From Escherichia phage UPWr_E1: a stretch of DNA of 64,000 bases. Of this stretch, positions 1-64,000 are shown piece after piece (positions within the stretch are counted from its first letter, which is position 1; each line of letters opens with the position of its first letter). The stretch is from the sequence record PP418985.1. One strand, written 5' to 3'. Under the pieces are notes generated by a model. The model searched no databases, was not told the origin of the DNA, and was given only the letters and a program-made list of their open reading frames with translations. A program made the translations under genes and the position numbers.

Positions 1-164
1 ACTTTGACCGCGTGCTGGATATGCTTACCACGGATAAAGTGGAAGAAGTGATCGACGAGCTAACAAGAAATCAAATCACGCTGGCAGTACCGATCAAGTG
101 CGAATGCGGGGAATCTGGTGTATATTCATTATCAGGTCTATCCAGTTTCCTTAAAATTCTTTGA
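1..164 (+). CDS. partial CDS (3' end) of upstream late gene; position of T4 baseplate hub gene 26
   Basis: Frame 3 open from window edge to TGA 162-164, directly upstream of gene 25; assignment by synteny only. Confidence 0.4.
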   Translation, partial: FDRVLDMLTTDKVEEVIDELTRNQITLAVPIKCECGESGVYSLSGLSSFLKIL

Positions 165-172
165 GGTATAAC

Positions 173-559
173 ATGGCAACTATTAATCAGATGTATACTG
201 ATTTGGATCTCAATATATCCAGATCGTGGAATAACGACGTTAAAAAGAACATAGGGATTAAAGCGGTTAAGGATTCTATTCTACTGATCGTTACTACTCG
301 CAAGGGATCTCGTCCATTTGATCCACTGTTTGGATGTGATCTCAATAAATCACTGTTTGAGAACATGAACCCACTGACAGTGGATACCTTATCAAAAAAC
401 ATCAATGAGGCGATCCGAAACTATGAACCACGGGTCCGAAACCTGACAGTAGAAGTAACCCCGCAGTACGACGATAATTCAATCATAGTATCAATCTACT
501 TTTCGGTAATAGATAACCCAGATGATCTTGAACAACTACGCATAAGACTTGCAAAGTGA
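173..559 (+). CDS. 25: baseplate wedge protein gp25
   Basis: GAGG RBS then ATG 173; MATINQMYTDLD...TTRKGSRPFDPLFGCDL...NYEPR...FSVIDNPDDLEQL matches recalled T4 gp25; ORF-track start 161 is a TTG extension. Confidence 0.9.
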   Translation: MATINQMYTDLDLNISRSWNNDVKKNIGIKAVKDSILLIVTTRKGSRPFDPLFGCDLNKSLFENMNPLTVDTLSKNINEAIRNYEPRVRNLTVEVTPQYDDNSIIVSIYFSVIDNPDDLEQLRIRLAK

Positions 560-606
560 TTTTGTGTGTGATATGATATAGGTCTTAGTGTGAATAAGGG
601 GATATT

Positions 607-1014
607 ATGGACCTAAACGATTTGAAAGAACAATTAGAAGCTGACATGAAGATCGATGCGACTAAATTGCAATGGGAGGCGCTGAATAATCCGGTAGTAT
701 ACTCAAAGTGGTTAAGGATTTACAGCGAGGCGAAGCGAGAGACGATTGCTCTTGAGGCTAAAAAGAAAAAGGCTATGAAAAATCGTCTTGACTTTTACAC
801 TAACCGTAGTGATGACTGGTGTCGCGCTGAATATGAGAAATCAGAATTGAAAGTTGTTATGGCAGCAGACGACGAGATATTACCACTTGATACGAAAATT
901 GCATATTACCAGATGGTAATGGATTTCGCTGGTCGCGCACTTGATATCGTTAAATCTCGTGGATTTGCGATCAAGAATGCTATAGAATTGCGTATGCTGG
1001 AATCTGGTCGCTAA
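607..1014 (+). CDS. uvsY: UvsY recombination mediator
   Basis: AAGGGG RBS; 135 aa; KLQWEALNNPVVYSKW...RLDFYT...KSRGFAIK matches recalled T4 UvsY. Confidence 0.9.
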   Translation: MDLNDLKEQLEADMKIDATKLQWEALNNPVVYSKWLRIYSEAKRETIALEAKKKKAMKNRLDFYTNRSDDWCRAEYEKSELKVVMAADDEILPLDTKIAYYQMVMDFAGRALDIVKSRGFAIKNAIELRMLESGR

Positions 1015-1034
1015 ATACATGCAGGAGGAATTTT

Positions 1035-1211
1035 ATGAAAATCTGTATTTGTTGTAAACAACCTGTCGAGGATGCGTTAGCCGTCCAGACAGAAAACGGC
1101 GTTGTTCACACTGGCTACTGCTTACAGCTAGTAACAGAACGTTCGATTAGTGAAAATGCGAACGGCGAAGAACAAGAACAACTCGTAGAGCAAACAATGC
1201 TGTTAATGTAA
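1035..1211 (+). CDS. small Cys-rich hypothetical protein (uvsY.-1/-2 position)
   Basis: AGGAGG RBS 6 nt before ATG 1035; 58 aa; below ORF-track length cutoff. Confidence 0.45.
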   Translation: MKICICCKQPVEDALAVQTENGVVHTGYCLQLVTERSISENANGEEQEQLVEQTMLLM

Positions 1212-1244
1212 TTTGTTGATAACCGATTTTAATTGGTTTATTTT

Positions 1245-1270
1245 GCCCCATCATTGATGGGGCTTTTTTA
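1245..1270 (+). terminator. rho-independent terminator
   Basis: GCCCCATCA-t-TGATGGGGC stem followed by TTTTTTAT between convergent uvsY operon and uvsW.1. Confidence 0.7.
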
Positions 1271-1274
1271 TATC

Positions 1275-1511
1275 TTAAAAATCCTCTTCTGGCTCTTCTT
1301 CTGGCTCGTTGTCCGCTTCCAATTGCTTACGGCGTCCAGCGATGGCGTCACGGATCGAAATATCATCAGCAGGTTTCAATTCTGTTTCTTTCTTGCGCTT
1401 CTCATAATATGCCTCAAGTTCATTTAATCCCTCGATAGTATTACAAGAATAAATCTTACTCATGAAACCATCAATAGCGGCCTCAACCAAAAAACGTTTA
1501 AAGCTAATCAT
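1275..1511 (-). CDS. uvsW.1: UvsW.1-like small acidic protein
   Basis: GGAG RBS; 78 aa immediately downstream of uvsW, as in T4. Confidence 0.7.
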   Translation of the reverse strand: MISFKRFLVEAAIDGFMSKIYSCNTIEGLNELEAYYEKRKKETELKPADDISIRDAIAGRRKQLEADNEPEEEPEEDF

Positions 1512-1555
1512 TTTTTAATCTCCGTAGAATAAAGGGGCATTAAAGCCCCTATTTA

Positions 1556-3058
1556 TTAAATCTCGATTGTTTTCGTGGCATATTCGAATCGATCGGTGTT
1601 GTAAATTTTTATTCTTTCAAGCGCGTGTTTAAGAGCATAATTAAGGTGGCTAAACTGTTTCTTAGCATTCTTGCTCTTTGTCTTAACCGCCAAATGATCG
1701 ATAAGATCCCAAACGGTAGCAATATCCTTAGAACCATGTTTACGCAATGCACGACCGATACTCTGACGAACGATAGTTGATTCCTTCACTGGATGACCGA
1801 AAATAACATGATGCAAGTTCTTGATGGAAACACCAGTAGAGAACACACCATAAGACGCAACACAAATGATCCCTGTTTCCCCTTCCGCTAATTTCTTAAA
1901 TTCATCACGTTCTTCTGTCTTAACTCCACCGTCAATATAATAAACCTTGTCGTGTACCTTCTGCAACGCATCATACATAAGTTTTCCGTGCTTAGTATTG
2001 CGGAACATCAGGAATACGTTTTCGCCCTTCTTAGCGAGTTTTAGCGCCAAATTGCAAGCAAACTTATTTCGTCGTGGGTTAGACGTAATATACTTGATCT
2101 CTTCCGCATATTCTCTCCCCTTAACCGCGCTACATTCCTCATCGGTATAACGAAGGAAAAGACAGTTAATTTTCAGTTTTGTCACTTGGCCTTCTTCCAT
2201 CAGGCGGTCAATACTCACGATCTTAGAAATATCACCGAAAAGCCCGACATACTGCATCATGTTAGCTTTCCCGTCACGAGGGGAACCAGTCATGCCGATC
2301 TTAAATTGGCAATGATCCATATCAGTAACGATGTTTAGCAGGTTTTTAGCAGTGGCCTTGTGACATTCATCAACAATCACCATCCCGAATTGTTTAAACC
2401 ATTCACGAGGTTGTTTACATGCTGATTGCCACGTACTAACAACGATCAGGCGATCTCCTACATTCTTAGTAGTACCACTCATGATAGTATGAATTGCCTC
2501 ATAAGGAAACTGGCGATAATCAACAAAATCATCACGCATTTGCAGCACTAGCGACGTGGTAGGAACGATGATCAGCACTTTCCCTTCGTAGTTCTCTAAG
2601 TACCAGCGAGACAACATACAAGCAATCGCAGATTTACCAGCGGACGTAGGCAAAACTAACATACGGCGTTTATGATGAATACCTTCAAAGACAGCCTTTG
2701 ATTGATACCAATGCGGGGTGATCCTGTTAGCACCGGAATATAATTCTAAGTCGTTACACCATTTTGTAATTTCTTCTTCTGTAACCTGTTCTTTCTCGAA
2801 TAAGCGAGGGTCTACCCATACGCTATAGCCCATATTTTTAGCGAATATTCCCACGGTTTTAGTTAGGCCGATTGGCAACTTTCCATTGTAATCTAAAAGA
2901 CGAATACGCCCATCCCATCCGCCGTATTTTACTCGTTTTTGAAACCGTGCACCTTCAACTTCAAAGCTAAAATAATCCCTCATTTCTAATAAAATTGAAT
3001 CGCTACATTCAATTTGAACATGGGAGTAGTTCAGAAAGTGAATTTTAATATCTTGCAT
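1556..3058 (-). CDS. uvsW: UvsW SF2 DNA helicase
   Basis: Walker A LPTSAGKS, DECH box, helicase C motifs; collinear with recalled T4 UvsW starting MQDIKIHF; ORF-track start 3073 is a GTG extension. Confidence 0.9.
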   Translation of the reverse strand: MQDIKIHFLNYSHVQIECSDSILLEMRDYFSFEVEGARFQKRVKYGGWDGRIRLLDYNGKLPIGLTKTVGIFAKNMGYSVWVDPRLFEKEQVTEEEITKWCNDLELYSGANRITPHWYQSKAVFEGIHHKRRMLVLPTSAGKSAIACMLSRWYLENYEGKVLIIVPTTSLVLQMRDDFVDYRQFPYEAIHTIMSGTTKNVGDRLIVVSTWQSACKQPREWFKQFGMVIVDECHKATAKNLLNIVTDMDHCQFKIGMTGSPRDGKANMMQYVGLFGDISKIVSIDRLMEEGQVTKLKINCLFLRYTDEECSAVKGREYAEEIKYITSNPRRNKFACNLALKLAKKGENVFLMFRNTKHGKLMYDALQKVHDKVYYIDGGVKTEERDEFKKLAEGETGIICVASYGVFSTGVSIKNLHHVIFGHPVKESTIVRQSIGRALRKHGSKDIATVWDLIDHLAVKTKSKNAKKQFSHLNYALKHALERIKIYNTDRFEYATKTIEI

Positions 3059-3094
3059 AGCGAATAGCCTCACTCAATAAATACAGTATACAAA

Positions 3095-3102
3095 TATTTA
3101 TA
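3095..3102 (-). promoter_or_regulatory. T4-type late promoter TATAAATA (uvsW)
   Basis: tatttata on plus strand = TATAAATA on minus, 37 nt upstream of uvsW ATG. Confidence 0.55.
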
Positions 3103-3128
3103 CAAACACCCCCAATCAGGAGAATAAC

Positions 3129-3854
3129 ATGTTTGATAAAGAATATTTCGAAGAACTCCGCGCTATTGCGGCGTCCGACGACAAAGAAGCACAGAAAACA
3201 GCTAAAACAGAATTAGCTGACTACGCAAAACAATTTGATATCAAGGTCAAAAAGACGTTATCACTAGAGAACATGATCGAGTTCGTAGAAACCGAATTAA
3301 CTAAACTGGCTTCCGAAATGGAAGAAGAAACTCCGGCAGAAGGAACCAGTATTAACGATCTTATTCTGGCAGCAGATACCGCAGATGATAAAGTGGTATT
3401 CGACGAAGTTGATCCGTCTCTGGTTGAAGCAATGAAAGAACCCGAGATCGTCATTGAAGAAACAAAAGAAGAATCTCCAGCAGTTGAACCAGTGGTCGAA
3501 GAAGTTAAGTCAGTTGTTGAAGAAGCGCCGGAAGTTAAAGTGGAATCTCCGGTAGCCAACATTTTCTCCGACGAAGCAGAGCATCGTTCCCCAGCACATG
3601 ACACTGATTCATTTTGTGATCTTACTGGTTTCCGTCCGACCATTTGCTTGATCGGTGGCGGTCGTGGTTACTACTCCTGCCCGTGGTGGATTTTCGACTG
3701 GATTGTTAATACTCCAGATTGGAAGAAGTACCCAGAGCGTTTCCCGCACGCGTATGTACACGACACCCTCAAGTCACTGATCTATTATATCAAACGCGAT
3801 GGGTCTGTCAAGGTGCGAGAGACTAAACACAGCCAATTCCACACTCTTAAATAA
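3129..3854 (+). CDS. hypothetical protein with acidic E/V-rich centre and Cys/Trp-rich C-terminal domain; occupies T4 inh/segD position
   Basis: AGGAG RBS; 241 aa; synteny between uvsW and hoc; no motif recognised. Confidence 0.6.
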   Translation: MFDKEYFEELRAIAASDDKEAQKTAKTELADYAKQFDIKVKKTLSLENMIEFVETELTKLASEMEEETPAEGTSINDLILAADTADDKVVFDEVDPSLVEAMKEPEIVIEETKEESPAVEPVVEEVKSVVEEAPEVKVESPVANIFSDEAEHRSPAHDTDSFCDLTGFRPTICLIGGGRGYYSCPWWIFDWIVNTPDWKKYPERFPHAYVHDTLKSLIYYIKRDGSVKVRETKHSQFHTLK

Positions 3855-3932
3855 TAAGAGTGTAAAAGTTGTGAAATATTTGTTATGTTTTTAATTGTAG
3901 TTCCGTTATGCAATTAAAAAAGAGGATATTAC

Positions 3933-6476
3933 ATGTCTAACAAAATCAATGTATTACATCAAACAGAAGGTCCGGTTTATGGTTCCGTTGGTCGTCCACT
4001 TCTGTTAAAGATTGTTGTCAGTACAGCAGATTTTAAAGATTTTATAGCAGAATGGAAGCTGAACGGTGTAAATGTGCCAGCAGAACAAATTTCCGACGCG
4101 GATCAGTCTCTGTATATTGAGGAAATGCGAGAAAATCAATTTGGTACATATACATGTCACATTAAACTGAAAGACGAACCACAGGTCGGTGTAGATATTA
4201 AGCCTATTCTTGTACAGCGTAGATTTTTTATTGCACCGCAAGATCAGTCTCCGACGTATATTAAAAAACGAATCGGCGAAGAATTAACCCTATTCGCAAC
4301 ACCAGCAATTGAACTAGGTCAACACCCAGAGTTTCAATGGTATCGAAATCATATTCCGGTAGAACCAGAAAAAATCGAGGACAACCGAACCGTTCATATT
4401 GCCCGTGTTGGTCTTATTGATTTTGGCAATTATACGTGTCGTGTTACTGTCCGTGGTGAACCAGCATCACAATATTGGATTAATCCAATTATTGTAGAAA
4501 AGAATGATACCCCTCCTGTAGTGCATCTTAGCGAAGAATATCCTAGCTCTATTACAGTAGCAGAGGATTCAGCGGTACATCTCAATGTACTTGTTACATC
4601 AGATGATAAAGTATCGCCTATTGAGTATACGTGGATTCATAACGGTAGGATTGTTATCGAAGAAAACGGAAACTCTTTGGCAATTCCGCATATTCGAAAA
4701 GATCAGGAAGGTATCTGGCGTCTTGAGGTAAAACAAGGTGACACTACGGTGTATTCTAAAGATTGTCATATTGAGGTTGATAGTCAACCATTCTTTAGGA
4801 TCACACGTCAACCGCAAACTCTTAACGTGTCTGGCGGTGCTTTGGGTTTATTCAGCGTTGATTATAGAACAAACTATTCACCTGTAAAGATCCAGTGGTA
4901 TCGTAAAAAGAATACAGAACAGGAGTTTACACCAATTGTAGGTGAGACTAATAAAGATCTTCATATTACACCAGCTACTACTGAATTAAACCGAGCACGC
5001 TACAAAGCTCGTATCACGTATGGCACAGACCAATACAGAGATTCAGAAGAAGCTGAATTGCTAGTAGGTGAAGCATTAACTATTAGAATCACCAAACAAC
5101 CACAAGCTCTACAAAACGTCCGAGTTTCTTCCTCACAGACGATCACTTGTGAAGCTGAAACAAACTATGAACATTATCGCTTAGATTATCAGTGGTATAA
5201 AGATAACGAATTAATGCCAGGCAAAACATCTAATGTATTGCACTTCTCATCAATCAAAAAGACAGATGAGGGGCAATATAAGTGTATTGCATCAATGGGT
5301 ATTTCTGGTCATCGAATTACCGCAGAATCATCACCAGCACAGGTGACAGTAGACAATTCAAAGGCATCACTGACTATCACTAAACAGCCAACTGGTGCAA
5401 CAATTCGCACTGGTGGGTCGTGGTCTATTTCGGTCGAAGCAACATCAAACGATGCACTACCGATTCGCTATCGCTGGTTTAAAGACGGCGAAGATCTATT
5501 CCCACAAGGCGTTGAACAAAAAAACGTTTACGGTGAAGACCATGCTCAACCTGATTCGACTGGTGTATATACTTGTCGCGTTTCGGTTGGTTTTGGTGAT
5601 CACCGAGCGTCTCAAATGTCACATCCAGCAAGGGTGCTAATTAGCGATAATGTGGAAATTGTGCCGAATGACTTACAGGTCACCGCACATCCTCATGATA
5701 ATGACGTTAAGTATAATCAGCGTGTTATCTTAACAGCAAGATCTCAAAATAGCATCGGGTTAAAACCACATATTCAATGGAAAAAGGATGGTGTTGCTAT
5801 TCCGGGTGCAAATTCAGAGACTTTAGTCATTGAGCACGCGAAACCATTGGATGCAGGGGTTTACACCGCAGATATTACCGCAGCAGAAAAAACGGTAACA
5901 ACCAATCCGGCTACAGTTACTGTAGCAGAGCACAGCAATATTAATATCTTAAAACATCCAGTGGATGTGGTTGCAAAAGAAGGACAAACCACCGACATTG
6001 TATTGGAAGCTCATGCGGAACATTCTGACGGTGAAACCGAAGTTAGTTATCAGTGGCATAAAATTAAAGATGGCGTAGACACTGAAATAAGAGATGCAAC
6101 AAATAAAACTTTAGTTATCCCTCATGCACAGATCAGCAAGCAAGCTCATCAAGCGACCTATTACGCCGAGATAAAAGAAGAGAATGGACACGTTAAACAT
6201 AGCGAAAAAGTTCGAGTGGTGTTTACTACCGCGAAATTAAAACGCTATGTTCACCCGATCCCGTGGCGACGTACATCCTTCCAGTATCAAGGCTATTGGG
6301 TTATGGATGAGATTGATCGCTGTAATCGTGAAGGGCTTAACTGGCTTGAGGACTTTACGCACACCAAATATCCAGAAGAGATCGAAACTATTGCTGCATC
6401 ATTGCATCATTATTCAAATACTCATGTATTAGAATCTCGTAATGGTTATCTGGTTGATGGTACTCAACTATTTTAA
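3933..6476 (+). CDS. hoc: Hoc-like capsid decoration protein with ~7-8 Ig-like repeats and a shared C-terminal domain
   Basis: AGAGGA RBS; repeated W-Y/F-[KR]...G-x-Y-x-C Ig-like motifs (GNYTCRVTV, GQYKCIAS, GVYTCRVSV); C-terminal RYVHPIPWRRTSF...ESRNGY; hoc position. Confidence 0.7.
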   Translation: MSNKINVLHQTEGPVYGSVGRPLLLKIVVSTADFKDFIAEWKLNGVNVPAEQISDADQSLYIEEMRENQFGTYTCHIKLKDEPQVGVDIKPILVQRRFFIAPQDQSPTYIKKRIGEELTLFATPAIELGQHPEFQWYRNHIPVEPEKIEDNRTVHIARVGLIDFGNYTCRVTVRGEPASQYWINPIIVEKNDTPPVVHLSEEYPSSITVAEDSAVHLNVLVTSDDKVSPIEYTWIHNGRIVIEENGNSLAIPHIRKDQEGIWRLEVKQGDTTVYSKDCHIEVDSQPFFRITRQPQTLNVSGGALGLFSVDYRTNYSPVKIQWYRKKNTEQEFTPIVGETNKDLHITPATTELNRARYKARITYGTDQYRDSEEAELLVGEALTIRITKQPQALQNVRVSSSQTITCEAETNYEHYRLDYQWYKDNELMPGKTSNVLHFSSIKKTDEGQYKCIASMGISGHRITAESSPAQVTVDNSKASLTITKQPTGATIRTGGSWSISVEATSNDALPIRYRWFKDGEDLFPQGVEQKNVYGEDHAQPDSTGVYTCRVSVGFGDHRASQMSHPARVLISDNVEIVPNDLQVTAHPHDNDVKYNQRVILTARSQNSIGLKPHIQWKKDGVAIPGANSETLVIEHAKPLDAGVYTADITAAEKTVTTNPATVTVAEHSNINILKHPVDVVAKEGQTTDIVLEAHAEHSDGETEVSYQWHKIKDGVDTEIRDATNKTLVIPHAQISKQAHQATYYAEIKEENGHVKHSEKVRVVFTTAKLKRYVHPIPWRRTSFQYQGYWVMDEIDRCNREGLNWLEDFTHTKYPEEIETIAASLHHYSNTHVLESRNGYLVDGTQLF

Positions 6477-6482
6477 TATTAT

Positions 6483-6502
6483 TGGTCGCCCTTCGGGGCG
6501 AC
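6483..6502 (+). other. stem-loop GGTCGCCC-TTCG-GGGCGACC between the two hoc-like genes (no T-run)
   Basis: perfect 8-bp stem with UUCG tetraloop; lies inside the ORF-track N-terminal extension of the next gene. Confidence 0.5.
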
Positions 6503-6520
6503 CTTAACGGAGTTATTTTT

Positions 6521-7753
6521 ATGGCATTTACAGTAGCACTAAAATCAAATAAAAAATGTTTCCTTGCTGGCGATACATTTAAATTAACGGCTACATTAGC
6601 TGGGGTGGAAGATGGTCCGGTCCCATCAAATGTTACCTATGCATGGACTAAAAATGATCAGCCAATTGAAAATGAATCAAATGTATTAACGGTCTCTAAC
6701 GCAACAGCCGAGAGCGCCGGAAAATATAAAGTATCCGTTACTGACACAGACACACAAGAAGTGGTAGAATCTGCGGTTGTGTCAATGGCAGAAGCAGAAT
6801 TAGTAGTTAAAATTAATCATCCATCTAGCTACGTCGCATTCGATGAGGCGGTAGAATTAACAACTACGGTTTCATATTCAACCGGATTTGCACCGTCTAG
6901 CAATTACCAGTTGCATTATAAATGGGAACAAGATCAAACAAATTTAAACCATAGCGAAAGCACATTATCGATCAGCAACTTCGTCGATGACAACAATGGC
7001 GTTTATAAGGTTACTGTATGGGGCGAGTCAGAAACATCAGCGGACAGCGCCAGTGTTAAACTTGCAGCAATCTCTATATCTGTAGTTGAAGATGTACCAC
7101 TGGCAAAAACCGTCGCAATGGGTAAACCGATCACACTACCTTATCGCACGATGGGTGTTTCTATCGGTGACACGTCAGGTCTTCCGGCATTATCAACTAA
7201 ACAGTCATGGTATTTGCAGCGAGAAGGACAACCGCGCCCGACACTGATCGGGAGTGAGGTTGGGGAGGCATTGGAAGGGTTTTCTATCATGCCTAACGGC
7301 TATTTGCACAAAGAAGCTGCAACAATGGACGACACCGCTAACTTTTGGTGTATCGTAGAGTTGCTTCAAGAAATTGACGGGCAGCCAGTACCAATCGAAG
7401 AAAAAGGTAGCTCTCATTGCGCACTGGAAGTTGTAGAATCACTTCATAAGATGTTCCGGTATGTGCACCCGATCCCGTGGCGCAAAACTTCGTTTATCTA
7501 TATTGGATGGTGGGTATTCGACGAGATCGTTAAATTCAATGAGGCAGGGTTAGAATGGAGAAACCGTGAAGTTTACGAGGATAGCAAATATGCAAGCGAC
7601 ATCGAGACGATCGCGGCAGCGGAAGAAAAATATAGTGATTGCACTTGCATGGAATCTCGCAATGGTTTCATGTATCAGTCCAAAGAGTTCCATAAACTGG
7701 ACCGAGAGACATTAGAGCGTGTCCTGCGCATTCGTGAAACGCCTCCTGCTTAA
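6521..7753 (+). CDS. Hoc-like paralog (shorter Ig-like array, same C-terminal domain)
   Basis: GGAG RBS then ATG 6521; Ig-like motifs (GKYKVSVTD, GVYKVTVWG); C-terminal FRYVHPIPWRKTSF...ESRNGF, paralogous to 3933..6476. Confidence 0.65.
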   Translation: MAFTVALKSNKKCFLAGDTFKLTATLAGVEDGPVPSNVTYAWTKNDQPIENESNVLTVSNATAESAGKYKVSVTDTDTQEVVESAVVSMAEAELVVKINHPSSYVAFDEAVELTTTVSYSTGFAPSSNYQLHYKWEQDQTNLNHSESTLSISNFVDDNNGVYKVTVWGESETSADSASVKLAAISISVVEDVPLAKTVAMGKPITLPYRTMGVSIGDTSGLPALSTKQSWYLQREGQPRPTLIGSEVGEALEGFSIMPNGYLHKEAATMDDTANFWCIVELLQEIDGQPVPIEEKGSSHCALEVVESLHKMFRYVHPIPWRKTSFIYIGWWVFDEIVKFNEAGLEWRNREVYEDSKYASDIETIAAAEEKYSDCTCMESRNGFMYQSKEFHKLDRETLERVLRIRETPPA

Positions 7754-7764
7754 TGAAATCTATC

Positions 7765-7795
7765 AGCCATCCTTCGGGGTGGCTTTTTTGTTTTT
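7765..7795 (+). terminator. rho-independent terminator
   Basis: GCCATCC-TTCG-GGGTGGC followed by TTTTTTGTTTTT. Confidence 0.7.
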
Positions 7796-7800
7796 AGTGC

Positions 7801-7828
7801 TTGACAGTGTGATTTAGTGGCTTATAAT
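7801..7828 (+). promoter_or_regulatory. sigma70-type early promoter (TTGACA-16-TATAAT)
   Basis: consensus -35 and -10 hexamers directly after the terminator; leader ACACACATC resembles the repeated leader of the 49-64 kb modules. Confidence 0.6.
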
Positions 7829-7948
7829 GACACACATCAACAGGGCGTTACCCTATGAGGAAAATATTATGAATATGGGGTTGAAAATGGCTTTAATAAC
7901 TGTTACTGTCCTATTCGTTGTTGTGTTTATGAATGTATGAGGTGAAGT

Positions 7949-8146
7949 ATGAATGAGATTGTACGATTGATCAAAGAAACACCAATCGAGATGTATTTTC
8001 TGGCTTTGGTTGCAACAATGGTCTATCAGCTAGTCGCATGTCATGTATGGAAATCAGAAAATGCGTTTATCCGGTTTTTTGGTACTGTCATGATCCAGTT
8101 TCCGGTACTGATCACTATCCTGTTAATCGTCAATGAGGCGAAGTAA
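7949..8146 (+). CDS. small hydrophobic membrane protein
   Basis: GAGGTGA RBS; 65 aa with hydrophobic core. Confidence 0.5.
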   Translation: MNEIVRLIKETPIEMYFLALVATMVYQLVACHVWKSENAFIRFFGTVMIQFPVLITILLIVNEAK

Positions 8147-8421
8147 TGGACAAGAAAACAGCGTTAATGGTTTACATGCTACGCGAAGACCACGGTCTTA
8201 ATTTTGTTGATATTGCTAAAAAGATTGGCGGGTTCAGCGGACAAGATGCGGCTAAGGCATGGTTGATGGTAAAAGATGCACGAGAGGCTTACGCCAACCG
8301 TGAAAAGGTTGTTTATCGTAAACACCACATCAACAAAAAATTTAAAAATAAAGTTCAAAAACGTGTTGACAAGCCAAATAACACTGTTATAATGGACGCA
8401 TTCAAACGGGCAATGTCCTGA
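8146..8421 (+). CDS. basic hypothetical protein (possible HTH)
   Basis: ATGA start/stop overlap with upstream ORF; 91 aa, Lys-rich C-terminus. Confidence 0.5.
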   Translation: MDKKTALMVYMLREDHGLNFVDIAKKIGGFSGQDAAKAWLMVKDAREAYANREKVVYRKHHINKKFKNKVQKRVDKPNNTVIMDAFKRAMS

Positions 8422-8467
8422 TTTGTAATTAATATTCTGAATAACTAATCAATAGAGGTGACTAATT

Positions 8468-8905
8468 ATGAAATTCCGCAAAAACCACGTAGCAATGAAA
8501 AAAGCAATGTTTGAAGCATTCAAAGCAGTTGATCAGGGCGGTGTTACTCTGATTGAGCAAATTAATGTTGATGTTTGGCAGTCTCCGGCGATCACTTGCT
8601 CACGTCTGGCGACGGCTGGTCTTCTGAATGTTCACAGCTCTACAGCATACGACGAAGCATTGCAAGTTATTAAGGCTTTCGCTGGCGACGTTACCAGCAA
8701 GTGGGTCTATGAGAATAAAGGTGAAATTGCGGTTGCTCACGTAGGCAACAATATCCAGATGGAAATCAAGATTAAGGAAGGGTCTAAACGCAATCAGATG
8801 CTTGTTCGCTTCCAGCCATACAAAACTAACGTAGTGCCGGATGATCTGGTCATCTCTAAGAGTAATGTTACCATTCGCCGAAATCAGATCGTTATCAACA
8901 AATAA
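8468..8905 (+). CDS. hypothetical protein
   Basis: AGAGGTGA RBS; 145 aa; followed by a strong terminator. Confidence 0.6.
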   Translation: MKFRKNHVAMKKAMFEAFKAVDQGGVTLIEQINVDVWQSPAITCSRLATAGLLNVHSSTAYDEALQVIKAFAGDVTSKWVYENKGEIAVAHVGNNIQMEIKIKEGSKRNQMLVRFQPYKTNVVPDDLVISKSNVTIRRNQIVINK

Positions 8906-8914
8906 TTAACATTA

Positions 8915-8938
8915 GCCGTCCTTCGGGGCGGCTTTTTT
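8915..8938 (+). terminator. rho-independent terminator
   Basis: GCCGTCC-TTCG-GGGCGGC followed by TTTTTTGT. Confidence 0.75.
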
Positions 8939-8992
8939 GTATATATCATTAACATAATTTTAGTTTACATATGCACATTATTAATACAGTTT

Positions 8993-9030
8993 GATTAAAT
9001 TATGATCAAAACGAAGAAAGATCTTTAGAA
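8993..9030 (+). repeat. intergenic repeat copy A (GATTAAATTATGATCAAAACGAAGAAAGATCTTTAGAA)
   Basis: 5' 25 nt repeated at 9142-9166; 3' part CAAAACGAAGAAAGATCTTTAGAA identical to 46843-46866. Confidence 0.7.
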
Positions 9031-9141
9031 CATAGAAAATGTATCTTTGATTAATTATTAATCACCACATATTGTAACGCAAATGTTATACTCCGTAGGA
9101 GTTCGCGAAGCGATATCCTTTTGTGTAGTTTTTACATATAT

Positions 9142-9197
9142 GATTAAATTATGATCAAAACGAAGACTTATCTTATAGAATAATAAAAATTTGTTTC
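9142..9197 (+). repeat. intergenic repeat copy B
   Basis: GATTAAATTATGATCAAAACGAAGA ... TAGAATAATAAAAATTTGTTTCG; 3' 23 nt identical to 46862-46884. Confidence 0.7.
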
Positions 9198-9319
9198 GAA
9201 CATTTATTAATCAATTACTAGAAGTGTTTTATTGCTCGCTGTGCTCGCTTCCGCTACGCGGATACTTGTATTTGTTATTAACTTGTAGTATGATATTGCT
9301 TTCTATGGAGGAAAATATT

Positions 9320-9907
9320 ATGTTTGACCAGTTACAAGATCTATTTGGAGTAAAACCACTTCGTAGATGTGCTTTAATCGGCTCTAGAAAAGCGCCTAGC
9401 GACATTTTGATAATGGCTAGTACCATTGGGAGGGTATTGTCAGAAAATCGCGTTGTAGCGCATTCTGGAGGGGCTTACGGTATGGACAATGCTTTCATGA
9501 AGTATTACGATCCAGATTATAGAAAAATTTTCATTCCAAATTGGAAGTTTTATGACCACAAGCATAACGGTCATGATGTGATTGCATGGCAAACCTTAGA
9601 ACAAAAGAATCTGGCGATGGATGAATTAGAACACGTTTATGATAATCCTCGTTCTATACCGTTATACATGCAAAATTTATTTTCTAGAAATGTTGCTCAA
9701 GTCTTAGGTGAGACACTTGATGATCCTGTAGATTGTGTGTTATTCTGGGCGAAAGAAGTTAATGGAATCGTTTCGGGAGGAACTCGAATTGCTGTTTATG
9801 TTGCCCGTAGACATGGGATACCATGTTTTAACTTATATCATCAAGAAAATAGATCCGCCGTCGAAAAAATCTTGGGCGGATCTGATTTGTCTTGGTTAGA
9901 TATTTAG
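9320..9907 (+). CDS. SLOG-superfamily (DprA/LOG-like) Rossmann-fold protein
   Basis: GGAGGA RBS then ATG 9320; GSRKAP ... HSGGAYGMDNAF resembles the DprA GSR/SGxAxGID motifs; ORF-track start 9191 has no RBS. Confidence 0.55.
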   Translation: MFDQLQDLFGVKPLRRCALIGSRKAPSDILIMASTIGRVLSENRVVAHSGGAYGMDNAFMKYYDPDYRKIFIPNWKFYDHKHNGHDVIAWQTLEQKNLAMDELEHVYDNPRSIPLYMQNLFSRNVAQVLGETLDDPVDCVLFWAKEVNGIVSGGTRIAVYVARRHGIPCFNLYHQENRSAVEKILGGSDLSWLDI

Positions 9908-11149
9908 TTAAGCGTTGTCAATCTCAAGTGGTGGCAGTTCGATTCCTAAAATGTAGGACATTTCAGAGCGTCCAGCCATTTTACCCCAATCGTCACCCTT
10001 GATGATCTGGTGTTCTTCCTGATCAACTTTTGATGTATATGGGTTGACAGAGAGTGAATAACGATTCATAATAGCTACATGATGCTGGAAGCTATTAGGA
10101 TCAATTACGCTCTTATACGCGCCAGCGCCATCGGCTTCTGTGTATGGGGAGTAGAACAGCGAACCTACGCTCTCCATATCACCGATCATGTGCTTACAGC
10201 CAACTAGCATATAATCGAACGGCGTTACCGTGTCTGCGTACACTTCCAGACCGCAACGTAGACGTCCTTCGCTTAGAGCGTTGTCGGTTTCTTCCATCCA
10301 TCCGGTAGACTGCAACAGACCAACTACGCGAGAAGATGCTAAAACGTATGTGCCAGCAAAGGAGGAAGTACGCAACATTTGATTGCTCATTTCGCAAGCA
10401 TAGCGGTAAAGTTCACGAGCTTGTTTTGGTGCATCCTGAACGCCAACGAGAGAAAGTACACCATCAGTGGTGATTCCTTTAATTTTATAGCGAGTTGATA
10501 CAGTGATCAACTTCTGCATAATATCTTTGTTGATCTCTTCGGAAGCGACAGTAGCCAGAAGGTCGATCACAGAATTTTCAGAATTGATTTGGCTTGCCTC
10601 AAGATCCTGCATTAATTCAGTGGTGAACGAGGTTTTCAGTTTACGAGAACCTACATTAACTTGCCACTTGTCAAACTGCATAGAGGTAGACGCAATTTCG
10701 GTGTTTTTATCTTCAAAGTATTCTACCGATGCACAATCGCTATAGAAACGAATTTTGTTTGTCATTACGCCTTTAAAGATCGCAGCTTCTGGAGTTGCGG
10801 AATCTTCGCTAACTCGACCAGCAACAACAGCTTGATAAACTACGTCGCCAGATTTAAACAGATCACCGATCTTGTATTCTTTTTCCTGTGAAAATTCTTC
10901 GATCTCTGTACGATCACCAGCCGCGCCACCGTAGGTTGCAGCAGTTCGGAAAGTCATCTGACCATCACGATTAAGATAACGTAGGCCGTACAATGCAGAT
11001 ACTGGTTGATCCGTTGGCTGGATTGCTACCAGATCAGAGAAAATCAGGTTGTTTACCGCGCGAGTTAATGATAATAGTTGCGGTCGCGCTGTCTGGTTAG
11101 CTACTGAGGAAGTAGATTCCCGCAACAGTTCAGTAAAAATATGAGTCAT
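9908..11149 (-). CDS. 24: head vertex protein gp24
   Basis: gp23-paralog fold signature; start MTHIF; late promoter TATAAATA 38 nt upstream; ORF-track start 11227 is an extension across the promoter. Confidence 0.9.
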   Translation of the reverse strand: MTHIFTELLRESTSSVANQTARPQLLSLTRAVNNLIFSDLVAIQPTDQPVSALYGLRYLNRDGQMTFRTAATYGGAAGDRTEIEEFSQEKEYKIGDLFKSGDVVYQAVVAGRVSEDSATPEAAIFKGVMTNKIRFYSDCASVEYFEDKNTEIASTSMQFDKWQVNVGSRKLKTSFTTELMQDLEASQINSENSVIDLLATVASEEINKDIMQKLITVSTRYKIKGITTDGVLSLVGVQDAPKQARELYRYACEMSNQMLRTSSFAGTYVLASSRVVGLLQSTGWMEETDNALSEGRLRCGLEVYADTVTPFDYMLVGCKHMIGDMESVGSLFYSPYTEADGAGAYKSVIDPNSFQHHVAIMNRYSLSVNPYTSKVDQEEHQIIKGDDWGKMAGRSEMSYILGIELPPLEIDNA

Positions 11150-11186
11150 GTTTATGAATCCTGTATTTGCCTTAATGGATATATCA

Positions 11187-11194
11187 TATTTATA
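11187..11194 (-). promoter_or_regulatory. T4-type late promoter TATAAATA (gene 24)
   Basis: tatttata on plus strand. Confidence 0.6.
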
Positions 11195-11205
11195 CAAAAA
11201 GAAAA

Positions 11206-11225
11206 GGGAATCCCGAAGGATTCCC
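11206..11225 (-). terminator. rho-independent terminator after the fiber-like module
   Basis: GGGAATCC-TTCG-GGATTCCC followed by TTTTCTTTTT on minus strand. Confidence 0.65.
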
Positions 11226-11233
11226 AAATAAAA

Positions 11234-11386
11234 TTACTTCTTCCTAGAAACATTATCAACGCTACGGTTAACTTTGTTTACAAGATTAATTGCATGATCA
11301 GAACGAATAATTGCATAAGCTAATGCTAACATCAATTCGTCGTATTCCTTACGAGTCATAACATAGCTGTTTTCTTTCTTACTCAT
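11234..11386 (-). CDS. small hypothetical protein (50 aa)
   Basis: AAGGAGG RBS 5 nt before ATG; last gene of the inserted module. Confidence 0.45.
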   Translation of the reverse strand: MSKKENSYVMTRKEYDELMLALAYAIIRSDHAINLVNKVNRSVDNVSRKK

Positions 11387-11396
11387 GCATTCCTCC

Positions 11397-12329
11397 TTAT
11401 GGAGAATTTGGGGTTAATTCAGGGAACAGCGTGCCAAAACCAAAATTACCGCTAGCGTCACGCTGGAATGTCATAACAAGGTCGACATAAACCGGATCTG
11501 TAAATCTATCAAATCTATCCGACCCAATATCAACCATGAACGCTAATTTAATCTCATTAGAATTTGAGATCGCAGCGTCAGCACATGCACCAAAAATTAC
11601 CTGAGTATCTTTTGCCGTATATGCATTGACCTGTATGTTGGTTGGTTTCATTACATCGTTAGACAAACCAGATAGTTCTACTCGTCCATTAAATGACGCC
11701 AGACTTTGACCACCGCCTAGATAATGAATATGACCACCTTGTGAAGATTGTGTCCAGTCCATTAGCATAACCTTAAATCTAGCCTCAAAACGCCCTTCCA
11801 CGTAATATCGACCAGTTTCAAAGTTTTGTCTAATTGGTGTCCATGTGATGTGTGGTTTTCCGCTTACAGGATCGACAAGAGTCACACCTACGGCTGGCTT
11901 AATACTGACACTATCAAATGAACGTGATAGCCAATTCCATGTTTGATTGTCTAGGTTTGGCAATTGTGGAATATTCAATCCATCTAATCGGCTGTGTGCT
12001 CGTGCTGCTTCCGATTCTGCGGTAGTCGCTTTAGTCAGTGCATCAGTTGCTTTGCTCATGGATTGCCCTGCCGTTCGATCGGCAACATCAGCAGTTGATT
12101 TTGCAATCTCTGCCGTTCGATGTGCTGAACTTGCTGTTTCTGTTATTACGTCATCGCACGCAATAACAAAATCAATTACAGGATCGATCAATTGAGTGTT
12201 GATTGAGTTGGAAATTCGTTCAACATCACTTTCCATTAGAGCATTAGATTCATTTCCTGTGAAATGAGTAATTTCACCTTGAACAAAATCATTTTGCAAC
12301 TTGCTGATCTTTGCTTTAATATCGGTCAT
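11397..12329 (-). CDS. fiber-like protein with Ala/Thr-rich helical N-terminal region and globular C-terminal domain
   Basis: GGGGTGA RBS; 310 aa; TAEIAKSTADVADRTAGQS...ATDALTKATTAESEAARAH resembles side-tail-fiber stalks; not in the T4 23-24 interval. Confidence 0.7.
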   Translation of the reverse strand: MTDIKAKISKLQNDFVQGEITHFTGNESNALMESDVERISNSINTQLIDPVIDFVIACDDVITETASSAHRTAEIAKSTADVADRTAGQSMSKATDALTKATTAESEAARAHSRLDGLNIPQLPNLDNQTWNWLSRSFDSVSIKPAVGVTLVDPVSGKPHITWTPIRQNFETGRYYVEGRFEARFKVMLMDWTQSSQGGHIHYLGGGQSLASFNGRVELSGLSNDVMKPTNIQVNAYTAKDTQVIFGACADAAISNSNEIKLAFMVDIGSDRFDRFTDPVYVDLVMTFQRDASGNFGFGTLFPELTPNSP

Positions 12330-12344
12330 GAATCACCCCGCTAA

Positions 12345-14063
12345 TTATTGTGCTTGCTCTGGAAGTGCTTGTATATTTTCTATAGTAGCACCCCATTTAA
12401 CGGCATTTAAACGAGCTTTGTGCATATCGTCTTCTCCGACTATTGCCGCAAAACCCTTTTTAGCGTGGAAATTCGCCCATGTGTTATATGCTAGTGCACC
12501 TACGCGTTTTGCTGTGTCGTGTTCAACTTCATCAACCATCAGCATTGTGCGGAAAGGTGCAAATGCTACATCTGGGTTATCGTCTTGTGTCCATGAACCA
12601 CCATTAAACGACACCTGCCACCTGAACATCTCACCAGACGGAATTTGATTAATTCTCAACTTTAGAGATCTTGTTTTCTGGTTTTTCTGAGTTACGTCTA
12701 GTGGAACCTGATATCTAGCCGCTTGTCGTTCTCTACCATCATTCATCCTATGCCATGCGGTAACAACAAGCATAACCGGAATTGTGTTTGATGTTTTAAT
12801 AAAACTAACATCAACTAAAAGTTCCATATCATAGCTACCAGATTTAGGCGCAACCCACCAATGGTCGGCATCAGCTTGTCGATCTGGCTCTTTAATCTGT
12901 GGTGTGCATCCATAGTTATCATGAATGACATACTTCCACGGAATGTAAAAAGCACCACCGCCAGTTCCTGGATTTGTAACTTCGAGTAGATTTTGTGCAG
13001 TGGTAAACACGCTTGACACGCGAGGGAAAGCATAAATGGTAGCACCACCAGTGTGATCGCTGATCTGTAACCATTCGGTCCATCGATCAGTTCTCTTTGT
13101 ATAGGAACGGTGATACATTACGCCATCAATGCTTGTTGCGATCTGCAATACATGATCTTTACATGCATGAACATCTACAGAACCATGTGTTTGTGTTCCA
13201 TTTGGACGGTTTGCCGACCCCTCAAAGTAACAGAAACGGCCTTGTTTAGTCAAGGTGTTTAGGTCTAGCGTTTCTGGCGAAATTTCCGGTAGACGTTTAC
13301 CCAGACTGGTTAACATCGCCTCCTGATCACCATTTAAACCACCGCCACCACTTCCTTCCCCGCTTTGAGAGTTCCACTCACGCCATGCACCATTGTGTCG
13401 GATGCGAGAGTAAACACCACCATCAATAGAACGGACCACTTGAAGAATGCTACCATCGACGACATATACATCTGCGGACCCCTTATTCGCCATCATTGGA
13501 GGTTTGCCATAGGTTGCATCACCTACCGGATAGCGTCCGGGTGATGTGGTTACATCCAGATTGTTAATTGGATTCGTCGTAGTCCATTTTACCTCAATTG
13601 CAGATAGACGCTGCGCAACGTTCGCTAATACTTCTGGTACTGGAAATACAAGAGATTCCTGTGTTCCGTCTGAGTACGTGACTTCTAGAGTCCAGTTGCG
13701 ATCGTCCTCGGACAAATTCGCTTCGATTCTAGCAATGCCACGACCATTTTCGCCCTTCTCACCAGGAATACCCTGTTCACCCTGAATAACCCAGGTCATA
13801 TCGACCCATTTTGATTTATCGTAGGGAGATTGTGCTGTTTTACCAGTCCATAATTGGAGTTTTTCGCCACAAACAATAATTGTTTTTAGTCTTTCCAATT
13901 CTGGAAAATGTTCGGTAAAATATTCATCCCTAGCTTCTTCATTTTCGAAACGGTGAGTATTTTTAATTCCGCTAGGTACGTTAGTTCCGATCTGAATACC
14001 ACCACCAGAACAACCACCACTCACGGAACCAGCATTAATGATAGCTTGTGGATTTAGCTTCAT
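12345..14063 (-). CDS. fiber-like protein with collagen-like Gly-X-Y run and two knob-like repeats
   Basis: GGGGGT RBS then ATG 14063; GEQGIPGEKGENGRG; two repeats of ...DG-x-x-Y-x-R...W-x-E-W (SIDGGVYSRIRHNGAWREW, SIDGVMYHRSYTKRTDRWTEW) typical of pyocin/tail-fiber knob domains. Confidence 0.75.
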   Translation of the reverse strand: MKLNPQAIINAGSVSGGCSGGGIQIGTNVPSGIKNTHRFENEEARDEYFTEHFPELERLKTIIVCGEKLQLWTGKTAQSPYDKSKWVDMTWVIQGEQGIPGEKGENGRGIARIEANLSEDDRNWTLEVTYSDGTQESLVFPVPEVLANVAQRLSAIEVKWTTTNPINNLDVTTSPGRYPVGDATYGKPPMMANKGSADVYVVDGSILQVVRSIDGGVYSRIRHNGAWREWNSQSGEGSGGGGLNGDQEAMLTSLGKRLPEISPETLDLNTLTKQGRFCYFEGSANRPNGTQTHGSVDVHACKDHVLQIATSIDGVMYHRSYTKRTDRWTEWLQISDHTGGATIYAFPRVSSVFTTAQNLLEVTNPGTGGGAFYIPWKYVIHDNYGCTPQIKEPDRQADADHWWVAPKSGSYDMELLVDVSFIKTSNTIPVMLVVTAWHRMNDGRERQAARYQVPLDVTQKNQKTRSLKLRINQIPSGEMFRWQVSFNGGSWTQDDNPDVAFAPFRTMLMVDEVEHDTAKRVGALAYNTWANFHAKKGFAAIVGEDDMHKARLNAVKWGATIENIQALPEQAQ

Positions 14064-14070
14064 ATAATAA

Positions 14071-14379
14071 TTACCCCCGTTTAGCAAGATACACGGTTAC
14101 AGTAGAATCATTGGAAACAGATTTTACTTTTGCCCTAATAAATGACCATAATGTTTCAAACGCTCCACCATCAGTTGCATATTCATTACCATCAGCTTTC
14201 AATTCTGAAATAGTGAACCAACCTTTGCCATCTAAGGAACCTTCTAACGAGGCTTCCGCAATGACTTTTTGCCCTTCCCGTGCACCCTCTACGGTCATCT
14301 GTACTGTCATGTGCGTACTATGAACGCAGTTTACCGACGCGGAAACGGCTGGAGTTTTGGTCTTTATAAGTGTGTGCAT
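14071..14379 (-). CDS. hypothetical protein (102 aa), first gene of the fiber-like module
   Basis: AAGGGGAG RBS; preceded by late promoter TATAAATA and the gp23 terminator. Confidence 0.6.
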   Translation of the reverse strand: MHTLIKTKTPAVSASVNCVHSTHMTVQMTVEGAREGQKVIAEASLEGSLDGKGWFTISELKADGNEYATDGGAFETLWSFIRAKVKSVSNDSTVTVYLAKRG

Positions 14380-14417
14380 CTAATTTTCGCTCCCCTTAGA
14401 ATATAGGCTTGCAACCT

Positions 14418-14425
14418 TATTTATA
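14418..14425 (-). promoter_or_regulatory. T4-type late promoter TATAAATA (fiber-like module)
   Basis: tatttata on plus strand, 39 nt upstream of the ATG at 14379. Confidence 0.6.
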
Positions 14426-14440
14426 ACGGGATATAATACG

Positions 14441-14470
14441 CAAAAAGGGAAGACCCTTTCGAGTCTTCCC
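14441..14470 (-). terminator. rho-independent terminator downstream of gene 23
   Basis: GGGAAGAC-tcgaaag-GTCTTCCC followed by TTTTTG on minus strand. Confidence 0.7.
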
Positions 14471-14540
14471 TTTGGAATTAACACTTTACACTGTCATAAG
14501 GTTTATGATAAGTCGGGCATTGCACCCGACCGGAGTTTAA

Positions 14541-16139
14541 TTAGCAACCTTTAACCCATACACGGCGGAAGTATGCGTTTTTACCTACGCTGTCTTTGCT
14601 CAACATACCGGAGGTGATGCGAGCGGACGGTGCCTGGGTTTTGCTGTCTGCAAACGGGTTAATACCGATGCCGTAGCGAGTCTTGAAGCCCAGAACCGGG
14701 TGGAAAGACTGCGGATCGGTTGCACGCAGCGGAGTCAGAGCAACATACGGCGCATAGTAGATACCAGCATCCATTTCGTTGTCGCCTTTGTAGCCTACGG
14801 TGAAGTAGTCCTGACGAGCATACTGGTCGATGAATACTTTGTACTTACCAGCCAGAACACCAGCGAAAACAGCTTTAGTGGTGTCGGTATTCAGACCTTT
14901 TGCAGCACCCTGCATAGCAACACTGATACCCTGATCAGCAGAAGCCAGAATGTTTACAACGTTACGGGAAGCGATAACAAAGTTACCAGCACCGCGACCA
15001 GTCTGACGAGCGATTTCAGCAGCTTCTTTGTCGATCTGGTAGATCAGAGATTTGAAGGATTCACCAGCCCAACGAGCACCGCGAGTATCGATCGGGTCTT
15101 GCAGGTCAAATACACCAGCTTTAGAACCAACGGTCTGAGTCATACCAGTCTTACCAACCTGTGCGGTAAAGTTGATAACGTCAACGATTTCACGGTTGAT
15201 TTCCAGCAGAACTTCGTTAGCCAGGATAGCATTCAGTTCAGCGTCAGCATCCATACCGTGTACAGCACGCAGATCCTGCGCAACTTCGATAGAATAACGA
15301 GCTTTCAGTTGGCGAGATTTCGCTTCAACAACCTGTTTGTCAATACGCATCGACATTTCAGCCCACGGGTTATTGCTGGAACCGTTAAAGCCTTCCTGAA
15401 TTTCGGCAATGGAAGTAGCCATACCGAAAGCGATTTCAGCCAGTTTACCTTCTTCCATCAGCTTCATGACCACTTCATCTTCGGATTCATCACCTGATTT
15501 CTGCGGAGTTACTGCGCTAGAAGTTACGTTTTGCAGATATGCAATACCAGTGTCTGCAAACGTGTGATGTACAATGTCTCCCGGTTGGATCTGGGTAGAT
15601 AATGCCAGTTTAGCGAATGCAGTACCAGTAGGAGAACCAGTCGTTGCATTTTTTGCTGCCAGAGAGCTATGGAACACATCTGGCGCATACATCGGGTGGA
15701 ATGCTTCACGAACATTTTTAGGATTACCACCAGCCAGCGGGTCTGGACCGTATACAGAACGGATTGCAAAGATCTGGCTAGTCGGGGTGCTCATAGGCTG
15801 AACGCCACAAATATCAAATGCAATCAGGTTAGGAATAGCACGGCGAACCATACCGATAACAGCCGGACCTACGTTAGTGATTGCACCGCTAGTCTGACCT
15901 GCCGCAATCTGGGATGCGTCGTAACCGTGGTCGCCAGCAACTTCGGCTTCGGCGATAAAACCACCGAATGCTTCAACAACTTTTTCATCCTTATAGATCG
16001 GATCTACAGCAAAATCCGCTTCCTGAGATTCCAGAATTTTAGCAACCAGTTTCTGCTTAGACGCAGTTGCGATTTCCGGCAGTTTTTCGTTCTCCAGCAG
16101 CGGGGACCATTTTTCCATCAGTTCTTTGGTAGTTTTCAT
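14541..16139 (-). CDS. 23: major capsid protein gp23
   Basis: 532 aa; long identical blocks with recalled T4 gp23 (RRAIPNLIAFDICGVQPM, IDKQVVEAKSRQLKA, GARWAGESFK, YFTVGYKG...DAGIYYAPYVALTPLR). Confidence 0.95.
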   Translation of the reverse strand: MKTTKELMEKWSPLLENEKLPEIATASKQKLVAKILESQEADFAVDPIYKDEKVVEAFGGFIAEAEVAGDHGYDASQIAAGQTSGAITNVGPAVIGMVRRAIPNLIAFDICGVQPMSTPTSQIFAIRSVYGPDPLAGGNPKNVREAFHPMYAPDVFHSSLAAKNATTGSPTGTAFAKLALSTQIQPGDIVHHTFADTGIAYLQNVTSSAVTPQKSGDESEDEVVMKLMEEGKLAEIAFGMATSIAEIQEGFNGSSNNPWAEMSMRIDKQVVEAKSRQLKARYSIEVAQDLRAVHGMDADAELNAILANEVLLEINREIVDVINFTAQVGKTGMTQTVGSKAGVFDLQDPIDTRGARWAGESFKSLIYQIDKEAAEIARQTGRGAGNFVIASRNVVNILASADQGISVAMQGAAKGLNTDTTKAVFAGVLAGKYKVFIDQYARQDYFTVGYKGDNEMDAGIYYAPYVALTPLRATDPQSFHPVLGFKTRYGIGINPFADSKTQAPSARITSGMLSKDSVGKNAYFRRVWVKGC

Positions 16140-16172
16140 GTTCTTTAAACCTTGTTTGTTGTTAACCTAAAG

Positions 16173-16180
16173 TATTTATA
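16173..16180 (-). promoter_or_regulatory. T4-type late promoter TATAAATA (gene 23)
   Basis: tatttata on plus strand 34 nt upstream of the gene 23 ATG. Confidence 0.65.
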
Positions 16181-16198
16181 AAGTAGATTTGAATTACA

Positions 16199-16993
16199 TT
16201 AGATGAAATTCAGGTAGCGGGATACGCCGGAATCTACAGTTGCCTTTTTCTCTGATTCTTCGACAGCTTCTGCAATAACATTCAGCTTGTCGGCATCAGT
16301 ATTTAGTGATTCTTCAATCTTCGCTGGTTTGTCTTCTTTCTTAGCAACCATTTCGACAATTGCAGTTAATTTCTTATCGAAAGTTTCGCTATATTCCAGA
16401 CCTTCAATCAGCGCGGTTACTTTTTCTTTCTGAGTATCGGAAAGATCACGAGTGCTTTCATTGATCGCTTGTTCGCGCTTCATACCACGAATTTCGCTTT
16501 CAAGTTGCAGTTTGGCATCAAAGAGTTCAGAGGTTTTTTCTTTTTCTTCTTTGAGTGCTTCGTCAAGTTCAGCAACAACGTCTACAGATTCTTCCGGTAC
16601 TACAACATTGTGAGTAACGAAAACATCTTTCAGAGAACCAATCAGGGATTCGCACAGATCCGCTTTAATATTACGGGTAACGGCTTCTTTATTTTCTGCC
16701 AGCCATTTAGCGCCTAAGTGATTCAGGAATTTATCCGCATCTTCGTACAGTTTGGTTTCAATCTCGGTGCGTGCTTCTTCGACCTTTGATTCTACCAGTT
16801 CATCGGCTTTAGCGGCGATTTTTTCAATGTGGCTTTCTGCCAGAGCAACAGCATTAGCTTTCACCGCTTGAGCGTAGATAGTACCAAAATTTTCTTTTAC
16901 TTCCGGCGACAGTTCGACGGATTCAAACAGGTCATCGAGAGCAACGTCTACGGTGATCTGTTTTGCTTCTTCGAGCAGCATTTCTTTAAGCAT
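16199..16993 (-). CDS. 22: prohead core scaffold protein gp22
   Basis: 264 aa, acidic coiled-coil; N-terminal MLKE..L..EA; VVPEESVDVVAE block as in recalled T4 gp22. Confidence 0.9.
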   Translation of the reverse strand: MLKEMLLEEAKQITVDVALDDLFESVELSPEVKENFGTIYAQAVKANAVALAESHIEKIAAKADELVESKVEEARTEIETKLYEDADKFLNHLGAKWLAENKEAVTRNIKADLCESLIGSLKDVFVTHNVVVPEESVDVVAELDEALKEEKEKTSELFDAKLQLESEIRGMKREQAINESTRDLSDTQKEKVTALIEGLEYSETFDKKLTAIVEMVAKKEDKPAKIEESLNTDADKLNVIAEAVEESEKKATVDSGVSRYLNFI

Positions 16994-17024
16994 GGTTATA
17001 ACCTTCTTGTTGATAACGACGTTA

Positions 17025-17720
17025 TTATTTATAGCGTTTAGATAACGCTTCTGCGAGCGCCATAAACGCGCTATTATTCGATTCTACGATGTTTTGTTGT
17101 GAGGCTGTAGGGTTAGTCACTTTTTCGGTTTTATCGCTTTCTGGTGCGTCTGACGCGCTAGAATCGCTATCCGTTGACTCAACCACCGGAGTTACCCACG
17201 CATCTGGTGCGCTCGGACCCCATACAACATCAACACCAACCGTCAACACAAAACCTTCCTGTACAATATTGTATCCGCGACCTGAGTCTTTTAAACGACC
17301 CAACCCACGGGATGAAACGCCAGGAATCCAGCCAGCGCGAATCAGTGCAGCAAGTTTATCACCTGCGCCTTTATCCCCTTCAATAACACGGGCTTTACCC
17401 ATCACGTTATTACCTTCCCACCACAATTTTTCAATTATGATGCAAGCGTTAGATGGATCTGGCATTGCTCTTGCTGGGTGATTAAGTTCGCCTAGAGCTT
17501 GATGTGTCTCAACTTGTTCATGTATGTATTTAGTAACCGCATTTTCTAGAACGCTGCGAGGATACCAGCGTTTATTACGGTTTACTGTTTCGGCTTGCAG
17601 GAAAATCCCTTGAATATAGAGATTTCCTGTAGCCTTATCATCAAATGATTCAAGCAATGACGAACTACCGCGAGCACAAGGAACGCCCCATTGTTCGATC
17701 AGTAATTCGTTCTTTTCCAT
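17025..17720 (-). CDS. 21: prohead protease gp21
   Basis: 231 aa; position and size match T4 gp21. Confidence 0.85.
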   Translation of the reverse strand: MEKNELLIEQWGVPCARGSSSLLESFDDKATGNLYIQGIFLQAETVNRNKRWYPRSVLENAVTKYIHEQVETHQALGELNHPARAMPDPSNACIIIEKLWWEGNNVMGKARVIEGDKGAGDKLAALIRAGWIPGVSSRGLGRLKDSGRGYNIVQEGFVLTVGVDVVWGPSAPDAWVTPVVESTDSDSSASDAPESDKTEKVTNPTASQQNIVESNNSAFMALAEALSKRYK

Positions 17721-17731
17721 GTTGTTTCCTG

Positions 17732-18139
17732 TTATAATCCTAACGCCTTACGTTTACGCATTGCTTTTTTGCGCTTACGTTCCGCATGACGTTCGATAGA
17801 TGGATTTGCACGTTTGGTTTTTGCAGCACGACGGGCAATTTGACGGCGTTTAGCTTTGCTTAGGCCAGTAGTCATGTAAGCATTACGCTCACGGGTTTTG
17901 CGATCTTTCTTACGTGCAACTTCCCCGCGTGCGTTTACATGTTTAACCATTGCTTCGTTTACAGTAATTCCGTCGATAATAGACAGCATTGCTACCGCCA
18001 ATTCCGGCTCATCCTCGGAGATACCTTCAACGATTTTCAATAGTTCTTCTGACTCAAACATAGCCAACATGTCCAATTTTTCCTGTGCTTCCGGCAGAAA
18101 AGTTTCCAAGTCAGCTTTAGGAGTAAAATCTTTAATCAT
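17732..18139 (-). CDS. 68: prohead core protein gp68
   Basis: 135 aa, basic C-terminus; synteny between 67 and 21. Confidence 0.7.
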   Translation of the reverse strand: MIKDFTPKADLETFLPEAQEKLDMLAMFESEELLKIVEGISEDEPELAVAMLSIIDGITVNEAMVKHVNARGEVARKKDRKTRERNAYMTTGLSKAKRRQIARRAAKTKRANPSIERHAERKRKKAMRKRKALGL

Positions 18140-18151
18140 GTTGGCTTCCTA

Positions 18152-18376
18152 TTATTCGTCGTCTTCTTTGTCTTTTTTATCGTCTTTGCGATCTTCGTCT
18201 TCGTCGTCCTCATCATCGCGGTCTTTTTCTTCTTCACCTTCGATCATGACACTGGATGCGATTTCGACACGCTGGGATTCGATGATCTGGGCTTTTTTAG
18301 CCTCCATGATCTTATCAAATTCTTTTTCGATCAGCGTTAGATCGCGAGTTTTAATTGCTTCGATAAATTGTTTCAT
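18152..18376 (-). CDS. 67: prohead core protein gp67
   Basis: 74 aa with poly-acidic C-terminal tail; synteny after gene 20. Confidence 0.7.
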   Translation of the reverse strand: MKQFIEAIKTRDLTLIEKEFDKIMEAKKAQIIESQRVEIASSVMIEGEEEKDRDDEDDEDEDRKDDKKDKEDDE

Positions 18377-19942
18377 TTAAAAATCCTCTATTTCATCGGG
18401 AGTTTGTTTAAAGCGCGGATCGTTCGCTTCTTCTTCGATCTGTTTCTTCTCGGTGTCCATCTGGTCATCGGTATATTTCAGAATGTCACGCATCACTGTC
18501 TGGTTAGAGAAATACTTACCAATGTAAGGGGCGATACGTTCGATTAGACCGATTCGACGTTCTAAAATTTCCGCGTCTTTAACTTCTGTATAATAAGAGT
18601 CCCGATGGAAAACCACCTTGATATTATTTATTTCACGATCCCAATCGTCTTCCGTAATTACATTTTTGAGAATCAGATTATATTTAAGCGGATCGCGCAA
18701 TACTTCCGAAAACTGTGATTGCAGAGTTCTAATGAATTTCGAAAATTCCAACTCATCGCGAGTAATTTCTGAACCGTCACCGCCAATAACCATATTAGCA
18801 TCGGAGAGATTGCTACGTGACAATGGCACACGCAACGCTTCATACAATTTACGGTTAAAGTAGCGAATATCATCGATATCACTCATACCAGATGCACCAG
18901 GTAAAGTAGTAACATCGGTGATTGCTTTACCATCTCGACGCTGTAACCAGTAGTCCTCTGTCATTGATAGGTTTGCTTGCTGGTTTTTAAGTTTACCAGT
19001 CGATGCATCATAAACAACGCGGTTTTTAAAAGACTGTGCCACTGAGTTCATGTGCTGTGCAGCCTTGCGGTTGTTCATGTTTCCGGTATCAATAAAGAAT
19101 ACTCGACGTTCCGGTGCACGCGTGATACGATAAACGACCATTGCGTCTTCAAGCAATTTAAGCTGGTTTGCTGGCTTAACCGCCCGATGCAAATAACCAA
19201 TGATATATTTATCATCGCAATCCATCAAGCCGCTGTGAGCGTATGTAATAGCACTACGCGGGATTTTAACGCGACTATTGGGAGAGAATACTTGACCACC
19301 CGCGCAATAAGAACTATTGCCTACGGTGTAAATGAAATATTCTTTCGTTGCTTTATAAATTTTACCTTCCGGTGTGTCTTCTGTAATGATCTCGCGAACA
19401 TATTCAAGATTTCGTGGATCAAGCTGGCGTAATTCTACGATACCATCTTTTGGATTTTTACCGATGATTTTATGGAAGAAAATACGCGAATCGACATACC
19501 AGCGACGGAACATATCCTGACCGCGCTTATCAAACTGGATAGTGTTTAAAAGATCTTTAAATTCTTCATGAATGCGCTCTTTCACAGATTCACTAAAACC
19601 AGTCGCCTCAAGATTTAATGAAACAACGTCATGACCTTCTTCAAATACAATCGCATCGTTAACGATATTCTGTACAGCGTTTTCGACTTCATGGTTATTC
19701 ATCAAACCGCGATATGTGTTAACCAATTGCTTAGTTGTACTGATTTTCTGGTCGGTGCTGTAAAATTGCTGGGTAAGAGAGTTCCACGCGCTAGCCGGAG
19801 AGTTATCATTAATTTCTACTTCCGTAGCACCATCATTGTTTTTAGGTGCGGCGATAGACTCTGCTTTATCTTTAATTTGTTCTTCGTATTTGTCGTTGTC
19901 AAAATCAGCCCAACGCGCAAGCATTTTTAATCTACTAAACAT
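18377..19942 (-). CDS. 20: portal vertex protein gp20
   Basis: 521 aa; blocks RRWYVDSRIFFHKII, IIGYLHRAVKPANQLKLLEDA, YRITRAPERR, MTEDYWLQRRDGKA match recalled T4 gp20. Confidence 0.95.
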   Translation of the reverse strand: MFSRLKMLARWADFDNDKYEEQIKDKAESIAAPKNNDGATEVEINDNSPASAWNSLTQQFYSTDQKISTTKQLVNTYRGLMNNHEVENAVQNIVNDAIVFEEGHDVVSLNLEATGFSESVKERIHEEFKDLLNTIQFDKRGQDMFRRWYVDSRIFFHKIIGKNPKDGIVELRQLDPRNLEYVREIITEDTPEGKIYKATKEYFIYTVGNSSYCAGGQVFSPNSRVKIPRSAITYAHSGLMDCDDKYIIGYLHRAVKPANQLKLLEDAMVVYRITRAPERRVFFIDTGNMNNRKAAQHMNSVAQSFKNRVVYDASTGKLKNQQANLSMTEDYWLQRRDGKAITDVTTLPGASGMSDIDDIRYFNRKLYEALRVPLSRSNLSDANMVIGGDGSEITRDELEFSKFIRTLQSQFSEVLRDPLKYNLILKNVITEDDWDREINNIKVVFHRDSYYTEVKDAEILERRIGLIERIAPYIGKYFSNQTVMRDILKYTDDQMDTEKKQIEEEANDPRFKQTPDEIEDF

Positions 19943-19969
19943 TATTCACCTCGAATTGGGAGAAATTAA

Positions 19970-19988
19970 GCGGGGAACTTCTCCCCGC
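19970..19988 (-). other. intercistronic stem-loop GCGGGGA-n5-TCCCCGC between genes 19 and 20
   Basis: 7-bp inverted repeat; similar GCGGGG/CCCCGC hairpin between genes 18 and 19. Confidence 0.5.
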
Positions 19989-20000
19989 ATGATAATATAT

Positions 20001-20495
20001 TTATTCTACCCAATCGATAGCAAAAGTAACTTCAAACGTTTCAACTTCGTTGTTTTGTTCCCAATCGAGGGTTACTTCACCAACGTTGGTCGGGAAAATA
20101 CCGTACAATGTTTTTTCGCTAGTTGATTCGGTGTTACGGTTAAGTTGACGAACAATAGCTTGTTTCTTATATTGTGCAGGAGTTGCACCAGTGATCGCCG
20201 ATCCAGTACCATGTGTTTGATCGCTCCACGCAACGATAGCATCACGGATCTTGTGTGCGTCATCGTTGAATACAGTGATGGTCCAGTCGTCATATACACG
20301 GTCGCCAGCGATGTTAATTTTACGGTTTTGATAACCTACAGAGATTTTTTCTACGGTTGCAGCCGGGACAGTTGCCGCTTTACACATCAGCTTAAAGTTT
20401 TGCCCCAGATAAGGGATCTCAACTTCAAACAGGTTAGGACGAGCAAAATCGCCAGACTCGAAACCGCGTGTAATATCATTCAAATCGAGTGCCAT
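20001..20495 (-). CDS. 19: tail tube protein gp19
   Basis: 164 aa; FESGDFARPNLF, NRKINIAGDR, DDWTITVFNDDAH match recalled T4 gp19. Confidence 0.95.
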   Translation of the reverse strand: MALDLNDITRGFESGDFARPNLFEVEIPYLGQNFKLMCKAATVPAATVEKISVGYQNRKINIAGDRVYDDWTITVFNDDAHKIRDAIVAWSDQTHGTGSAITGATPAQYKKQAIVRQLNRNTESTSEKTLYGIFPTNVGEVTLDWEQNNEVETFEVTFAIDWVE

Positions 20496-20737
20496 AATTG
20501 ATATTCCTTAATAGAGCGGGGATTTTATCCCCGCTTGATTTAACTTTTAATCTATGCTAATTTACTGATTATGCCTGGTTAGCTGGACCGATAATTTCGT
20601 CAAAATCAGCACCAGTTGCAACAGCAGTGAAATTGAGCATGATATAGTTGATCGATTTTGCTGGTTTGATGAACATACTAGCAACAAATTCGTTACGATC
20701 AATTACATCCGGCGTGTTGTTCGTGGTGTCGCATTGT
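20465..20737. repeat. tandem duplication copy 1 (273 bp, identical to 20738-21010)
   Basis: contains the real gene 19 start and a displaced copy of the last 56 codons of gene 18. Confidence 0.9.
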
Positions 20738-21010
20738 CGCGTGTAATATCATTCAAATCGAGTGCCATAATTGATATTCCTTAATAGAGCGGGGATTTTA
20801 TCCCCGCTTGATTTAACTTTTAATCTATGCTAATTTACTGATTATGCCTGGTTAGCTGGACCGATAATTTCGTCAAAATCAGCACCAGTTGCAACAGCAG
20901 TGAAATTGAGCATGATATAGTTGATCGATTTTGCTGGTTTGATGAACATACTAGCAACAAATTCGTTACGATCAATTACATCCGGCGTGTTGTTCGTGGT
21001 GTCGCATTGT
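20738..21010. repeat. tandem duplication copy 2 (273 bp)
   Basis: contains the real gene 18 3' end and stop plus a second gene 19 start codon that runs into an out-of-frame stop after 21 codons. Confidence 0.9.
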
Positions 21011-22848
21011 ACTCGGAAGTCATAAATGCCACCCAGAGAGCGAATCGTGCTGAGATATTGCGAAACCTCCATACGGAAGGAAGCGCGAGTAAAGTTATCG
21101 TTGTTTTCAAACAGTTTGTATTTGCTTGAATCGCCGATATTCTTTTTCAGCATGTTAAACAGACGACGAACGTTAATGCGGTCAAACGGGCTAGGAACAG
21201 TAGTAGCGGTTTTATCACCCATCAGGATAAACCCTTCACCACCAGCACCAATTACCGGGTTAATTGCAGCCTGATACAGACGATCACGGTGTGCCTTGCG
21301 AGGCTCAATAGCCAGTTTAACTACGTTCATGATCTGACCACGGTTATAACCTGCCGGACTCATCCACGGTTGAGATACCGCATCAGTGCGAGCACACAAA
21401 CCAGCAATATCAGCAGCCAACGGAACCCAGCGGTTTACATCGTTGTATTTGTCATACTGATATTTGTAGTTACCATCAATAACCGCGTAAGTGGTATTAA
21501 TGTTCATGTTGTTGTCTGAATAATTGCTCTTTCCTTCTCGCCATGCGATCAGGTTATCAATTGCGGTAGTGACCGGAATATTAACAACAGTGCTACGCGG
21601 CGGAGAAACCATCACTAAGCAATCCTGACGCTCATCACCGATGGAAACAGCATGTTTCTGTACGGTGGAGAATGCATCACCTTCACCCGCACACGCACCA
21701 GCAATCAGCAGGTTTACATGAATAGACTCACGTTCAGCAAACAGATCCCAGCCTTTCATCATTGCGCCAATAAACGGATCAGCACCAACACCAACACCCG
21801 CAGTTGCGGATTCGTTAGCAGAAACACCACCAACCAAAGAGATGATACCACTGAAACCATCTACCCAGCCCTGAGCGGTTGCATAGATGTACTGACTAGC
21901 ACCACGAGCAAAGAAGTCGTCCATATAGATAGAATTGCCGTAAACGTCTTTATCCCCTTTCAGAGTAGACAGTACATAGGATTCTACCACAACACCATCT
22001 CGACGAACAATAAACGCATATTGATTATCATTCTGCGGTGCATATGGAATCAGGTTGCGTGCTGCGGCACGAGTTCCACCGAACGGATACAGTGTCAATT
22101 CAGGTGCTGCCGCTCCGCTAAACGCGCTACGTGCCAGAATCTCAACTTCCAGAGAGTTACCAATCTCACCAGCATAGATTGCACTTACCGCTGGCATATC
22201 ATACTTTTTGAGCTTAGTCAAAAATTCTTGATTGGTGATATTGGCGCGGGAAGTCTCCAGATCCGTTAAGAGAAGACCGGAATCGGTAACAATTTTAGAA
22301 ATGGTGATCGCCGCATTTGAGTTACCAGTGCCGGAAGTGATTTCTACGGTAAACCCATCCAGATTAGGATACACGCCAACGGATTTAGCCAGAGCAATGA
22401 TTTTCCCGGTTGGGATGAAAATACCTTTAATTTTACCTTCTGTATCTACTTTGGTTACTTTACCAGCGGTTTCAACTTCCTGACGATTGTATTTTACTTT
22501 AATTGAATCGCCTACTTTGTAGTTAGAACCTTCGTTGGTAATATTAAATTCTACGTTACCCGCGAGAGTGGTGGAGTTTTTCGCTTTTTCTGTATTCAGT
22601 ACACGAACAACACGCAGGTCGTTACCATACTGGAGGAAGTTAGCCCCGCTCATGAAATAGTCTGCGGTGTTATTATCCGGCTGACCAAATTTATTAACTA
22701 ATTCAACTTCATTAGTTACTTGAATAATCTGGAAAGCTGGACCCCATTGAAATTTACCTACCAGCGCCGCGCGACCAGTCGCAGATTGTACAATGGTAGT
22801 GGAGAGAGTAGTTTCTTTCGTTTCGAAACCCGGTGATAATAGAGTCAT
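20842..22848 (-). CDS. 18: tail sheath protein gp18
   Basis: 668 aa; MTLLSPG start; GKFQWGPAFQI, NFLQYGNDLRVVR, RWVPLAADIAGLCARTD, VPSPFDRINVRRLFNMLK match recalled T4 gp18. Confidence 0.95.
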   Translation of the reverse strand: MTLLSPGFETKETTLSTTIVQSATGRAALVGKFQWGPAFQIIQVTNEVELVNKFGQPDNNTADYFMSGANFLQYGNDLRVVRVLNTEKAKNSTTLAGNVEFNITNEGSNYKVGDSIKVKYNRQEVETAGKVTKVDTEGKIKGIFIPTGKIIALAKSVGVYPNLDGFTVEITSGTGNSNAAITISKIVTDSGLLLTDLETSRANITNQEFLTKLKKYDMPAVSAIYAGEIGNSLEVEILARSAFSGAAAPELTLYPFGGTRAAARNLIPYAPQNDNQYAFIVRRDGVVVESYVLSTLKGDKDVYGNSIYMDDFFARGASQYIYATAQGWVDGFSGIISLVGGVSANESATAGVGVGADPFIGAMMKGWDLFAERESIHVNLLIAGACAGEGDAFSTVQKHAVSIGDERQDCLVMVSPPRSTVVNIPVTTAIDNLIAWREGKSNYSDNNMNINTTYAVIDGNYKYQYDKYNDVNRWVPLAADIAGLCARTDAVSQPWMSPAGYNRGQIMNVVKLAIEPRKAHRDRLYQAAINPVIGAGGEGFILMGDKTATTVPSPFDRINVRRLFNMLKKNIGDSSKYKLFENNDNFTRASFRMEVSQYLSTIRSLGGIYDFRVQCDTTNNTPDVIDRNEFVASMFIKPAKSINYIMLNFTAVATGADFDEIIGPANQA

Positions 22849-22879
22849 TAGAATTTCCTCATCTTTTTATGCATTATCG

Positions 22880-25206
<2,327 letters not shown>

Positions 25207-25219
25207 AATAAATTACCTC

Positions 25220-26053
25220 TTAAAATTCTCTTACAATACGTGGACCCGGTGGAGTCGGCGCAACTGGTACAGGAATATCACTAGAATATGATTCTTTGAT
25301 TGTTCCGTCCCATTCTTCTTGTTCAACGTCACGTTTAACGACTTCATGATCCACAGATTCAAAATTGCCACTAGGATTTAATTCACGAGAATTAGCATGA
25401 AAATCAAGATAAATCGTCCTAATCTCTCCTTTAACGTCGGTAGCGGGAGGATAGATAAACCCGATGAACTCAAACATAATGGTCCACTCAAGACGGCGAC
25501 GAGAAAACTTATCTTCGCCTACCTGTTCATCTGGGGTAATAGAACTAATTGTGACCTGAATATCTCGATCAATCCATACATCATTACCGTGTAGTTCTTT
25601 AATCTTACAGTTAAAATGAGGCTGGAAGTAAGGAAGAATCTGTTCAATTATCTGAAACATATCATCTTCGTTACGCGTATAAATCCCCAACTCGAAAGTA
25701 AACTTATATGGTACAGGGTTATATTGTGTCACACTCCTGATTCCATCAGCCGTATATTTTGGTACTGTCTTATTTGCGATATTGGTTTTAAAGTTCTGGG
25801 CGTATGTCATATCAATCAAAGAAAGACACATACGCGGTAAAATAGTTTCTACCTTTGCTACGTCTTCCTCACTTGAGATATTGTTATATTTGTCCAGACT
25901 CATCATGAATTTTTCTTTCTTTGCGTAGGTGATAGGAACTTTAATAAAACGCTCACCGTCACTACGCACCCTTTTAATTTGTACACCGGAAAATAAATTA
26001 CCCAGCAATACAATATACCGTCTAATTGACGAATTATAGTGCCAACCGAACAT
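25220..26053 (-). CDS. 15: tail sheath stabilizer/completion protein gp15
   Basis: start MFGWHYNSS after AAGGGGG RBS; QDVAKVETILPR, QILPYFQPHF, SRRRLEWT match recalled T4 gp15; ORF-track start 26083 is a TTG extension. Confidence 0.9.
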   Translation of the reverse strand: MFGWHYNSSIRRYIVLLGNLFSGVQIKRVRSDGERFIKVPITYAKKEKFMMSLDKYNNISSEEDVAKVETILPRMCLSLIDMTYAQNFKTNIANKTVPKYTADGIRSVTQYNPVPYKFTFELGIYTRNEDDMFQIIEQILPYFQPHFNCKIKELHGNDVWIDRDIQVTISSITPDEQVGEDKFSRRRLEWTIMFEFIGFIYPPATDVKGEIRTIYLDFHANSRELNPSGNFESVDHEVVKRDVEQEEWDGTIKESYSSDIPVPVAPTPPGPRIVREF

Positions 26054-26079
26054 TTGACCCCCTTGTTTATGAGTATTTA

Positions 26080-26820
26080 TCAAAAATCGGCGAAAGGTGA
26101 ACCCTTGCCATTAATAGGATCAAATGGGTCAATAAAATCTTGTCCTTCGCTTCTGAATTGCTTATCTTCTTTGTACTGGTCTAAGTTGATATCTGTTAAC
26201 CCGTCCAGATTAGTGATCGGTGCAAGATCCAGATCTGCGAACTCATCAACATTAATTCCCTCATTACGCTGTAATTCTGGTCGCAATTCCTCGCCGCTAT
26301 ACACGAATTTCTCTGCAATAATTTTACGCATGGCATTTTTGCCAGCCTGAAAAAACGGCTGATATGGCTCGACGTAATTGATTTCAAAGAGATCATTACT
26401 CATTGGAATATAAATCAAGTCACCTGATTTTGGCTCTTGATCATCTACTTGATGCTTGAATAGGTTGGGGTTAACCGTAAAAGTTAGTTCATCATTGGCT
26501 TGATAACCGAAACTAGAGAAGAAATTACCAGCACCTTCATAACCATCAAACGAGTTAATATAAGCCGCAAATTTCCATGCTTTAGTGAATTTGCTTTGAA
26601 CATCTTCACCAAAGATCATATCTGGCTTGACAAATTCGCGAGGGATGTAATATAATTCTACACCTCGCATCTGAATAGCTTCTGCGACCATAACGTCGGC
26701 TAACGTCTGAGTATTTGTATATTTGTGAAAGTTCACATAAGGATTAAGAATCTCTGTTTGTCGTGTATTCTCATAATCCTTTTGCGATTCAAGGCGAGCA
26801 AAAAGAGTGTTGTTAAACAT
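26080..26820 (-). CDS. 14: neck protein gp14
   Basis: 246 aa; [30 protein letters not shown] match recalled T4 gp14. Confidence 0.9.
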
Positions 26821-26856
26821 ATGTTACTCCAAATGGGGGAATACTCCCCCAATAAA

Positions 26857-27789
26857 TCAAATCATGAGGATGCCGAACGGAGGATCTAATAATTCTAGTT
26901 CTTGTCGTAATTTCTCAATGTCGGCGCGTGCTTCTTCAATTATTCGGATACCATCAACCGTTACGCCGCCAGGCAATTGTAGACCTTGATGTTTAGCCAT
27001 TATCGACCCCCAAACCTCCTTAGTGAAGGCTGTAGCCATATCTTTTACCCAACGGTTATTATATGCACCTTGCTTGTTTTCTCTAATTGGTCCCATTCCT
27101 GCCGAAATCCCGCTCAATCCTGCGGTTGGGTTATCATAAACAGCACTAATTCCGCCAGCGGTAGAGCATCCTCCAGCATGAGCATAGCCAGCGACCGCTC
27201 CCATCATATCAGGAACGTCTACATAGCTTTTAACATACAATTCAACTACAATGAGATCGCCTTCTCGAAAATTACCAGTGATCTTAAGTTGTCCGTTTGC
27301 GCTGTTATACCAGTAATCGGGAAGAGGATTAAGCATGTTTTGCATAGTTGCGCGATAGCTCATCAACTGAGCAAAGTAGCCTAAGTCACCGCCCATTGCA
27401 TTTGGACCGTAGAACTTACTACAGCCGGAACCTAAACCACCATTTACACCAGCCAGACCTAACAGAAAGTCAGTAAACCACGGATAAACGGCAGTACCAT
27501 CCATTGTAGCCGCGCTACCTACGTTTGTTCGAATTATTTTAGTTACTGCGAATACTCCAGAGTCGCTTAAATCAAATACCCCGTGTTGCGCTTGATCTGC
27601 ACTAACACGAAATACTTTATAACCTTTATTCACACCATCGAAATGATATTCCCCATAGAGTTCTAGTGCTCTCTGAATACAATCGTAAATCTGGTCTTCT
27701 GTGACTTCTACGTTAATTACCGGTGCGCCTAAGCGACGCAGAATAGCGTCTTTTAATTCTCTTGGGTTATTGGTTACATATCCTGACAT
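26857..27789 (-). CDS. 13: neck protein gp13
   Basis: 310 aa; [53 protein letters not shown] match recalled T4 gp13. Confidence 0.9.
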
Positions 27790-27806
27790 AATATCACCTA
27801 TAAACG

Positions 27807-27826
27807 GAAAAGGGGCTTAACGCCCC
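27807..27826 (-). terminator. terminator-like hairpin after wac
   Basis: GGGGC-gttaa-GCCCC followed by TTTT on minus strand. Confidence 0.5.
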
Positions 27827-27835
27827 TTTAATTTC

Positions 27836-29605
27836 TTATACCGGAGAAATTCCAAAGAGGAACTCTTTAATTTGTAGCGGTTGCGCTAATGCTTCTACAG
27901 ATACACCCTTAATACGAATATCGATCCGGTCGCCCTTTTCAATATTTAGGAAAGCACTGGTAGAATAACTGATTAATTCATCAGTTCCATAATGACCATT
28001 TCGTACCTCATGTACAATCTGACCATTTTTAGCAATACCAACTACTAAAGTAGCGTTATGTGCCGCATGTACCGAACAACGGAAAACACAACGGAATAAG
28101 CCTTTGTCGTTAACCGTGACAAGAGATTCGCTCTTAACCATTCCACGCACAGGAACTTCTGCGGTCATATCGTTTAACGGGATTCCTTTGTATTGATCTT
28201 GCCCGTCGAGAGTAACATCAATCTGAGCGGTGTTTTTAAATGCACCAGCCGCCCATGCGACCTGAACCCATTCCCCGTGCTTACGTAGATAATGGAAACC
28301 ATCATCAGGAACGTCTGTTACCTTGCTTGCATTTGATGTGCTCAATGCCTTAACAGTTTTCACGATCCCATCTTGTTCAAGCTGCGTGCTTCCTTCTGGA
28401 TTGCCGTACATGTCGCTTGACAGCTTAATAACCCCAGCGGTTAGACCGGAATCGCGATCGCCGATCATTTGCTCGATATCCTGCACGCTTGCTTCTAAAC
28501 GCCCCTGCGTGTTTTCTACGATTTTCAGGCGACCAGCGATTGTGTGACGCTCGCTATCCGTACCCACTGTATTTGTTATACGTGCAACTTCACCGCGTAG
28601 GCCATCTGCGCCGCTAACACCGACAATAGATTTGAGGTCCACAAATTCCCGTTCTTGATTAGTCAATCGATAATCAATACTTCCAGCGGCTTGAGGATTG
28701 CCAATCTTATTTTCCAAAAGAGTTAACCGAGGACGAATACCAGCATCAACTCCATTGACTTCATCATTAAGCTGAGTATAATCAGACTGCAATTTAGTTA
28801 CTTTAGTACCGATATCAGGAATTGATTCAAACAGAATTGCTTTCTTTACTTCCTGAACTTCGTTTGATATACTAGCAATATTTCGAGTGTTTGTGCGAAG
28901 ACGAAGATAAACATTGTCTTGTGTTGCTAGTGATGTGTCGCCTAGCTCACTGCGCATTTTGTTAACTTGTTTTGTTAGCTCTCCAACGTCAGAATCTTGC
29001 CAGTCGTTTTCCAATTGGCGGATTCTCTGACCGTGGTTGCTTAATGCTTCCGTATTCTGAATTACTCGATATTTGATCCCTGAACCGGAACTACCCGGTT
29101 CAGGAGAACCGTTGATATTGAAGTTAGGGAAAGCGCCTAATTCTTGTTTGATGAAAGAAATATCATCATAGATTGTTCGTGTGCTCGGATCTGCTGCCGG
29201 ACGAACACCAATTTTCTTTCCGGTTTCTGCCAGTTCATCTACTGTGGTTTGTAATGTCCTTGAAGTTTCTCCTAAATTTTCTTCTACAGACTCAACCTTT
29301 GCAATAGTCTGATTGACAATATCAATAATACTACCATCAGCAACCGCGCCTAAAGTAGTTTTAATATCATTAACTGCTGTAACAACTTCGTTAACTTTTG
29401 TTACCGTTGTCTTAGAATTTTCATCCAGACGAACAATATTTTCTTGAATAGCATGAGGGGCGCGGTTAAGCGTCCCCTCATGTCCGGTTTCTGTAGTTGC
29501 TGCGCTTAGACATTCACCATTTTTAATCCAGCTAATAGAATGTTGTCCCTCTCCAGGGACACCATCGACGTTAGGGATCTTTCGAATGTTTAATTGTTCG
29601 ATCAT
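27836..29605 (-). CDS. wac: fibritin (whisker antigen control) with extra C-terminal domain
   Basis: N-terminal VDGVPGEGQHSISWIKNGE matches T4 fibritin; foldon-like GFHYLRKHGEWVQV followed by a further 135 aa. Confidence 0.85.
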   Translation of the reverse strand: MIEQLNIRKIPNVDGVPGEGQHSISWIKNGECLSAATTETGHEGTLNRAPHAIQENIVRLDENSKTTVTKVNEVVTAVNDIKTTLGAVADGSIIDIVNQTIAKVESVEENLGETSRTLQTTVDELAETGKKIGVRPAADPSTRTIYDDISFIKQELGAFPNFNINGSPEPGSSGSGIKYRVIQNTEALSNHGQRIRQLENDWQDSDVGELTKQVNKMRSELGDTSLATQDNVYLRLRTNTRNIASISNEVQEVKKAILFESIPDIGTKVTKLQSDYTQLNDEVNGVDAGIRPRLTLLENKIGNPQAAGSIDYRLTNQEREFVDLKSIVGVSGADGLRGEVARITNTVGTDSERHTIAGRLKIVENTQGRLEASVQDIEQMIGDRDSGLTAGVIKLSSDMYGNPEGSTQLEQDGIVKTVKALSTSNASKVTDVPDDGFHYLRKHGEWVQVAWAAGAFKNTAQIDVTLDGQDQYKGIPLNDMTAEVPVRGMVKSESLVTVNDKGLFRCVFRCSVHAAHNATLVVGIAKNGQIVHEVRNGHYGTDELISYSTSAFLNIEKGDRIDIRIKGVSVEALAQPLQIKEFLFGISPV

Positions 29606-31008
29606 TATTGTACCCTTATAACGTAGTTTAATGCAAGGCTTTTAACGCGAGTTTCGCCAGACGTTCTAACCTGTCTTGCGCTGTCAAAGTCTACTATAGC
29701 ACCCCAATCATCGCCCTTACCGTTTTTATAGTTGGTGTTCCATTGACCACCAATGAGACTAAATGCGCCATTAGCCCATCCACGATAGCGGTTAGCTACA
29801 GGGAATTGACCATTTATCCTTTGCATGGTATCATCTTGATACGTACCAAATCCGCGACCTGGATCTAAGCCTCGACCCCAATCACATCCACGAGCAACAA
29901 GACCGCGCATATCTGGAACAGCGAAATGATCTCCACCATCACCGCCGTATGTAAATCCAATGCGAGAAAACAATACTGGATATTGGTGTTTATTCAACCA
30001 TTGCCCGTTACAGATTTTGAATGCACCGTGATCATTGCTATTGAATGCAGTTAGAATAATTGCACCAATTGGCATACACCATGCATCCATTTCGTTTTTA
30101 GTGGTAAACTGGTTTCCGTCGCCATGTCCATGACGATATACATCACCCGTAACTACACCACCGCTTAGAGACAACACACGAGCATTTGCAGATAGCGCCG
30201 AGTTAGGCTCACCAGAACCGGGATTGTCTGTTAGTTTAACAACGCCAAATTGTCCAGTTGTTGCTTTAGTGTTTGCAAATTTTTGTGCTGATACTACTAC
30301 AGTGTTATCATTACCATCAATCATTTGCTGGGATGATGCAATTTTTACAGTACCCGCCTGATTCTCATTTGCTCGTGCATTAGCAAATGCATAAGGGCTA
30401 ACAGCAAATCCTTCTCGAATAGTCCCGGCAAGCGTTTGTTGGCTTGTCGCGAGTCGTACTAAACCCTCGCGGGATTCTGACGCTGTGTTTTGCTCTGGAA
30501 TCAATCCAGGAACAATCTGAGCAATAGCAGCGTGCATCTTTTTAGGCGTAACTGCCATAGTGTCATCGCTACCGATTTTTGCCGCATCCATAGAACAGAT
30601 TTTAATTGTACCCTGTACGGTTTCAGTTGCTTTCTTCTTCGCGAAGACATGAGTTAATGTATCTGGACCAATTGCGATGTTTGGCGTATCTCCCATAGCT
30701 TCATCATTGTTAGCATAACGAGTGATACCCTTAACAAATTTTGTTGCGTCCGGTCTTGACAGTTTAACAGCTAATGTTTTTGGGGTAACAATTTTAGTTC
30801 CATCCAATCCGTCATCTACTTCTTTTTGCGTAGCAATTTCAGCAATACCCGCTGTTTCTTCGGTTGCCGTTGGAAGACCTGCAATAGCAAACCCCTGAAT
30901 AGCGGCTAATGCCGCTTGTACGTTTTTTATATTGCTAGGCCAATTTCCGGTAGGGTCAAACTTAACATACTGTGCATCGTCTTTTACGTGATTAATAGTG
31001 TTATTCAT
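29605..31008 (-). CDS. 12: short tail fiber protein gp12
   Basis: 467 aa; YVKFDPT, VPDMRGL, LNYVIRV match recalled T4 gp12. Confidence 0.9.
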   Translation of the reverse strand: MNNTINHVKDDAQYVKFDPTGNWPSNIKNVQAALAAIQGFAIAGLPTATEETAGIAEIATQKEVDDGLDGTKIVTPKTLAVKLSRPDATKFVKGITRYANNDEAMGDTPNIAIGPDTLTHVFAKKKATETVQGTIKICSMDAAKIGSDDTMAVTPKKMHAAIAQIVPGLIPEQNTASESREGLVRLATSQQTLAGTIREGFAVSPYAFANARANENQAGTVKIASSQQMIDGNDNTVVVSAQKFANTKATTGQFGVVKLTDNPGSGEPNSALSANARVLSLSGGVVTGDVYRHGHGDGNQFTTKNEMDAWCMPIGAIILTAFNSNDHGAFKICNGQWLNKHQYPVLFSRIGFTYGGDGGDHFAVPDMRGLVARGCDWGRGLDPGRGFGTYQDDTMQRINGQFPVANRYRGWANGAFSLIGGQWNTNYKNGKGDDWGAIVDFDSARQVRTSGETRVKSLALNYVIRVQ

Positions 31009-31018
31009 AATTTACACC

Positions 31019-31663
31019 TTACGCAATACGCTTGAAATAAAATAGTGTTGAACCAAATTTTTCTTCCGTTCCCATTCTGGACCATGCACCATAACCATAA
31101 CGAGCAGGGGAATTTATTTCCCCACGAACGCTAATACCATATTTTTCTACGACCGTTGCTTCGTGTGCGTTTGAATCAATATACTGAATCTCTATTTTAT
31201 CATTACCAGTACCTTTCCGTTCAACTTTAGAAAATAAGATACTTTTGTCTTTCAATTCAGTAAATTTTGCTGCAACTGTCTCGCACAATGCAACATTCGA
31301 CGTTCCAACATTAACAACAAATGGATAACCCAAAACTTCAATTACAACTTTTTTCGCGGCTGGATCGTGTTTATTTGTTACCGTTCCAGTGAAGGACAGA
31401 GTTTCTATTTGTCCTGCCGCTTCCGGCGGTGTTGAATTTGTAGTTACCAATACATCACCAACATTAAGCATAGAAATGCTATACAAGTCATCAATTGCCG
31501 ATTGTACGTTGTTAATAAAAGAACCTTTGCGAGATTGGTCTACGTTTAATCCACCGATTGGGCGAATGTCGCCAATAATGGGGTCTTTCGACCCCGGATC
31601 GTATGAAATGAATGCTGCGTCGCTAGAAAATACACTTGCCTTAGAACGTGTTTTAGAAATCAT
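31019..31663 (-). CDS. 11: baseplate wedge protein gp11
   Basis: 214 aa; C-terminal YGYGAWS...TLFYFKR as in T4 gp11. Confidence 0.85.
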   Translation of the reverse strand: MISKTRSKASVFSSDAAFISYDPGSKDPIIGDIRPIGGLNVDQSRKGSFINNVQSAIDDLYSISMLNVGDVLVTTNSTPPEAAGQIETLSFTGTVTNKHDPAAKKVVIEVLGYPFVVNVGTSNVALCETVAAKFTELKDKSILFSKVERKGTGNDKIEIQYIDSNAHEATVVEKYGISVRGEINSPARYGYGAWSRMGTEEKFGSTLFYFKRIA

Positions 31664-31666
31664 ATA

Positions 31667-33469
31667 TTAACCTACCCTTAACCAACGATGAACGGTGCGA
31701 TATGGAGGAAGAATACCCATCATTGATGGGTCGGCATTCCCAGCATTAACTTTTACGATATCTTCACGGTATTTTGTGAATGCTGGACCCGCTGCGTCTG
31801 GGTCAACTTGACAACCACCGATGATGATTGATCCGCTATCATCCTTCACCAAAACACGATCAGTTGATTGTAATTCAGGAATCATATCTTTCTTGATTTG
31901 ATATGCAACTTCACCACCATTACCGCCAGCAGTATGTGTTGGTTGCCCGTGAATATCAAGATCGTTATTGTTTAATGCAAAATTCTGATCGCTTGCGTCA
32001 GAAGACCAACCAGCTAAAAACTCACCTTCTGCATACCGAACCCAGATGCCAAACCCCATATAGGTCGCTGGATTAGCTGGGTTATGTGCGTTTTCATATA
32101 TCGTGCCGATCGGATGGAAAATATCAAACAGTGAATATATATCCATAATTCGACCTGAATACTCTTCTGCCGGACGAGTGTTTTTCTGGCTAGGATTCTG
32201 GAAGTCTGTATATTCAATCTGTTTTGTTAAATTAACTTCGTCTTCGTTATTGAGATAAATCTTGTCTGCTTTTTCTTTAATTCCGCCGACACCATCCCAT
32301 TCTAATAGAGTTCCGATATCGTTATTAAACCAACGAATTGTTATAGTATCTCTATTGTCCAACGCTTTAGCTAATTTAATCCCTGTTACAATGCTATTCT
32401 CATCAAATACCAGTGAATAATCTTCTCCAGACTGTACCCACTGACCGCCAGCAAGTGCGCAACTCTCTTCGGTTTCTCCGTCAGCACCTTCACAGACAAA
32501 CGAAGGAAGATCAGCATCACCAGCTTTAATCATTTGAGTACCATTTATTAATAACTCAAATGAATTTGGGTTAATTATATCACGTTTACTAACGCCCAAA
32601 TCAGCGTTGGTAAATTCTTTTTTCTTCGATAAATCACCTACCCACACTTCACCAGGAATAGTTTCGAGTGCTGTCATTCCGGTATCATACACTCTAATTG
32701 TGTGTGTGATATAACTAGATCGGAATGATGCAATTCCGTCCATATATGTAATAATTTGAACGGTGTCCCCAGCCGAACAAGGAAAACGAAGTTTTATGCT
32801 TTTGCCATCAAGTTCAACAAGTGATCCATCCTCACCAATTGAACCGTAGTTAGAGTCATTACTAAAAGACTTGCCATAATATAAAAGGTTTCCTCGATAA
32901 TATACTTCGACATTTCGAGTGTTATATGTGTTGGAACCAAATACATTAGGGAAATCTGTTTGCCCTTCTGTGGCAATATAAACTTCCTTAGCTACTGTGC
33001 TTAGATCAGACGTAGTAATAGTGTCAACACGCTTGTTTTCGATATATTCCCAGCGTCCAGGCGCACAATAAACCAATTCAACATCCATGAAATCTTTATA
33101 CAATTCTCGGTCGATTGGTGATCCTTTAATTGTATCGCCTTGTGCTGGCTTAAGTGTTACGTTATGAGACGCCCACGAGCGCCAAACATCACGAAGTTTA
33201 ATTGTCTTGTTATAATCACCAACTCCACCTTTAGGAAGCTCTACCGACACCGAGTTGTTTGTTGTATTGATAGCCCACGCATCACCAAAATTAGGCTTTA
33301 ATAATGGCGCTGTATGCGTTTTCCATGCACCGGACGCGTGGGGGGTATCACCATCCCCCAGCTTAGTATAAAGTTCAGAAAAGTTGGCGTTGATCTTTTG
33401 ACCGCCCTTTCTTAGATAATCACCCGTACCGTCATCTACAACGTTACCGATATTAATTAATTGTTTCAT
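31667..33469 (-). CDS. 10: baseplate wedge protein gp10
   Basis: 600 aa; MKQLINIGNVVDDGTGDYLRKGG, ELVYCAPGRWEY, PIGTIYENA.NP.NP.TYMGFG, FALNNNDLD match recalled T4 gp10. Confidence 0.9.
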   Translation of the reverse strand: MKQLINIGNVVDDGTGDYLRKGGQKINANFSELYTKLGDGDTPHASGAWKTHTAPLLKPNFGDAWAINTTNNSVSVELPKGGVGDYNKTIKLRDVWRSWASHNVTLKPAQGDTIKGSPIDRELYKDFMDVELVYCAPGRWEYIENKRVDTITTSDLSTVAKEVYIATEGQTDFPNVFGSNTYNTRNVEVYYRGNLLYYGKSFSNDSNYGSIGEDGSLVELDGKSIKLRFPCSAGDTVQIITYMDGIASFRSSYITHTIRVYDTGMTALETIPGEVWVGDLSKKKEFTNADLGVSKRDIINPNSFELLINGTQMIKAGDADLPSFVCEGADGETEESCALAGGQWVQSGEDYSLVFDENSIVTGIKLAKALDNRDTITIRWFNNDIGTLLEWDGVGGIKEKADKIYLNNEDEVNLTKQIEYTDFQNPSQKNTRPAEEYSGRIMDIYSLFDIFHPIGTIYENAHNPANPATYMGFGIWVRYAEGEFLAGWSSDASDQNFALNNNDLDIHGQPTHTAGGNGGEVAYQIKKDMIPELQSTDRVLVKDDSGSIIIGGCQVDPDAAGPAFTKYREDIVKVNAGNADPSMMGILPPYRTVHRWLRVG

Positions 33470-34320
33470 GTAGCAACCCCGATTTTAATAGTGTCTGTGG
33501 CTTTAACTGCTAAACGAATATTTTCGCCAGTAGCCTTATACTCTGCATATACTTTATCGCCGGAACCAATGAAATAACGAACCGTGTATAATTCGTCTTC
33601 TGTTTTCTGTAAAACCGCATATTCTGTCGCGTAAACTTTTCCGGCTCTGGCATCAATCATCAATAGAGTTTCGCTTGAGCGCATTTTTGACCCCGCCGTA
33701 TTGCTAGCGGTTGTTAATAGTTTAATTGATACATATTCTGTTTTTGCTGCAATAGCAACGTTGGTTGCAACTCCAGTTACATTAACTGTCCTATCTAATG
33801 GTGTGGTTGTGTCGGTAAACATACTTTCTATACCCAGCCGCCAGGTAACTCTATTACCTTCAACGGCAGTGCACCAGACGGTGACTTTTGAGAAAGGTTG
33901 TGTTATTGCTGCGTCACCGGAATACCCGCTAATAGAATCTCCTGCTTGAGTTCTAATGTTTAGTGGTGTTGTTGCCGAAAAGCTACCGTTACTATTTATG
34001 AACACAACACCCTCACCAACTTTAGCTTTAGGAAGGATTGCTATTAATGCGCCTTGAGTTGTGTCAATATCATGCAGACTACCAATCTCTACCGCCGTTC
34101 CTACATAATTTTGTCGTGGGTGTTTCTGATAGTATCCAGTGGCATGAATAACCATTCGACCAGCACCATGATCAATCTCTTTTAGACGTTGGTCCGCAAA
34201 TGCGTCATAGATCGAATCAAAGTTATCATTAATTTTAACGCCACCGTCATATAAGATATCACCAGTCGATGGATTGCCGACTGTACCTGTGTCTATTCTT
34301 TTCTTTGGAACTTGTGCCAT
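33466..34320 (-). CDS. 9: baseplate wedge tail-fiber connector gp9
   Basis: 284 aa; PKKRIDTGTVGNPSTGDILYDGG, HATGYYQKH, FINSNGS match recalled T4 gp9. Confidence 0.85.
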   Translation of the reverse strand: MAQVPKKRIDTGTVGNPSTGDILYDGGVKINDNFDSIYDAFADQRLKEIDHGAGRMVIHATGYYQKHPRQNYVGTAVEIGSLHDIDTTQGALIAILPKAKVGEGVVFINSNGSFSATTPLNIRTQAGDSISGYSGDAAITQPFSKVTVWCTAVEGNRVTWRLGIESMFTDTTTPLDRTVNVTGVATNVAIAAKTEYVSIKLLTTASNTAGSKMRSSETLLMIDARAGKVYATEYAVLQKTEDELYTVRYFIGSGDKVYAEYKATGENIRLAVKATDTIKIGVAT

Positions 34321-34347
34321 TGTTTAATTCCTCATGTTATGATGTAT

Positions 34348-34355
34348 TATTTATA
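34348..34355 (-). promoter_or_regulatory. T4-type late promoter TATAAATA (gene 9)
   Basis: tatttata on plus strand 28 nt upstream of the gene 9 ATG. Confidence 0.6.
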
Positions 34356-34364
34356 AAATACATA

Positions 34365-34389
34365 CAAAAAAGCCGCCCACGAGGACGGC
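34365..34389 (-). terminator. rho-independent terminator after the methyltransferase cassette
   Basis: GCCGTCC-tcgt-GGGCGGC followed by TTTTTTG on minus strand. Confidence 0.7.
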
Positions 34390-34395
34390 TTATAA

Positions 34396-35235
34396 TTAAA
34401 TGTCAAACAAGTCTGAGAGCGTCCCAGACGCTGTTTCATGTTCCGGTAAGGTAATCTCCTTACTTTCTTCTATTTGTTCGTTAGGACGCGATTTAGGAGC
34501 TTCTGTGGCTTCTTTCTCGTAATACCGAACCTCAACCACTTCTGTTAAAACGTTGGTGCTGTGCCATTCATCGCGATAGATTGATGTATCGATACCACAT
34601 CCGGCATAAGTCACTAAACCAGTTTGTTTGCTCCATTTTAGATATTTATTAGACTTCACGGTCCCGTCATAATAAGGTCTGCCGGAATAGGCAAAACCAG
34701 CGGAACCCGAAGGAACAATAAAATAGCCAACATCGGCAAACTTCTGGCCTAATGTCATAACCTTAAATTCAAACTCACCACCAGTATATTCAAATACATC
34801 CTTTGTGTCGGTAGTATTGATTTTCCCGAAAGGTGGATTGCTAATTACAACATCGAATTTTTCGTTTGACTCAAATTCGAATACATCGCTTGTGATCCAT
34901 TCTGCTTCCGGTAATAGTCGTTTACCGATCCGCGCAAATTCTGGATTGAGTTCGACGCATACGATCTTTTCTGGCTTACAACGATGTAACATACAAAAAG
35001 ATAAACGACCGATCCCAGCACAAAGATCCAATACTTTTCCGGTACAGTGTGCATCAATGGTAAAATCCCAGGCAAGACCTTCTGGTGTAAAGAATGCACC
35101 TGAACCGCCTAGACCATCGCCCTGATAGTTGTTATAGCAAAATTCTTTTTCTTCATATGTCAATGGACGATCTGAATTAATCAACTCCATTGCTCGGTCG
35201 TGTAATTTTTGTTCTTGTTTAGAAAGTCGTGCCAT
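34396..35235 (-). CDS. SAM-dependent methyltransferase (gamma-class, NPPF catalytic motif; amino-methyltransferase type)
   Basis: motif I VLDLCAGIGRLS upstream of motif IV VVISNPPFG; 279 aa; TAATG overlap with upstream ORF. Confidence 0.75.
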   Translation of the reverse strand: MARLSKQEQKLHDRAMELINSDRPLTYEEKEFCYNNYQGDGLGGSGAFFTPEGLAWDFTIDAHCTGKVLDLCAGIGRLSFCMLHRCKPEKIVCVELNPEFARIGKRLLPEAEWITSDVFEFESNEKFDVVISNPPFGKINTTDTKDVFEYTGGEFEFKVMTLGQKFADVGYFIVPSGSAGFAYSGRPYYDGTVKSNKYLKWSKQTGLVTYAGCGIDTSIYRDEWHSTNVLTEVVEVRYYEKEATEAPKSRPNEQIEESKEITLPEHETASGTLSDLFDI

Positions 35236-35564
35236 TATTTAACCTTTGCAGTGACGGTAACGCTATGCCCCAAATAAACATGAGACATAAAGAACACAAA
35301 GTTTTTAAATTGCGGATTCTTTCGAATAAACCGTTTCAATTTTCGAATACAAGTAATGTTATGGTCATAATTAGAGTAATTAAATTTGATACCCTGTTCC
35401 ATCATCGCATTAACTTCATCTTGAGAATGCCACTTCTTATCATGGTCACAAAACCAATAGTTATCATGCCATTTTTCTTGAAGATGCAAGCCCCAAAACA
35501 CTTTATGCATTGGATGTTTTGGTTTACCCATTGTGTAATGCAGTTTAATATTTACGCGTGCCAT
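35235..35564 (-). CDS. hypothetical protein (109 aa), His/Trp-rich
   Basis: translationally coupled within the cassette; starts MAR like its neighbours. Confidence 0.55.
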   Translation of the reverse strand: MARVNIKLHYTMGKPKHPMHKVFWGLHLQEKWHDNYWFCDHDKKWHSQDEVNAMMEQGIKFNYSNYDHNITCIRKLKRFIRKNPQFKNFVFFMSHVYLGHSVTVTAKVK

Positions 35565-35809
35565 TTTCTATCACTCCACATACCGAAAGTTGGATTATAC
35601 ACAAAATGTATAGCTTCATCAATAGTCTTGAATCGTTTGGTTACGTTAGCGCAATTAATACCCTCCCATAGTTCATCGGTGTAATCGGATAGTGATGAAT
35701 GAGTATGATCGATGATCTCTCCGATCTTTTCACCGTTCGCGATCACATCCCAACCGCAAGGGGATACCTGAATTGCTTCACAATTATCTGTAAATTTACG
35801 ACGTGCCAT
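35552..35809 (-). CDS. hypothetical protein (85 aa)
   Basis: GGAGGA RBS; first gene after the cassette promoter. Confidence 0.55.
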   Translation of the reverse strand: MARRKFTDNCEAIQVSPCGWDVIANGEKIGEIIDHTHSSLSDYTDELWEGINCANVTKRFKTIDEAIHFVYNPTFGMWSDRKWHA

Positions 35810-35838
35810 AATTTATCCTCCGTTGTTTAGATGTGAGC

Positions 35839-35866
35839 ATTATACCTTACCTGACAAGATTGTCAA
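35839..35866 (-). promoter_or_regulatory. sigma70-type early promoter (TTGACA-16-TATAAT) for the methyltransferase cassette
   Basis: consensus hexamers on minus strand inside the late baseplate gene cluster. Confidence 0.65.
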
Positions 35867-35876
35867 CACCCAAAAT

Positions 35877-35905
35877 GTAAAAAGCCAACTCTCTCGAATT
35901 GGCTT
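35877..35905 (-). terminator. rho-independent terminator after gene 8
   Basis: AAGCCAA-ttcgagagag-TTGGCTT followed by TTTT on minus strand. Confidence 0.6.
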
Positions 35906-35919
35906 TTAAAATCATACAC

Positions 35920-36915
35920 TTAGAACTCAAACAATACAGAAACAAGTTCTGTTTGATCTAATGACCGAACGATAGGTTGTCGGTTTTCCATATAGATCAT
36001 TTCGCCTGAGTGCGGCTCTAAGTCTTGCGGACGGTACTTATCTTTAACCGCTTTAACGTCTGGATCGCTAGGGCGTGCTTTCTTTTCCAATGGGTTAAGG
36101 ATAATGCTTAACTGACGGAAACCAGTATTACCCACTAACGCGGAAGTTGGGAATTGCGCAGAGTCCATATAAGCCTGAAAACGCAAAGTTACTACTTTCA
36201 GCCGATAAAGCAGATTATAGTCATTATACCAGGTGATCACATTGTCATAGCCCCAACGCGCCGGATCTTGTCTCAATTCATCCGGGAATGGAACAACAAT
36301 ATGTTCATTGGTGCAACGGTTGATCGCCGCATCAGGCGGAATTGTGTACAGGTATTCCCAACGATATCCATCACCCATATCAATAGAATCGCCCTTTCCT
36401 ACAGGTGGCGCAATTGATTCATGGGTAGGTGTCCACTTTCCTCCCAACTTCAAACACTCTACTTTAGCGTCAATGCTTGAAATAGAGCAGTAACCGCGAT
36501 CAGGAACATCTGTTACACGGTAAACCATCCAGCCGCTACCAACATCTGTACGGTTATATGGTGCTGAGTTTACGACAACAATGTCATTGATAAAGAACGT
36601 GCGCGGGTTATCCTGTCCGGTATCACCCCAATCTTTACGAGGGATAACCGCATCAAGAAGTGATTTGTTAATCTTAACCGCCCCCATCATATGGGTCCAC
36701 ATGTCAACAACACCAGCCGTTGAATCGGTCGGATAAGGTGGGGCAAAGCCCACCTCTTTTTCGTTTTCTGACCACGGCTCCGAACGTCCAAACGTTCCAT
36801 AAATTGTAATTTGATTTGCTCCATCGCCTACAGAATTATAGAAGTTCAGAAGTTTTTCTGTTCTGAATTTGCTAGTAATGATTGAGCGATAGATCACACT
36901 ATTTTCATTAGCCAT
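35920..36915 (-). CDS. 8: baseplate wedge protein gp8
   Basis: 331 aa; VIYRSIITSKFRTEKLLNFYNS, FGRSEPWS.NE.EVGFAPPYPTDS, HSGEMIYMENR match recalled T4 gp8. Confidence 0.9.
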   Translation of the reverse strand: MANENSVIYRSIITSKFRTEKLLNFYNSVGDGANQITIYGTFGRSEPWSENEKEVGFAPPYPTDSTAGVVDMWTHMMGAVKINKSLLDAVIPRKDWGDTGQDNPRTFFINDIVVVNSAPYNRTDVGSGWMVYRVTDVPDRGYCSISSIDAKVECLKLGGKWTPTHESIAPPVGKGDSIDMGDGYRWEYLYTIPPDAAINRCTNEHIVVPFPDELRQDPARWGYDNVITWYNDYNLLYRLKVVTLRFQAYMDSAQFPTSALVGNTGFRQLSIILNPLEKKARPSDPDVKAVKDKYRPQDLEPHSGEMIYMENRQPIVRSLDQTELVSVLFEF

Positions 36916-39900
36916 TAATTTTCCTCTGTGTCGGATTCTTCGGATCTCGTGGATTTCCTATATTATCCTTCAACCGTTTATCCACGAGTTCACGGAACAT
37001 AGAGAACGTTACCGCTGATTGGTCAAACAATGGACTCATATCAAACCGACGTTCGCTTGCTTTCAGACCGTGGAATAGTTCGCTATTTTCCTGATCGTAA
37101 TCAGGCGGTACAGGGAACTCTTCGCCAATTGTCGGTGACGTTAAGTATAATGGTTTCCCTGTTAGCGGGTCAATCTTAATATTTCCATCAACATCAAGGT
37201 CAGCAACACGATCAGGATACACTCTAGGTAATCCGCTGTCAAACTTATAGTTTTTAAGAGTTCTGATTATAGTTTCTACGTGTCTCATACTTAACCCGCT
37301 ATTAATAAACATTGTAAGAAGAGTAACACCTATGAAACCAAAACCCACAGGATGAACAAATCTCATAACGTCATTTGCATATCTGGAAGTAGGTAAAGCA
37401 CTCTTAATCTTCATGGTGTATTGGCTGCGTGAGCGGTTGATATAGTCGATTGAACTACTTAACAACTCTTTACCACGTACACCAACAAGGATCATCCCCT
37501 CGAATGCAGTTTTCTCTGACTTGATCAATTGACCTTCTTCGAACCTTCCGATCAGGTTATGAATGGTTATTCGCCAGCGTAGGCGACCTCCTTCATATTC
37601 CCTTTCAAGATACGTCACGTTAGCCCGTCCGGTTGGAGTATAGATCGTGCGTCCTACGATATCCTCATCAATATTCGTTGAACTAACAACAATATCATAC
37701 TCTAGTCCGGCTTGTGATTCAACCTCAATTTCTACATCTTCGTTATAAAGCAACTTAAACAGGAACTTATAAGAAGCCTCCACACCCTTAGTGGAATAAA
37801 AATCTGATTTACGGGATTCAAAGAATCTTACTACCGCATCTCGCTTGTTTTTGTCTGCATAGATATTTCGTTTGTTCATCTCTGACCAAAGATACTCATA
37901 TGCATCTTGTTCTCGTGGATATTTGTTTTTAATCAGATTTTTTAGTTTGTTATAGTATGTTCCTGAACCATCACTTAAGAATTGCAGATAATATTCAGAA
38001 AATTTTCTGAAATTTTCATTCTCCAGCAAGAAACTGTCTGGTGTCATCTTATTCAATAAAGGCCGTAAATCTGGATCTTGTTCTCTGTCATAGTGAACTG
38101 GAACCCAGGGCACTTCACGAACCTGATTCTGTAATTCTGCAACAAGTGCTACATTTGTAGGTTTCCAATATACACCGACCTGATCGCGAACACGATAATT
38201 AAATTGATAAAATCCTATGATCTCCCCTGTGTTTTTATGGAACATCACACCAGATGCATATTGTTTGAATCCTTCAAATTTAACGTTGTTCAGATAACAG
38301 GTTACGGTCCCTTTATCATATACTTCACGGTTAATTCTGTTTTTATCAAGAATGCCGGAAGTATCAACTTCCTGAGTATAGACAACTTCTGGATAAACAA
38401 CCAACGGGCGATTATCATTTGTGATCCATACACGAACACCGTTTCGACGCATCCATGTATAATCAGCCTCATTATAATACGCTTGCGGTCCTAATTCCCA
38501 AATACGCAAATCATCATAACTTGCTCTGAAAGTAGTTTGATGTATTTTCTTATCAGTTAGATAAGTTGGCTCCTGAGAATATTTTACTGCCTCGCTTAAT
38601 TCATATTTCGCGGCAGTTTCTGGATCAGGTAAAATGCTTTCGAAATGATGATTATAATGGCTTATGAATGCCTCATCACCATTGGTTGACATATTACTGA
38701 ACCCATGCTGAATATATTCCCTTTCTTGCGGAGTGTTGCCAAATACTCGCTGAAAAGATAATCCATCGCTCCCAATCAAGTATACCCCCGCATCGTCTGA
38801 CGGGACAACGTTTCCAGGTTTAGTCGGATCTTGATAACGCTGTTTAACTTCACCTGTAACAAATACCAGTAATTTTCCGTCAACAACATCCATTTTCTGA
38901 ATAACAGCTTTGTCATTTCCTGTTACCCGGATAATATCAGGGTCAAATATCTTTTCCCCAAATGTAGGCGAACCCTGAACGGTATCAACCGGAGTATTCT
39001 TAAGGCGAATCCGGCGAATAACATCCTTAGCACCAACCCACAAATAGTCATCACTACACGCCATAGCTTCGGCGTATTTTGTAGTGTCTCCTGTCAGTCT
39101 AGCAAGTACACCAAATACTTCAACATCAAACCCTAAATCGTTTTCGTCACCAACTTTTGCGAATGTGATAGTATCATCACTAAAGCGAACATCGTCGGCA
39201 CTCCATCGGGTATCGCTGGCTTGTCGTCCGTAAAAGATACGGTCATATCCTAAAACGTAAGTAGTAATCTTAGACTGATAAACGCATGTACGGGAAACCG
39301 GATTGCCTACACGGTCGTTAAACGCTTTATATGCTTTCCATGATTGGCCTTTATCGTTCGACACCTTCACAATTGGCTGGAATCGCTCAAAAAGATATAG
39401 CACACCGTTCATTTCCGCTAACATGGTGCGGTTTATGTCAGTACAGACTTTTTCTATATGATCTTGGATCTCGTGAAAGTTTTCATCAACAATAATTTTG
39501 TTAGAAATATTTGTGATGTTTGCATATTCAGGACTGAAAACAAAATCTTCCTGCATCAATGATGCTTGAATTAAATCAGTATTGAATTTAATATAATCAC
39601 GATTATCATATGTAAACTTTTGCTTAACAAATTCATTCGCCAGATTAAATTCTCGCATCGTTGAAAAGTTGTAAGCATTGGTCTTGAATGTCTGAAACTC
39701 TTCGGTTTCAATCCATTTACTTTGTTCAAATCCTTCTGCGGCTACTGCTACACGAAACTTGTAATAATATTCTGGAAAAAGGTTTTTATCTTCAAACCAG
39801 TTTTGATCGGCAGTATATCCCAGGTTTACCCAGCTTAACTCATCGACGGGGATGATCTCCCCGTCTCGCGTTCTGGTTTCGGCTAACTCCACAAAATAAA

Positions 39901-39994
39901 AGAAGTTTTCGCCTACGTCATCCCATGTGATATACGCCTGATTAGCAGACAATTTTTCTATTGTCAAGCTAGTTACACTAGGCGCTTTAATCAT
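36908..39994 (-). CDS. 7: baseplate wedge initiator gp7
   Basis: 1028 aa; size and position between 6 and 8; overlapping stop/start with both neighbours. Confidence 0.85.
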   Translation of the reverse strand: MIKAPSVTSLTIEKLSANQAYITWDDVGENFFYFVELAETRTRDGEIIPVDELSWVNLGYTADQNWFEDKNLFPEYYYKFRVAVAAEGFEQSKWIETEEFQTFKTNAYNFSTMREFNLANEFVKQKFTYDNRDYIKFNTDLIQASLMQEDFVFSPEYANITNISNKIIVDENFHEIQDHIEKVCTDINRTMLAEMNGVLYLFERFQPIVKVSNDKGQSWKAYKAFNDRVGNPVSRTCVYQSKITTYVLGYDRIFYGRQASDTRWSADDVRFSDDTITFAKVGDENDLGFDVEVFGVLARLTGDTTKYAEAMACSDDYLWVGAKDVIRRIRLKNTPVDTVQGSPTFGEKIFDPDIIRVTGNDKAVIQKMDVVDGKLLVFVTGEVKQRYQDPTKPGNVVPSDDAGVYLIGSDGLSFQRVFGNTPQEREYIQHGFSNMSTNGDEAFISHYNHHFESILPDPETAAKYELSEAVKYSQEPTYLTDKKIHQTTFRASYDDLRIWELGPQAYYNEADYTWMRRNGVRVWITNDNRPLVVYPEVVYTQEVDTSGILDKNRINREVYDKGTVTCYLNNVKFEGFKQYASGVMFHKNTGEIIGFYQFNYRVRDQVGVYWKPTNVALVAELQNQVREVPWVPVHYDREQDPDLRPLLNKMTPDSFLLENENFRKFSEYYLQFLSDGSGTYYNKLKNLIKNKYPREQDAYEYLWSEMNKRNIYADKNKRDAVVRFFESRKSDFYSTKGVEASYKFLFKLLYNEDVEIEVESQAGLEYDIVVSSTNIDEDIVGRTIYTPTGRANVTYLEREYEGGRLRWRITIHNLIGRFEEGQLIKSEKTAFEGMILVGVRGKELLSSSIDYINRSRSQYTMKIKSALPTSRYANDVMRFVHPVGFGFIGVTLLTMFINSGLSMRHVETIIRTLKNYKFDSGLPRVYPDRVADLDVDGNIKIDPLTGKPLYLTSPTIGEEFPVPPDYDQENSELFHGLKASERRFDMSPLFDQSAVTFSMFRELVDKRLKDNIGNPRDPKNPTQRKING

Positions 39995-41895
39995 TGAGCA
40001 ATTGCCTCCAGACTAATAGTTGTATACTGAGGACGGAGATCGTTTTCAAACACGATCAAAGAACCGTCTTTAGTAAAGATGTTATCAGCAATCGGTTTAG
40101 CTGTCAACTCAATATATGAACCAGTAAAGCGATCGCTATTGATATTCAGTTTACCCAGATCCCATGAAATAAGGTCTTCATAATGCTGAACCTCTCCAAC
40201 CTCAAAGTATAGGTCCGCACCGTCGATAATCTCTTTATCAAAATCAGTGCCGGAATAGTGCGGTAAAGCGATTGTAGAACCAACAGGGAAAGGTCCAACC
40301 AGCAATTTAGCTAAACCGGATTCTTTGTTCATTTCTGTACTTACATAATGGATCGGATATTGCTTGTCGTCCTTTTCGAAGTTGAATGAACTAGACTTAA
40401 TTCCGCTCTTATACTGGTTTAAAAACTTGATTCCAGCCATAGGTGCTTTATAGAAGTTGTCGATCTCTCGCACCATCTCGATTTCTGCACTAGAACCTAT
40501 CACAGACACGTCAGCTTTGTCAATACGAGCAAGCATTTTAGACTTACTAAATGTCTGGTTAAAAATTTCCACTTCGTCGGTATAATATGCATCAATCTGA
40601 TCAATAACCGCACCGCGCAACCACTGCTCTGATTCTGACAAGTCGTTGATTGAATAGGAAACTTTAATATTCTGTTTAATATACAGATAGTTAGGGTCAA
40701 TTATGCTCGGCGTGATAGGGGCAAGATTATATTTTGCCAGATAATCCCGCATATCTTCTTTTTGAACAGTTGTCAAACGCAAGCCAGATTTAGGCTTAAC
40801 AGCAACAAAAGCATAACCCGGTTTTTCTCGGTCGGTGAAACATTGTACAGCCTGAACAATACTACCAAAACGGCTAGACACAAAAGCCTCATAGTCGGAA
40901 GCAGTTACACAACGACGCTGAGATTCACGCATTACCGGAGCAAGTTCACGAATACGTTCGATTGATTCAGGATCACCACCACCATCTGCACCGACATAAT
41001 CACGATCATTTGTCGGATTCTCAATAATTTTAACAATAGAAATTGATGCCAATGTATCCGCATATGTAAAATTAACTGAACCGTTTGCTTCCGCGCCCTT
41101 AGTGCTGATATATTCAATAACAATATTAGCACCAGTTGACGGCTTAAGTCCACCAATATAATTTGCTTCCAGTGCACCGCCAGCAGCAGATAAAGTTGAT
41201 TCACCTTCACCAAAGAAGATTTCTGTATGTCCGTCTACGGTTTCACGCATATAGAAAATATTACTAGCGCCAGTTGCATTAACAATACTTTCTCGCGTCC
41301 AGTCTTTCCATTCAGCACCGTCTACCCACAACTTAACCTGAGCGCGGTCAATATCAGGGTCACGGATCAGAATTTGTTTCTTCGGATCAAATAACATTTC
41401 TGTACGAACAATACGACCTTGTGCGACTTTAAGCATAGGCGTATATAAACCATTTGAACCTAAAACGCTCACAACGTCTTCTGTAGTCACAAACGGATAA
41501 GACGTCTGGCGATCCACACTTGCAATAAATTTAGTTCCTCGTGGGATTCGAATACTTGCCGGATTTCGCGGATGTGATACATGCAACATAATTGTAGTTG
41601 ATGCACTAGTTTTACTTGCTGGCAAATATCCTAAATCTTGCGCGGCTTGAACCACTGAACTACGTTTAATTGCAGTTCTGATAAAAGATTCATATAGAGC
41701 GGCGTTAGCGAATTGCTGAATATACAGAGTGTTATATGCGAGCAAGTCCATCAATACGTTAATACCAGCACCATTAAAATCAAAATCTTTAAATTCTTCC
41801 TGGTTTCTCATCCAGTCTGTTAATGCGCTTTTAATTTCATCGAATGTAGCAGCATTAAAAATATCAGGAATTTGTGTAATCTTTTGCTTTGTCAT
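39991..41895 (-). CDS. 6: baseplate wedge protein gp6
   Basis: 634 aa; [48 protein letters not shown] match recalled T4 gp6. Confidence 0.9.
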
Positions 41896-42185
41896 TTTAT
41901 GAATACCTTCGGTGATGCCATAGCGACGGTATCGCCACAGCTAATACGATCTGCCATTTGAATTGCTTTCTTTCCGGTAACAAATACTTTCGGGGTACTG
42001 GCGACCGTAGTTCCCCCGTGTGTATCATAAGGCTTTGTTGTTTTTGTGTGTGGTGTAATTGGGTCTCCTTCGACTAATACAGGGATACCCTCAACAAATA
42101 CCTTAGATTGAGTTGCATTAATTACCGTAGGTGGGTAGTTTCCGTGCCCTGTAGTTTTAGCTTTATCGTAGGATAATCCAGCCAT
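41892..42185 (-). CDS. 5.4: PAAR-repeat spike tip protein gp5.4
   Basis: 97 aa; SGHGNYPP ... VFVEG ... CGD pattern typical of PAAR proteins; directly downstream of 5 and 5.1. Confidence 0.8.
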
Positions 42186-42751
42186 TAAACACCCCTATGT
42201 ACATAATCTCTTAGTTGCTGCGCCCACACATCCCAATTTCCAAAAACGGTTTGAGTATAAACTTTCTCTATTGTGTGCTCGGTTACTACCGGAGGCGGAT
42301 TAGTTTCACCAGCACCCTCTCGGCTATTGGAACCACCACTATTTCCTTCACCGGAACCACCAGAAGACTCTGAAACAGATTGGATATAGGTTAGGGTTAC
42401 TTTATAAGTATAAACCTCCTGTAGACGTGTAGGAGCGTTAAAATAATATAGATCTGCGGTAGTTGGATCTGGTAAATCATCAAAACTTCCGGCAGATTTT
42501 TTAATTCGATCTTTCGTTATATATTTAAGAGAATCCGCGCCAAGCGAAAAACTATCCCGATACTCACCAGATATTTTAGTTTCTTCAACGGTAACGCCCT
42601 TATTAGGGCGATACTCGCTGATCTTAAACTCTTTAATCGTGTATGTGGTATTTGCATCCGGTGGCGTTGCTTTATAAGAGAACACCACCTCAAAGATTTC
42701 TCGCTCGCTGATATCCTCCAATTTTGAACTCATCGGAAGAATTTCAACCAT
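42185..42751 (-). CDS. hypothetical protein (gene 5.1 position)
   Basis: 188 aa; synteny only. Confidence 0.55.
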
Positions 42752-42759
42752 TAGTTACC

Positions 42760-44559
42760 TCACCCAAGATCAATACGGCTACCATCAATTTTAACTGTAC
42801 CAGATGCAATATCTTTAACGCTTGCACCACAATTACGGGACCAGTCACCATTAACCTGATCGGATTTAGTGCCGTTGACGGTCATATTAAAATTACCCTC
42901 AACGGTTAAATCATAGTTACCTTTAATTGTCTCGGTAGTGTTACCCTCGATCATTAATTCAGCATTACCCTTGACATTAGCCGTCAAATTAGCGTCAAGC
43001 TGTGCGATAACATCACCGACAACATGCATATTAGCTGTACCTTCAACGGTCTGATTAACATTACCACGAATAAATTCAGTGACGTTACCATCAACGGTTT
43101 GCATCACATTACCCATATAATAAACTTGCGCGTCACCTTCAACAACAACTTGCAAATTACCCTTAACGTTTACTTTCCGGCCTTGTTTAACGATCAGATA
43201 ATCATCGCCTTCAATCTTTTCTACCCTCGTTCCGTCCGGTCTGGTTTCTTCAAATGTACCAGAAGGATGTTTGCGATGATATCGCTCATGAGAAGGAGTA
43301 TCATCAATCTCGATAATATGACCGCTCTCCGACTCGTACACATGGTTATAAGGATACCTTGCAGAATACGAACTCTTAGGCTCTTTAAACATGATTCGTG
43401 TGTCTTGTGGGGTAAACGGTGCTTCTGGGTCTTCTTCTGCTCTCTGCGTCTTATAGGCAGCAATACGGGCATTTCTCAAACGTGCTCGCGGATCATCAGA
43501 AATTGATTCCTCTTTCTTTGGAGCAATTACGCCATATGATTCTAAGTTACCAGTAAGAATAATTTTAGAAACACGGCTTGACCGTCCTGGAGTTTGGTTA
43601 GCCCATACCGATTGACGTAATCCATCATAGGCTTGTTTCCATTCTTCCGCCAGCATTGCAGCAAGACTATTCTTAAATTTACCCAATCCACCAACACCCA
43701 TTTGAAACGCCATATTTTCTAATGCCATACGACGAGAAGCATTACACTTATTATAGACAGGTGCAATTCGTGGATGTTTGCGCATATCACGACGAGTCTT
43801 TTCTATATCGTCAGCAAATACTTTACTAACTTCTTCGGCGGTAAGTCTTCCGTTTGTAACTTCACGCCCTACCAGCTTAGAAAGTTCATTATTGATAATA
43901 CCAAGATCACTGGTTTTCTTATAAATGATCAAATGCCCGATGCCTATTGTCGGATATCCTTCTGAATCAAGATACCATTTCTCGCGATATCCCTCATCGC
44001 CCCGCAGCATTTTTTCTATTGTATATTCTGGGTTATCATCAACCGGAATTTGGTCTAATGGCTCGTCGTCTGGATTTACTGCAACTCCAGTGTTTTCATC
44101 TCGAATATAGACACTATCAGGTTTTGTTGTTTGTCCGGTTTCTGGGTTAATACCGCCACGAGCAAGAATATTAACATCATTACCAATATAACGAGGATAT
44201 GCACCAGAAGGGTCGCAAAACCCTTCTGTAGTGAGTGGTTTCTCTGTATATTGTCCGGCAATAGTGCCAAGAATAACGCAGTTTAAATAACGTTCATCTA
44301 AAGCCAAACCAAACACCATTGAACCTTCAACAATACCAGTAGGGCTTTGACCTATACCGGAGATCGCCGCGCTTGTAATATCTTGCACTGGCGTAATCCA
44401 TAATAGATCTTCGGTTGGAAGACCTTGAATGTCACCGTGTGCGGATAGCGAAGGATGTATACCATGAATCCTAACCTGAACTCGGCCTAACATTAATGGG
44501 TCTTCCCTGTTTTCTACAATTCCGGTAAACCATTTAACGGAGTTATTAAACATTAGCAT
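42760..44559 (-). CDS. 5: baseplate hub and tail lysozyme gp5
   Basis: N-terminal FTGIVENREDPLMLGRVQVRIHGIHP; central T4-lysozyme-like domain (DSEGYPTIGIGHL ... MAFQMG ... WANQTPGRS); C-terminal V-x-G-N beta-helix repeats. Confidence 0.9.
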   Translation of the reverse strand: MLMFNNSVKWFTGIVENREDPLMLGRVQVRIHGIHPSLSAHGDIQGLPTEDLLWITPVQDITSAAISGIGQSPTGIVEGSMVFGLALDERYLNCVILGTIAGQYTEKPLTTEGFCDPSGAYPRYIGNDVNILARGGINPETGQTTKPDSVYIRDENTGVAVNPDDEPLDQIPVDDNPEYTIEKMLRGDEGYREKWYLDSEGYPTIGIGHLIIYKKTSDLGIINNELSKLVGREVTNGRLTAEEVSKVFADDIEKTRRDMRKHPRIAPVYNKCNASRRMALENMAFQMGVGGLGKFKNSLAAMLAEEWKQAYDGLRQSVWANQTPGRSSRVSKIILTGNLESYGVIAPKKEESISDDPRARLRNARIAAYKTQRAEEDPEAPFTPQDTRIMFKEPKSSYSARYPYNHVYESESGHIIEIDDTPSHERYHRKHPSGTFEETRPDGTRVEKIEGDDYLIVKQGRKVNVKGNLQVVVEGDAQVYYMGNVMQTVDGNVTEFIRGNVNQTVEGTANMHVVGDVIAQLDANLTANVKGNAELMIEGNTTETIKGNYDLTVEGNFNMTVNGTKSDQVNGDWSRNCGASVKDIASGTVKIDGSRIDLG

Positions 44560-44570
44560 AATTAATCACC

Positions 44571-45125
44571 TTACACATCAGCCTTTTCCATTTCTCGAAT
44601 GAATGCGTTAATAAATTGTTTAATTTGTGTAGGATCTATGATCTTGATCTTGCGTCGTTCCTCATTGCGGAGAATCGCATCTTCCAGTGTGTCTACTGCC
44701 GATAATGCACCATGAAACTGCAAATGACGATGATGAATATCTCCTTTATCATACCAATTGCTTGATCCTTTCGGATATTCTGTAAGATTCCAATACTTGT
44801 TTCCGTCAATATCAACGTGGTATAATACTTGATTTCCTCCTACATTTGCATATCGCTGTTCGGCTGACTCATATGCTGTCTCTTGATCGGTGATCCAGTC
44901 ATGGAACGGATCGTATACGTCATTAAGCATCAGCAAGATCCAGTAAAGTTGTTGGTTTCCGTATACTTCATATGCAACTTGTTCCGGTCGTGGACTACCT
45001 TGAATGTAATATGTTTGTATGTTATAATCAGAAATTATTGCGTTGAAATATGCGCGGTAATTGCGCACAATGTCAGTAATCATCTTGCCGTTGTATTCAA
45101 TGGCAGGGAAGAAAGAAAAGAGCAT
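44571..45125 (-). CDS. 53: baseplate wedge protein gp53
   Basis: 184 aa; MLFSFF start, YYIQGSPRPE, QLYWILLM.ND.YDP, NVGG.Q.LYHV match recalled T4 gp53. Confidence 0.9.
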   Translation of the reverse strand: MLFSFFPAIEYNGKMITDIVRNYRAYFNAIISDYNIQTYYIQGSPRPEQVAYEVYGNQQLYWILLMLNDVYDPFHDWITDQETAYESAEQRYANVGGNQVLYHVDIDGNKYWNLTEYPKGSSNWYDKGDIHHRHLQFHGALSAVDTLEDAILRNEERRKIKIIDPTQIKQFINAFIREMEKADV

Positions 45126-45157
45126 TTTAGCACCCTCAATTGATAAATAGTATTATG

Positions 45158-45165
45158 TATTTATA
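45158..45165 (-). promoter_or_regulatory. T4-type late promoter TATAAATA (gene 53) in a divergent intergenic region
   Basis: tatttata on plus strand; region flanked by a perfect 10-bp inverted repeat TTTAGCACCC/GGGTGCTAAA that supplies both RBSs. Confidence 0.6.
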
Positions 45166-45180
45166 ATAAAGGGTGCTAAA

Positions 45181-45654
45181 ATGGGAGGATCTAACACTTA
45201 TAAGGGCAAGTATGTTCCTGAGAATAAGGAAAAGTATAAAGGGGATATACGTAAAATCACATACCGTTCAAGCTGGGAAAGATGGATCATGCAGTGGCTA
45301 GACCGCAATCCTAGAGTTGCAAAATGGGGATCTGAGACCGTAGTAATTCCTTATGAGTCATCAACAGACGGAAAAAGACACAGATACTTTATGGACTTTT
45401 ACGTTAAGTTTGATGATGGCAAGGAGCATTTATGGGAAGTTAAACCAGCTAAAGAGACAAGGCCACCTGAAAAGCCAAAAAGAATGACCGCGAAGACAAA
45501 GCAACGGTATATGCATGAAGTATGGACGTACACAAAAAATACTGAAAAATGGTTAGCTGCCGTGAAATTATGCCAAAAGCATAACATGGAGTTTAAGATC
45601 ATCACCGAACATGCATTAAAGAAAGTATTTGGCTTTAAAGGGCTTAACAAATAG
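45181..45654 (+). CDS. 4: head completion protein gp4 (by synteny)
   Basis: 157 aa, divergent from gene 53 as in T4; sequence identity not verified. Confidence 0.55.
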   Translation: MGGSNTYKGKYVPENKEKYKGDIRKITYRSSWERWIMQWLDRNPRVAKWGSETVVIPYESSTDGKRHRYFMDFYVKFDDGKEHLWEVKPAKETRPPEKPKRMTAKTKQRYMHEVWTYTKNTEKWLAAVKLCQKHNMEFKIITEHALKKVFGFKGLNK

Positions 45655-45665
45655 AGGATAATATT

Positions 45666-46487
45666 ATGAGCGTATTTGAAATAATCACAGAAGACGAAAA
45701 GCCGTCTCCCCAAAAACGAAAGTCTAAACAGTGGGTCGAATTGGGTGTAGAATTTGCGAAAGCAAAAGCCAAAGGCATGACAGCTAAAGCATTTGCAGAT
45801 TCTAAGGGAATAGCCTATGCGACTTTCACTAAAAGTATGTCTCGTTATGCCAGCGAAATTAAAACAGCTATAGAAGTTGAAAAACTAAAAGGGAAAGGTG
45901 CAAAGGGTCTCAATAAGCAGCAACGCGCAATGATGATGATTAATGATTTTCGTGCGTCTATGCGTGCTGTATCAAAGAGTCGTCCTAAAGAAAAATCACA
46001 GGAGTGGTTTACTAAAACAATAAAAGCGGGAATAAAGGGACACCAGATTGTAAAACCGCAAGTAGGGCGAATCTATACCTTTATGTATGATGCGAAGTAT
46101 AAAGACACTTTGCCATATTGGGATGTTTTCCCGCTGATCATTTGTCTGGGTGATTCTAAGACAAAGGCGGGTAATACTGTAATGCTAGGTCTTAACTTAC
46201 ACTATGTAACGCCTAAAGCCCGTCAGCAGTTTCTGGAAGCACTTTTAAAGCAATATGCATCTACTCCTACCTTGAGCAATAAAACACGCTTAAAAATCAA
46301 ATGGAGCGATGTAAAAGGTATGCGTGGAAGTGATCACATGATCAAAGCATATCTACCAGGACACATTAAAACAAAACTTGTTGAGATTAGCCCGAAAGAC
46401 TGGAGCAATATTATCTATATGCCTACATATCAGTTTATGTCAAAAGGCAAGAAATACGACGCAAGGAAAGTTTGGAAGGATGCATAA
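45666..46487 (+). CDS. 2: DNA end protector protein gp2
   Basis: 273 aa; GRIYTFMYDAKYKDTLPYWDVFPL block as recalled for T4 gp2; synteny. Confidence 0.7.
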   Translation: MSVFEIITEDEKPSPQKRKSKQWVELGVEFAKAKAKGMTAKAFADSKGIAYATFTKSMSRYASEIKTAIEVEKLKGKGAKGLNKQQRAMMMINDFRASMRAVSKSRPKEKSQEWFTKTIKAGIKGHQIVKPQVGRIYTFMYDAKYKDTLPYWDVFPLIICLGDSKTKAGNTVMLGLNLHYVTPKARQQFLEALLKQYASTPTLSNKTRLKIKWSDVKGMRGSDHMIKAYLPGHIKTKLVEISPKDWSNIIYMPTYQFMSKGKKYDARKVWKDA

Positions 46488-46493
46488 GATTAA

Positions 46494-46516
46494 GCCCGTC
46501 AATGACGGGCTTTTTT
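46494..46516 (+). terminator. rho-independent terminator after gene 2
   Basis: GCCCGTC-aat-GACGGGC followed by TTTTTT. Confidence 0.7.
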
Positions 46517-46517
46517 A

Positions 46518-46772
46518 TTATAGATCGATAGCATGAGCATAACCATGTAAGAAGTCTTTTAATTCTTCCTTATTGGTAACACGCTGTAAAATCTCTAATG
46601 CCTTGTCGCGATCACGTAATGCACCTGAAAGGGATTTTATTTGGTCATCCCTTTCTGCAATCTGCTTAAGCAGATCTGTATTGCATTTAGACAAATAGAG
46701 AACTTCACCCCGCAATGTTGCCAATTCGTTGTCCAAACGATCATAGAGTTTTAACAAAATGTCTTCTGTCAT
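46518..46772 (-). CDS. hypothetical coiled-coil protein (84 aa)
   Basis: GAGGA RBS; convergent with gene 2; no homolog recognised. Confidence 0.4.
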   Translation of the reverse strand: MTEDILLKLYDRLDNELATLRGEVLYLSKCNTDLLKQIAERDDQIKSLSGALRDRDKALEILQRVTNKEELKDFLHGYAHAIDL

Positions 46773-46842
46773 AAGAAGTCCTCGTATAGTACCCGTTTTA
46801 TTTATTACTGTATAAAAATATAGTTATTGGTTAAAACATAAC

Positions 46843-46884
46843 CAAAACGAAGAAAGATCTTTAGAATAATAAAAATTTGTTTCG
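46843..46884 (+). repeat. intergenic repeat copy C (CAAAACGAAGAAAGATCTTTAGAATAATAAAAATTTGTTTCG)
   Basis: joins the 3' parts of repeat copies A and B at 9.0-9.2 kb; contains the 10-bp palindrome AAAGATCTTT. Confidence 0.7.
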
Positions 46885-46961
46885 GTTAAAAAGTAGTCAG
46901 TGCCTACGGCACGTCGCAAAGCGACAATTGTTAATAAATATTTTCATTTGAGGAATCAGTA

Positions 46962-47552
46962 ATGTCTAATCTCTTTAACTATGCTAACCCTAGCAACTGG
47001 CAGATCAATATTCCAGATGGACAACTAACAAAAGGCTTTACTTTAAATGCTCAAGGTGTTACACTTCCTGCTATAACCATTCCACCGACTAAGCAAGTTG
47101 CTGGTCAATATGGTTTGGCGGTCGCTGATTATCCGTCTAGTCATGTAGAGTTTGACCCGTTGGTAGTCCGGTTTATTGTCGATGAGCATTTGGAAAGCTA
47201 TCTAAACCTTTACACATGGATGCTTTCTATAGTAGACTACAATAACGGTAACTCCACTGCGTGGAAGGATTCAATGCCGGAAGCCGTTCAAGTTCACATG
47301 ATGGACAATGAACGCCGTAACATTGTATGCACCTTTAACTTTTATGGTTGTTGGTGTTCACAATTGGGGGAACTTGAGTTAACATACACCGATGATATGC
47401 ATGAATCTCTGGTATGTACTGCAATTCTTCCATTTAAAACAATGAGCATTGAACGTGATGGTCAACTGATCGTTCCTCGCCCTGCAATTCAGGCGGCGGA
47501 TCGTCAGCGAGTGGAAGGTATTAAAGCTATGCACCCTGCTTTTAGAAAGTAA
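46962..47552 (+). CDS. 3: tail completion/sheath stabilizer gp3 (by synteny)
   Basis: 196 aa between gene 2 and gene 1; GAGGAA RBS; identity not verified. Confidence 0.5.
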   Translation: MSNLFNYANPSNWQINIPDGQLTKGFTLNAQGVTLPAITIPPTKQVAGQYGLAVADYPSSHVEFDPLVVRFIVDEHLESYLNLYTWMLSIVDYNNGNSTAWKDSMPEAVQVHMMDNERRNIVCTFNFYGCWCSQLGELELTYTDDMHESLVCTAILPFKTMSIERDGQLIVPRPAIQAADRQRVEGIKAMHPAFRK

Positions 47553-47567
47553 TAAGAGGCTTATATA

Positions 47568-48224
47568 ATGAAATTGATTGCACTTTGTGGTAAAAAGCGA
47601 GTAGGAAAAGACACTGCCGCGTTAATCATTGATGGACATAGTTATCAACTGGCAGCACCGATCAAAGAAATCTTATGCGAATGTCAACCGGAATTAGGAC
47701 TGACTTATCTTGACTTTGACGGGTTGGGGCGTGACAGAGAAGCCGATCTAGGTATTGATACATATACCGCGCATAAGTGGTTTATTCAGTGTCTGCTTAT
47801 GCTAGATTCTAAGTATGGCGGTAGTTCCTTTACTTGTGATCGTCTGGCTGAGATTTACAAGGTCGTTAATGAGATCGGCGAAAAACATAATAACGTCTGG
47901 TCTATTCGTCTCATGTTAACCACTCTCGGTACTGATATAATGGTTAACTTGATCAATCCGCTTTATTGGTGTAATCTCTTCGTGAATGAGTTTATGAAGC
48001 GCAAAAATGAAGAAGGGTATTTTGTAGTGGTTGATGTGCGTCAGCCTATTGAAATTGCTCTCATGCGTTCTATGGGTGCTAAGGTGTTGCATATTCAGCG
48101 TGATACTGGTATTGTATCGACTCACTCAACCGAAAAAGGAATTGTGCCTATTGACGGTGAAACCATTATCATAAATAATGGTACATTAGAAGAATTTGAA
48201 AGCGCGGTTCTAGCGAACATTTAA
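47568..48224 (+). CDS. 1: deoxynucleoside monophosphate kinase gp1
   Basis: P-loop CGKKRVGKDT; LAAPIKE, WSIRLMLTTLGTD, YWCNLF match recalled T4 gp1. Confidence 0.9.
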   Translation: MKLIALCGKKRVGKDTAALIIDGHSYQLAAPIKEILCECQPELGLTYLDFDGLGRDREADLGIDTYTAHKWFIQCLLMLDSKYGGSSFTCDRLAEIYKVVNEIGEKHNNVWSIRLMLTTLGTDIMVNLINPLYWCNLFVNEFMKRKNEEGYFVVVDVRQPIEIALMRSMGAKVLHIQRDTGIVSTHSTEKGIVPIDGETIIINNGTLEEFESAVLANI

Positions 48225-48256
48225 TAAAAAGTTATCAACAAGTAGGAGATGTGAAT

Positions 48257-48508
48257 ATGTCCAATCAGCATGAGCAAATGATTAATGTCCTGAAAGTACG
48301 TCTGTTTGACACTCAAGAAAAGGCCGCATTCTTAGAAGGCCAACTGAAAGATCGTGAGCGTGTATTGATGGAACTGGTACGCATTCTTGGTATTCAGCCA
48401 GATGAAAATGGCACTGTTTCCCTTGATGCTATCGTCGAAGAAGTAAAAGCACTTCTCCCTAAAGACGAAGACGCAGAAGAGGAAGTAGAACTGATCACGG
48501 AGGCTTGA
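48257..48508 (+). CDS. 57A: tail fiber assembly chaperone gp57A-like
   Basis: GGAG RBS then ATG 48257; 83 aa acidic coiled-coil; position after gene 1. Confidence 0.65.
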   Translation: MSNQHEQMINVLKVRLFDTQEKAAFLEGQLKDRERVLMELVRILGIQPDENGTVSLDAIVEEVKALLPKDEDAEEEVELITEA

Positions 48509-48510
48509 TT

Positions 48511-48975
48511 ATGACCCCGTTTCGAGAATCCGTTAAAGGTACATATGCGGCGGTTAAATTCACTGAGGATACACTAGACCGCATTGAAAAATTGCAGGAG
48601 TTCTACGACCTGCCTAATGCCGTTCCTCGTGATAAACTGCATAGTACTATCTTATATTCTCGTGTTTATGTTCCGTTTATCCCAGAAGAAGGGGAGAAGT
48701 TCTTAGGCTCTCTATGCCATCTGAAAGTGTTTGAAACTCAATCCGGTACTAATGCGCTTGTGCTGGCATTTGAAAGCGACTACATGCAATTCAGACACGA
48801 TATCGGCACTGCTTTAGGTGCGACGTGGGATTATCCTGAATATGTACCGCATATCACGCTTTCTTATGATGTTGGTGCGCGTAAATTTGGCACTGACCTA
48901 GAGTTCGATTTAGAGATTGTCCGATCTCATGAGTATGTCGAAGATCTAGATCTGGAGTGGACGACCAAACTGTAA
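48511..48975 (+). CDS. 57B: 57B-position protein with two H-x-[TS]-x motifs (2H phosphoesterase-like)
   Basis: GGAGG RBS then ATG 48511; HSTI and HITL motifs about 85 residues apart. Confidence 0.6.
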   Translation: MTPFRESVKGTYAAVKFTEDTLDRIEKLQEFYDLPNAVPRDKLHSTILYSRVYVPFIPEEGEKFLGSLCHLKVFETQSGTNALVLAFESDYMQFRHDIGTALGATWDYPEYVPHITLSYDVGARKFGTDLEFDLEIVRSHEYVEDLDLEWTTKL

Positions 48976-48982
48976 TTCTATA

Positions 48983-49007
48983 CCCCGAAAATTTTTCGGG
49001 GTTTTTT
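48983..49007 (+). terminator. rho-independent terminator
   Basis: CCCCGAAAA-t-TTTTCGGGG followed by TTTTTTG. Confidence 0.7.
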
Positions 49008-49018
49008 GTTTTTATGTG

Positions 49019-49047
49019 TTGACAACCATAAACGACTATAGCATAAT
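49019..49047 (+). promoter_or_regulatory. PeSL-like early promoter module 1
   Basis: TTGACA-17-CATAAT, then conserved leader CATATCGAAACGAAACACAC and RBS AGGAGAATCAAA. Confidence 0.6.
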
Positions 49048-49084
49048 GCACATATCGAAACGAAACACACTTAGGAGAATCAAA

Positions 49085-49462
49085 ATGATGATGATGTTTA
49101 AAGATAAATTCGAATGTCACTACACCCGTAACTTTGACTTAGTATCCCGCTACTACATTCATAAAGAAACTGGAACGCAAGTAGTTCTTGAATCTCACAG
49201 CGAAGTAGGATTCGATTCAACAAAAGTAGCAATTAGTGCTCGCTTCTGGGATAACGGCAAATTTGCTTATATCGCTTGGAACGACGACGAAAATGTAATT
49301 ACAGTAGCTTTCGGTGATGACTACTACACTAAAAAGACTTTCGATAGTAAGCCATCAAATGAATACCTGAAAGCGTATGTGCAGCACATGTTCCAACGTG
49401 TTCTGACCGGAATGGAAATCAATGTCATGAAAGACATTGTAGACGAAGTAAAATATTCTTAA
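49085..49462 (+). CDS. hypothetical protein (125 aa)
   Basis: ATG 49085 after the conserved leader RBS; ORF-track start 49016 lies inside the promoter. Confidence 0.6.
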   Translation: MMMMFKDKFECHYTRNFDLVSRYYIHKETGTQVVLESHSEVGFDSTKVAISARFWDNGKFAYIAWNDDENVITVAFGDDYYTKKTFDSKPSNEYLKAYVQHMFQRVLTGMEINVMKDIVDEVKYS

Positions 49463-49468
49463 AAATAG

Positions 49469-49497
49469 TTGACAACATGAAACGGGGGTAGTAAGAT
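49469..49497 (+). promoter_or_regulatory. PeSL-like early promoter module 2
   Basis: TTGACA-17-TAAGAT; hairpin GGGGG-tagtaagata-CCCCC spans the -10. Confidence 0.55.
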
Positions 49498-49528
49498 ACC
49501 CCCACAAACAAACGAAAGGAGAATCAAA

Positions 49529-49687
49529 ATGAAATTTATCGGTAAAACTTTTATGTTCGTAGCTGGTACTCTGTTTACTGCAACTCTGTTAGCTGGTGGC
49601 TTAGATATCTTTACTGCCTTTGAAACTTTCGGGTATACTGTAGCATCGGGTGCTCTCTTCGGATTGGGTTTAGCGATTAGCAAATAA
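49529..49687 (+). CDS. small membrane protein (52 aa)
   Basis: AGGAGAATCAAA RBS; hydrophobic; below ORF-track cutoff. Confidence 0.5.
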   Translation: MKFIGKTFMFVAGTLFTATLLAGGLDIFTAFETFGYTVASGALFGLGLAISK

Positions 49688-49696
49688 GGTGATAAT

Positions 49697-49900
49697 ATGG
49701 AATTGGATATGGTTAAAGCAAAATTTATGGGTAAGGATAAGAGCGGTAAAACATTTGTTATTAATAGAACATTGTTTCGCTCTGACCTTAAGTGGGTAAC
49801 ACAACAATTTGCGGAAGTCAACGAGGCAGTTGTGACATGCTTTGTTGATGATAAAAAAGTTTTTGAAATTGATCGTCGTGGGGTGTCTAATGATCACTAA
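49697..49900 (+). CDS. hypothetical protein (67 aa)
   Basis: AAGGTGA RBS. Confidence 0.5.
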   Translation: MELDMVKAKFMGKDKSGKTFVINRTLFRSDLKWVTQQFAEVNEAVVTCFVDDKKVFEIDRRGVSNDH

Positions 49901-50087
49901 ACTGTTTAGCAATACTTTGTTTATGATTGCATTTGTTTTCTTTCTGTGTCTGATGATCGGTGTTGTTACAGTAGGTAGCTATTCCGGTGTTACCTTAGAT
50001 GATTTTTGCAAACTTGTTTTGATCTCGTTTATACCTAGTATTCTGCTCGCTTTATGTGGTGCTTTTAAATGGCTTTGTACGCTATGA
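49890..50087 (+). CDS. small membrane protein
   Basis: GGGGTG RBS then ATG 49890; hydrophobic. Confidence 0.45.
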   Translation: MITKLFSNTLFMIAFVFFLCLMIGVVTVGSYSGVTLDDFCKLVLISFIPSILLALCGAFKWLCTL

Positions 50088-50194
50088 ACGAAATAGAACG
50101 AATGATGTTGATAGGTGGACCTGAGTTCACTAAATTTGATGCAATTCTTATTGCGTTTGGTTTTCTTATGATCTTTTGTATGGTGGCGCTATGA
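50084..50194 (+). CDS. small membrane peptide (36 aa)
   Basis: ATGA overlaps on both sides (translational coupling). Confidence 0.35.
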   Translation: MNEIERMMLIGGPEFTKFDAILIAFGFLMIFCMVAL

Positions 50195-50415
50195 GTAGTA
50201 TAAAATATTTCGCTTTCTTGTGCTTTATGATGTTCTTTACATTCTTAGCATGTGTTTTCTTTACCTGGCTTGCTCATGTTGATAATGCAACCGGACCGTT
50301 TTACTTCTTCTGTGTATTGTCTGTGTTGACTGGTGCTTTTGTTACGTGGATGATTCGAGATTGTTACGGAATGTATAAGTTTGAAAAGACTCGACCGAAA
50401 TGGGGCAAACGATGA
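50191..50415 (+). CDS. small membrane protein
   Basis: GGTGG RBS; two hydrophobic segments. Confidence 0.5.
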   Translation: MSSIKYFAFLCFMMFFTFLACVFFTWLAHVDNATGPFYFFCVLSVLTGAFVTWMIRDCYGMYKFEKTRPKWGKR

Positions 50416-50594
50416 AATTATTTGCGTGGCTAATTATTTTAAATGTAATTGTTAAGACCTTTCTCGCTGGTCTGATGATGGCGCATAGCACCGAACCAGA
50501 AGAAGCATTAACGTATTTTGTTGCTTATGTGTTGGGATTCTTGCTTACTGCGTGGATGTGTGATGAATATCGAAGAATTGAGGTAAAACCATGA
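50412..50594 (+). CDS. small membrane protein
   Basis: ATGA overlap with upstream ORF. Confidence 0.5.
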   Translation: MKLFAWLIILNVIVKTFLAGLMMAHSTEPEEALTYFVAYVLGFLLTAWMCDEYRRIEVKP

Positions 50595-50809
50595 AAATGA
50601 CTTTTTATATCTTAGCAAGTATCATGCTTGTGATCTCTTCTGCACTATTTGCATTTCTTACCGTCTGGGGGATCTGTACTGATGCGAAGCCGTGGGATAT
50701 CGTAGAAAATGCGGTTATGTTCCTGATTAGTATCATGTGTCTTTTTGATGCCTTTGACTCTATAAAAGAAGAAGATCAAAAACGTCGCGAGAGAAAGCGA
50801 TATAAATAA
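50591..50809 (+). CDS. small membrane protein with basic C-terminus
   Basis: GAGGTAAAACC RBS; stop codon lies within a TATAAATA motif. Confidence 0.5.
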   Translation: MKMTFYILASIMLVISSALFAFLTVWGICTDAKPWDIVENAVMFLISIMCLFDAFDSIKEEDQKRRERKRYK

Positions 50810-50814
50810 TAGTG

Positions 50815-50984
50815 AACTAAAGACAGCGCGGTTAGAATGATTTGGACGTCACCTAGCCGCATTTATTACAGCGTATGGGATTGATCCGGTATGCTAAAGC
50901 ATTCACTTGCTAGGCCGCTAGCAGGTTGGAGACAAGGAAGATTCGCTACCTTCCCTATAAGCCACTCTTCGGAGTGGCTTTTTT
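50815..50984 (+). ncRNA. candidate small RNA (about 170 nt, no ORF)
   Basis: TATAAATA at 50801-50808 upstream, internal hairpins, ends at a strong terminator; no ORF longer than 15 codons; not tRNA-like. Confidence 0.25.
50961..50984 (+). terminator. rho-independent terminator
   Basis: GCCACTC-TTCG-GAGTGGC followed by TTTTTT. Confidence 0.75.
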
Positions 50985-51011
50985 ATTGCCTAAAATTTTT
51001 TAAAAAAGTTG

Positions 51012-51040
51012 TTGACTCCAGGTCCAGCCTATAGCATAAT
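51012..51040 (+). promoter_or_regulatory. PeSL-like early promoter module 3
   Basis: A-tract, TTGACT-17-CATAAT, leader ACACACATCGAAACGAAACACAC. Confidence 0.6.
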
Positions 51041-51086
51041 ACACACATCGAAACGAAACACACTTTCTTAAACGGAGAATCAAATT

Positions 51087-51272
51087 ATGGCACGTCGCAT
51101 CACTAAAGCACTGAAAGCAGTAAGCAAAGAAAACGTAGTAGCTATTCTGGTAATCTGGGGTTATAACGAAGAATCCGCTAAACAGAAAGTTGAAGCAGGG
51201 TTTGAGATGGCAGTAAAAGCAATGCCGAATGATGACTCTGTAGGGCTGGCAAATTATATCGCATATTTCTGA
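51087..51272 (+). CDS. hypothetical protein (61 aa)
   Basis: leader RBS GGAGAATCAAA. Confidence 0.55.
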   Translation: MARRITKALKAVSKENVVAILVIWGYNEESAKQKVEAGFEMAVKAMPNDDSVGLANYIAYF

Positions 51273-51281
51273 TAAAAAGTG

Positions 51282-51312
51282 TTGACAGGGGAGGATAAAC
51301 TCCCCTACAATA
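51282..51312 (+). promoter_or_regulatory. PeSL-like early promoter module 4
   Basis: TTGACA-18-TACAAT; hairpin GGGGAG-gataaa-CTCCCC in the spacer. Confidence 0.55.
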
Positions 51313-51340
51313 CAACCATCAACGAAACGGGAGAATCAAA

Positions 51341-51562
51341 ATGATTAACTTTAAAGACGCAGCAAAAGAAATTATCGACTTTGAGCGCGAACTGTTTGAA
51401 ATGGAACCTAATATGAGTAAACTGGAACTGGCTAACCAGATCTGGTGCTCTAAAATGAATCCAGCAGACCGCTTAGAAGTTGTGAACATCGTAGGTGAAG
51501 TGAAAGGTAGTGCATTAATGAAACTCCGCGCTTGTCACGCTTACATTGCTGATCAACTGTGA
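51341..51562 (+). CDS. hypothetical protein (73 aa)
   Basis: leader RBS GGGAGAATCAAA. Confidence 0.55.
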   Translation: MINFKDAAKEIIDFERELFEMEPNMSKLELANQIWCSKMNPADRLEVVNIVGEVKGSALMKLRACHAYIADQL

Positions 51563-51572
51563 GGGATATATC

Positions 51573-51767
51573 ATGGGAGATAAACCATTAGTACAACTAA
51601 GAGTACGCTATAACCAGATTTTAGCATTACTTAAAGCTGAGGGTGTAGATCCATCGGACCGCGAGGCTGTAAAAGCGTGTCTATCTGATACGGTACAACC
51701 AAAGCATAATTTTGCTTGTTATATGTACTTTTACAGTAGGTTGAATAGACCGTTTGAGTTTGAATAA
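51573..51767 (+). CDS. hypothetical protein (64 aa)
   Basis: GAGGGA RBS then ATG 51573. Confidence 0.5.
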   Translation: MGDKPLVQLRVRYNQILALLKAEGVDPSDREAVKACLSDTVQPKHNFACYMYFYSRLNRPFEFE

Positions 51768-51789
51768 CGTTAAGTGTTGAGGTGATACT

Positions 51790-51990
51790 ATGGATATTAA
51801 AGAGCAACTTGTATTAGTTCGAGAATCGGCTAAAGACCACGGCATGAGCGAAGAATTTGTTGAATGGTTTATTGATAACAAATTCAATCCAAGCCCAAAT
51901 TCGACTTTTAACTATTTGGCTATGTCCATTATGTGGGAAGGTTGGAAAGGCGCGGTAGAAACTGCCTTAAAAATTATGAAAAAAGACTAA
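51790..51990 (+). CDS. hypothetical protein (66 aa)
   Basis: GAGGTGA RBS. Confidence 0.5.
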   Translation: MDIKEQLVLVRESAKDHGMSEEFVEWFIDNKFNPSPNSTFNYLAMSIMWEGWKGAVETALKIMKKD

Positions 51991-51997
51991 AAAGTTG

Positions 51998-52026
51998 TTG
52001 ACACGCGAGAGGGTGTATAGCATAAT
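51998..52026 (+). promoter_or_regulatory. PeSL-like early promoter module 5
   Basis: TTGACA-17-CATAAT; hairpin GGGTGTA-tagcataa-TACACCC over the -10; leader CATCGAAACGAAACACAC. Confidence 0.6.
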
Positions 52027-52064
52027 ACACCCATCGAAACGAAACACACTAAGGAGTATCAAAA

Positions 52065-52391
52065 ATGAAACCAGTATCTGTTAAAGTTATCTTCTCTGAA
52101 TCTTCTGTATTCGCTAACGCAAACGAAGTATTCCACTTCGAAGACTTCGAGCGTAAAGCACAGGACGCGGCAGCAAAAGCCTATGAAAGCGAATATGACA
52201 AAACTCAAATCGAGGTTACTTTCGAAAACGGCACTACTTACGCTTGCCGCCTTGACCTGGGTGATCGTCTGTCTGGCTTCCGTCACCATGTAGAGAAGAC
52301 AATCGCTTTCTCTAAAACCGAAAAAGGAAAACACTACTTTTCTGTATTCGGTACTGAAAATCTGGATTTCTTGAAAACTGTTTCTTTCTAA
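52065..52391 (+). CDS. hypothetical protein (108 aa)
   Basis: leader RBS AAGGAGTATCAAAA. Confidence 0.6.
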   Translation: MKPVSVKVIFSESSVFANANEVFHFEDFERKAQDAAAKAYESEYDKTQIEVTFENGTTYACRLDLGDRLSGFRHHVEKTIAFSKTEKGKHYFSVFGTENLDFLKTVSF

Positions 52392-52399
52392 GGTACAAT

Positions 52400-52582
52400 A
52401 TGAAAAAGATTAATTGGTTAGCGAACATAGGCGCGGTATGCGCCTTTAACATCCTCGGATGGATAATGTTACATTTTGATGAGCGAGTTTCAAAATGTGA
52501 CGGTGCATTAATTCTCGGATCGGCTAGCATATTCATTATGCTGTATGCAATTGCTGTTGACTTAAGCCGCGAGGATTGTTAA
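52400..52582 (+). CDS. small membrane protein
   Basis: hydrophobic 60 aa. Confidence 0.5.
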   Translation: MKKINWLANIGAVCAFNILGWIMLHFDERVSKCDGALILGSASIFIMLYAIAVDLSREDC

Positions 52583-52583
52583 T

Positions 52584-52781
52584 ATGACGATCAAGAATAT
52601 GTTTTTCAACTTCGTAGGTGCTTCCATTCTTTCAATGCTATATCTTGTGATTGTATGGATGGGCGACTATGAATTAACTAACGATGAAAATCTGACAGTG
52701 TTTACTGTCTTGACGATGATCATTTACACTGTCTTTCTTGTCTTGGATTTTATTGTGTTTCTTTACAAAACGGTGACTTGA
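52584..52781 (+). CDS. small membrane protein
   Basis: hydrophobic 65 aa. Confidence 0.5.
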   Translation: MTIKNMFFNFVGASILSMLYLVIVWMGDYELTNDENLTVFTVLTMIIYTVFLVLDFIVFLYKTVT

Positions 52782-52978
52782 TGACGATTAGGAAAAATGA
52801 TATTGGTTTTGTTGCGGGTATCGCTAGCGTCTTTACTGTTGTTATTTTGCTAATGCTTTTACCCGGTGTATTCTCTGACCAGATTGAATTGTATATAGCT
52901 TTTATCTGTTGCATTTATACTTGGTTTGCAATGTTTGTGATTAGTCTAATTATGCAATTCGTAGTTAACAAATTTTAA
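52778..52978 (+). CDS. small membrane protein
   Basis: ATGA overlap with upstream ORF; hydrophobic 66 aa. Confidence 0.5.
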   Translation: MMTIRKNDIGFVAGIASVFTVVILLMLLPGVFSDQIELYIAFICCIYTWFAMFVISLIMQFVVNKF

Positions 52979-52999
52979 ATTTAATGTGAGGATTATATT

Positions 53000-53320
53000 A
53001 TGAGCAAACTGTTTGAAACTCCGCGTGAAATTCTGATTGACAAGCTGAAAGAACGTGGTTTTAAAATTAAAGATGCAACAAAATACAGCCGAATTGATGA
53101 AATTAAGTTGCATTCTCTTGATGAACTGGTAGAATATGTTGCGGCAGTTGCTGATCCGCAGTTTGATGTGATTGTAGGTGACGTTGAATATCTCGATAAT
53201 GTATATTCATTCTTCACTTATGGTAAAATTGTGTCTGTGAAAATTTCATTCTGTGAAAATGTGGAGGTGCTTGCTAGTGAACCAGAAGAACCAACTGACA
53301 ACGGTCCTACGGCAGCGTAA
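53000..53320 (+). CDS. hypothetical protein (106 aa)
   Basis: GAGGA RBS. Confidence 0.55.
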   Translation: MSKLFETPREILIDKLKERGFKIKDATKYSRIDEIKLHSLDELVEYVAAVADPQFDVIVGDVEYLDNVYSFFTYGKIVSVKISFCENVEVLASEPEEPTDNGPTAA

Positions 53321-53591
53321 CAAGGAAGACCGCCTGATTTATTCGCTGGCGGTTATCCTTGAAAAAGAATTGCCGGATCTTGAGGTAGTTTTTACTGACC
53401 GACCAGTCGGCCAACGTTACGGAGGATATGACAGCCTAGTTTATCCTTCATATAGCCTTGAAATGTGGTTAGAAGATTTTAAAAATCTGGCTGATACATC
53501 TAAACCGCTTTATTTGTGGGATGTTGAGTATAATTGCGATCCTAACTGGCCTGGTATTAATGTTTATGCGTCTATGACTTTAAAGGTGTGA
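53253..53591 (+). CDS. hypothetical ORF overlapping the previous one by 68 nt in another frame
   Basis: no convincing RBS; may be the continuation of 53000..53320 after a frameshift. Confidence 0.3.
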   Translation: MKMWRCLLVNQKNQLTTVLRQRNKEDRLIYSLAVILEKELPDLEVVFTDRPVGQRYGGYDSLVYPSYSLEMWLEDFKNLADTSKPLYLWDVEYNCDPNWPGINVYASMTLKV

Positions 53592-53593
53592 TA

Positions 53594-53752
53594 ATGGTTG
53601 AACAAATGTTAACTTCAATGGTAATGGCTTTCTGTATGGTTGTTGTTATGATTGCAATGATCCCTAAAGAGAGAATGAATCTGCTTGTCGCTGTCTGTAT
53701 GGGCGTTGTTTGTGGATGGTTTGGGATCGCGCTAGAACAAGCTCTGCGTTGA
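53594..53752 (+). CDS. small membrane protein (52 aa)
   Basis: AAGGTG RBS; Met/Val-rich hydrophobic. Confidence 0.45.
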   Translation: MVEQMLTSMVMAFCMVVVMIAMIPKERMNLLVAVCMGVVCGWFGIALEQALR

Positions 53753-53813
53753 TTAACAATGCGGGTAGTACATTCCACTACCCGCACTAATTTATCTCAC
53801 TGGAGGATTTTCT

Positions 53814-54002
53814 ATGGCGTTTTATCTATGGTTGCTTATAGTATGCTTTGTAATGGGTTTATGCTTCTATACTGGCGTATTCTGTTTTGTCGCCTGGATA
53901 GACGGCGGATTCTCTAATATCATTTTGCTTGCCGGATCAATTGCCTCGTTTCTGTTGATATGGCTTTTTTCTTATTTGTTTGGTGAATGGGGTTTATTAT
54001 GA
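53814..54002 (+). CDS. small membrane protein
   Basis: GGAGGA RBS; two hydrophobic segments. Confidence 0.5.
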   Translation: MAFYLWLLIVCFVMGLCFYTGVFCFVAWIDGGFSNIILLAGSIASFLLIWLFSYLFGEWGLL

Positions 54003-54178
54003 ACAAATATATGTTTTGGGCGACCCTTGCCTATGTTGTGATTGCGGTAGTCTGGGGATTCTGTGTTATTGTCGCTTCTCTGATCTGGTGGGAATCACTT
54101 GGCGCGGGTTGTCTTATTAGCGGCGCATCATGTCTTATCACTGGCGTGATTGTTGGTTTTCTTATTTGGGAGGATTGA
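53999..54178 (+). CDS. small membrane protein
   Basis: ATGA overlap with upstream ORF. Confidence 0.5.
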   Translation: MNKYMFWATLAYVVIAVVWGFCVIVASLIWWESLGAGCLISGASCLITGVIVGFLIWED

Positions 54179-54180
54179 CA

Positions 54181-54396
54181 ATGGTTTTCTTCGGTCTTAT
54201 TATAATGGTGCTTAATGTCATTTGTGGCGTTGCTATGTTAGCTATGGCCTTTACTGTTCCTATGTCTGTTGACAGCGCCGCATCCGTAGGTGTGTTGGGA
54301 ATTGTAAACCTGTTTACTGCCCTAGCATGTTGGATCACCGGACGCGATGAGGTAATGTATTACTTTTATAAACGTAAACAGAGAAAAGGAAAATAA
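54181..54396 (+). CDS. small membrane protein
   Basis: GGGAGGA RBS then ATG 54181. Confidence 0.5.
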   Translation: MVFFGLIIMVLNVICGVAMLAMAFTVPMSVDSAASVGVLGIVNLFTALACWITGRDEVMYYFYKRKQRKGK

Positions 54397-54397
54397 T

Positions 54398-54589
54398 ATG
54401 AGATTTGCATTTGGTTTTACCGTGATGTTGATTATTGCTCTGAGTATGTGTACCGGAATGCTTGTATTTGGTCTTGCAAACGGGTTTAGCATTTATAATA
54501 ATCAGTGGGTTGATTGGGGAATGGTTGTCGTTAATGCGATCCTGATTGGTGCTAATACAAGAACTCTATGCAGGATCGCCGGAATCTAA
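54398..54589 (+). CDS. small membrane protein
   Basis: GGAAAA then ATG; hydrophobic. Confidence 0.5.
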   Translation: MRFAFGFTVMLIIALSMCTGMLVFGLANGFSIYNNQWVDWGMVVVNAILIGANTRTLCRIAGI

Positions 54590-54617
54590 ATATTATCACT
54601 CACAAAGGGGGTGAATA

Positions 54618-55007
54618 ATGTTTAAATTATCTCAAAGAAGCAAAGATCGGCTTGTTGGTGTGCATCCTGATCTGGTAAAAGTCGTTCATCGTGCATTAGA
54701 ACTGACTCCGGTCGATTTTGGTATTACAGAAGGTGTACGTAGTCTCGCAACGCAAAAGAAATATGTTGCGGAAGGTAAATCTAAGACTATGAAATCTCGT
54801 CATCTTCACGGTTTCGCGGTTGATGTTGTAGCGTATCCGAAAGATAAAGATACATGGAACATGAAATATTACCGCATGATCGCTGATGCATTTAAACAAG
54901 CTGGTCGAGAATTGGGTGTTCCTGTTGAGTGGGGCGGGGATTGGACTAGTTTTAAAGATGGTCCTCATCTACAATTGCCACACAGCAAATACCCAGATCC
55001 AAAATAA
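54618..55007 (+). CDS. peptidase M15-type L-alanyl-D-glutamate peptidase (endolysin-like), no signal peptide
   Basis: zinc-site motifs SRHLHGFAVD and WGGDW...DGPHLQL as in VanY/T5-Lys-type peptidases. Confidence 0.75.
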   Translation: MFKLSQRSKDRLVGVHPDLVKVVHRALELTPVDFGITEGVRSLATQKKYVAEGKSKTMKSRHLHGFAVDVVAYPKDKDTWNMKYYRMIADAFKQAGRELGVPVEWGGDWTSFKDGPHLQLPHSKYPDPK

Positions 55008-55069
55008 AATATTAACCATCAACGGGGAGACAATCTAAGGATCTCTCCCCGTTCACTGGAGACTTGACA

Positions 55070-55555
55070 ATGAATATTGATGTAAAATTAGAAAGTAAAG
55101 ATTTGATTTATGCTGCATGTGTTTCTGCCGTAGATGGCATCATAGAACGCCGTAAGCGACGCAATTTTGCTGATGACCTAGATTCCATCGTCTCAATCAA
55201 TTTAGGGCGTCAAACAGGGCATACAGACGCTACAATCAAGTTATATGACCATTATACGCGAAAAGGATACAGTGTCTTTATCGTTTCGACAACGCGGGAA
55301 CATGTCAAAACGATCCGAGATCGCGGTCGCGGTGAAAATGTAAATATTTCAAATGTAGATTGTACGTCGATCCGAACTTTCCTGAATCCTATTACATGGC
55401 GAGGTCGTCGGCTTGACAAAACAATCTTTATCCTAGATACTACCATGCGCGGATTTACTGACAGCGTATTGCAGTTTTTAGAATTAAATCGACTTAGTGT
55501 TGGAAGGGGTAGTGTAGAAGACCAACCTATTTTCATTGGCTTAGGCATCAACTAA
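55070..55555 (+). CDS. hypothetical protein (162 aa)
   Basis: GGAG RBS then ATG 55070. Confidence 0.55.
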   Translation: MNIDVKLESKDLIYAACVSAVDGIIERRKRRNFADDLDSIVSINLGRQTGHTDATIKLYDHYTRKGYSVFIVSTTREHVKTIRDRGRGENVNISNVDCTSIRTFLNPITWRGRRLDKTIFILDTTMRGFTDSVLQFLELNRLSVGRGSVEDQPIFIGLGIN

Positions 55556-55690
55556 TGAAAAATAAAGATAGCGTAGCTCGTCGATTCCGTGCTACAATCA
55601 ATAAGAATCGTAAAGTCCAACCTGATAAACTCTATGGGGTTTTGGTTGGAAAAGTTAATGACGAACGTCCTGATCTATAAGAGGTGAATT

Positions 55691-56107
55691 ATGGAATTTA
55701 AAGCAATTCAAATCATGAAAGGTGAGCATAAAGGTACTATTATTGGTGGACATTTCGCGCCTATGATTCTGGTATCAGAACCGAAAGCACTGATCGGCGC
55801 TAAAGTAATTGTTAGTAAAACTTTCGCAGAAGACCATGTGATCACCGCAGAAGACGTAGATTCGCTGGCACTGCACACAACTAGCTTCCGTCCGGTGATT
55901 GTAGATAATGGTGCTCCTGTTGTCGAAGGTGGTCAGCACCTAAATGTTAACGTATTGTTACGAGAAATGTTACTTGACGCGGTTGAACATCCTGAGAAGT
56001 ACCCGCAGCTTACAATTCGCGTTTCTGGTTACGCAGTGCGCTTCAATAGTCTGACTCCAGACCAGCAGCGTGACGTTATCGCGCGTACCTTTACCGAATC
56101 TCTCTAA
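55691..56107 (+). CDS. grcA: autonomous glycyl radical cofactor GrcA/YfiD-like protein
   Basis: C-terminal [12 protein letters not shown]...[38 protein letters not shown] nearly identical to recalled E. coli GrcA, including glycyl-radical motif RVSGY. Confidence 0.85.
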
Positions 56108-56116
56108 TTTTTCATC

Positions 56117-56150
56117 AAGCCAATCCAAAAAGGGTTGGCTTTTTCTTTTT
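56117..56150 (+). terminator. rho-independent terminator after grcA
   Basis: AAGCCAA...TTGGCTT stem followed by TTTTCTTTTT. Confidence 0.55.
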
Positions 56151-56193
56151 ATGATGTTATGATGCAATCTCTTAATCAATTGAGGGTTTAATT

Positions 56194-56892
56194 ATGCATA
56201 CAATGGTTAAAATGGTCTTCGGATCTCACTTATACGGCCTTGATACTGAAAATTCAGATAAAGATTATCGTGGTATCTTTGTTCCGACTGCGAAAGAAAT
56301 TATCTTAGGATCGATGAAAGAACACTATGACCAAAGCACTAGCGGTCAAGGTATCAAGAACACCAAAGACGATATTGACGTTAATATGTTCAGTCTAAAA
56401 CGGTTTATTAATCTGGCATGTAAAGGTGATATTGGCGCTATTGATATGGTGCACGCGCCTAGTAACATGTTGATTGAATCCTCCAGAGAATGGGAATACA
56501 TCCGAACACATCGCGATAAATTCTATCATGTTGGGATGTGGGGTTTATCTGGTTATCTCAAAAAGCAGGTAGTCAAATCTGAAAAGTATTTCAGTAACTG
56601 GAAAGATCTTTCTCATGCTCTGCGTGTTGGTTATCAGCTACTTGAAATCTATCAGACAGGTGATCTACAATTCCCGCTCGCGCGACGTTCTTCTATTTTA
56701 GCGTGTAAGTTAGGAGAAAGAACCTTTGATAATGTGCGGGAAGAATTGAAAGATCTCTACGAACGTGTTAAACTCGCGCGTGAAGAGGCAAAGAAAAACG
56801 GTATGCCGGAAGAACCGGATGTTGACTTTTGGAAAGATTTATTAGAATATATTCATCTGACCGTTGTTCTGGAACACTATACCCGTGGTTAA
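56194..56892 (+). CDS. Pol-beta-superfamily nucleotidyltransferase-fold protein
   Basis: FGSHLYGLDTENSDKDYRGIF fits the G[SG]-x9-13-D-x-D nucleotidyltransferase signature; 232 aa. Confidence 0.55.
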   Translation: MHTMVKMVFGSHLYGLDTENSDKDYRGIFVPTAKEIILGSMKEHYDQSTSGQGIKNTKDDIDVNMFSLKRFINLACKGDIGAIDMVHAPSNMLIESSREWEYIRTHRDKFYHVGMWGLSGYLKKQVVKSEKYFSNWKDLSHALRVGYQLLEIYQTGDLQFPLARRSSILACKLGERTFDNVREELKDLYERVKLAREEAKKNGMPEEPDVDFWKDLLEYIHLTVVLEHYTRG

Positions 56893-56913
56893 TTAATATA
56901 GGAGATTAATAAA

Positions 56914-57108
56914 ATGCAAGTTTATACCAATAGTAATAAAGGCAATGATATCACACCGGGAAAGATGTATGATTTTACCCCAGCACGAGACGACGAACAT
57001 CCACCGACCATCGGATATATTGAAGATGATGCGGGGTTTCGTATTACGATCCTTCTTGATGGTGGATGTTCTCATCTTCGCGGTGATCATTGGGAGTTAG
57101 TACCATGA
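56914..57108 (+). CDS. small protein, paralog family member 1
   Basis: KMYDFTP ... DGGCSHLRGDHWELV. Confidence 0.5.
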   Translation: MQVYTNSNKGNDITPGKMYDFTPARDDEHPPTIGYIEDDAGFRITILLDGGCSHLRGDHWELVP

Positions 57109-57350
57109 AATATGTAATTGCACCTTATAGTAACCGCAAGTATATTACACCGAATACACTGTATGAATATACACCACATGAAAGATTTGCGAATAGTGGT
57201 TATATCCGTGATGATAAGGGACACCAGATTTTTATTTGCCTCAAAAATTGTGCACACTTAGACGGTCGAACATGGACACTGGTCGAAGAACCAAAACAAC
57301 CTGAGAATAAAGGTCTTTGGAACGCAATTAAAAAATTCTTGAAAAAGTAG
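57105..57350 (+). CDS. small protein, paralog family member 2
   Basis: ATGA overlap; TLYEYTP ... KNCAHLDGRTWTLV. Confidence 0.5.
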   Translation: MKYVIAPYSNRKYITPNTLYEYTPHERFANSGYIRDDKGHQIFICLKNCAHLDGRTWTLVEEPKQPENKGLWNAIKKFLKK

Positions 57351-57379
57351 TTGACACACATGTTCGGGGGTAGTAATAT
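57351..57379 (+). promoter_or_regulatory. PeSL-like early promoter module 6
   Basis: TTGACA-17-TAATAT; hairpin GGGGG-tagtaatata-CCCCC; leader CATCGAAACAACAAAGGAG. Confidence 0.55.
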
Positions 57380-57410
57380 ACCCCCATCGAAACAACAAAG
57401 GAGTATTAAA

Positions 57411-57749
57411 ATGAGTGTTAAAGAAGTATTTGTTTATACTGACTATGACGGGTGCGCCTATCTCACTGCCGGAAAACTTTACCATTGTGAGATTATTCAT
57501 GGTACGCTAGGTCGAATTATGTGCGATCCGATTACAAAATTGTGGAAAAACAATCCTAGTGAGCGAGAAACTATTATTAACCTAGATTCAGACGGTTGTT
57601 CACATTTGGACTATAGAAAATGGCATATCGTGACACATGATGCTTATGGTATTCATCTTGCTACTAAAGAATTAACTATAGAGAAATTCAAGTTTAAAGA
57701 AATCCCGTTTGTATACTGGCTTCGCAATTTGTTTAAGAAAGGAGAATAA
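57411..57749 (+). CDS. small protein, paralog family member 3 (duplicated module)
   Basis: KLYHCE ... SDGCSHLDYRKWHIV. Confidence 0.5.
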   Translation: MSVKEVFVYTDYDGCAYLTAGKLYHCEIIHGTLGRIMCDPITKLWKNNPSERETIINLDSDGCSHLDYRKWHIVTHDAYGIHLATKELTIEKFKFKEIPFVYWLRNLFKKGE

Positions 57750-57750
57750 A

Positions 57751-58173
57751 ATGGAAACAATTAACGTACATGTTCGCCGTAGCAAGCTGCGCAGATTCTT
57801 CGAAACTGAAATGCGTAAGACTAACGCACAAATCAAAGAAAAGTGCTTGAATAATGGTTACGGTGAGTATATTTTCATTCGCTTTAGTCCGCATATGATC
57901 GACCGTCTAACCGACCGCCATATCGATGAACATAAGACAATGGAACTATTCAATAAGGTAGAAACTCGTTTGCCGGAGATCTTCGACTTCCTGAAAATGG
58001 AAGACCGACCTAATCGATTAGAAATCACTGACGGTAACATGTGGATCGGGATGACAGTAGACCTAATTGAAGACGGTAAGCCATATCACGGTCTATGCTG
58101 TCGAATGATTATAGAGAATCCAAAACGACTGGCGGGTAAAATGTCGGCTGTTGTTTTGAAAGTGGACCAATAA
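57751..58173 (+). CDS. hypothetical protein (140 aa)
   Basis: GGAGAA RBS then ATG 57751. Confidence 0.55.
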   Translation: METINVHVRRSKLRRFFETEMRKTNAQIKEKCLNNGYGEYIFIRFSPHMIDRLTDRHIDEHKTMELFNKVETRLPEIFDFLKMEDRPNRLEITDGNMWIGMTVDLIEDGKPYHGLCCRMIIENPKRLAGKMSAVVLKVDQ

Positions 58174-58195
58174 TGGAGATTGGTTAAAATAATGC

Positions 58196-58224
58196 TTGAC
58201 TTTCTGGTGATAGGGCTATATTAT
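58196..58224 (+). promoter_or_regulatory. sigma70-type promoter (TTGACT-17-TATTAT)
   Basis: upstream of the secreted transglycosylase gene. Confidence 0.5.
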
Positions 58225-58258
58225 GGAATCAGAAAGTTAAGCCAAACAGGAGAAATTA

Positions 58259-58849
58259 ATGTTAAAAGTTCTAAAAGCGATAGTATTGAGTCTGTCACTA
58301 GCCGTTGGTGCTACACACGCATCGACTAGCGCACCGATCAAAAAAGCGCCGATAGACAACTTTACAGCACACCAACTAGATAATTTACATTTCGCCTATC
58401 AATATGGCGAACAATTCGAGAAAAGCGGTAAGTTGAAAAATGACCATCCGAATATTCGCTATGACGGAAAGGGTTTAGGCCACATCCTGGCGGGTATCGC
58501 ATGGCAAGAATCAAGCGCGGGTGCAAACTTAGCACCAAAGAAAAATCATCATGCTTATGGATTATTTCAAAATTACCTTAAAACGGTGAAAGCGAAAAAT
58601 GCAAAGCGCGGTGTTAAAATGAGTGATCGCCAGACTATCAAATTTATCATGAATCGCGAGGTTTCTGCATTCTACGCGATGGATGAGTTAGCATACTGGC
58701 TGGATGTTCGAAACGGTAATATCCGACTCGCGCTAGCTTCTTACAATGCAGGATGGAACTATAAAGCCGGTTTAGGTTATGCTGATGACGTACTAAAAAA
58801 GGCTAACCATCTAAAGAGTAAAGGCATTCTTAAAACTAAACGCTATTGA
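58259..58849 (+). CDS. secreted lytic transglycosylase (SLT-domain) protein
   Basis: signal peptide MLKVLKAIVLSLSLAVGATHA; SLT motifs AWQESS...YGLFQ and YNAG. Confidence 0.7.
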   Translation: MLKVLKAIVLSLSLAVGATHASTSAPIKKAPIDNFTAHQLDNLHFAYQYGEQFEKSGKLKNDHPNIRYDGKGLGHILAGIAWQESSAGANLAPKKNHHAYGLFQNYLKTVKAKNAKRGVKMSDRQTIKFIMNREVSAFYAMDELAYWLDVRNGNIRLALASYNAGWNYKAGLGYADDVLKKANHLKSKGILKTKRY

Positions 58850-58856
58850 GGAATAT

Positions 58857-59216
58857 ATGAAAAAGTTGACAATAATTGCTATGATTGCTATGATGTTCTC
58901 GGCTGGTGCGCTTGCTAGTAATGAGCGCCCTTATCCAAAGTTCGAATATAAAGGATTTGAGATCAACAAAAAGATCATTAAAACTTTCTGTGATGATGAT
59001 AACATGTGTAGTGATTTTATCGCGCTCGAACTTGATGAAGCATACAAACAAGGTCGAGACGAAAAACGAAAAAATCGAGCATGGGATCTGAGTATTGCCA
59101 GCTTTGCTAAAACAAAACGCAACCTATGTGATACTGCCCCTGATAAGCAATTATGCTTTGCTTATCGCGACACACTGTTAAGCCGTTTTATGGCTGGGTT
59201 GTCTTCCCGTGACTAA
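58857..59216 (+). CDS. secreted hypothetical protein with 4 Cys
   Basis: signal peptide MKKLTIIAMIAMMFSAGALA. Confidence 0.55.
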   Translation: MKKLTIIAMIAMMFSAGALASNERPYPKFEYKGFEINKKIIKTFCDDDNMCSDFIALELDEAYKQGRDEKRKNRAWDLSIASFAKTKRNLCDTAPDKQLCFAYRDTLLSRFMAGLSSRD

Positions 59217-59231
59217 TGAGAGGTTTATATT

Positions 59232-59687
59232 ATGATTATTGATACTGTAAAGGGCGATCTCATCGCCCTGTTTAAACAAGGAAACGGTCATTTAATTCAT
59301 GGTTGTAATTGTTTTCATACTATGGGCGCTGGTATTGCTGCAAAGATCGCGAAAGAGTTCCCGCAAGCGTTAGAGATTGACAAGCAAACTTCTCGCGGTA
59401 AGGTAGAAAAGCTGGGTGGGTTTAGTGTCTGGACGCATCAAGTTAATGGTTATAACTGGTGCGGGGTGAATCTCTATACCCAATTCCGACCGGGTCCAAA
59501 TGCTGAATATGGTGCTATCCTGAAAGGATTTGAGACTATCAATGATGTTTTTGAAGGTGCTATACAGCCTTTCTATATTCCTAAAATCGGTTGCGGTATC
59601 GGTGGCCTTGAGTGGGAATGTGTAGAAGAGATCATTAATATTGCTACTCCAGACATTAACATTGTGGTGGTTGAATATGACAAATAA
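59232..59687 (+). CDS. macro-domain-like protein (putative ADP-ribose binding/processing)
   Basis: LIHGCNCFHTMGAGIAAKI and IPKIGCGIGGL resemble macro-domain motifs (VNAAN..GGGV.GAI and P.IG.G..G); tentative. Confidence 0.4.
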   Translation: MIIDTVKGDLIALFKQGNGHLIHGCNCFHTMGAGIAAKIAKEFPQALEIDKQTSRGKVEKLGGFSVWTHQVNGYNWCGVNLYTQFRPGPNAEYGAILKGFETINDVFEGAIQPFYIPKIGCGIGGLEWECVEEIINIATPDINIVVVEYDK

Positions 59688-59871
59688 AAATGATCTATAT
59701 TCCGGTGATTGGGTGAAACGTCAGTCTGTAGAAAACGTAACTTGTTTTCGTTGTTTCACTGAATACAATATAAAAACCGCTCCTGTTAGTGTTCCAAAGA
59801 CAGACGGGTATTATATTAAAGAACCGCATTGCCCTAAATGTAAATGTCGATTATATTGGAGTCATCTATGA
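59677..59871 (+). CDS. small zinc-ribbon-like protein
   Basis: CFRC ... CPKCKC; ATG 59677. Confidence 0.45.
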   Translation: MTNKNDLYSGDWVKRQSVENVTCFRCFTEYNIKTAPVSVPKTDGYYIKEPHCPKCKCRLYWSHL

Positions 59872-60086
59872 AGAAGCCTAATACCGCTCACATGAAAGAA
59901 AACTGCCGATGTGTTAGATGTGGTTGGCCTATCATCTTCACTTGCTGTAACGACGATATGCAGCGTTTACCGTGGGGAATGTGGGATTGGTGGATGTATT
60001 GTAGCAATAAAGGATGCCTCCACCACGAAGGCGAAGGAGTATTTCAGGAAACGCCTGATTGGGTGGAGGTGATAGAAAATGCTTGA
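59868..60086 (+). CDS. small Cys-rich protein
   Basis: GGAG RBS then ATG 59868; CRCVRCGW ... CC ... C..KGC. Confidence 0.45.
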   Translation: MKKPNTAHMKENCRCVRCGWPIIFTCCNDDMQRLPWGMWDWWMYCSNKGCLHHEGEGVFQETPDWVEVIENA

Positions 60087-60372
60087 GACTATCATTAACC
60101 TTGTTATGTGGACTTTTAATTTCGTTATTGTTATTATGGCGGGTATTGAGATTGTCAAGCAATATCTGTTACAATCCAGAAATAAACATGTTGTAATTGA
60201 TATGGACTCTCAAGGAAATAAGCTGATCCGGTTAGAATATGGTCGGGAATATTGGGTAGGTTATCCAAAGACACTACGCGGATTTATCTTTGCTATGGGT
60301 GTTTGCTTCTTTTTCCTTTGTATCTGGGTTTATGTTGGTTTATGTCTTGCTGGATTTTTGGAGATTAATTAA
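60079..60372 (+). CDS. membrane protein (97 aa)
   Basis: two hydrophobic segments; stop overlaps tk start. Confidence 0.5.
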   Translation: MLETIINLVMWTFNFVIVIMAGIEIVKQYLLQSRNKHVVIDMDSQGNKLIRLEYGREYWVGYPKTLRGFIFAMGVCFFFLCIWVYVGLCLAGFLEIN

Positions 60373-60968
60373 TGGCGCAACTATATTTCTACTATGCATC
60401 TATGAACGCTGGCAAATCAACTTCCCTGTTACAAAGTGCTTATAACTATACCGAACGTGATATGCGAGTATTAATTCTTAAGCCAGCGATTGATAATCGA
60501 GATTCAGAAAGTGAAGTTGTTTCCCGAATTGGTCTAAGTGCTCCAGCGATCACCTTCACTAAATCGGATGATCTTTTCGACTTGGTTTATCGTGAATCAC
60601 TAGGTAAGCGTAGACCGGATCGCTGGCGTCCAGATGCTGTATTTGTAGATGAAGCCCAATTTATGACTAAAGAGCATGTTTTAGGCTTGTGTGCGCTTGT
60701 TGATGATGCAAATATCCCTGTACTGTGCTATGGCCTTCGCACTGACTTTCAGGGCAATCTATTTGAAGGATCTGCGGCATTGATGGCATTTGCTGATAAA
60801 CTGGTCGAAATGAAGGGTATTTGTCATTGCGGTAAGAAAGCAACAATGGTCCTTCGTGTAGATAAAGAGGGTAATGTTATTCGCGATGGTGCTCAAATAG
60901 AAGTTGGTGCAGAGGATAAATATGTTTCTGTGTGCCGTAAACATTTTATTGACGGCACTACCAACTAA
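60372..60968 (+). CDS. tk: thymidine kinase
   Basis: P-loop MNAGKSTSLL; VFVDEAQF; C-terminal CHCG...C zinc site; matches recalled T4 Tk. Confidence 0.9.
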   Translation: MAQLYFYYASMNAGKSTSLLQSAYNYTERDMRVLILKPAIDNRDSESEVVSRIGLSAPAITFTKSDDLFDLVYRESLGKRRPDRWRPDAVFVDEAQFMTKEHVLGLCALVDDANIPVLCYGLRTDFQGNLFEGSAALMAFADKLVEMKGICHCGKKATMVLRVDKEGNVIRDGAQIEVGAEDKYVSVCRKHFIDGTTN

Positions 60969-60995
60969 GAGTTAATCATAAATAAAGCCCCAGAT

Positions 60996-61003
60996 TATAA
61001 ATA
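60996..61003 (+). promoter_or_regulatory. T4-type late promoter TATAAATA (rI-like gene)
   Basis: exact TATAAATA 34 nt upstream of the ATG at 61037. Confidence 0.5.
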
Positions 61004-61036
61004 TAACTGAATATTTTCAATCTGGGGGAATGACTT

Positions 61037-61339
61037 ATGTCATTTATTCGTAAAACTCTAACAGCGGCAATATGCTTGACTGCGGTCGGAAGTGTCAGTG
61101 CTGATCAATATGATCCAACTGGTGACTTTACTGATTATTTCGACGGTGCAATGATAGTATATGTAAACAAAATATCTCCTTCCATTGAAACCAGCCAGAA
61201 ATTTCATGCCCATATTATGAAGATGTATGCTCGTAGTAAATGTATGGATTCTAAGCAGTGTTTTATTATGGGGGAATATGCCGCACAACAATTTGTTATG
61301 TTGCATAATGTGGAGAATCGAGAACATGAAATTCAGTGA
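61037..61339 (+). CDS. rI: RI-like lysis inhibition regulator (periplasmic)
   Basis: signal-anchor then DP...F...YV.K.S......F...M..Y....C.....C pattern as in recalled T4 RI; adjacent to tk as in T4. Confidence 0.5.
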   Translation: MSFIRKTLTAAICLTAVGSVSADQYDPTGDFTDYFDGAMIVYVNKISPSIETSQKFHAHIMKMYARSKCMDSKQCFIMGEYAAQQFVMLHNVENREHEIQ

Positions 61340-61724
61340 TTTTCGAAAGACGTCCGAAGAGGGAAAAGCTAATAAAGTTGACCGCTTTATCGGTGAATGT
61401 CTGATGAGTGTTACTTATATGCATTCTGCGCATTTTGGGGTAACTGGTCCTGGATCTTATGCAAAACATAAGGCTCTAGAAGAGTTCTATCTTGAAATGC
61501 AAGAATTGGTTGATAATTTCACTGAAACCAATATTGGGATCACTGGTCGTTATCAGCCAACGTTGGTCGTCCGCAAGGAGATTAGCGAAATTGCCTATTT
61601 GCAAGAGTTAACGCAAATGGCTAGTGAGATTTATAATGATGTTGATAGCTCGTTACAGAGCGTTTTAGACGATATAAAAGTTCTATGCTTTAAAACAATT
61701 TATAAACTCACTCGACTGGCTTAA
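61326..61724 (+). CDS. hypothetical protein (132 aa)
   Basis: GAGAA then ATG 61326; 14-nt overlap with rI-like ORF. Confidence 0.5.
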   Translation: MKFSDFRKTSEEGKANKVDRFIGECLMSVTYMHSAHFGVTGPGSYAKHKALEEFYLEMQELVDNFTETNIGITGRYQPTLVVRKEISEIAYLQELTQMASEIYNDVDSSLQSVLDDIKVLCFKTIYKLTRLA

Positions 61725-61745
61725 TGTCAGTCACAGGGGGGATAC

Positions 61746-63893
61746 ATGCCAGCAGAAATTAAAAACACTACAATTAACTCACAAATTTGGCTTCCTCATA
61801 CTTTTGAATGTTCTATTGTTGCTGAGTCGGAAGACCCAGAGAAAAGACGAAAAGGTTATTTGTGGAAAAAGAATGATAAGTTGATCACCATGACAGATGG
61901 TCCATCTTTTCCACTAAAATCTGTTAAAGAGGAAGATAAAACAGGTTGGTCTGTTAATGTTCGTGGTTTTGCTCAAGATGATGAAAATCTTTCTGGCGAA
62001 TCCGTAGATATCGGCACGGAAAACTTCACCTTTGAACTTTTTGATAATCCATATGTGGAACATGTATACCCGCCGACGTCTTTTAATATTGGTGATGAAA
62101 TCAAGGCAAAAATTGTTTTCCGTAGTCATATCCAGCCTAATATTTCGGTTGACCTTTATTATAATGATGGTTTGGTTGATTCCGTTGATGGTGATCTGGG
62201 GTTAGACCATCGTGAATTTAAAATTGCAAAATTCGCGTGGCCTGAATTTTCCGGTACATATAAAATGGAATTGAGTGATGAACATGGTGAGGTTAAATTT
62301 GTATATCCTTTCTATGCAAACATCACTGAAAATAAGGAAGTATTCAACGTACAAAAATATGCACCTGCCTATTTTACCGTAGATGACGATGCACCGAATC
62401 AGGCGGAATATACTATTGTCCGATATCGACTAGAGCGTAATGATGGTAGTTTGGTTTATGAGTCTAAAGATAAGACTTTGTATGTAACTAAACATGCTCA
62501 AGAGTCTGACGCCGGAGAATATGTTGCTTTTGTTCGTGCATATAAGGTTGTTAATGGTCCTGGTGCTGGGACCGAATATGTGGATGGTGAAAAACATCGA
62601 TTCACAGTTAACGTAAAAGAAAACGAATTTTTTAGCCGTGATTTTAGTGCTATTGATTTTCGTTATCCTTCTGGATCTACTGTAAACCTTGATATGCCAG
62701 TGATGCAAGCCGATAGCTCATGGAATCGTCATTATGGTATGCTTACTAACAACGTTTACTTTACGTGGATGCTTGGCGGTAAGAAACTACAAAGTAAAAA
62801 ATATGGCGATGAGGGTTATGACCGGATAACGCTATCTGGATTGCAATATGATAACAGCGTTGCGCTTCAATTGTTGGTTGCTCCTGCCAATCCAGCGGGT
62901 GAACAGGTGATTCCTAACGGTCGCCCATTATTTTATGATCGTCGTATGCTTGAGATTTATGATAAAGAGTATGATTATCGTAATATTGAAGTGGGTGAAC
63001 CTATTGTTCTCAAGATCGTAGATCCTGAACCGCCAGCTAGTGATGATCCTGAACAAACGCGAACTTTGGTTATCACCAAAAACGACGTTAAAGTAACGGA
63101 ACTTCCGCTAGGTACTAAGGAATATAAGATCACCGACTCTGCGGACAGAGACCATAACGGCATCTGGGCGCATGAATATCGTGATAGTCCGAGTAAAGAT
63201 CCATTTAGCGCACATACTGATTTTGATATTGCTGGTCGTTCGACCTATCATGTTGAAGTAGTGCCGAATATGGAGTTTGACGGTCCTCATCCGGTACAGG
63301 TTACGGAAGGTGATACCCTGACGCTAGAAGCAACCATGCTAAAACCGCCAGCCTCATATGTTCCGACTTATGAGTTTAGTAAAAACGGTGTTAAACTGGA
63401 CATGGAGGACTCACGAAGTCCGATTTACCGTAAAGCAAACGTTACGCTAGAGGATGCTGGTGTTTATCGATTTGTTGCATTTGCTGATAAAAACAGCAAC
63501 GATGAACTAGATCCTGGCGAGATTGTCGGGTATACAAAATATGTTCAGGTTGTAGTTAATAAACGTCCTGTGCGACCGGATGAACCTAGACCGGAAGTTA
63601 AAATTGTTACTATGTTTAACGAGTTTAGCAAAGGCCGATTTAGTCCGTGTCCGTATTGGGTGATTGATGAGCTTGTCGAATTGATGGAAGACCCGCATGG
63701 TTGGATGGATAAACTTGAAGATTCTGTCTACTATGACTGGCAAATCACTATCTTTAATGAGTTCCTAAAAGGTAAGGATTTGTATCTTCAAGATTCGTGT
63801 AATGGTTATTGGGCGATTGTCCGCCAGAAGGATATGTCTATTGAAACTGGCTATGGGCGATTCAAACACTACTATACAAATGGACGTGAATAA
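61746..63893 (+). CDS. large Hoc-like protein: Ig/beta-sandwich repeats plus Hoc-type C-terminal domain
   Basis: GGGGGG RBS; GEYVAFVRAYKV and GVYRFVAFAD Ig-like motifs; C-terminal PYWVIDELVEL...DSCNGYWAIV resembles the C-termini of 3933..6476 and 6521..7753. Confidence 0.6.
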   Translation: MPAEIKNTTINSQIWLPHTFECSIVAESEDPEKRRKGYLWKKNDKLITMTDGPSFPLKSVKEEDKTGWSVNVRGFAQDDENLSGESVDIGTENFTFELFDNPYVEHVYPPTSFNIGDEIKAKIVFRSHIQPNISVDLYYNDGLVDSVDGDLGLDHREFKIAKFAWPEFSGTYKMELSDEHGEVKFVYPFYANITENKEVFNVQKYAPAYFTVDDDAPNQAEYTIVRYRLERNDGSLVYESKDKTLYVTKHAQESDAGEYVAFVRAYKVVNGPGAGTEYVDGEKHRFTVNVKENEFFSRDFSAIDFRYPSGSTVNLDMPVMQADSSWNRHYGMLTNNVYFTWMLGGKKLQSKKYGDEGYDRITLSGLQYDNSVALQLLVAPANPAGEQVIPNGRPLFYDRRMLEIYDKEYDYRNIEVGEPIVLKIVDPEPPASDDPEQTRTLVITKNDVKVTELPLGTKEYKITDSADRDHNGIWAHEYRDSPSKDPFSAHTDFDIAGRSTYHVEVVPNMEFDGPHPVQVTEGDTLTLEATMLKPPASYVPTYEFSKNGVKLDMEDSRSPIYRKANVTLEDAGVYRFVAFADKNSNDELDPGEIVGYTKYVQVVVNKRPVRPDEPRPEVKIVTMFNEFSKGRFSPCPYWVIDELVELMEDPHGWMDKLEDSVYYDWQITIFNEFLKGKDLYLQDSCNGYWAIVRQKDMSIETGYGRFKHYYTNGRE

Positions 63894-63906
63894 AATATAA
63901 TCAAAA

Positions 63907-63930
63907 GCCATCCGAAAGGGTGGCTTTTTT
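63907..63930 (+). terminator. rho-independent terminator
   Basis: GCCATCC-gaaa-GGGTGGC followed by TTTTTTCG. Confidence 0.75.
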
Positions 63931-63942
63931 CGTTTTTAGGTG

Positions 63943-63971
63943 TTGACAACCGGAATAGGGTATAGCATAAT
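63943..63971 (+). promoter_or_regulatory. PeSL-like early promoter module 7 (gene start lies beyond window end)
   Basis: TTGACA-17-CATAAT, then leader CACACATCGACAACAAAGGAGAATCAAA. Confidence 0.6.
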
Positions 63972-64000
63972 GCACACATCGACAACAAAGGAGAATCAAA

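What the first reader, a model, noticed from the sequence alone, without database searches (positions are those of the whole stretch)
3933..7753. Two tandem Hoc-like capsid decoration genes with different Ig-like arrays but a shared C-terminal domain
T4 has one hoc gene at this position. Here an 847-aa protein with about 7-8 Ig-like repeats is followed by a 410-aa paralog with about 3 repeats, separated by a stem-loop. Both end in a homologous ~80-aa domain (YVHPIPWR[RK]TSF...G[YW]WV.DEI...IETIAA...ESRNG) that I interpret as the capsid-binding module. This looks like display-domain diversification on a common capsid anchor.
Basis: partly seen in the sequence, partly recalled or inferred. Interest (0 to 1): 0.65.

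Follow-up and report, generated by a model that had tools for sequence, protein, structure and literature searches.

The report
Two tandem Hoc capsid-fibre genes
This RB49-like (Krischvirus) coliphage carries two adjacent genes for Hoc head-decoration fibres, a long one with eight Ig-like domains and a short one with three, both ending in the Hoc capsid-anchor domain; this is real, but phages with two Hoc genes are already described.

Summary
ORFs 3933-6476 (847 aa) and 6521-7753 (410 aa) lie in tandem between inh and gene 24 of a Krischvirus (RB49/Phi1-like) genome. The short protein is the ortholog of RB49 Hoc (PDB 3shs, E 5e-99). Both C-termini match the capsid-binding domain of T4 Hoc (residues 292-366; E about 1e-12). 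Both keep the ESRNG loop and the conserved contact residues. An AlphaFold model shows eight Ig-like domains in the long protein.

It is not new in kind. Five GenBank Krischvirus genomes have the same pair (JK32, SSG23, SFHK24, Brandy, G2248). Fokine et al. 2023 already describe phages with a long and a short Hoc that share the anchor.

Details added here:
- Most sequenced RB49-like phages keep only a deletion relic of the long gene.
- The Ig arrays are old, deeply diverged alleles under purifying selection (dN/dS about 0.1), while the flanks are 94-100% identical.
- Long and short alleles assort independently.
- A C(UUCG)G hairpin between the genes is conserved with compensatory changes.

Presence of either protein in virions was not tested.

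The parts
3129..3854 (+). inh (inhibitor of prohead protease), upstream neighbour, same strand; probably the first gene of the transcription unit
   Evidence: PHROG 1051 at E 6.6e-77. Annotated as inh in Phi1 and JK32.
3933..6227 (+). Long hoc, N-terminal array of 8 Ig-like domains. Approximate domain boundaries (aa): 1-95, 96-192, 193-286, 287-379, 380-476, 477-572, 573-665, 666-765.
   Evidence: Pfam Ig_3 1.9e-43 and I-set 3.5e-23. Eight-unit self-alignment. AlphaFold model with 8 beta-sandwich blocks, pLDDT 80-92. Foldseek best hits are strings of Ig domains: contactin, Robo2, DSCAM, titin, E down to 3e-32.
6228..6476 (+). Long hoc, C-terminal Hoc capsid-binding domain (aa 766-847) plus stop codon
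   Evidence: Matches T4 Hoc residues 292-366, E 1.9e-12. PHROG 1149, 14282 and 11091 'Hoc-like head decoration'. 95-98% identical in JK32, SSG23 and Brandy while the Ig array is 50-70%. dN/dS 0.01-0.06.
6484..6503 (+). Intergenic C(UUCG)G hairpin: 8-bp G+C-rich stem, UUCG tetraloop
   Evidence: Fold of -18.4 kcal/mol, z -3.5. Conserved in all six two-hoc loci with compensatory stem changes; followed by a T-run in the other five loci but not in this window. Annotated as a putative terminator in G2248.
6521..7450 (+). Short hoc, 3 Ig-like domains (aa 1-310); ortholog of RB49 Hoc domains 1-3
   Evidence: 3shs_A at E 5.1e-99, aligned over residues 1-305. Pfam Ig_3 and Ig_2. At most 56.5% identical to any of 58 Krischvirus records.
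6575..7198 (+). Allele-swap block inside short hoc: the only part of the locus that differs from metagenome contig L006, which is otherwise about 95% identical in DNA
   Evidence: blastn breakpoints and sliding identity of 54-59% inside against 94-100% outside.
7451..7753 (+). Short hoc, C-terminal Hoc capsid-binding domain (aa 311-410) plus stop codon. It has about 20 residues more after the ESRNG loop than the long paralog.
   Evidence: Matches T4 Hoc residues 264-363, E 5e-13. Alignment A2.
7765..7794 (+). Terminator-like hairpin (AGCCATCC-TTCG-GGGTGGCT) followed by TTTTTGTTTT; likely end of the inh-hoc-hoc transcription unit
   Evidence: Consensus scan only.
15072..15128 (-). Codons 338-356 of gp23 (gene at 14541-16139, minus strand). 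They correspond to the T4 gp23 Gly326-Arg344 loop that forms the Hoc docking site.
   Evidence: Alignment to T4 gp23 (6uzc_a): GSKAGVFDLQDPIDTRGAR against GSKAGVFDFQDPIDIRGAR, 17 of 19 identical, with D336, P337 and R344 kept. The site is defined in PMC10385173.

Best explanation
These are two functional paralogous Hoc head-decoration genes of a Krischvirus. Each encodes a monomeric fibre: a string of Ig-like domains (8 in the long, 3 in the short) held to the capsid by the same kind of C-terminal anchor domain. By homology with T4 Hoc, each anchor should dock at the centre of a gp23 hexamer, one fibre per hexamer. The two proteins would then compete for the same sites and produce a mixed coat. 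Scaling from the published 180 A for the 3-Ig T4 Hoc, the short fibres would be about 18 nm and the long ones about 40 nm. The Ig arrays would act as weak, exchangeable adhesion or surface-property modules (bacterial surface, mucus glycans, virion dispersion). The arrays exist as old, deeply diverged alleles. Homologous recombination moves them between otherwise near-identical phages, using the conserved anchor-coding segments and flanks. The genes are probably co-transcribed with inh. The conserved intergenic C(UUCG)G hairpin probably acts as a leaky terminator or mRNA-stabilising element that helps set the long:short ratio. Shown here: the gene structures, homology of both anchors to the T4 Hoc capsid-binding domain, the Ig folds, purifying selection on both genes, allele swapping, hairpin conservation, and conservation of the gp23 docking loop. 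Inferred: virion incorporation, competition for one site, fibre lengths, ligands, and the role of the hairpin.
For: - ORFs and synteny.
- The short protein is the RB49 Hoc ortholog (3shs, 5e-99).
- Both anchors hit T4 Hoc residues 292-366. Both keep Y293, H295, R300, W310, D313 and ESRNG, which are the gp23-contact or loop-stabilising residues listed in PMC10385173.
- The gp23 docking loop is 17/19 identical to T4.
- RB49 Hoc binds T4 capsids in vitro (PMC10385173).
- Eight Ig domains in the long protein.
- Both genes are under purifying selection. Window against L006, long Ig array: 95 synonymous against 22 non-synonymous differences, dN/dS 0.06. All other comparisons give 0.01-0.15.
- Thirteen 90%-identity clusters of the long protein all keep 841-847 aa.
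- DNA identity to relatives falls from 94-100% in the flanks to 50-70% in the Ig arrays and recovers to 86-96% in the anchor-coding parts.
- L006 pairs the window-type long allele (98%) with a JK32-type short allele (98.5%).
- The hairpin is conserved with compensatory changes.
Against: - There are no proteomic or structural data for either protein in any two-hoc Krischvirus.
- The two anchors are only 49% identical and differ at some T4 contact positions: W309 is Y in the long protein, Q354 is L or M, H299 is W in both. The short one has an extra C-terminal tail. Identical site preference and affinity are therefore not guaranteed.
- The AlphaFold model is poor in parts of the long anchor (residues 771-787 and 835-847, pLDDT below 50).
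- The long protein is less acidic (pI 5.8) than typical Hocs (4-5).
- 53 of 58 sequenced Krischvirus isolates have lost the long gene, so it is dispensable, at least on laboratory hosts.
- No exact late promoter (TATAAATA) lies on the + strand upstream of either hoc gene, so the transcription model is weak.
Confidence: 0.8

Rival explanations
1. Both proteins are made and bind the capsid but do not compete. Their diverged anchors prefer different subsets of capsomers (for example vertex-proximal against mid-face hexamers, or cap against cylindrical part), or the long one binds elsewhere on the virion. This would give a patterned coat rather than a random mixed one.
For: The anchors are only 49% identical and differ at T4 contact positions W309 and Q354. 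The short anchor has a ~20-residue longer tail after ESRNG. [quoted passage not shown]
Against: All the highly conserved contact residues and the ESRNG loop are kept in both proteins. There is only one gp23, with one conserved docking loop. RB49 Hoc, about 40% identical to T4 Hoc in this domain, still binds T4 capsids, so the site tolerates this level of divergence.
Confidence: 0.12
2. The long gene is a dispensable duplicate on its way to loss. It is little expressed or not assembled and contributes nothing to the virion; only the short Hoc matters.
For: 53 of 58 Krischvirus records keep only a relic of the long gene: its first 12-34 codons joined to its last ~37 codons. They share one 3' deletion junction, and the relic has eroded further in KFS-EC, TB34 and JSE. 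Hoc is non-essential in T4 (PMC10385173).
Against: Where it is present, the 2.5-kb ORF is intact. Its length is constant (841-847 aa) across 13 clusters that have diverged to 56% identity. dN/dS is 0.06-0.14 in the Ig array and 0.01-0.06 in the anchor. It has a good Shine-Dalgarno sequence (GAGG). That pattern requires long-term selection on the protein.
Confidence: 0.05
3. The sequence diversity of the Ig arrays comes from an active diversification mechanism (diversity-generating retroelement or local hypermutation) rather than from old alleles and recombination.
For: There is a sharp island of divergence in otherwise 94-100% identical genomes.
Against: Synonymous sites are saturated (dS above 2) and dN/dS is about 0.1 across the whole 2.3-kb array. 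There is no template/variable repeat pair and no tandem DNA repeat in 3000-8200. Discrete allele classes recur almost unchanged in independent genomes: JK32/SSG23/Brandy at 94-96%, window/L006 at 98%.
Confidence: 0.01

Closest known systems
RB49 Hoc (PDB 3shs; Krischvirus type phage)
   Same: The 410-aa protein is its ortholog. It has the same length class (404-410 aa), the same position, three Ig-like domains plus the anchor, and 64% overall identity to Phi1 Hoc with about 90% in the anchor.
   Different: The Ig part is a different allele, at most 56.5% identical to any of 58 database Krischvirus Hocs. RB49 and Phi1 lack the intact upstream long paralog and keep only its relic, ORF168.1.
Long plus short Hoc pair of Krischvirus JK32, SSG23, SFHK24, Brandy and G2248 (GenBank)
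   Same: Identical architecture and position: 846 aa + 408/409 aa, an intergenic UUCG hairpin, and the same flanking genes. In JK32 both are already annotated 'head outer capsid protein'.
   Different: The window's Ig arrays are different alleles: long 64-69% and short 61-67% amino-acid identity, while the flanks are 93-100% identical in DNA. A 98% match to the long protein exists only in a metagenome contig.
Two-Hoc phages described by Fokine et al. 2023 (Serratia phage Muldoon: 1174 aa with 10 Ig + 314 aa with 2 Ig; Enterobacter phage PG7)
   Same: [quoted passage not shown]
   Different: Different genera and different domain counts. One PG7 paralog carries a lipase/acylhydrolase domain with the anchor at its N-terminus. 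That paper gives no population-level analysis (alleles, loss, recombination).
T4 Hoc (376 aa; 155 copies per capsid, one per gp23 hexamer)
   Same: The anchor domain is homologous, with conserved contact residues and the ESRNG loop. There is an Ig-like string, the genomic position next to inh matches, and the gp23 docking loop is conserved.
   Different: T4 has a single hoc gene (established knowledge of the T4 genome). Its Ig domains show almost no sequence similarity to these arrays (domain 1 score 6 bits).

Membership tests
Hoc (highly immunogenic outer capsid protein) family of T4-like phages | C-terminal domain homologous to the T4 Hoc capsid-binding domain (T4 residues about 281-376) | tested here: met
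   Long: 5vf3_Z residues 292-366, E 1.9e-12. Short: residues 264-363, E 5e-13. Both match PHROG 1149, 14282 and 11091.
Hoc (highly immunogenic outer capsid protein) family of T4-like phages | Conserved ESRNG loop and conserved gp23-contact or loop-stabilising residues (T4 Y293, H295, R300, W309, W310, D313) | tested here: met
   Alignment A2, with the residue list from PMC10385173. All are identical in both paralogs except W309, which is Y in the long protein and W in the short. Less conserved contacts change conservatively: Y304 to F, W306 to Y, Y360 to Y (long) or F (short).
Hoc (highly immunogenic outer capsid protein) family of T4-like phages | String of Ig-like domains N-terminal to the anchor | tested here: met
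   Long: 8 domains. Short: 3 domains, by alignment to crystal structure 3shs.
Hoc (highly immunogenic outer capsid protein) family of T4-like phages | Gene located in the head-gene region next to inh, in a phage with a T4-type gp23 capsid that carries the Hoc docking loop | tested here: met
   Gene order uvsW / inh / hoc-long / hoc-short / 24.3 / 24. gp23 matches T4 gp23 at E 3e-234, with the G326-R344 loop 17/19 identical.
Hoc (highly immunogenic outer capsid protein) family of T4-like phages | Acidic protein (pI about 4-5), reported as characteristic of Hoc homologs | tested here: inconclusive
   Short pI 4.75, as expected. Long pI 5.8 (5.6-5.8 in all five relatives), with one basic domain (D4, pI 9.0). 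This is a typical property, not a strict criterion.
Hoc (highly immunogenic outer capsid protein) family of T4-like phages | Physically bound to the mature capsid, one monomer at the centre of each gp23 hexamer; dispensable for infectivity | not testable with these tools
   Needs virion proteomics, cryo-EM or in vitro binding. Indirect support for dispensability only: the long gene has been lost naturally in most isolates.

The most novel reading that the evidence does not exclude
The capsid is a two-tier, combinatorially reprogrammable adhesion surface. Long (about 40 nm) and short (about 18 nm) Hoc fibres compete for the same hexamer sites. The conserved intergenic hairpin sets their ratio. 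Each tier is an independently exchangeable allelic cassette maintained by balancing selection in gut phage populations. The frequent loss of the long tier in RB49-like isolates then marks adaptation to a different niche or to laboratory-type hosts. Near-isogenic natural phages with and without the long fibre would make the long-debated natural function of Hoc directly testable.
Probability: 0.3. Interest if true: 0.55.

Novelty: new member of a known kind. Interest (0 to 1): 0.33.

Why it matters
Hoc is a classic model for phage capsid decoration, for phage display, and for the idea that phages adhere to mucus. Its natural role is still argued. This locus adds no new principle, but it offers a convenient natural system. 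Closely related Krischvirus phages differ almost only in which long and short Hoc alleles they carry, or in whether the long one is present at all. RB49, the reference phage for the Hoc crystal structure, turns out to carry a relic of a second, much longer Hoc. The system could be used to test what Ig-fibre length and allele identity do for adsorption, mucus retention or virion dispersion. It also suggests that two different cargo fibres could be displayed together on one capsid.

Tried and rejected
- **Late promoters.** No exact TATAAATA lies on the + strand upstream of inh or of either hoc gene. There are only one-mismatch matches at 3076-3083 and 3089-3096, upstream of inh. Transcription control therefore stays inferred.
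- **The hairpin as a canonical intrinsic terminator.** In this window it lacks the T-run, and the scan did not call it. Relatives do have a T-run. It is left as a leaky terminator or RNA-stability element.
- **DGR or hypermutation.** Rejected.
- **Recent positive selection on the Ig arrays.** Not supported: dN/dS is about 0.1. Synonymous sites are saturated between allele classes, so site-specific positive selection cannot be excluded.
- **One-to-one orthology between the Ig domains of the long and short proteins.** BLASTP aligns long 511-840 colinearly with short 38-384 at 28% identity. Domain-by-domain scores are only modest across the paralogs (z 3-6). They are stronger within each protein: L1-L2, L4-L5-L6, L5-L7, L7-L8, S1-S2. 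Only the anchor is robustly shared.
- **Literature searches.** Searches for 'Hoc1/Hoc2/second Hoc/Hoc paralog' returned only unrelated papers. Krischvirus+Hoc and RB49-like+Hoc gave no paper discussing the tandem pair. The supplementary files held for Fokine 2023 do not list JK32, G2248 or Brandy.
- **Not attempted.** A deeper structure prediction of the anchor alone was not run, because the sequence match to the solved T4 domain is already unambiguous.
Full report
**1. What is there**

The window is part of a T4-type phage of the genus Krischvirus (RB49/Phi1/JSE group). Window 8000-30000 is 93-95% identical in DNA to many such genomes. The local gene order is gp25, uvsY, uvsW(-), inh, [two ORFs], small ORFs including 24.3, a DprA-like gene, and gene 24(-). 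This matches the annotated Phi1 and JK32 loci.

The long one is 3933-6476 (847 aa). The short one ends at 7753. Its mechanical ORF starts at a TTG at 6482. The ATG at 6521 is the real start: it is preceded by GGAG and gives MAFTV..., identical to the N-terminus of RB49 Hoc in PDB 3shs.

**2. Are they Hoc?**

The 410-aa protein aligns end to end with the crystallised three-Ig fragment of RB49 Hoc (3shs_A, E 5e-99). Its C-terminal ~100 residues align with T4 Hoc residues 264-363 (E 5e-13). The last 91 residues of the 847-aa protein, searched alone, hit only T4 Hoc, at residues 292-366 (E 1.9e-12). Both proteins match PHROG 1149 and other 'Hoc-like head decoration' families.

In a four-way alignment, both paralogs keep T4 Y293, H295, R300, W310, D313 and the E355-S-R-N-G359 loop. 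According to the cryo-EM analysis of Fokine et al. 2023, these are the conserved residues that contact gp23 or hold the contact loop in shape (PMC10385173). Other contacts change conservatively: Y304 to F, W306 to Y, and W309 to Y in the long protein only.

The phage's gp23 keeps the Hoc docking loop, T4 G326-R344, at 17 of 19 positions, including D336, P337 and R344.

**3. The Ig arrays**

- Pfam finds Ig_3, Ig_2 and I-set domains in both proteins.
- The long protein divides into eight in-register units of 92-100 aa, each with the conserved Trp and the Y-x-C/A signature.
- An AlphaFold2 model built on 14 homologs shows eight confident beta-sandwich blocks (pLDDT mostly 80-92). A partly helical C-terminal domain follows, and its terminal strands are poorly predicted.
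- Foldseek against the PDB returns strings of Ig domains: contactin-2, Robo2, DSCAM and titin, with E down to 3e-32.
- Within the long protein, neighbouring domains are most alike (L1-L2, L4-L5-L6, L5-L7, L7-L8). This suggests old internal duplications. Similarity between long and short domains is weak.
- There is no repeat at the DNA level.

The long protein is 96 kDa with pI 5.8. The short one is 46 kDa with pI 4.75.

**4. Both genes are maintained by selection**

A search of 5.8 billion proteins found 13 clusters of the long protein. One is 98% identical to the window's; the others are 56-69% identical. All are 841-847 aa long.

Nei-Gojobori estimates give dN/dS of 0.06-0.14 in the Ig arrays and 0.01-0.09 in the anchors. 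Against the near-identical allele on metagenome contig L006, the long Ig array shows 95 synonymous and 22 non-synonymous differences. The long gene is therefore not a pseudogene here.

**5. A divergence island made of old alleles that are exchanged**

I compared the window with JK32, SSG23, Brandy and G2248. DNA identity is 94-100% through uvsW/inh and downstream of 7600. It falls to 50-70% across both Ig arrays. It recovers to 86-96% in the two anchor-coding segments.

Synonymous divergence is saturated in the arrays (dS above 2) but only about 0.13 in inh. These are anciently diverged alleles placed in a young genomic background. They are not products of rapid or targeted mutation.

Contig L006 carries the window-type long allele (98%) next to a JK32-type short allele (98.5%). 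The window's own short allele is only 66% identical to that one. The exchanged block maps to window 6575-7198. The two tiers therefore assort independently by recombination. The Ig part of the window's short allele is at most 56.5% identical to any of 58 Krischvirus records.

**6. Distribution and history**

Five of the 58 Krischvirus records have the intact pair: SSG23, SFHK24, JK32, Brandy and G2248. In JK32 both genes are already annotated 'head outer capsid protein'.

The other records, including RB49, Phi1 and JSE, keep a relic. It consists of the first 12-34 codons of the long gene fused out of frame to its last ~37 codons (Phi1 ORF168.1; PHROGs 19377 and 32100). All four relics examined share the same 3' junction. 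KFS-EC, TB34 and JSE carry a further 75-bp loss on the 5' side. This points to one ancestral ~2.3-kb deletion followed by erosion. The tandem pair is thus ancestral for the genus, and the single-hoc state of RB49 is derived.

Across all phages, 1343 records contain a Hoc anchor and there are 1595 places in total. Second copies also occur in other groups, for example Klebsiella and Enterobacter phages of about 176 kb.

**7. The intergenic hairpin**

GGTCGCCC-UUCG-GGGCGACC (6484-6503) folds at -18.4 kcal/mol with z -3.5. All six two-hoc loci keep a C(UUCG)G hairpin at this place, with different but complementary stems: GCCGACC/GGTCGGC, and GACCGGCC/GGTCGGTC with one G-U pair. In the other five loci a T-run follows, and G2248's annotators called it a terminator. 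In this window only two T's follow.

A second UUCG hairpin with a T-run follows the short gene at 7765-7794. I found no exact late promoter on the + strand before either hoc gene.

The most economical reading is one inh-hoc-hoc transcript, with the internal hairpin acting as a partial terminator or stabiliser. This is inference only. From general knowledge, such CUUCGG hairpins are common between T4 cistrons.

**8. Mechanism proposed**

Both proteins assemble on the expanded capsid through the same kind of anchor at hexamer centres. They therefore compete for the sites and give a mixed coat of short and long Ig fibres. The published length of the 3-Ig T4 Hoc is 180 A; eight domains would give roughly 40 nm (my scaling).

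The Ig tiers would supply weak, exchangeable binding or surface properties. The published proposals for Hoc are binding to bacterial surfaces, mucus glycans, and pH-dependent dispersion.

Rivals:
- distinct site preferences of the two anchors (possible, since the anchors are only 49% identical);
- a dispensable duplicate (argued against by purifying selection);
- active hypermutation (rejected).

**9. Comparison with what is known, and novelty**

Fokine et al. 2023 state that Hoc architecture, a conserved C-terminal anchor plus a variable Ig string, is preserved in hundreds of phages. They report that Ig domains vary greatly even among close relatives. They also report that some phages encode two Hoc-like proteins of different length on the same anchor: Muldoon (1174 aa with 10 Ig, plus 314 aa with 2 Ig) and PG7. 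The exact Krischvirus gene pair is already in GenBank.

The finding is therefore a new member (new alleles) of a known kind. Four details appear to be unreported in the searched literature:
- the relic of a long Hoc in RB49-type phages;
- the quantitative allele-island pattern with purifying selection;
- the independent assortment of the two tiers;
- the covarying intergenic hairpin.

These are useful but incremental.

**10. Verdict**

Interest is about 0.33. Virion proteomics and competition binding would settle the remaining inference.

Noticed in passing
window 11228-14540 (minus-strand ORFs 11397-12329, 310 aa, and 12345-14087, about 572-580 aa), between gene 24 and gene 23: This ~2.7-kb block is complete in exactly the same five phage records that have the intact long hoc (SSG23, SFHK24, Brandy, G2248, JK32). 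It is reduced to its ends (about 15%) in the other 53 Krischvirus records. The 310-aa protein has an alanine-zipper/coiled-coil hit, and its last 40 aa equal a 45-aa relic ORF family (phrog_20809). The ~580-aa protein has no Pfam hit, only a weak unknown-function PHROG hit, and a short collagen-like run GEQGIPGEKGENGRG. They may be further accessory virion proteins lost together with the long Hoc, or simply a second deletion in the same clade.
   Followed up: partly
L003 (Phi1) 4001-4260; L007, L008, L009 equivalent: RB49, Phi1, JSE, KFS-EC and TB34 carry a relic of the long hoc (annotated ORF168.1 / RB49p168.2 / EpJSE_00174). They share one 3' deletion junction next to a CAAATA microhomology, and three of them have a further 75-bp loss. 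The intergenic hairpin has also lost its 5' arm there.
   Followed up: yes
window 3784-3811 (minus strand) and 7801-7828 (plus strand): There are two perfect sigma-70 consensus promoters (TTGACA-16-TATAAT, 12/12). One is antisense inside the 3' end of inh and points towards uvsW. The other lies just after the hoc terminator-like hairpin and points into the small ORFs at 7949-8905. The scan found fewer promoter-like sites overall than in shuffles, so only these two exact matches stand out.
   Followed up: no
window 3095-3102 (minus strand): An exact T4-type late promoter motif, TATAAATA, lies about 22 nt upstream of the uvsW start (GTG at 3073, minus strand). No exact late motif exists on the plus strand for inh or the hoc genes.
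   Followed up: no
window 9191-9907 (plus strand): The mechanical 238-aa ORF (TTG start) corresponds to a 195-aa gene annotated as a DprA-like DNA recombination-mediator protein in Phi1 and SSG23. The true start is probably the internal ATG (MFDQLQ...). A DprA-like gene in the head-gene cluster of a lytic T4-type phage is unusual.
   Followed up: no
phage collection, e.g. KT321315.1 phiEap-3, PP002985.1 KP1LMA, PP738775.1 Lemur_ER36, PQ096440.1 EnA02: Klebsiella and Enterobacter T4-like phages of about 174-178 kb also show two separate Hoc-anchor matches per genome. Overall there are 1595 anchor places in 1343 records, so a second Hoc-anchor copy is fairly common outside Krischvirus.
   Followed up: partly

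What the first reader, a model, noticed from the sequence alone, without database searches (positions are those of the whole stretch)
8993..9197. Conserved ~42-bp intergenic element shared by two distant loci, with an AAAGATCTTT palindrome
CAAAACGAAGAAAGATCTTTAGAATAATAAAAATTTGTTTCG occurs intact at 46843-46884 (upstream of gene 3) and as two partial copies at 8993-9030 and 9142-9197 (upstream of the SLOG-like gene), each with the prefix GATTAAATTATGAT. It does not match late (TATAAATA) or the sigma70-type modules here, so it may be a distinct operator or promoter class or a recombination hotspot.
Basis: seen in the sequence. Interest (0 to 1): 0.45.

Follow-up and report, generated by a model that had tools for sequence, protein, structure and literature searches.

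The report
Repeated 76-base hairpin module in coliphages
The "42-bp motif" is part of a conserved 76-base hairpin-forming non-coding module, present four times in every RB49-like (Krischvirus) T4-type phage and once in a family of E. coli prophages. Its pairing is kept by compensatory mutations and its copies recombine with each other, but what it does is not established.

Summary
The window is a Krischvirus (RB49/Phi1-like) genome segment. The motif belongs to a discrete 75-76-nt imperfect palindrome. Copies are A (8990-9065), B (9139-9214) and C (46826-46900), plus a fourth copy, D, between genes 35 and 36 outside the window. Each copy points the same way as the downstream gene and is followed by one or two short GC-rich hairpins.

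Homologues occur only in the 58 Krischvirus records and in an uncharacterised E. coli prophage (56 of 5426 genomes). All 22 distinct versions fold as the same long hairpin, and 8 of 20 pairs show compensatory changes. Two divergent prophage copies rewrite the "conserved" CAAAACGAAGA yet keep the pairing. Copy B is identical in 11 phages whose flanks vary.

The AAAGATCTTT/GATC palindrome is not the conserved feature. There is no ORF, no Rfam family, no consensus promoter and no late promoter in the unit.

The copies do recombine. C and D evolve in concert, one isolate carries an ~85-kb inversion joined inside them, and homing-endonuclease genes insert next to C.

Best reading (about 0.4): a structured RNA module that also serves as a recombination substrate. 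A DNA-level site with Fis-type dyads and a selfish repeat remain possible.

The parts
8990..9065 (+). Unit A: 76-nt imperfect palindrome. It holds TTGATTAAATTATGATCAAAACGAAGAAAGATCTTTAGAAC, a 3' half of its own, and ends in TTATTAATCA.
   Evidence: Covariance-model hit of 80.7 bits. Folds as one long hairpin. 5 of 77 positions vary among 11 genomes.
9139..9214 (+). Unit B: 76-nt copy, 149 nt downstream of A. Its 5' 26 nt are identical to A and its 3' 23 nt are identical to C.
   Evidence: Covariance-model hit of 69.6 bits. Identical in all 11 Krischvirus genomes compared.
46826..46900 (+). It lies between divergent ORF130w (46518-46772, minus strand) and gene 3 (start 46962).
   Evidence: 89.7 bits. 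About 94% identical to copy D over about 110 nt.
8914..8939 (+). Intrinsic terminator of ORF165 (AGCCGTCCTTCGGGGCGGCT followed by a T run), upstream of unit A.
   Evidence: Terminator scan. Annotated as a terminator in GEC-3S.
8963..8990 (+). Weak promoter-like element GTTTAC-16 nt-TACAGT directly in front of unit A. The inferred start is near 8997.
   Evidence: Read from the sequence. Across 11 genomes the hexamer edges are conserved and the spacer varies. It falls below the scan threshold.
9098..9122 (+). GC hairpin GGAGTTCGCGAAGCGATATCC plus TTTT after unit A (terminator-like).
   Evidence: The surrounding stretch, from AAATGTTATAC through the TTTT run, is invariant in 11 genomes.
9235..9262 (+). 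GC-rich hairpins after unit B, including TCCGCTACGCGGA at 9250-9262.
   Evidence: Terminator-like hit. Invariant in 11 genomes.
9266..9294 (+). Promoter-like TTGTAT-17-TATGAT for ORF164 (DprA/SLOG-like gene, start 9321), downstream of the units.
   Evidence: Read from the sequence. Invariant in 11 genomes. Inference only.
46900..46925 (+). Two adjacent GC hairpins after unit C: GTGCCTACGGCAC and GTCGCAAAGCGAC.
   Evidence: Among genomes the variation lies in the loops (UAC/UCC, AAA/GAA) and in one G-C to G-U end pair.
46933..46940 (+). AATAAATA, a late-promoter-like box for gene 3, downstream of the module. Homing-endonuclease insertions in other phages fall between 46929 and this box.
   Evidence: RB49 late promoters tolerate A or T at the first position (PMC1524935). 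Insertion point.

Best explanation
The motif is part of a discrete 75-76-nt hairpin module. The module has an outer stem of about 7 bp (UGAUUA/UAAUCA type), a roughly 5x5 internal loop, a middle stem of 8-13 bp, and an apical region of about 25 nt containing (R/U)AUCUU. One or two short GC-rich hairpins follow it.

Shown: it is a repeat family under selection for base pairing. There are four copies at fixed loci in every Krischvirus, all in the sense of the downstream gene, and one copy in an E. coli prophage lineage. The copies also recombine with each other (gene conversion and inversion).

Inferred: the pairing acts in RNA made from the + strand. That RNA could come from read-through of the upstream terminator or from weak PeSL-like promoters. 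The module would then be an ORF-less small transcription unit or untranslated-region element. The most likely role is an RNA processing or stability signal of the interrupted double-stem type that RNase III cuts (as in the T7 intergenic sites or lambda sib), or a small RNA. Its recombination activity would be a by-product of multi-copy identity.
For: - Family and boundaries.
- Constant length of 75-76 nt in 21 of 22 distinct versions, despite unrelated interiors.
- Same long-hairpin fold in all copies.
- MAFFT alignment: 88.5% of cells paired, against 27-51% when partners are slid. Pair 15/63 occurs as A-U, C-G, G-U and G-C. Pair 17/61 occurs as U-A, U-G and C-G within the A lineage alone.
- Divergent prophage copies change the core but stay complementary: ACAUCAAAAGAG/CUCUUUUGAUGU (MFE -21.1 kcal/mol, z -4.8) and CAAACGUA/UACGUUUG.
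- With those copies added, 8 of 20 pairs show compensatory change, and 0 of 500 shuffles reach this.
- JSE copy D turns an A.C mismatch into G-C.
- G.U pairs outnumber A.C mismatches 60 to 16 on the + strand, and the + strand is the more stable in 16 of 22 versions.
- Purifying selection: unit B is invariant and unit A varies at 6.5% of positions, against 11-18% in the flanks.
- Every lineage has GC hairpins after the unit, with unrelated sequences.
- Promoter-like conservation pattern in front of A.
Against: - No transcript data exist, and no consensus promoter sits in front of B or D. In 2 of 11 D-type sequences the TACAGT box is TGCAGT.
- The inferred starts for A and for the prophage copy fall inside the 5' arm of the outer stem.
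- The outer stem shows only one-sided (wobble) changes.
- The strand bias comes mainly from the C/D and main prophage lineages. Unit B and some prophage copies fold better on the minus strand.
- Only about 6-7 independent lineages exist, and alignment A3 was fitted to the model.
- Alternative local helices also fit: columns 2-8 with 14-20, and GAAGA/UCUU.
- Pairing could equally act in single-stranded DNA or a cruciform.
Confidence: 0.4

Rival explanations
1. DNA-level nucleoprotein site. Each unit would carry two 15-bp Fis-type dyads at its ends, with centres 56 bp apart, flanking a conserved core with a central dyad GAAGA-N4-TCTT. Host Fis, perhaps with a phage protein, would bend the DNA upstream of the gene 3, gene 36 and ORF164 promoters, or would assemble a recombination or replication complex.
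For: - All six unit ends in the window match GNNYANNNNNTRNNC (consensus as quoted in PMC4245941).
- Three of the four window matches to the stringent GNTYAWWWWWTRANC are in units A and B, against 0.5 expected.
- Five of the 11-12 best matches in the 164-kb Phi1 genome are in the units.
- Invariant columns coincide with positions -8, -7, -4, -3, +3 and +7 of the Fis motif (motif features from PMC4784862).
- The constant unit length keeps the spacing constant.
- The units lie outside obvious transcription units, upstream of promoters.
Against: - The divergent prophage copies lose the inner half-sites (+3/+4 of the left site, -4/-3 of the right site) but keep complementarity.
- The main prophage lineage has C at +4 and G at -4. 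Both violate the Fis R/Y rule yet pair with each other.
- Any AT-rich hairpin closed by G-C has roughly a 1-in-32 chance of fitting the palindromic Fis consensus (my estimate).
- The loose consensus is not enriched in the window overall: 57 matches against 51 expected.
- The spacing differs from the 47 bp of the Hin enhancer (PMC3798978).
Confidence: 0.2
2. Selfish or neutral palindromic repeat, MITE/ERIC/Correia-like. It would be spread and homogenised by the very active homologous recombination of T4-type phages and by exchange with prophages, with no function of its own.
For: - Discrete ends with inverted termini (TGATTAA...TTAATCA) and a fixed length of about 76 nt.
- Unrelated flanks at each locus.
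- Patchy mosaic identity among copies, and gene conversion.
- Presence in two unrelated phage types of one host that demonstrably exchange DNA: 95% nucleotide identity over 377 nt of an LprI-like gene, and an identical terminator.
Against: - No target-site duplications.
- Only four copies, at the same loci in the Krischvirus records listed; no record among the 58 lacks the element.
- No extra or decayed copies in the Phi1 genome.
- Unit B is invariant while its flanks vary.
- Compensatory changes in the middle stem imply selection on pairing beyond the termini.
Confidence: 0.2
3. A distinct promoter or operator class. The conserved core would be a promoter, for example the -10-like TAGAAT at alignment columns 37-42 or TATGAT in A and B, for a non-sigma-70-consensus or activator-dependent mode in a phage that lacks MotA.
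For: - TAGAAT is conserved in B, C, D and the main prophage copy.
- RB49-type phages lack MotA and have no known middle promoters (PMC1524935).
- The 5' part resembles the start of early PeSL transcripts: AUCGAAACGAAAC compared with AUCAAAACGAAGA.
Against: - Copy A has TAGAAC.
- The divergent prophage copies lack both TAGAAT and CAAAACGAAGA.
- The -35 positions match TTGACA at only 3 of 6 bases (read).
- The scans find no promoter at the units.
- Covariation is not expected for a promoter.
- Downstream genes have their own late or sigma-70-like promoters after the module.
Confidence: 0.1
4. Replication or recombination initiation site. The quasi-palindrome would extrude as a hairpin in single-stranded DNA or a cruciform and be cut (gp46/47 or endonuclease VII). 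That would seed recombination-dependent replication, analogous to T4 origin and hotspot regions.
For: - Hairpin pairing is conserved.
- Recombination events map to the units.
- Several hairpins after the units use C-GAA-G loops (read). From my own knowledge these are very stable as DNA mini-hairpins.
- The prophage copy lies about 450 bp from an iteron array.
- Three GenBank records are linearised at window 46808/9, 17 nt from unit C.
Against: - The G.U excess on one strand is not expected for a cruciform.
- The stems are AT-rich and interrupted, so they are weak (-10 to -13 kcal/mol as RNA).
- The record ends may be assembler artefacts at the inverted repeat (SPAdes assembly for pEJ01).
- There is no direct evidence of an origin.
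Confidence: 0.07

Closest known systems
PeSL (promoter-early stem-loop) mobile regulatory cassettes of RB49/phi1 and other T4-like phages (Arbiol et al. 2010, PMC2839356; Comeau et al. 2014, PMC4122927)
   Same: Same phages. Both are short repeated intergenic cassettes with stem-loops. Both serve as points of homologous exchange that create indels and rearrangements and are shared between genomes. The 5' part of the unit resembles the PeSL transcript leader. A PeSL-type stem-loop lies just upstream of copy A, and a stem-loop sits between -35- and -10-like boxes in the prophage.
   Different: The unit has no consensus sigma-70 promoter. It is not directly followed by a Shine-Dalgarno sequence and ORF. 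It lies in the virion-gene block, not the hyperplastic regions. Its defining feature is a 76-nt AU-rich interrupted hairpin kept by covariation, which PeSLs lack. The true PeSL family in this window (49002, 50995, 51981, 63926) has a different sequence.
RNase III processing hairpins: T7 intergenic R sites and lambda sib retroregulator (from my own knowledge)
   Same: Intergenic position in the sense of the flanking genes. About 20 bp of helix split by an internal loop into lower and upper stems. Several copies per phage genome, with structure conserved more than sequence. In lambda, the site lies just beyond a terminator, as copies A and D do here.
   Different: No cleavage or transcript data. 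The apical part is large (about 25 nt). Copy C has no upstream gene on its strand. No sequence similarity was tested or is known.
Enterobacterial and Neisserial palindromic intergenic repeats: ERIC/IRU and Correia elements (from my own knowledge)
   Same: Imperfect palindromes of about 70-150 nt with inverted termini. They are transcribed into hairpins that alter mRNA processing, can contain nucleoid-protein sites, and act as recombination substrates.
   Different: Those have many copies, TA target duplications and presence/absence polymorphism. Here there are 4 fixed copies, no duplications and no polymorphism.
Fis-bound recombinational enhancer of Hin/Gin/Cin invertases (PMC3798978)
   Same: A unit of about 65-76 bp with a Fis-type site at each end. 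It is associated with inversion of a DNA segment that carries tail-fibre genes: copies C and D are inverted repeats flanking about 85 kb, and one isolate has the segment inverted.
   Different: The centres are 56 bp apart, not 47 bp. No serine invertase or hix/gix sites are annotated in Phi1. The crossover lies inside the repeats themselves, as in homologous recombination. The Fis matches are lost in divergent copies.

Membership tests
PeSL cassette | Strong sigma-70 consensus promoter (-35 and -10) within the motif | tested here: not met
   The consensus scans of 8850-9400 and 46700-47000 find no + strand promoter at the units. Only a weak GTTTAC-16-TACAGT lies in front of A. True PeSLs in the window have TTGACA-17-(CA)TAAT.
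PeSL cassette | Stem-loop terminator or attenuator combined with the promoter, directly upstream of a Shine-Dalgarno sequence and ORF | tested here: not met
   Terminator hairpins exist upstream of A and D, but they lie outside the unit. The units end 62-255 nt before the next start codon, and another promoter-like box lies between.
PeSL cassette | Acts as a site of homologous exchange or modular shuffling | tested here: met
   C/D gene conversion, the LF73P4 35|3 and 130|36 junctions, homing-endonuclease insertion next to C, and sharing with a prophage.
Rfam RNA families | Covariance-model score at or above the gathering threshold | tested here: not met
   No hit at gathering threshold in the window or the prophage locus. 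Only chance-level hits appear at E-values up to 10.
T4-type late promoter | (T/A)ATAAATA box | tested here: not met
   None inside the units. The boxes lie downstream of modules C (46933-46940) and D.
Structured RNA or hairpin element (generic) | Base pairs maintained by compensatory substitutions across homologues | tested here: met
   Three pairs with two-sided changes on the MAFFT alignment and 8 of 20 pairs with the divergent prophage copies added. Slid controls give 0-3. The complementarity can be read directly in L182 and L183.
RNase III processing site (T7 R-site / lambda sib type) | About two turns of helix interrupted by an internal loop, within a transcript | tested here: inconclusive
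   The geometry fits: 7 bp, a 5x5 loop, then 8-13 bp. Transcription through the units is not shown.
RNase III processing site (T7 R-site / lambda sib type) | Cleavage by RNase III | not testable with these tools
   Needs in vitro cleavage or mapping of RNA ends in an rnc mutant.
Trans-acting small RNA gene | Own promoter and terminator giving a discrete transcript | tested here: inconclusive
   A has a promoter-like element with a matching conservation pattern and a hairpin followed by TTTT. B and D lack a convincing promoter. The prophage copy lacks a U tract.
Fis-dependent element or recombinational enhancer | Two Fis sites matching GNNYANNNNNTRNNC | tested here: inconclusive
   Met at all six unit ends in the window and in copy D of Phi1. 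One mismatch per site in the main prophage copy. The inner half-sites are lost in L182 and L183. Binding was not tested.
Fis-dependent element or recombinational enhancer | Sites 47-48 bp apart, with a cognate serine invertase and crossover sites | tested here: not met
   The spacing is 56 bp against 47 bp (PMC3798978). No invertase appears in the Phi1 annotation.
MITE / ERIC-like mobile repeat | Terminal inverted repeats | tested here: met
   TGATTAA...TTAATCA (TGGTTAA...TAGTCA in C and D).
MITE / ERIC-like mobile repeat | Target-site duplication and presence/absence polymorphism | tested here: not met
   The flanks differ at all five loci. All listed Krischvirus records show four places. No extra copies in Phi1.
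Protein-coding mini-gene | Conserved ORF | tested here: not met
   No ORF of at least 30 aa lies in 8906-9190 on either strand. ATG-ATC-AAA... gives 8 and 10 codons in A and B, and there is no ATG in C, D or the prophage copies.

The most novel reading that the evidence does not exclude
The module is a previously undescribed family of structured non-coding RNA. It would be carried as an ORF-less cassette by both a virulent T4-type genus and a temperate E. coli prophage lineage. It would act in RNA processing or regulation of late structural genes (gp3, gp36) and a DprA/SLOG-like gene. Its two inverted copies, C and D, would in addition allow reversible inversion of the ~85-kb virion-gene block.
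Probability: 0.3. Interest if true: 0.6.

Novelty: new variant of a known kind. Interest (0 to 1): 0.5.

Why it matters
T4-type phages are thought to have very few repeats and little structured non-coding RNA. The only repeat family described in RB49-like phages is the PeSL promoter-terminator cassette.

This module is a second, different family. It is an ORF-less hairpin element under selection for pairing, fixed at four loci next to late structural genes. It is shared with a temperate prophage that also exchanges coding genes with these phages.

If it is an RNA signal, it offers a way into post-transcriptional control in a T4 relative that lacks the MotA middle mode. If it is a protein-binding site, it would link the host nucleoid protein Fis to a virulent phage.

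Either way, it explains a concrete structural polymorphism, the inversion between genes 3 and 36. It is also a likely cause of assembly ambiguity in a genus widely used for phage therapy.

Tried and rejected
- **Known RNA families.** Rfam scans of the loci, the whole window and the prophage locus found nothing.
- **Coding potential.** No conserved ORF.
- **Promoters and terminators.** The sigma-70 and terminator scans show no promoter at the units. I also looked by eye for other sigma-factor, CRP, FNR, IHF and hix/gix-like consensus sites. These were either absent or not conserved across copies, and none was tested with a tool.
- **GATC/AAAGATCTTT as the functional core.** Rejected, because copy B and the main prophage copy lack it.
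- **Wider distribution.** None of these searches found homologues outside Krischvirus and the one E. coli prophage family:
  - the phage collection in distant mode;
  - IMG/VR pattern scan;
  - metagenome pattern scan;
  - GTDB species representatives.
- **Extra diverged copies.** A covariance-model search of the full Phi1 genome and the prophage loci found none.
- **A shared cognate binding protein.** Shared proteins exist between prophage and phage (LprI-like/ORF262, a gp37-like fibre, an ORF130.1-like endonuclease), but none lies next to the units in both genomes.
- **Local hairpin H1 (columns 2-8 with 14-20).** It is supported in Krischvirus but is lost in prophage copy L183. The long hairpin is therefore preferred.
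- **Fis pair.** Attractive at first, then downgraded after the divergent copies.
- **Literature.** One literature search returned nothing relevant. The 2002 RB49 paper (PMC135041) is not held. The PeSL paper does not mention ORF164, ORF165 or ORF130, and its supplements are not held.

Full report
**What the window is, and the observation.** The two loci are 95-99% identical to 58 phage records, all Krischvirus (RB49, Phi1, JSE and relatives). Copy A (from 8993) shares its first 24 nt and copy B (from 9142) shares its last 23 nt. A and B share 26 identical nt, including GATTAAATTATGAT.

**Anatomy.** The repeat is a discrete 75-76-nt unit: A 8990-9065, B 9139-9214, C 46826-46900. A fourth copy, D, lies outside the window between genes 35 and 36 (Phi1 149925-150000).
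- All four copies point the same way as the gene downstream: ORF164 (a DprA/SLOG-like gene), gene 3 and gene 36.
- None is inside an obvious mRNA leader. A and D follow the terminator of the upstream gene. C lies in a divergent region next to ORF130w.
- In every case the downstream gene has its own promoter-like box after the module: AATAAATA for gene 3, TATAAATA for gene 36, and TTGTAT-17-TATGAT for ORF164.
- Every unit is followed by one or two short GC-rich hairpins whose sequences differ between loci.
- C and D share the unit plus both hairpins, about 110 nt at about 94% identity. A and B share only the unit.

**Distribution.** In the phage collection the element occurs only in the 58 Krischvirus records, and the records listed each show four places. 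Pattern scans of IMG/VR, metagenomes and one genome per prokaryotic species added only Krischvirus contigs and one other group.

That other group is a chromosomal E. coli prophage, present in 56 of 5426 complete genomes. Its terminase is only 44% identical to the nearest isolated phage. The prophage unit sits in a 1.4-kb non-coding region between a leftward Rha-type operon and a rightward operon, about 450 bp from an iteron array. It is 75-77% identical to the phage units over 75-84 nt while the flanks are unrelated.

The same prophage and Krischvirus demonstrably exchange DNA. An LprI-like gene (Phi1 ORF262) is 95% identical over 377 nt, a gp37-like fibre is 69% identical, and a terminator is identical. 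A covariance model of the unit finds no further copies in the complete Phi1 genome.

**Structure.** Each unit folds as one long interrupted hairpin: an outer stem, a roughly 5x5 internal loop, a middle stem and an apical region of about 25 nt.

On a MAFFT alignment of 20 distinct versions:
- 88.5% of cells pair, against 27-51% when the partners are slid.
- Pair 15/63 occurs as A-U, C-G, G-U and G-C with no unpaired case.
- Pair 17/61 runs U-A, U-G, C-G within the A lineage alone.
- JSE copy D converts the A.C mismatch at 19/59 into G-C.

Two divergent prophage copies (80-85% identical to the main type) are decisive. They replace the "invariant" CAAAACGAAGA with CAAAAGAGAGA or CAAACGTAACT, and the 3' arm changes to match. 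One gives a perfect 13-bp stem (-21.1 kcal/mol, z -4.8) and the other gives CAAACGUA/UACGUUUG. With these included, 8 of 20 pairs show two-sided changes, 0 of 500 shuffles reach this, and slid controls give 0-3.

Caveats: that alignment was fitted to the model, and there are only about 6-7 independent lineages.

G.U pairs outnumber A.C mismatches 60 to 16 on the + strand, and the + strand is the more stable in 16 of 22 versions. The bias comes mainly from two lineages. A local hairpin (columns 2-8 with 14-20) and a small GAAGA/UCUU helix are alternatives within Krischvirus. The local hairpin is lost in one prophage copy.

**Selection.** Among 11 Krischvirus genomes, unit B is identical throughout and unit A varies at 5 of 77 positions. 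By comparison, 11% of positions vary in the ORF165 coding sequence, 18% in 8906-8989 and 14% in the A-B spacer. In C and D the variation falls in the predicted loops.

In front of A, GTTTAC and the edges of TAC(A/T)GT are conserved while the 16-nt spacer varies, which is the pattern expected of a weak promoter. The prophage has TTCAGT, then a hairpin, then CAT(A)GAT in the same place, a PeSL-like layout. B and D lack a convincing promoter.

**Recombination.**
- C and D evolve in concert. One metagenomic phage has the same private variant (ACGTAACC) in both copies, and D-type bases appear in some C copies. ECD7 copy D carries the A/B-type loop.
- Krischvirus LF73P4 has gene 35 joined to gene 3 through a chimeric unit, together with the reciprocal ORF130w-to-gene 36 junction. 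This is an inversion of about 85 kb between the inverted copies C and D. I cannot exclude an assembly flip, but either way the repeat is the breakpoint.
- In AV108, phiS and an IMG/VR contig, an HNH-AP2 homing-endonuclease gene sits exactly between the C module and the gene 3 late box.
- Three records are linearised at window 46808/9, 17 nt from unit C. One of them is a SPAdes assembly.

**What it is not.**
- It matches no Rfam family and has no conserved ORF.
- It has no late promoter box and no consensus sigma-70 promoter.
- It is not a PeSL as defined by Arbiol et al. (PMC2839356). The true PeSLs of this window are a different family, although the 5' part of the unit resembles their transcript leader.
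- The AAAGATCTTT/GATC palindrome is lineage-specific.

**A lead that weakened.** Both ends of every Krischvirus unit fit the Fis consensus, and the invariant columns are the Fis-critical ones. However, the divergent prophage copies lose the inner half-sites. The main prophage type also violates the R/Y rule at two positions that still pair with each other. An AT-rich hairpin closed by G-C will often mimic the palindromic Fis motif.

**Mechanism.**
- Shown: a repeat family selected for intramolecular pairing, strongly conserved, and recombining.
- Inferred: the pairing acts in + strand RNA. I rate this reading at about 0.4. The module would be an ORF-less cassette or untranslated-region element. 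An interrupted 20-bp helix just beyond a terminator recalls RNase III sites (T7 R sites, lambda sib; from my own knowledge), with a small RNA as the alternative.
- Because all promoters lie downstream of the modules, exchange between C and D leaves every gene with its own promoter. That would make the inversion tolerable.
- Rivals: a DNA-level Fis or other protein assembly site (0.2), a selfish or neutral palindromic repeat (0.2), a novel promoter or operator (0.1), and a hairpin-triggered replication or recombination site (0.07).

**Novelty.** I found no description of this element in the literature held here. It behaves like known intergenic palindromic repeats and like PeSLs in promoting exchange. 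It fails the PeSL definition and has its own conserved fold, so I rate it a new variant of a known kind. Interest is moderate.

Noticed in passing
window 20465-21010: A perfect 273-bp tandem duplication (two 100%-identical copies). It spans the 3' end of gene 18 (tail sheath, ORF 20842-22848, minus strand), the 18/19 spacer and the first 31 nt of gene 19 (ORF 20001-20495). Phi1 has only a 73-nt gap here. This is either a real duplication or an assembly artefact.
   Followed up: partly
window 50801-50985: A TATAAATA late-promoter box (50801-50808) is followed by about 150 nt of GC-rich non-coding sequence that ends in a strong terminator (50961-50985). It folds at -67.7 kcal/mol with z -4.25, has no Rfam hit, and corresponds to the Phi1 ORF117/118 gap. 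It is a candidate late-expressed structured RNA.
   Followed up: partly
window 49002-49085, 50995-51078, 51981-52064, 63926-63989; terminators 7762-7796, 8911-8945, 50957-50991, 63903-63937: The classical PeSL family: TTGACA-17-(CA)TAAT, then the leader ATCGAAACGAAACACAC. Its UUCG- or GAAA-loop terminators are distinct from the element studied here.
   Followed up: partly
L095 (E. coli NZ_CP035865) 13477-13675: An array of six to eight TTTCAGGGGCAAAAAT iterons at about 21-bp spacing, next to two tandem consensus sigma-70 promoters (13705-13761), in the prophage's 1.4-kb non-coding region. It is a possible origin or packaging site.
   Followed up: no
L095 18409-18785 vs Phi1 158320-158696; L054 1998-2021 vs window 50961: Very recent DNA exchange between the temperate prophage and Krischvirus. 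The 5' part of an LprI-like gene (Phi1 ORF262) is 95% identical, and a 24-nt terminator is identical. The prophage tail fibre is 64% identical at the amino-acid level to gp37.
   Followed up: partly
window 46808/46809: Three independent GenBank records (kvi MN850615, pEJ01 OP114734, Skers MW748999) begin or end exactly here, 17 nt upstream of unit C. The cause could be an assembly break at the inverted repeat, copying of a reference start point, or a physical end.
   Followed up: partly
L168 (AV108) 1292-1825; also phiS and IMG/VR contig L013: A 177-aa HNH-AP2 type homing-endonuclease gene is inserted between the C module and the gene 3 late promoter. Phi1 carries a different endonuclease (ORF130.1) on the other side of ORF130, with a homologue in one prophage contig (L024).
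   Followed up: partly
L172 692-853, L178 200-289, L181 322-417 (Shigella phage SSG23): Small 'hypothetical protein' ORFs annotated in SSG23 lie in the same three intergenic regions as the units. L181 322-417 overlaps unit C, and the L172 ORF lies just after unit B. They are on different strands at different loci and are probably annotation artefacts.
   Followed up: no

What the first reader, a model, noticed from the sequence alone, without database searches (positions are those of the whole stretch)
9320..9907. SLOG-superfamily (DprA/LOG-like) protein at the position of T4 rnlB/24.x genes
GSRKAP ... HSGGAYGMDNAF resembles the Rossmann nucleotide-binding core of DprA/Smf and LOG-family proteins. 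In a phage this could be a recombination mediator or a nucleotide-processing enzyme. It sits just downstream of the repeated 42-bp element.
Basis: inference. Interest (0 to 1): 0.4.

Follow-up and report, generated by a model that had tools for sequence, protein, structure and literature searches.

The report
Stand-alone DprA-like SLOG phage protein
This is a real, well-conserved gene of a T4-like (Krischvirus) coliphage. It encodes a small nucleotide/DNA-binding domain most like that of the bacterial DNA-uptake protein DprA; databases already list the family, and nobody has tested what it does.

Summary
Window 9320-9907 (+) is a 195-aa gene with a GGAGG ribosome-binding site, under strong purifying selection (dN/dS 0.04-0.11). 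It is 99.5% identical to Phi1 ORF164, which RefSeq names "DprA-like DNA recombination-mediator protein" (PHROG 768, E=2e-60).

It is not a canonical DprA. It scores below the Pfam and TIGRFAM cut-offs and has no SAM or C-terminal winged-helix domain. The LOG catalytic Glu is absent.

The family is large (4,315 clusters at 50% identity; 1,428 phage records) and mostly stand-alone. It is recurrently fused or adjacent to NADAR, DUF4326, RecJ and ligase/SSB/helicase genes.

Best reading (about 0.4): an ssDNA-binding accessory module for phage DNA repair or protection. Main rival (about 0.3): a binder or processor of ADP-ribose-derived small molecules.

The feature is already annotated and its function is untested. 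Interest is low to moderate.

The parts
9320..9907 (+). Coding sequence of the 195-aa stand-alone DprA-like SLOG protein (ortholog of Phi1 ORF164 / phi1p164)
   Evidence: ORF; PHROG 768, E=2e-60; RefSeq annotation; AlphaFold pLDDT 94.1; fold searches; dN/dS 0.04-0.11
9309..9313 (+). Shine-Dalgarno sequence GGAGG, 6 nt upstream of the ATG
   Evidence: read directly from the sequence
9380..9388 (+). Motif 1, G21-S22-R23, after strand 1. R23 is the equivalent of HpDprA R52 / ShosA R139 (ssDNA-binding Arg)
   Evidence: invariant in A2; 93-100% conserved in 266 relatives; aligned to the HpDprA GTR motif; role of the Arg from PMC12961424
9464..9487 (+). Motif 2, S49-G50-G51-A52-x-G54-x-D56: Gly-rich loop plus the SLOG 'GxD/E' motif after strand 2
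   Evidence: aligned to the HpDprA SGGALGVD motif
9686..9700 (+). Motif 3, R123-N124-x-x-Q127 (DprA 'RNR' motif). R123 is the equivalent of HpDprA R143 / ShosA R234 / E. coli Smf R211
   Evidence: 97-99% conserved; motif and spacing comparison with E. coli Smf and the residue numbers. The equivalence is an inference from motif alignment
9776..9793 (+). Motif 4, G153-G154-T155-x-x-A158 (DprA 'SGSxxTA'). There is no acidic residue where LOG has the catalytic Glu of PGGxGTxxE
   Evidence: comparison with Smf and with the YAcAr protein Seurat gp80 'PGGAGTMD'
8914..8933 (+). Intrinsic terminator after the upstream gene ORF165. It marks the SLOG gene as a separate transcription unit
   Evidence: 8-bp stem, 6 GC pairs, T-run
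8992..9213 (+). AT-rich (29% GC) spacer holding two direct copies (8992-9064, 9141-9213) of a 73-nt element. Probably a duplicated promoter region for the SLOG gene. No late-promoter TATAAATA is present
   Evidence: found only here in the window and in Phi1-type genomes; no Rfam family, no unusual fold; GC. The promoter function is inferred, not shown

Best explanation
The gene encodes a stand-alone Rossmann-like SLOG domain of the DprA branch (PHROG 768). It is made from its own promoter region, which does not look like a late promoter.

I propose that it uses the DprA-type pocket to hold a nucleotide of single-stranded nucleic acid, as DprA and ShosA do. The pocket is built from the GSR loop, the SGGAxGxD loop, the RN helix and the GGT loop.

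I propose that it serves as a non-essential accessory factor that binds or marks phage ssDNA during repair or protection from host attack. It would work alongside enzymes that act on damaged DNA: NADAR-type DNA de-ADP-ribosylase (gp30.3/AdfN), ligases, RecJ-type nucleases.

It is not a canonical RecA-loading DprA and not a LOG-type phosphoribohydrolase.

Shown: fold, family, motif conservation, distribution, fusions. Inferred: ssDNA binding, timing of expression and biological role.

For: 2. All four DprA motifs are 93-100% conserved in 266 relatives. R23 and R123 match the two arginines whose mutation abolishes ssDNA binding and antitoxin function in ShosA: R139 and R234, equal to HpDprA R52 and R143 (spacing checked on E. 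coli Smf).

3. Fusion partners mostly act on DNA, often ssDNA. They are NADAR (5 proteins), RecJ DHH-DHHA1-OB (1), a weak AlkB-like 2OG-Fe oxygenase match, and giant polyvalent-type proteins. Every phage NADAR tested so far removes ADP-ribose from guanine in DNA.

4. Neighbours in unrelated phages are DNA-handling genes: SSB next door (flopper); NAD-dependent DNA ligase A/B, D5 and helicase (T5-like phages); ligase and helicase (PAK_P5); RNA ligase 2 (T4-like phages).

5. NADAR lies within the fetched flanks (at most 7 kb) in 2 viral and 4 bacterial-genome loci. Krischvirus Phi1 itself carries gene 30.3 (NADAR) next to ligase gene 30.

6. Family median pI is 7.85.
Against: - No binding experiment exists for any member of this family.
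- The conserved residues line the general SLOG ligand pocket. They would be conserved equally for a small nucleotide ligand.
- The third DprA ssDNA-binding Arg (HpDprA R170) corresponds to hydrophobic V159 here.
- The window protein is slightly acidic (pI 6.4).
- Invariant polar residues that DprA lacks (Q127, T155) hint at a specific ligand or at chemistry.
- Fusions to DUF4326 and to other SLOG domains (YAcAr, LDcluster4) fit the NAD/ADP-ribose small-molecule network proposed by Iyer et al. 2022.
- Most neighbours in 44 lineages are unannotated small early genes with no conserved partner.
- T4-like phages already have UvsY, gp32 and UvsX.
Confidence: 0.4

Rival explanations
1. Small-molecule reading (Iyer, Burroughs, Anantharaman & Aravind 2022). 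The viral SLOG domain binds, sequesters or cleaves a soluble nucleotide or ADP-ribose-derived molecule made by host immunity. Candidates are cADPR isomers, ADPr derivatives, or AMP-like substrates cleaved at the N-glycosidic bond. The protein would blunt NAD/ADPr-based defence signalling or toxicity.
For: - The domain is fused to NADAR (5), to DUF4326 (4), and sits with YAcAr and LDcluster4 SLOG domains in 1,475- and 1,488-aa proteins. These are the architectures on which the published prediction rests.
- It lies among small early, host-takeover-type genes in N4-like, jumbo and rV5-like phages.
- Its distribution is patchy and accessory, and in T4-like phages it lies in a stretch whose gene content differs between genera.
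- Invariant polar pocket residues D56, N124, Q127 and T155.
- Knock-out of a different phage SLOG, DruSM1 ORF83 (YAcAr family), sensitises the phage to Avs type III. That protein is predicted to bind AMP.
- One bacterial locus has Gad1 nearby.
- The phage carries several ADP-ribosyltransferases: alt, modB, ORF183.
Against: - LOG, ThsA-SLOG and YpsA are all more distant than DprA in sequence and structure.
- The LOG catalytic Glu (PGGxGTxxE) has no counterpart (GGTRIA). The acidic residue present in ORF83/gp80 (D114) is also missing here.
- ORF83 belongs to another family: PF10686 for its Seurat counterpart gp80, and the profile of this family finds nothing in the Seurat genome.
- No activity has been shown for any viral SLOG.
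Confidence: 0.3
2. Canonical annotation. The protein is a DprA-type recombination mediator that loads a recombinase (host RecA or phage UvsX) onto ssDNA.
For: - Database names (RefSeq, PHROG 768).
- DprA is the nearest relative.
- Iyer et al. 2021 suggested that DprA/Smf copies in jumbo phages could serve as an extra ssDNA-binding protein for recombination.
Against: - It scores below every curated DprA threshold: Pfam 22.3 against 29.6 bits, TIGR00732 14.4 against 191 bits.
- It has no SAM domain and no C-terminal winged-helix domain, since its 195 aa form one domain.
- The phage already has UvsY, the dedicated UvsX mediator, about 5 kb upstream.
- Gene contexts are not recombination operons.
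- The related phage SLOG ORF83 lacks the DprA dimerisation and RecA-binding residues, and AlphaFold predicts no RecA complex for it. This was not tested for the present family.
Confidence: 0.1
3. Orphan-antitoxin or decoy reading. The protein substitutes for the DprA-like antitoxins of PRTase toxin-antitoxin defence systems (ShosA, PsyrA) during infection, in the way phage AdfN mimics DarG1.
For: - The only PADLOC hits are PsyrA (E=4e-5) and ShosA (E=4e-4), seen in 8 of 8 family members tested.
- ShosA neutralises ShosT without binding it, and needs its ssDNA-binding arginines to do so.
- There is a precedent for orphan antitoxins in T4-like phages.
Against: - The hits are weak and cover only about 45 N-terminal residues, the generic DprA motifs.
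- ShosA needs its SAM domain, dimerisation and RecA binding, and none of these is evident here.
- The family is far more widespread than these defence systems would seem to require.
Confidence: 0.05
4. RNA ligase, as homologs are named in some GenBank records (Pantoea phage Phynn, phage Skers).
For: Record names only. Homologs sit next to RNA ligase 2 in several T4-like phages.
Against: No hit to any RNA or DNA ligase family at E<=10. The fold is SLOG, not nucleotidyltransferase. The name is most simply explained as carried over from the neighbouring or positionally equivalent rnlB gene.
Confidence: 0.01

Closest known systems
DprA/Smf DNA-processing protein A (Pfam PF02481; H. pylori DprA 4LJK/4LJR, R. 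palustris 3MAJ, S. pneumoniae 3UQZ)
   Different: It has only one domain, with no SAM and no C-terminal winged helix. It scores below the curated thresholds. The third ssDNA-binding Arg is not conserved. It has a roughly 9-residue hairpin insertion before motif 4, and family-specific invariant Q127 and T155. It is phage-borne and has no competence context. Dimerisation and RecA binding are unknown.
ShosA and PsyrA, DprA-like antitoxins of the ShosTA and PsyrTA defence systems (PDB 8ZVA)
   Different: ShosA has a SAM domain, an extra C-terminal helix, an obligate dimer and RecA binding, and is paired with a PRTase toxin. None of these is seen here.
Viral SLOG domains surveyed by Iyer et al. 2021/2022 (PMC7824862, PMC9503650), and the PHROG 768 family
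   Same: This protein is a member of PHROG 768. The same architectures were found here as in those surveys (stand-alone, or fused to NADAR and DUF4326), with the same bias to large virulent phages.
DruSM1 ORF83 / Seurat gp80 (YAcAr, PF10686), the only phage SLOG with a reported phenotype (anti-Avs type III)
   Same: It is a small stand-alone phage SLOG and shares the GxR, GxAxGxD, RN and GGxGT-type motifs. Both families occur fused to DUF4326, and both occur in the same giant proteins.
   Different: It is a different family: about 130 aa, PF10686 at E=5e-18, with no detectable profile similarity to this one. Its nearest structures are LOG enzymes, and it keeps an acidic residue (D114) that is absent here.
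LOG / PpnN phosphoribohydrolases
   Different: The PGGxGTxxE catalytic motif is not present, and there is no Pfam Lysine_decarbox hit.

Membership tests
SLOG superfamily | Rossmannoid three-layer alpha/beta fold with a parallel sheet, closest to known SLOG structures | tested here: met
SLOG superfamily | Gly-rich loop after strand 1 and the 'GxD/E' motif after strand 2 | tested here: met
   G21-S22-R23 and G54-x-D56 are invariant in A2 and 93-100% conserved in 266 relatives.
PHROG 768 (DprA-like DNA recombination-mediator protein) | Full-length match to the family profile | tested here: met
   E=2e-60, 204.6 bits, residues 15-187 on profile positions 4-181 of 191.
DprA/Smf (Pfam PF02481, TIGR00732) | Score above the curated family threshold over the whole DprA domain | tested here: not met
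   PF02481: 22.3 bits against a gathering score of 29.6, covering only residues 15-60. TIGR00732: 14.4 against 191 bits.
DprA/Smf | ssDNA-binding arginines (HpDprA R52, R143, R170) | tested here: inconclusive
   R23 and R123 are 99% conserved and correspond to R52 and R143. The R170 equivalent is V159. The equivalence rests on motif alignment, not on a superposed complex.
DprA/Smf | Accessory domains (N-terminal SAM and/or C-terminal DML1-like winged helix) | tested here: not met
   The 195 aa form a single domain. No other Pfam domain is detected.
DprA/Smf | Homodimerisation and RecA interaction | not testable with these tools
   No multimer prediction and no coordinates were available. EVADES found these residues missing in the related ORF83, but that protein belongs to another family.
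LOG (cytokinin riboside 5'-monophosphate phosphoribohydrolase) | PGGxGTxxE motif with the catalytic Glu; Pfam Lysine_decarbox match | tested here: not met
   The corresponding segment is S-G-G-T-R-I-A-V, with no acidic residue, and the family consensus is GGTxxA. There is no Pfam hit at E<=10. LOG structures rank below DprA.
YAcAr / YspA (PF10686) and YpsA (PF06908) | Match to the family profile | tested here: not met
ShosA / PsyrA antitoxins | Full-length profile match and pairing with a PRTase toxin gene | tested here: not met
   PADLOC hits score 18-21 bits over about 45 residues only. No toxin-like neighbour is present: the neighbours are gene 24 and ORF165.
RNA ligase 2 (rnlB) | Nucleotidyltransferase domain (PF09414) plus the Rnl2 C-terminal domain | tested here: not met
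   No hit. In other T4-like phages these domains are found in the neighbouring gene, not in the homolog itself.

The most novel reading that the evidence does not exclude
The DprA-like SLOG domain is the DNA-recognition partner of base-adduct repair enzymes, or itself a new enzyme of that kind. In fusions it would deliver NADAR, and possibly DUF4326, AlkB-like and RecJ modules, to ADP-ribosylated or otherwise damaged ssDNA. As a stand-alone protein in Krischvirus it would cooperate with gp30.3 (AdfN) and ligase to overcome DNA-modifying or DNA-nicking defences such as DarTG or Avs nucleases. That would define a widespread, previously unrecognised class of counter-defence cofactor.
Probability: 0.15. 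Interest if true: 0.6.

Novelty: already known. Interest (0 to 1): 0.3.

Why it matters
The family is one of the more widespread phage accessory genes with no experimental function. It appears in about 2.8% of deposited phage genomes and in thousands of metagenomic clusters.

The name 'recombination mediator' is spread automatically but rests on a partial motif match. Some records even call homologs 'RNA ligase'.

It would be useful to know whether the protein binds ssDNA, with a repair or protection role linked to NADAR and ligases, or binds a small ADP-ribose-type ligand, with an immune-signal role. That would assign a function to a large block of phage 'dark matter'. It would also clarify how SLOG domains are used on the viral side of NAD/ADP-ribose conflicts. 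For this particular window it adds nothing beyond existing annotation.

Tried and rejected
1. hhalign of the family profile against single sequences (E. coli Smf, Seurat gp80) was uninformative: probabilities of 5% or less, because the templates were single sequences. Motif and spacing comparison was used instead.

2. Neighbour enrichment was tested by Pfam scans of the genes at +-2 in 44 independent viral lineages. Outside T4-like synteny (gp23/gp24 family, Rnl2) no partner recurs. I therefore did not run the planned distant-gene control.

3. I tested whether the one phage SLOG with a phenotype (DruSM1 ORF83, anti-Avs III) belongs to this family. Its counterpart in the related phage Seurat is gp80: the residues quoted for ORF83 (R89, N90, T112, D114) fall at the same numbers in gp80. 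gp80 is YAcAr, PF10686, and the profile of this family finds nothing in the Seurat genome. The ORF83 sequence itself was not available, and the phenotype cannot be transferred.

4. A riboswitch or structured RNA in the 414-nt upstream spacer was rejected. There is no Rfam match near threshold and the fold z-score is -0.4.

5. A late promoter was rejected: no TATAAATA occurs in the spacer (read). The generic sigma-70 scan found no strong site there either, so the timing of expression stays inferred.

6. The search for related loci on bacterial genomes failed with A2. It was repeated with A4. The family is rare in bacterial genomes, and where present it lies in mobile-element contexts.

7. The supplementary tables of Iyer et al. 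2022 are not held, and Burroughs et al. 2015 is not held. The published clade assignment could therefore not be checked.

8. pI and charge as a proxy for DNA binding were weak and ambiguous.

Full report
**1. What is there**

Window 9320-9907 (+) is an ATG-to-TAG ORF of 195 codons. GGAGG lies 6 nt upstream of the ATG.

The window is a Krischvirus, an RB49/Phi1/JSE-type member of the Straboviridae. The 2-kb stretch around the gene is 95-99% identical to 56 phage records. The protein is 99.5% identical to Phi1 ORF164, which RefSeq names "DprA-like DNA recombination-mediator protein".

Against four Krischvirus orthologs dN/dS is 0.04-0.11, so the gene is functional.

Gene 24.3 (DUF2774) and ORF165 lie upstream, followed by a strong terminator at 8914-8933. 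Next comes a 414-nt spacer of 29% GC, then this gene, and then gene 24 converging on it stop-to-stop.

In other T4-like genera (Citrobacter phage CfP1; KMI10, a Slopekvirus) the homolog sits immediately after RNA ligase 2, i.e. rnlB. Four T4-like lineages show this arrangement in the neighbour scan. This explains why some records mislabel homologs as "RNA ligase". The protein has no ligase domain.

**2. Fold and family**

- Pfam gives one sub-threshold hit: DprA PF02481, 22.3 bits against a gathering score of 29.6, residues 15-60 only.
- NCBIfam dprA scores 14 against 191 bits.
- PHROG 768 matches over the full length at E=2e-60.
- An AlphaFold2 model built on 33 homologs has pLDDT 94.1 and pTM 0.89.
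- In Foldseek the top nine hits are all HpDprA (E=2e-5 to 4e-4), then ShosA and RpDprA at 1.4e-3, MCP at 5e-3, and LOG at 1.5e-2 or worse.
- The family profile against PDB sequences finds HpDprA at E=8e-5. The best LOG hit is at 0.096.

**3. Conserved residues**

In 33 homologs the invariant residues are G21 S22 R23, S49 G50 A52 G54 D56, R123 N124 Q127, and G153 G154 T155 A158. In 266 family members the same positions are 93-100% conserved.

These are the four DprA motifs. E. coli Smf reads GSR, SGLARGID, FPRRNR and SGSLVTAR.

The ShosA paper reports that HpDprA R52, R143 and R170 bind ssDNA. It also reports that ShosA R139 and R234 are essential for ssDNA binding and antitoxin activity, while R261 is dispensable.

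By motif and spacing, Smf has R116, R211 and R238. The 95 and 27 gaps match ShosA exactly, and the 27 gap also matches HpDprA (R143-R170). The equivalents here are R23, R123 and V159. The two essential arginines are kept and the dispensable one is not. This equivalence is my inference from motif alignment.

The LOG signature PGGxGTxxE has no counterpart. The segment reads SGGTRIAV, with no acidic residue.

**4. Size, spread and architecture of the family**

- An exhaustive profile search finds 4,315 clusters at 50% identity with E<=1e-3, and 2,731 with E<=1e-10. Nearly all are stand-alone proteins of about 180 aa.
- Most have no precomputed Pfam domain.
- tblastn finds a relative in 1,428 of 50,697 phage records. 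These include Straboviridae, Demerecviridae (T5-like), Schitoviridae (N4-like), Chaseviridae, rV5-like and phi92-like phages, Pakpunavirus and Nankokuvirus, and jumbo phages.
- Pattern scans found 291 loci in IMG/VR but only 36 in 185,579 bacterial species genomes. The bacterial loci lie next to integrase, methylase, UvrD, NADAR and, once, Gad1, which is a mobile-element context.

The multidomain members carry:
- NADAR, in P0070, P0148, P0170, P0040 and P0042. The last two also contain YAcAr and LDcluster4 SLOG domains.
- DUF4326, in P0160, P0202, P0231 and L060.
- RecJ DHH-DHHA1-OB, in P0161.
- A weak AlkB-like 2OG-Fe(II) oxygenase match, in L094.
- Very large polyvalent-type proteins, L051 and L057.

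A local NADAR profile finds a NADAR gene within the fetched flanks of 2 viral and 4 bacterial loci. Phi1 itself encodes gene 30.3 (NADAR) next to DNA ligase gene 30. It also encodes alt, modB and a third ADP-ribosyltransferase.

**5. Gene neighbourhoods**

Pfam scans of the +-2 neighbours in 44 independent viral lineages show no conserved partner outside T4-like synteny. Most neighbours are small unannotated early-region genes.

Individual annotated genomes do place the gene in DNA-handling modules:
- directly before SSB in phage flopper;
- abutting NAD-dependent DNA ligase A/B, D5 and helicase in two T5-like genera;
- between ATP-dependent ligase and helicase in PAK_P5.

These cases are suggestive but not statistically compelling.

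**6. Literature**

The Aravind group has already surveyed viral SLOG domains.
- In 2021 they suggested that DprA/Smf copies in jumbo phages could act as an extra ssDNA binder.
- In 2022 they proposed that viral SLOGs, fused to Macro, NADAR and DUF4326, sense or cleave ADP-ribose-derived immune signals. They stated that these domains remain experimentally uncharacterised.

Every phage NADAR tested (T4 gp30.3 = AdfN and two others) removes ADP-ribose from guanine in DNA and defeats DarTG1.

The only phage SLOG with a phenotype is DruSM1 ORF83. Its knock-out plates worse on Avs type III, and EVADES predicts AMP binding for it. Its Seurat counterpart gp80 has the same residue numbering (R89, N90, T112, D114) and is a YAcAr protein of 130 aa, PF10686 at E=5e-18. 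The profile of this family finds nothing in the Seurat genome, and hhalign gives no match to gp80. That phenotype therefore cannot be transferred to the present family.

**7. Interpretation**

*Shown:* a real gene; a SLOG fold; DprA as the nearest branch; all DprA pocket motifs retained; no LOG catalytic Glu; failure of DprA family thresholds and absence of DprA's extra domains; a very large, mainly phage-borne family; recurrent links to NADAR and DUF4326; occasional links to RecJ, ligase, SSB and helicase.

*Inferred:* the molecular activity.

I favour ssDNA or nucleotide-in-DNA binding, with the protein acting as an accessory repair or protection factor (about 0.4). The residues that define ssDNA binding in DprA and ShosA are the ones conserved here. 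Most fusion partners act on DNA: NADAR on ADP-ribosylated bases, RecJ on ssDNA ends, and AlkB-like enzymes on ssDNA lesions.

The main rival (about 0.3) is the published small-molecule model, i.e. binding or cleavage of ADP-ribose-type signals. It explains the DUF4326 and multi-SLOG architectures and the early-gene context equally well. The present data do not exclude it, because the conserved residues line the generic SLOG ligand pocket.

A canonical RecA or UvsX loader (about 0.1), an orphan antitoxin for ShosTA or PsyrTA (about 0.05) and an RNA ligase (about 0.01) are less likely.

**8. Verdict**

The feature is already annotated in the reference genome of this genus and catalogued as PHROG 768, so it is not new. 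What remains open is its function, which is open for the whole family.

Interest is low to moderate. It would rise if the NADAR-coupled DNA-repair reading proved true.

Noticed in passing
window 11397-14087 (- strand): Two ORFs of 310 and 580 aa lie between gene 24/ORF162 and the major capsid gene 23 (14541-16139). The 580-aa ORF has a collagen-like Gly-X-Y run, GEQGIPGEKGENGRG. Phi1 has only a 45-aa ORF161.1 at this place, and PHROG 20809 matches the last ~40 residues of the 310-aa ORF; that this PHROG corresponds to Phi1 ORF161.1 is inferred from its length (45) and position, not tested. This is an insertion/deletion polymorphism of about 2.7 kb inside the head-gene cluster. Both proteins are of unknown function.
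   Followed up: partly
window 8992-9064 and 9141-9213: Two direct copies of a 73-nt element sit in the AT-rich spacer upstream of the SLOG gene. They are 73% identical, share the exact 26-nt core TGATTAAATTATGATCAAAACGAAGA and are spaced 149 nt apart. The element is conserved in Phi1-type genomes and absent from the rest of the window and from the other 94 kb of Phi1. There is no Rfam match and no unusual RNA fold. It is probably a duplicated promoter region.
   Followed up: partly
window 8468-8905 (+), 7949-8146 (+), 8146-8421 (+): The upstream genes ORF165 (PHROG 15652), ORF167 (PHROG 16558) and 24.3 (DUF2774 / PHROG 1566) have no known function. ORF165 ends in a strong intrinsic terminator at 8914-8933.
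   Followed up: partly
L016 (Citrobacter phage CfP1) 2938-7275; L097 (Klebsiella phage KMI10) 3446-8340: In these T4-like phages the SLOG homolog lies in a block made of a sigma-70 decoy gene, RNA ligase 2, an optional homing endonuclease, the SLOG gene, three small ORFs, and nicotinamide phosphoribosyltransferase (NAMPT). An NAD-salvage gene is thus about 1.5 kb downstream.
   Followed up: no
L011 (Vibrio phage phi 3) 3816-5528; L014 (Proteus phage PM135) 3983-6710: In two T5-like genera the SLOG homolog is wedged against the split NAD-dependent DNA ligase genes: between 'subunit A' and 'subunit B' in phi 3, and directly upstream of subunit A in PM135.
   Followed up: no
L057 2-9631; L051 4319-8128; L094 4643-8983 (IMG/VR contigs): The domain is embedded in very large proteins: more than 3,209 aa (running off the locus), 1,269 aa and 1,446 aa. 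They have almost no other recognisable Pfam domains, only weak PD-(D/E)XK and AlkB-like 2OG-Fe(II) matches. They are possibly polyvalent injected proteins.
   Followed up: partly
GenBank records of Pantoea phage Phynn (P0007) and Escherichia phage vB_EcoM_Skers: Homologs of this SLOG protein are annotated as 'RNA ligase' or 'putative RNA ligase'. This is almost certainly a positional annotation error.
   Followed up: yes
window 9908-11227 (- strand): The mechanical ORF for gene 24 starts at a TTG (439 aa). Phi1 annotates 413 aa (1,242 nt), so the true start is probably the internal ATG near 11148.
   Followed up: no
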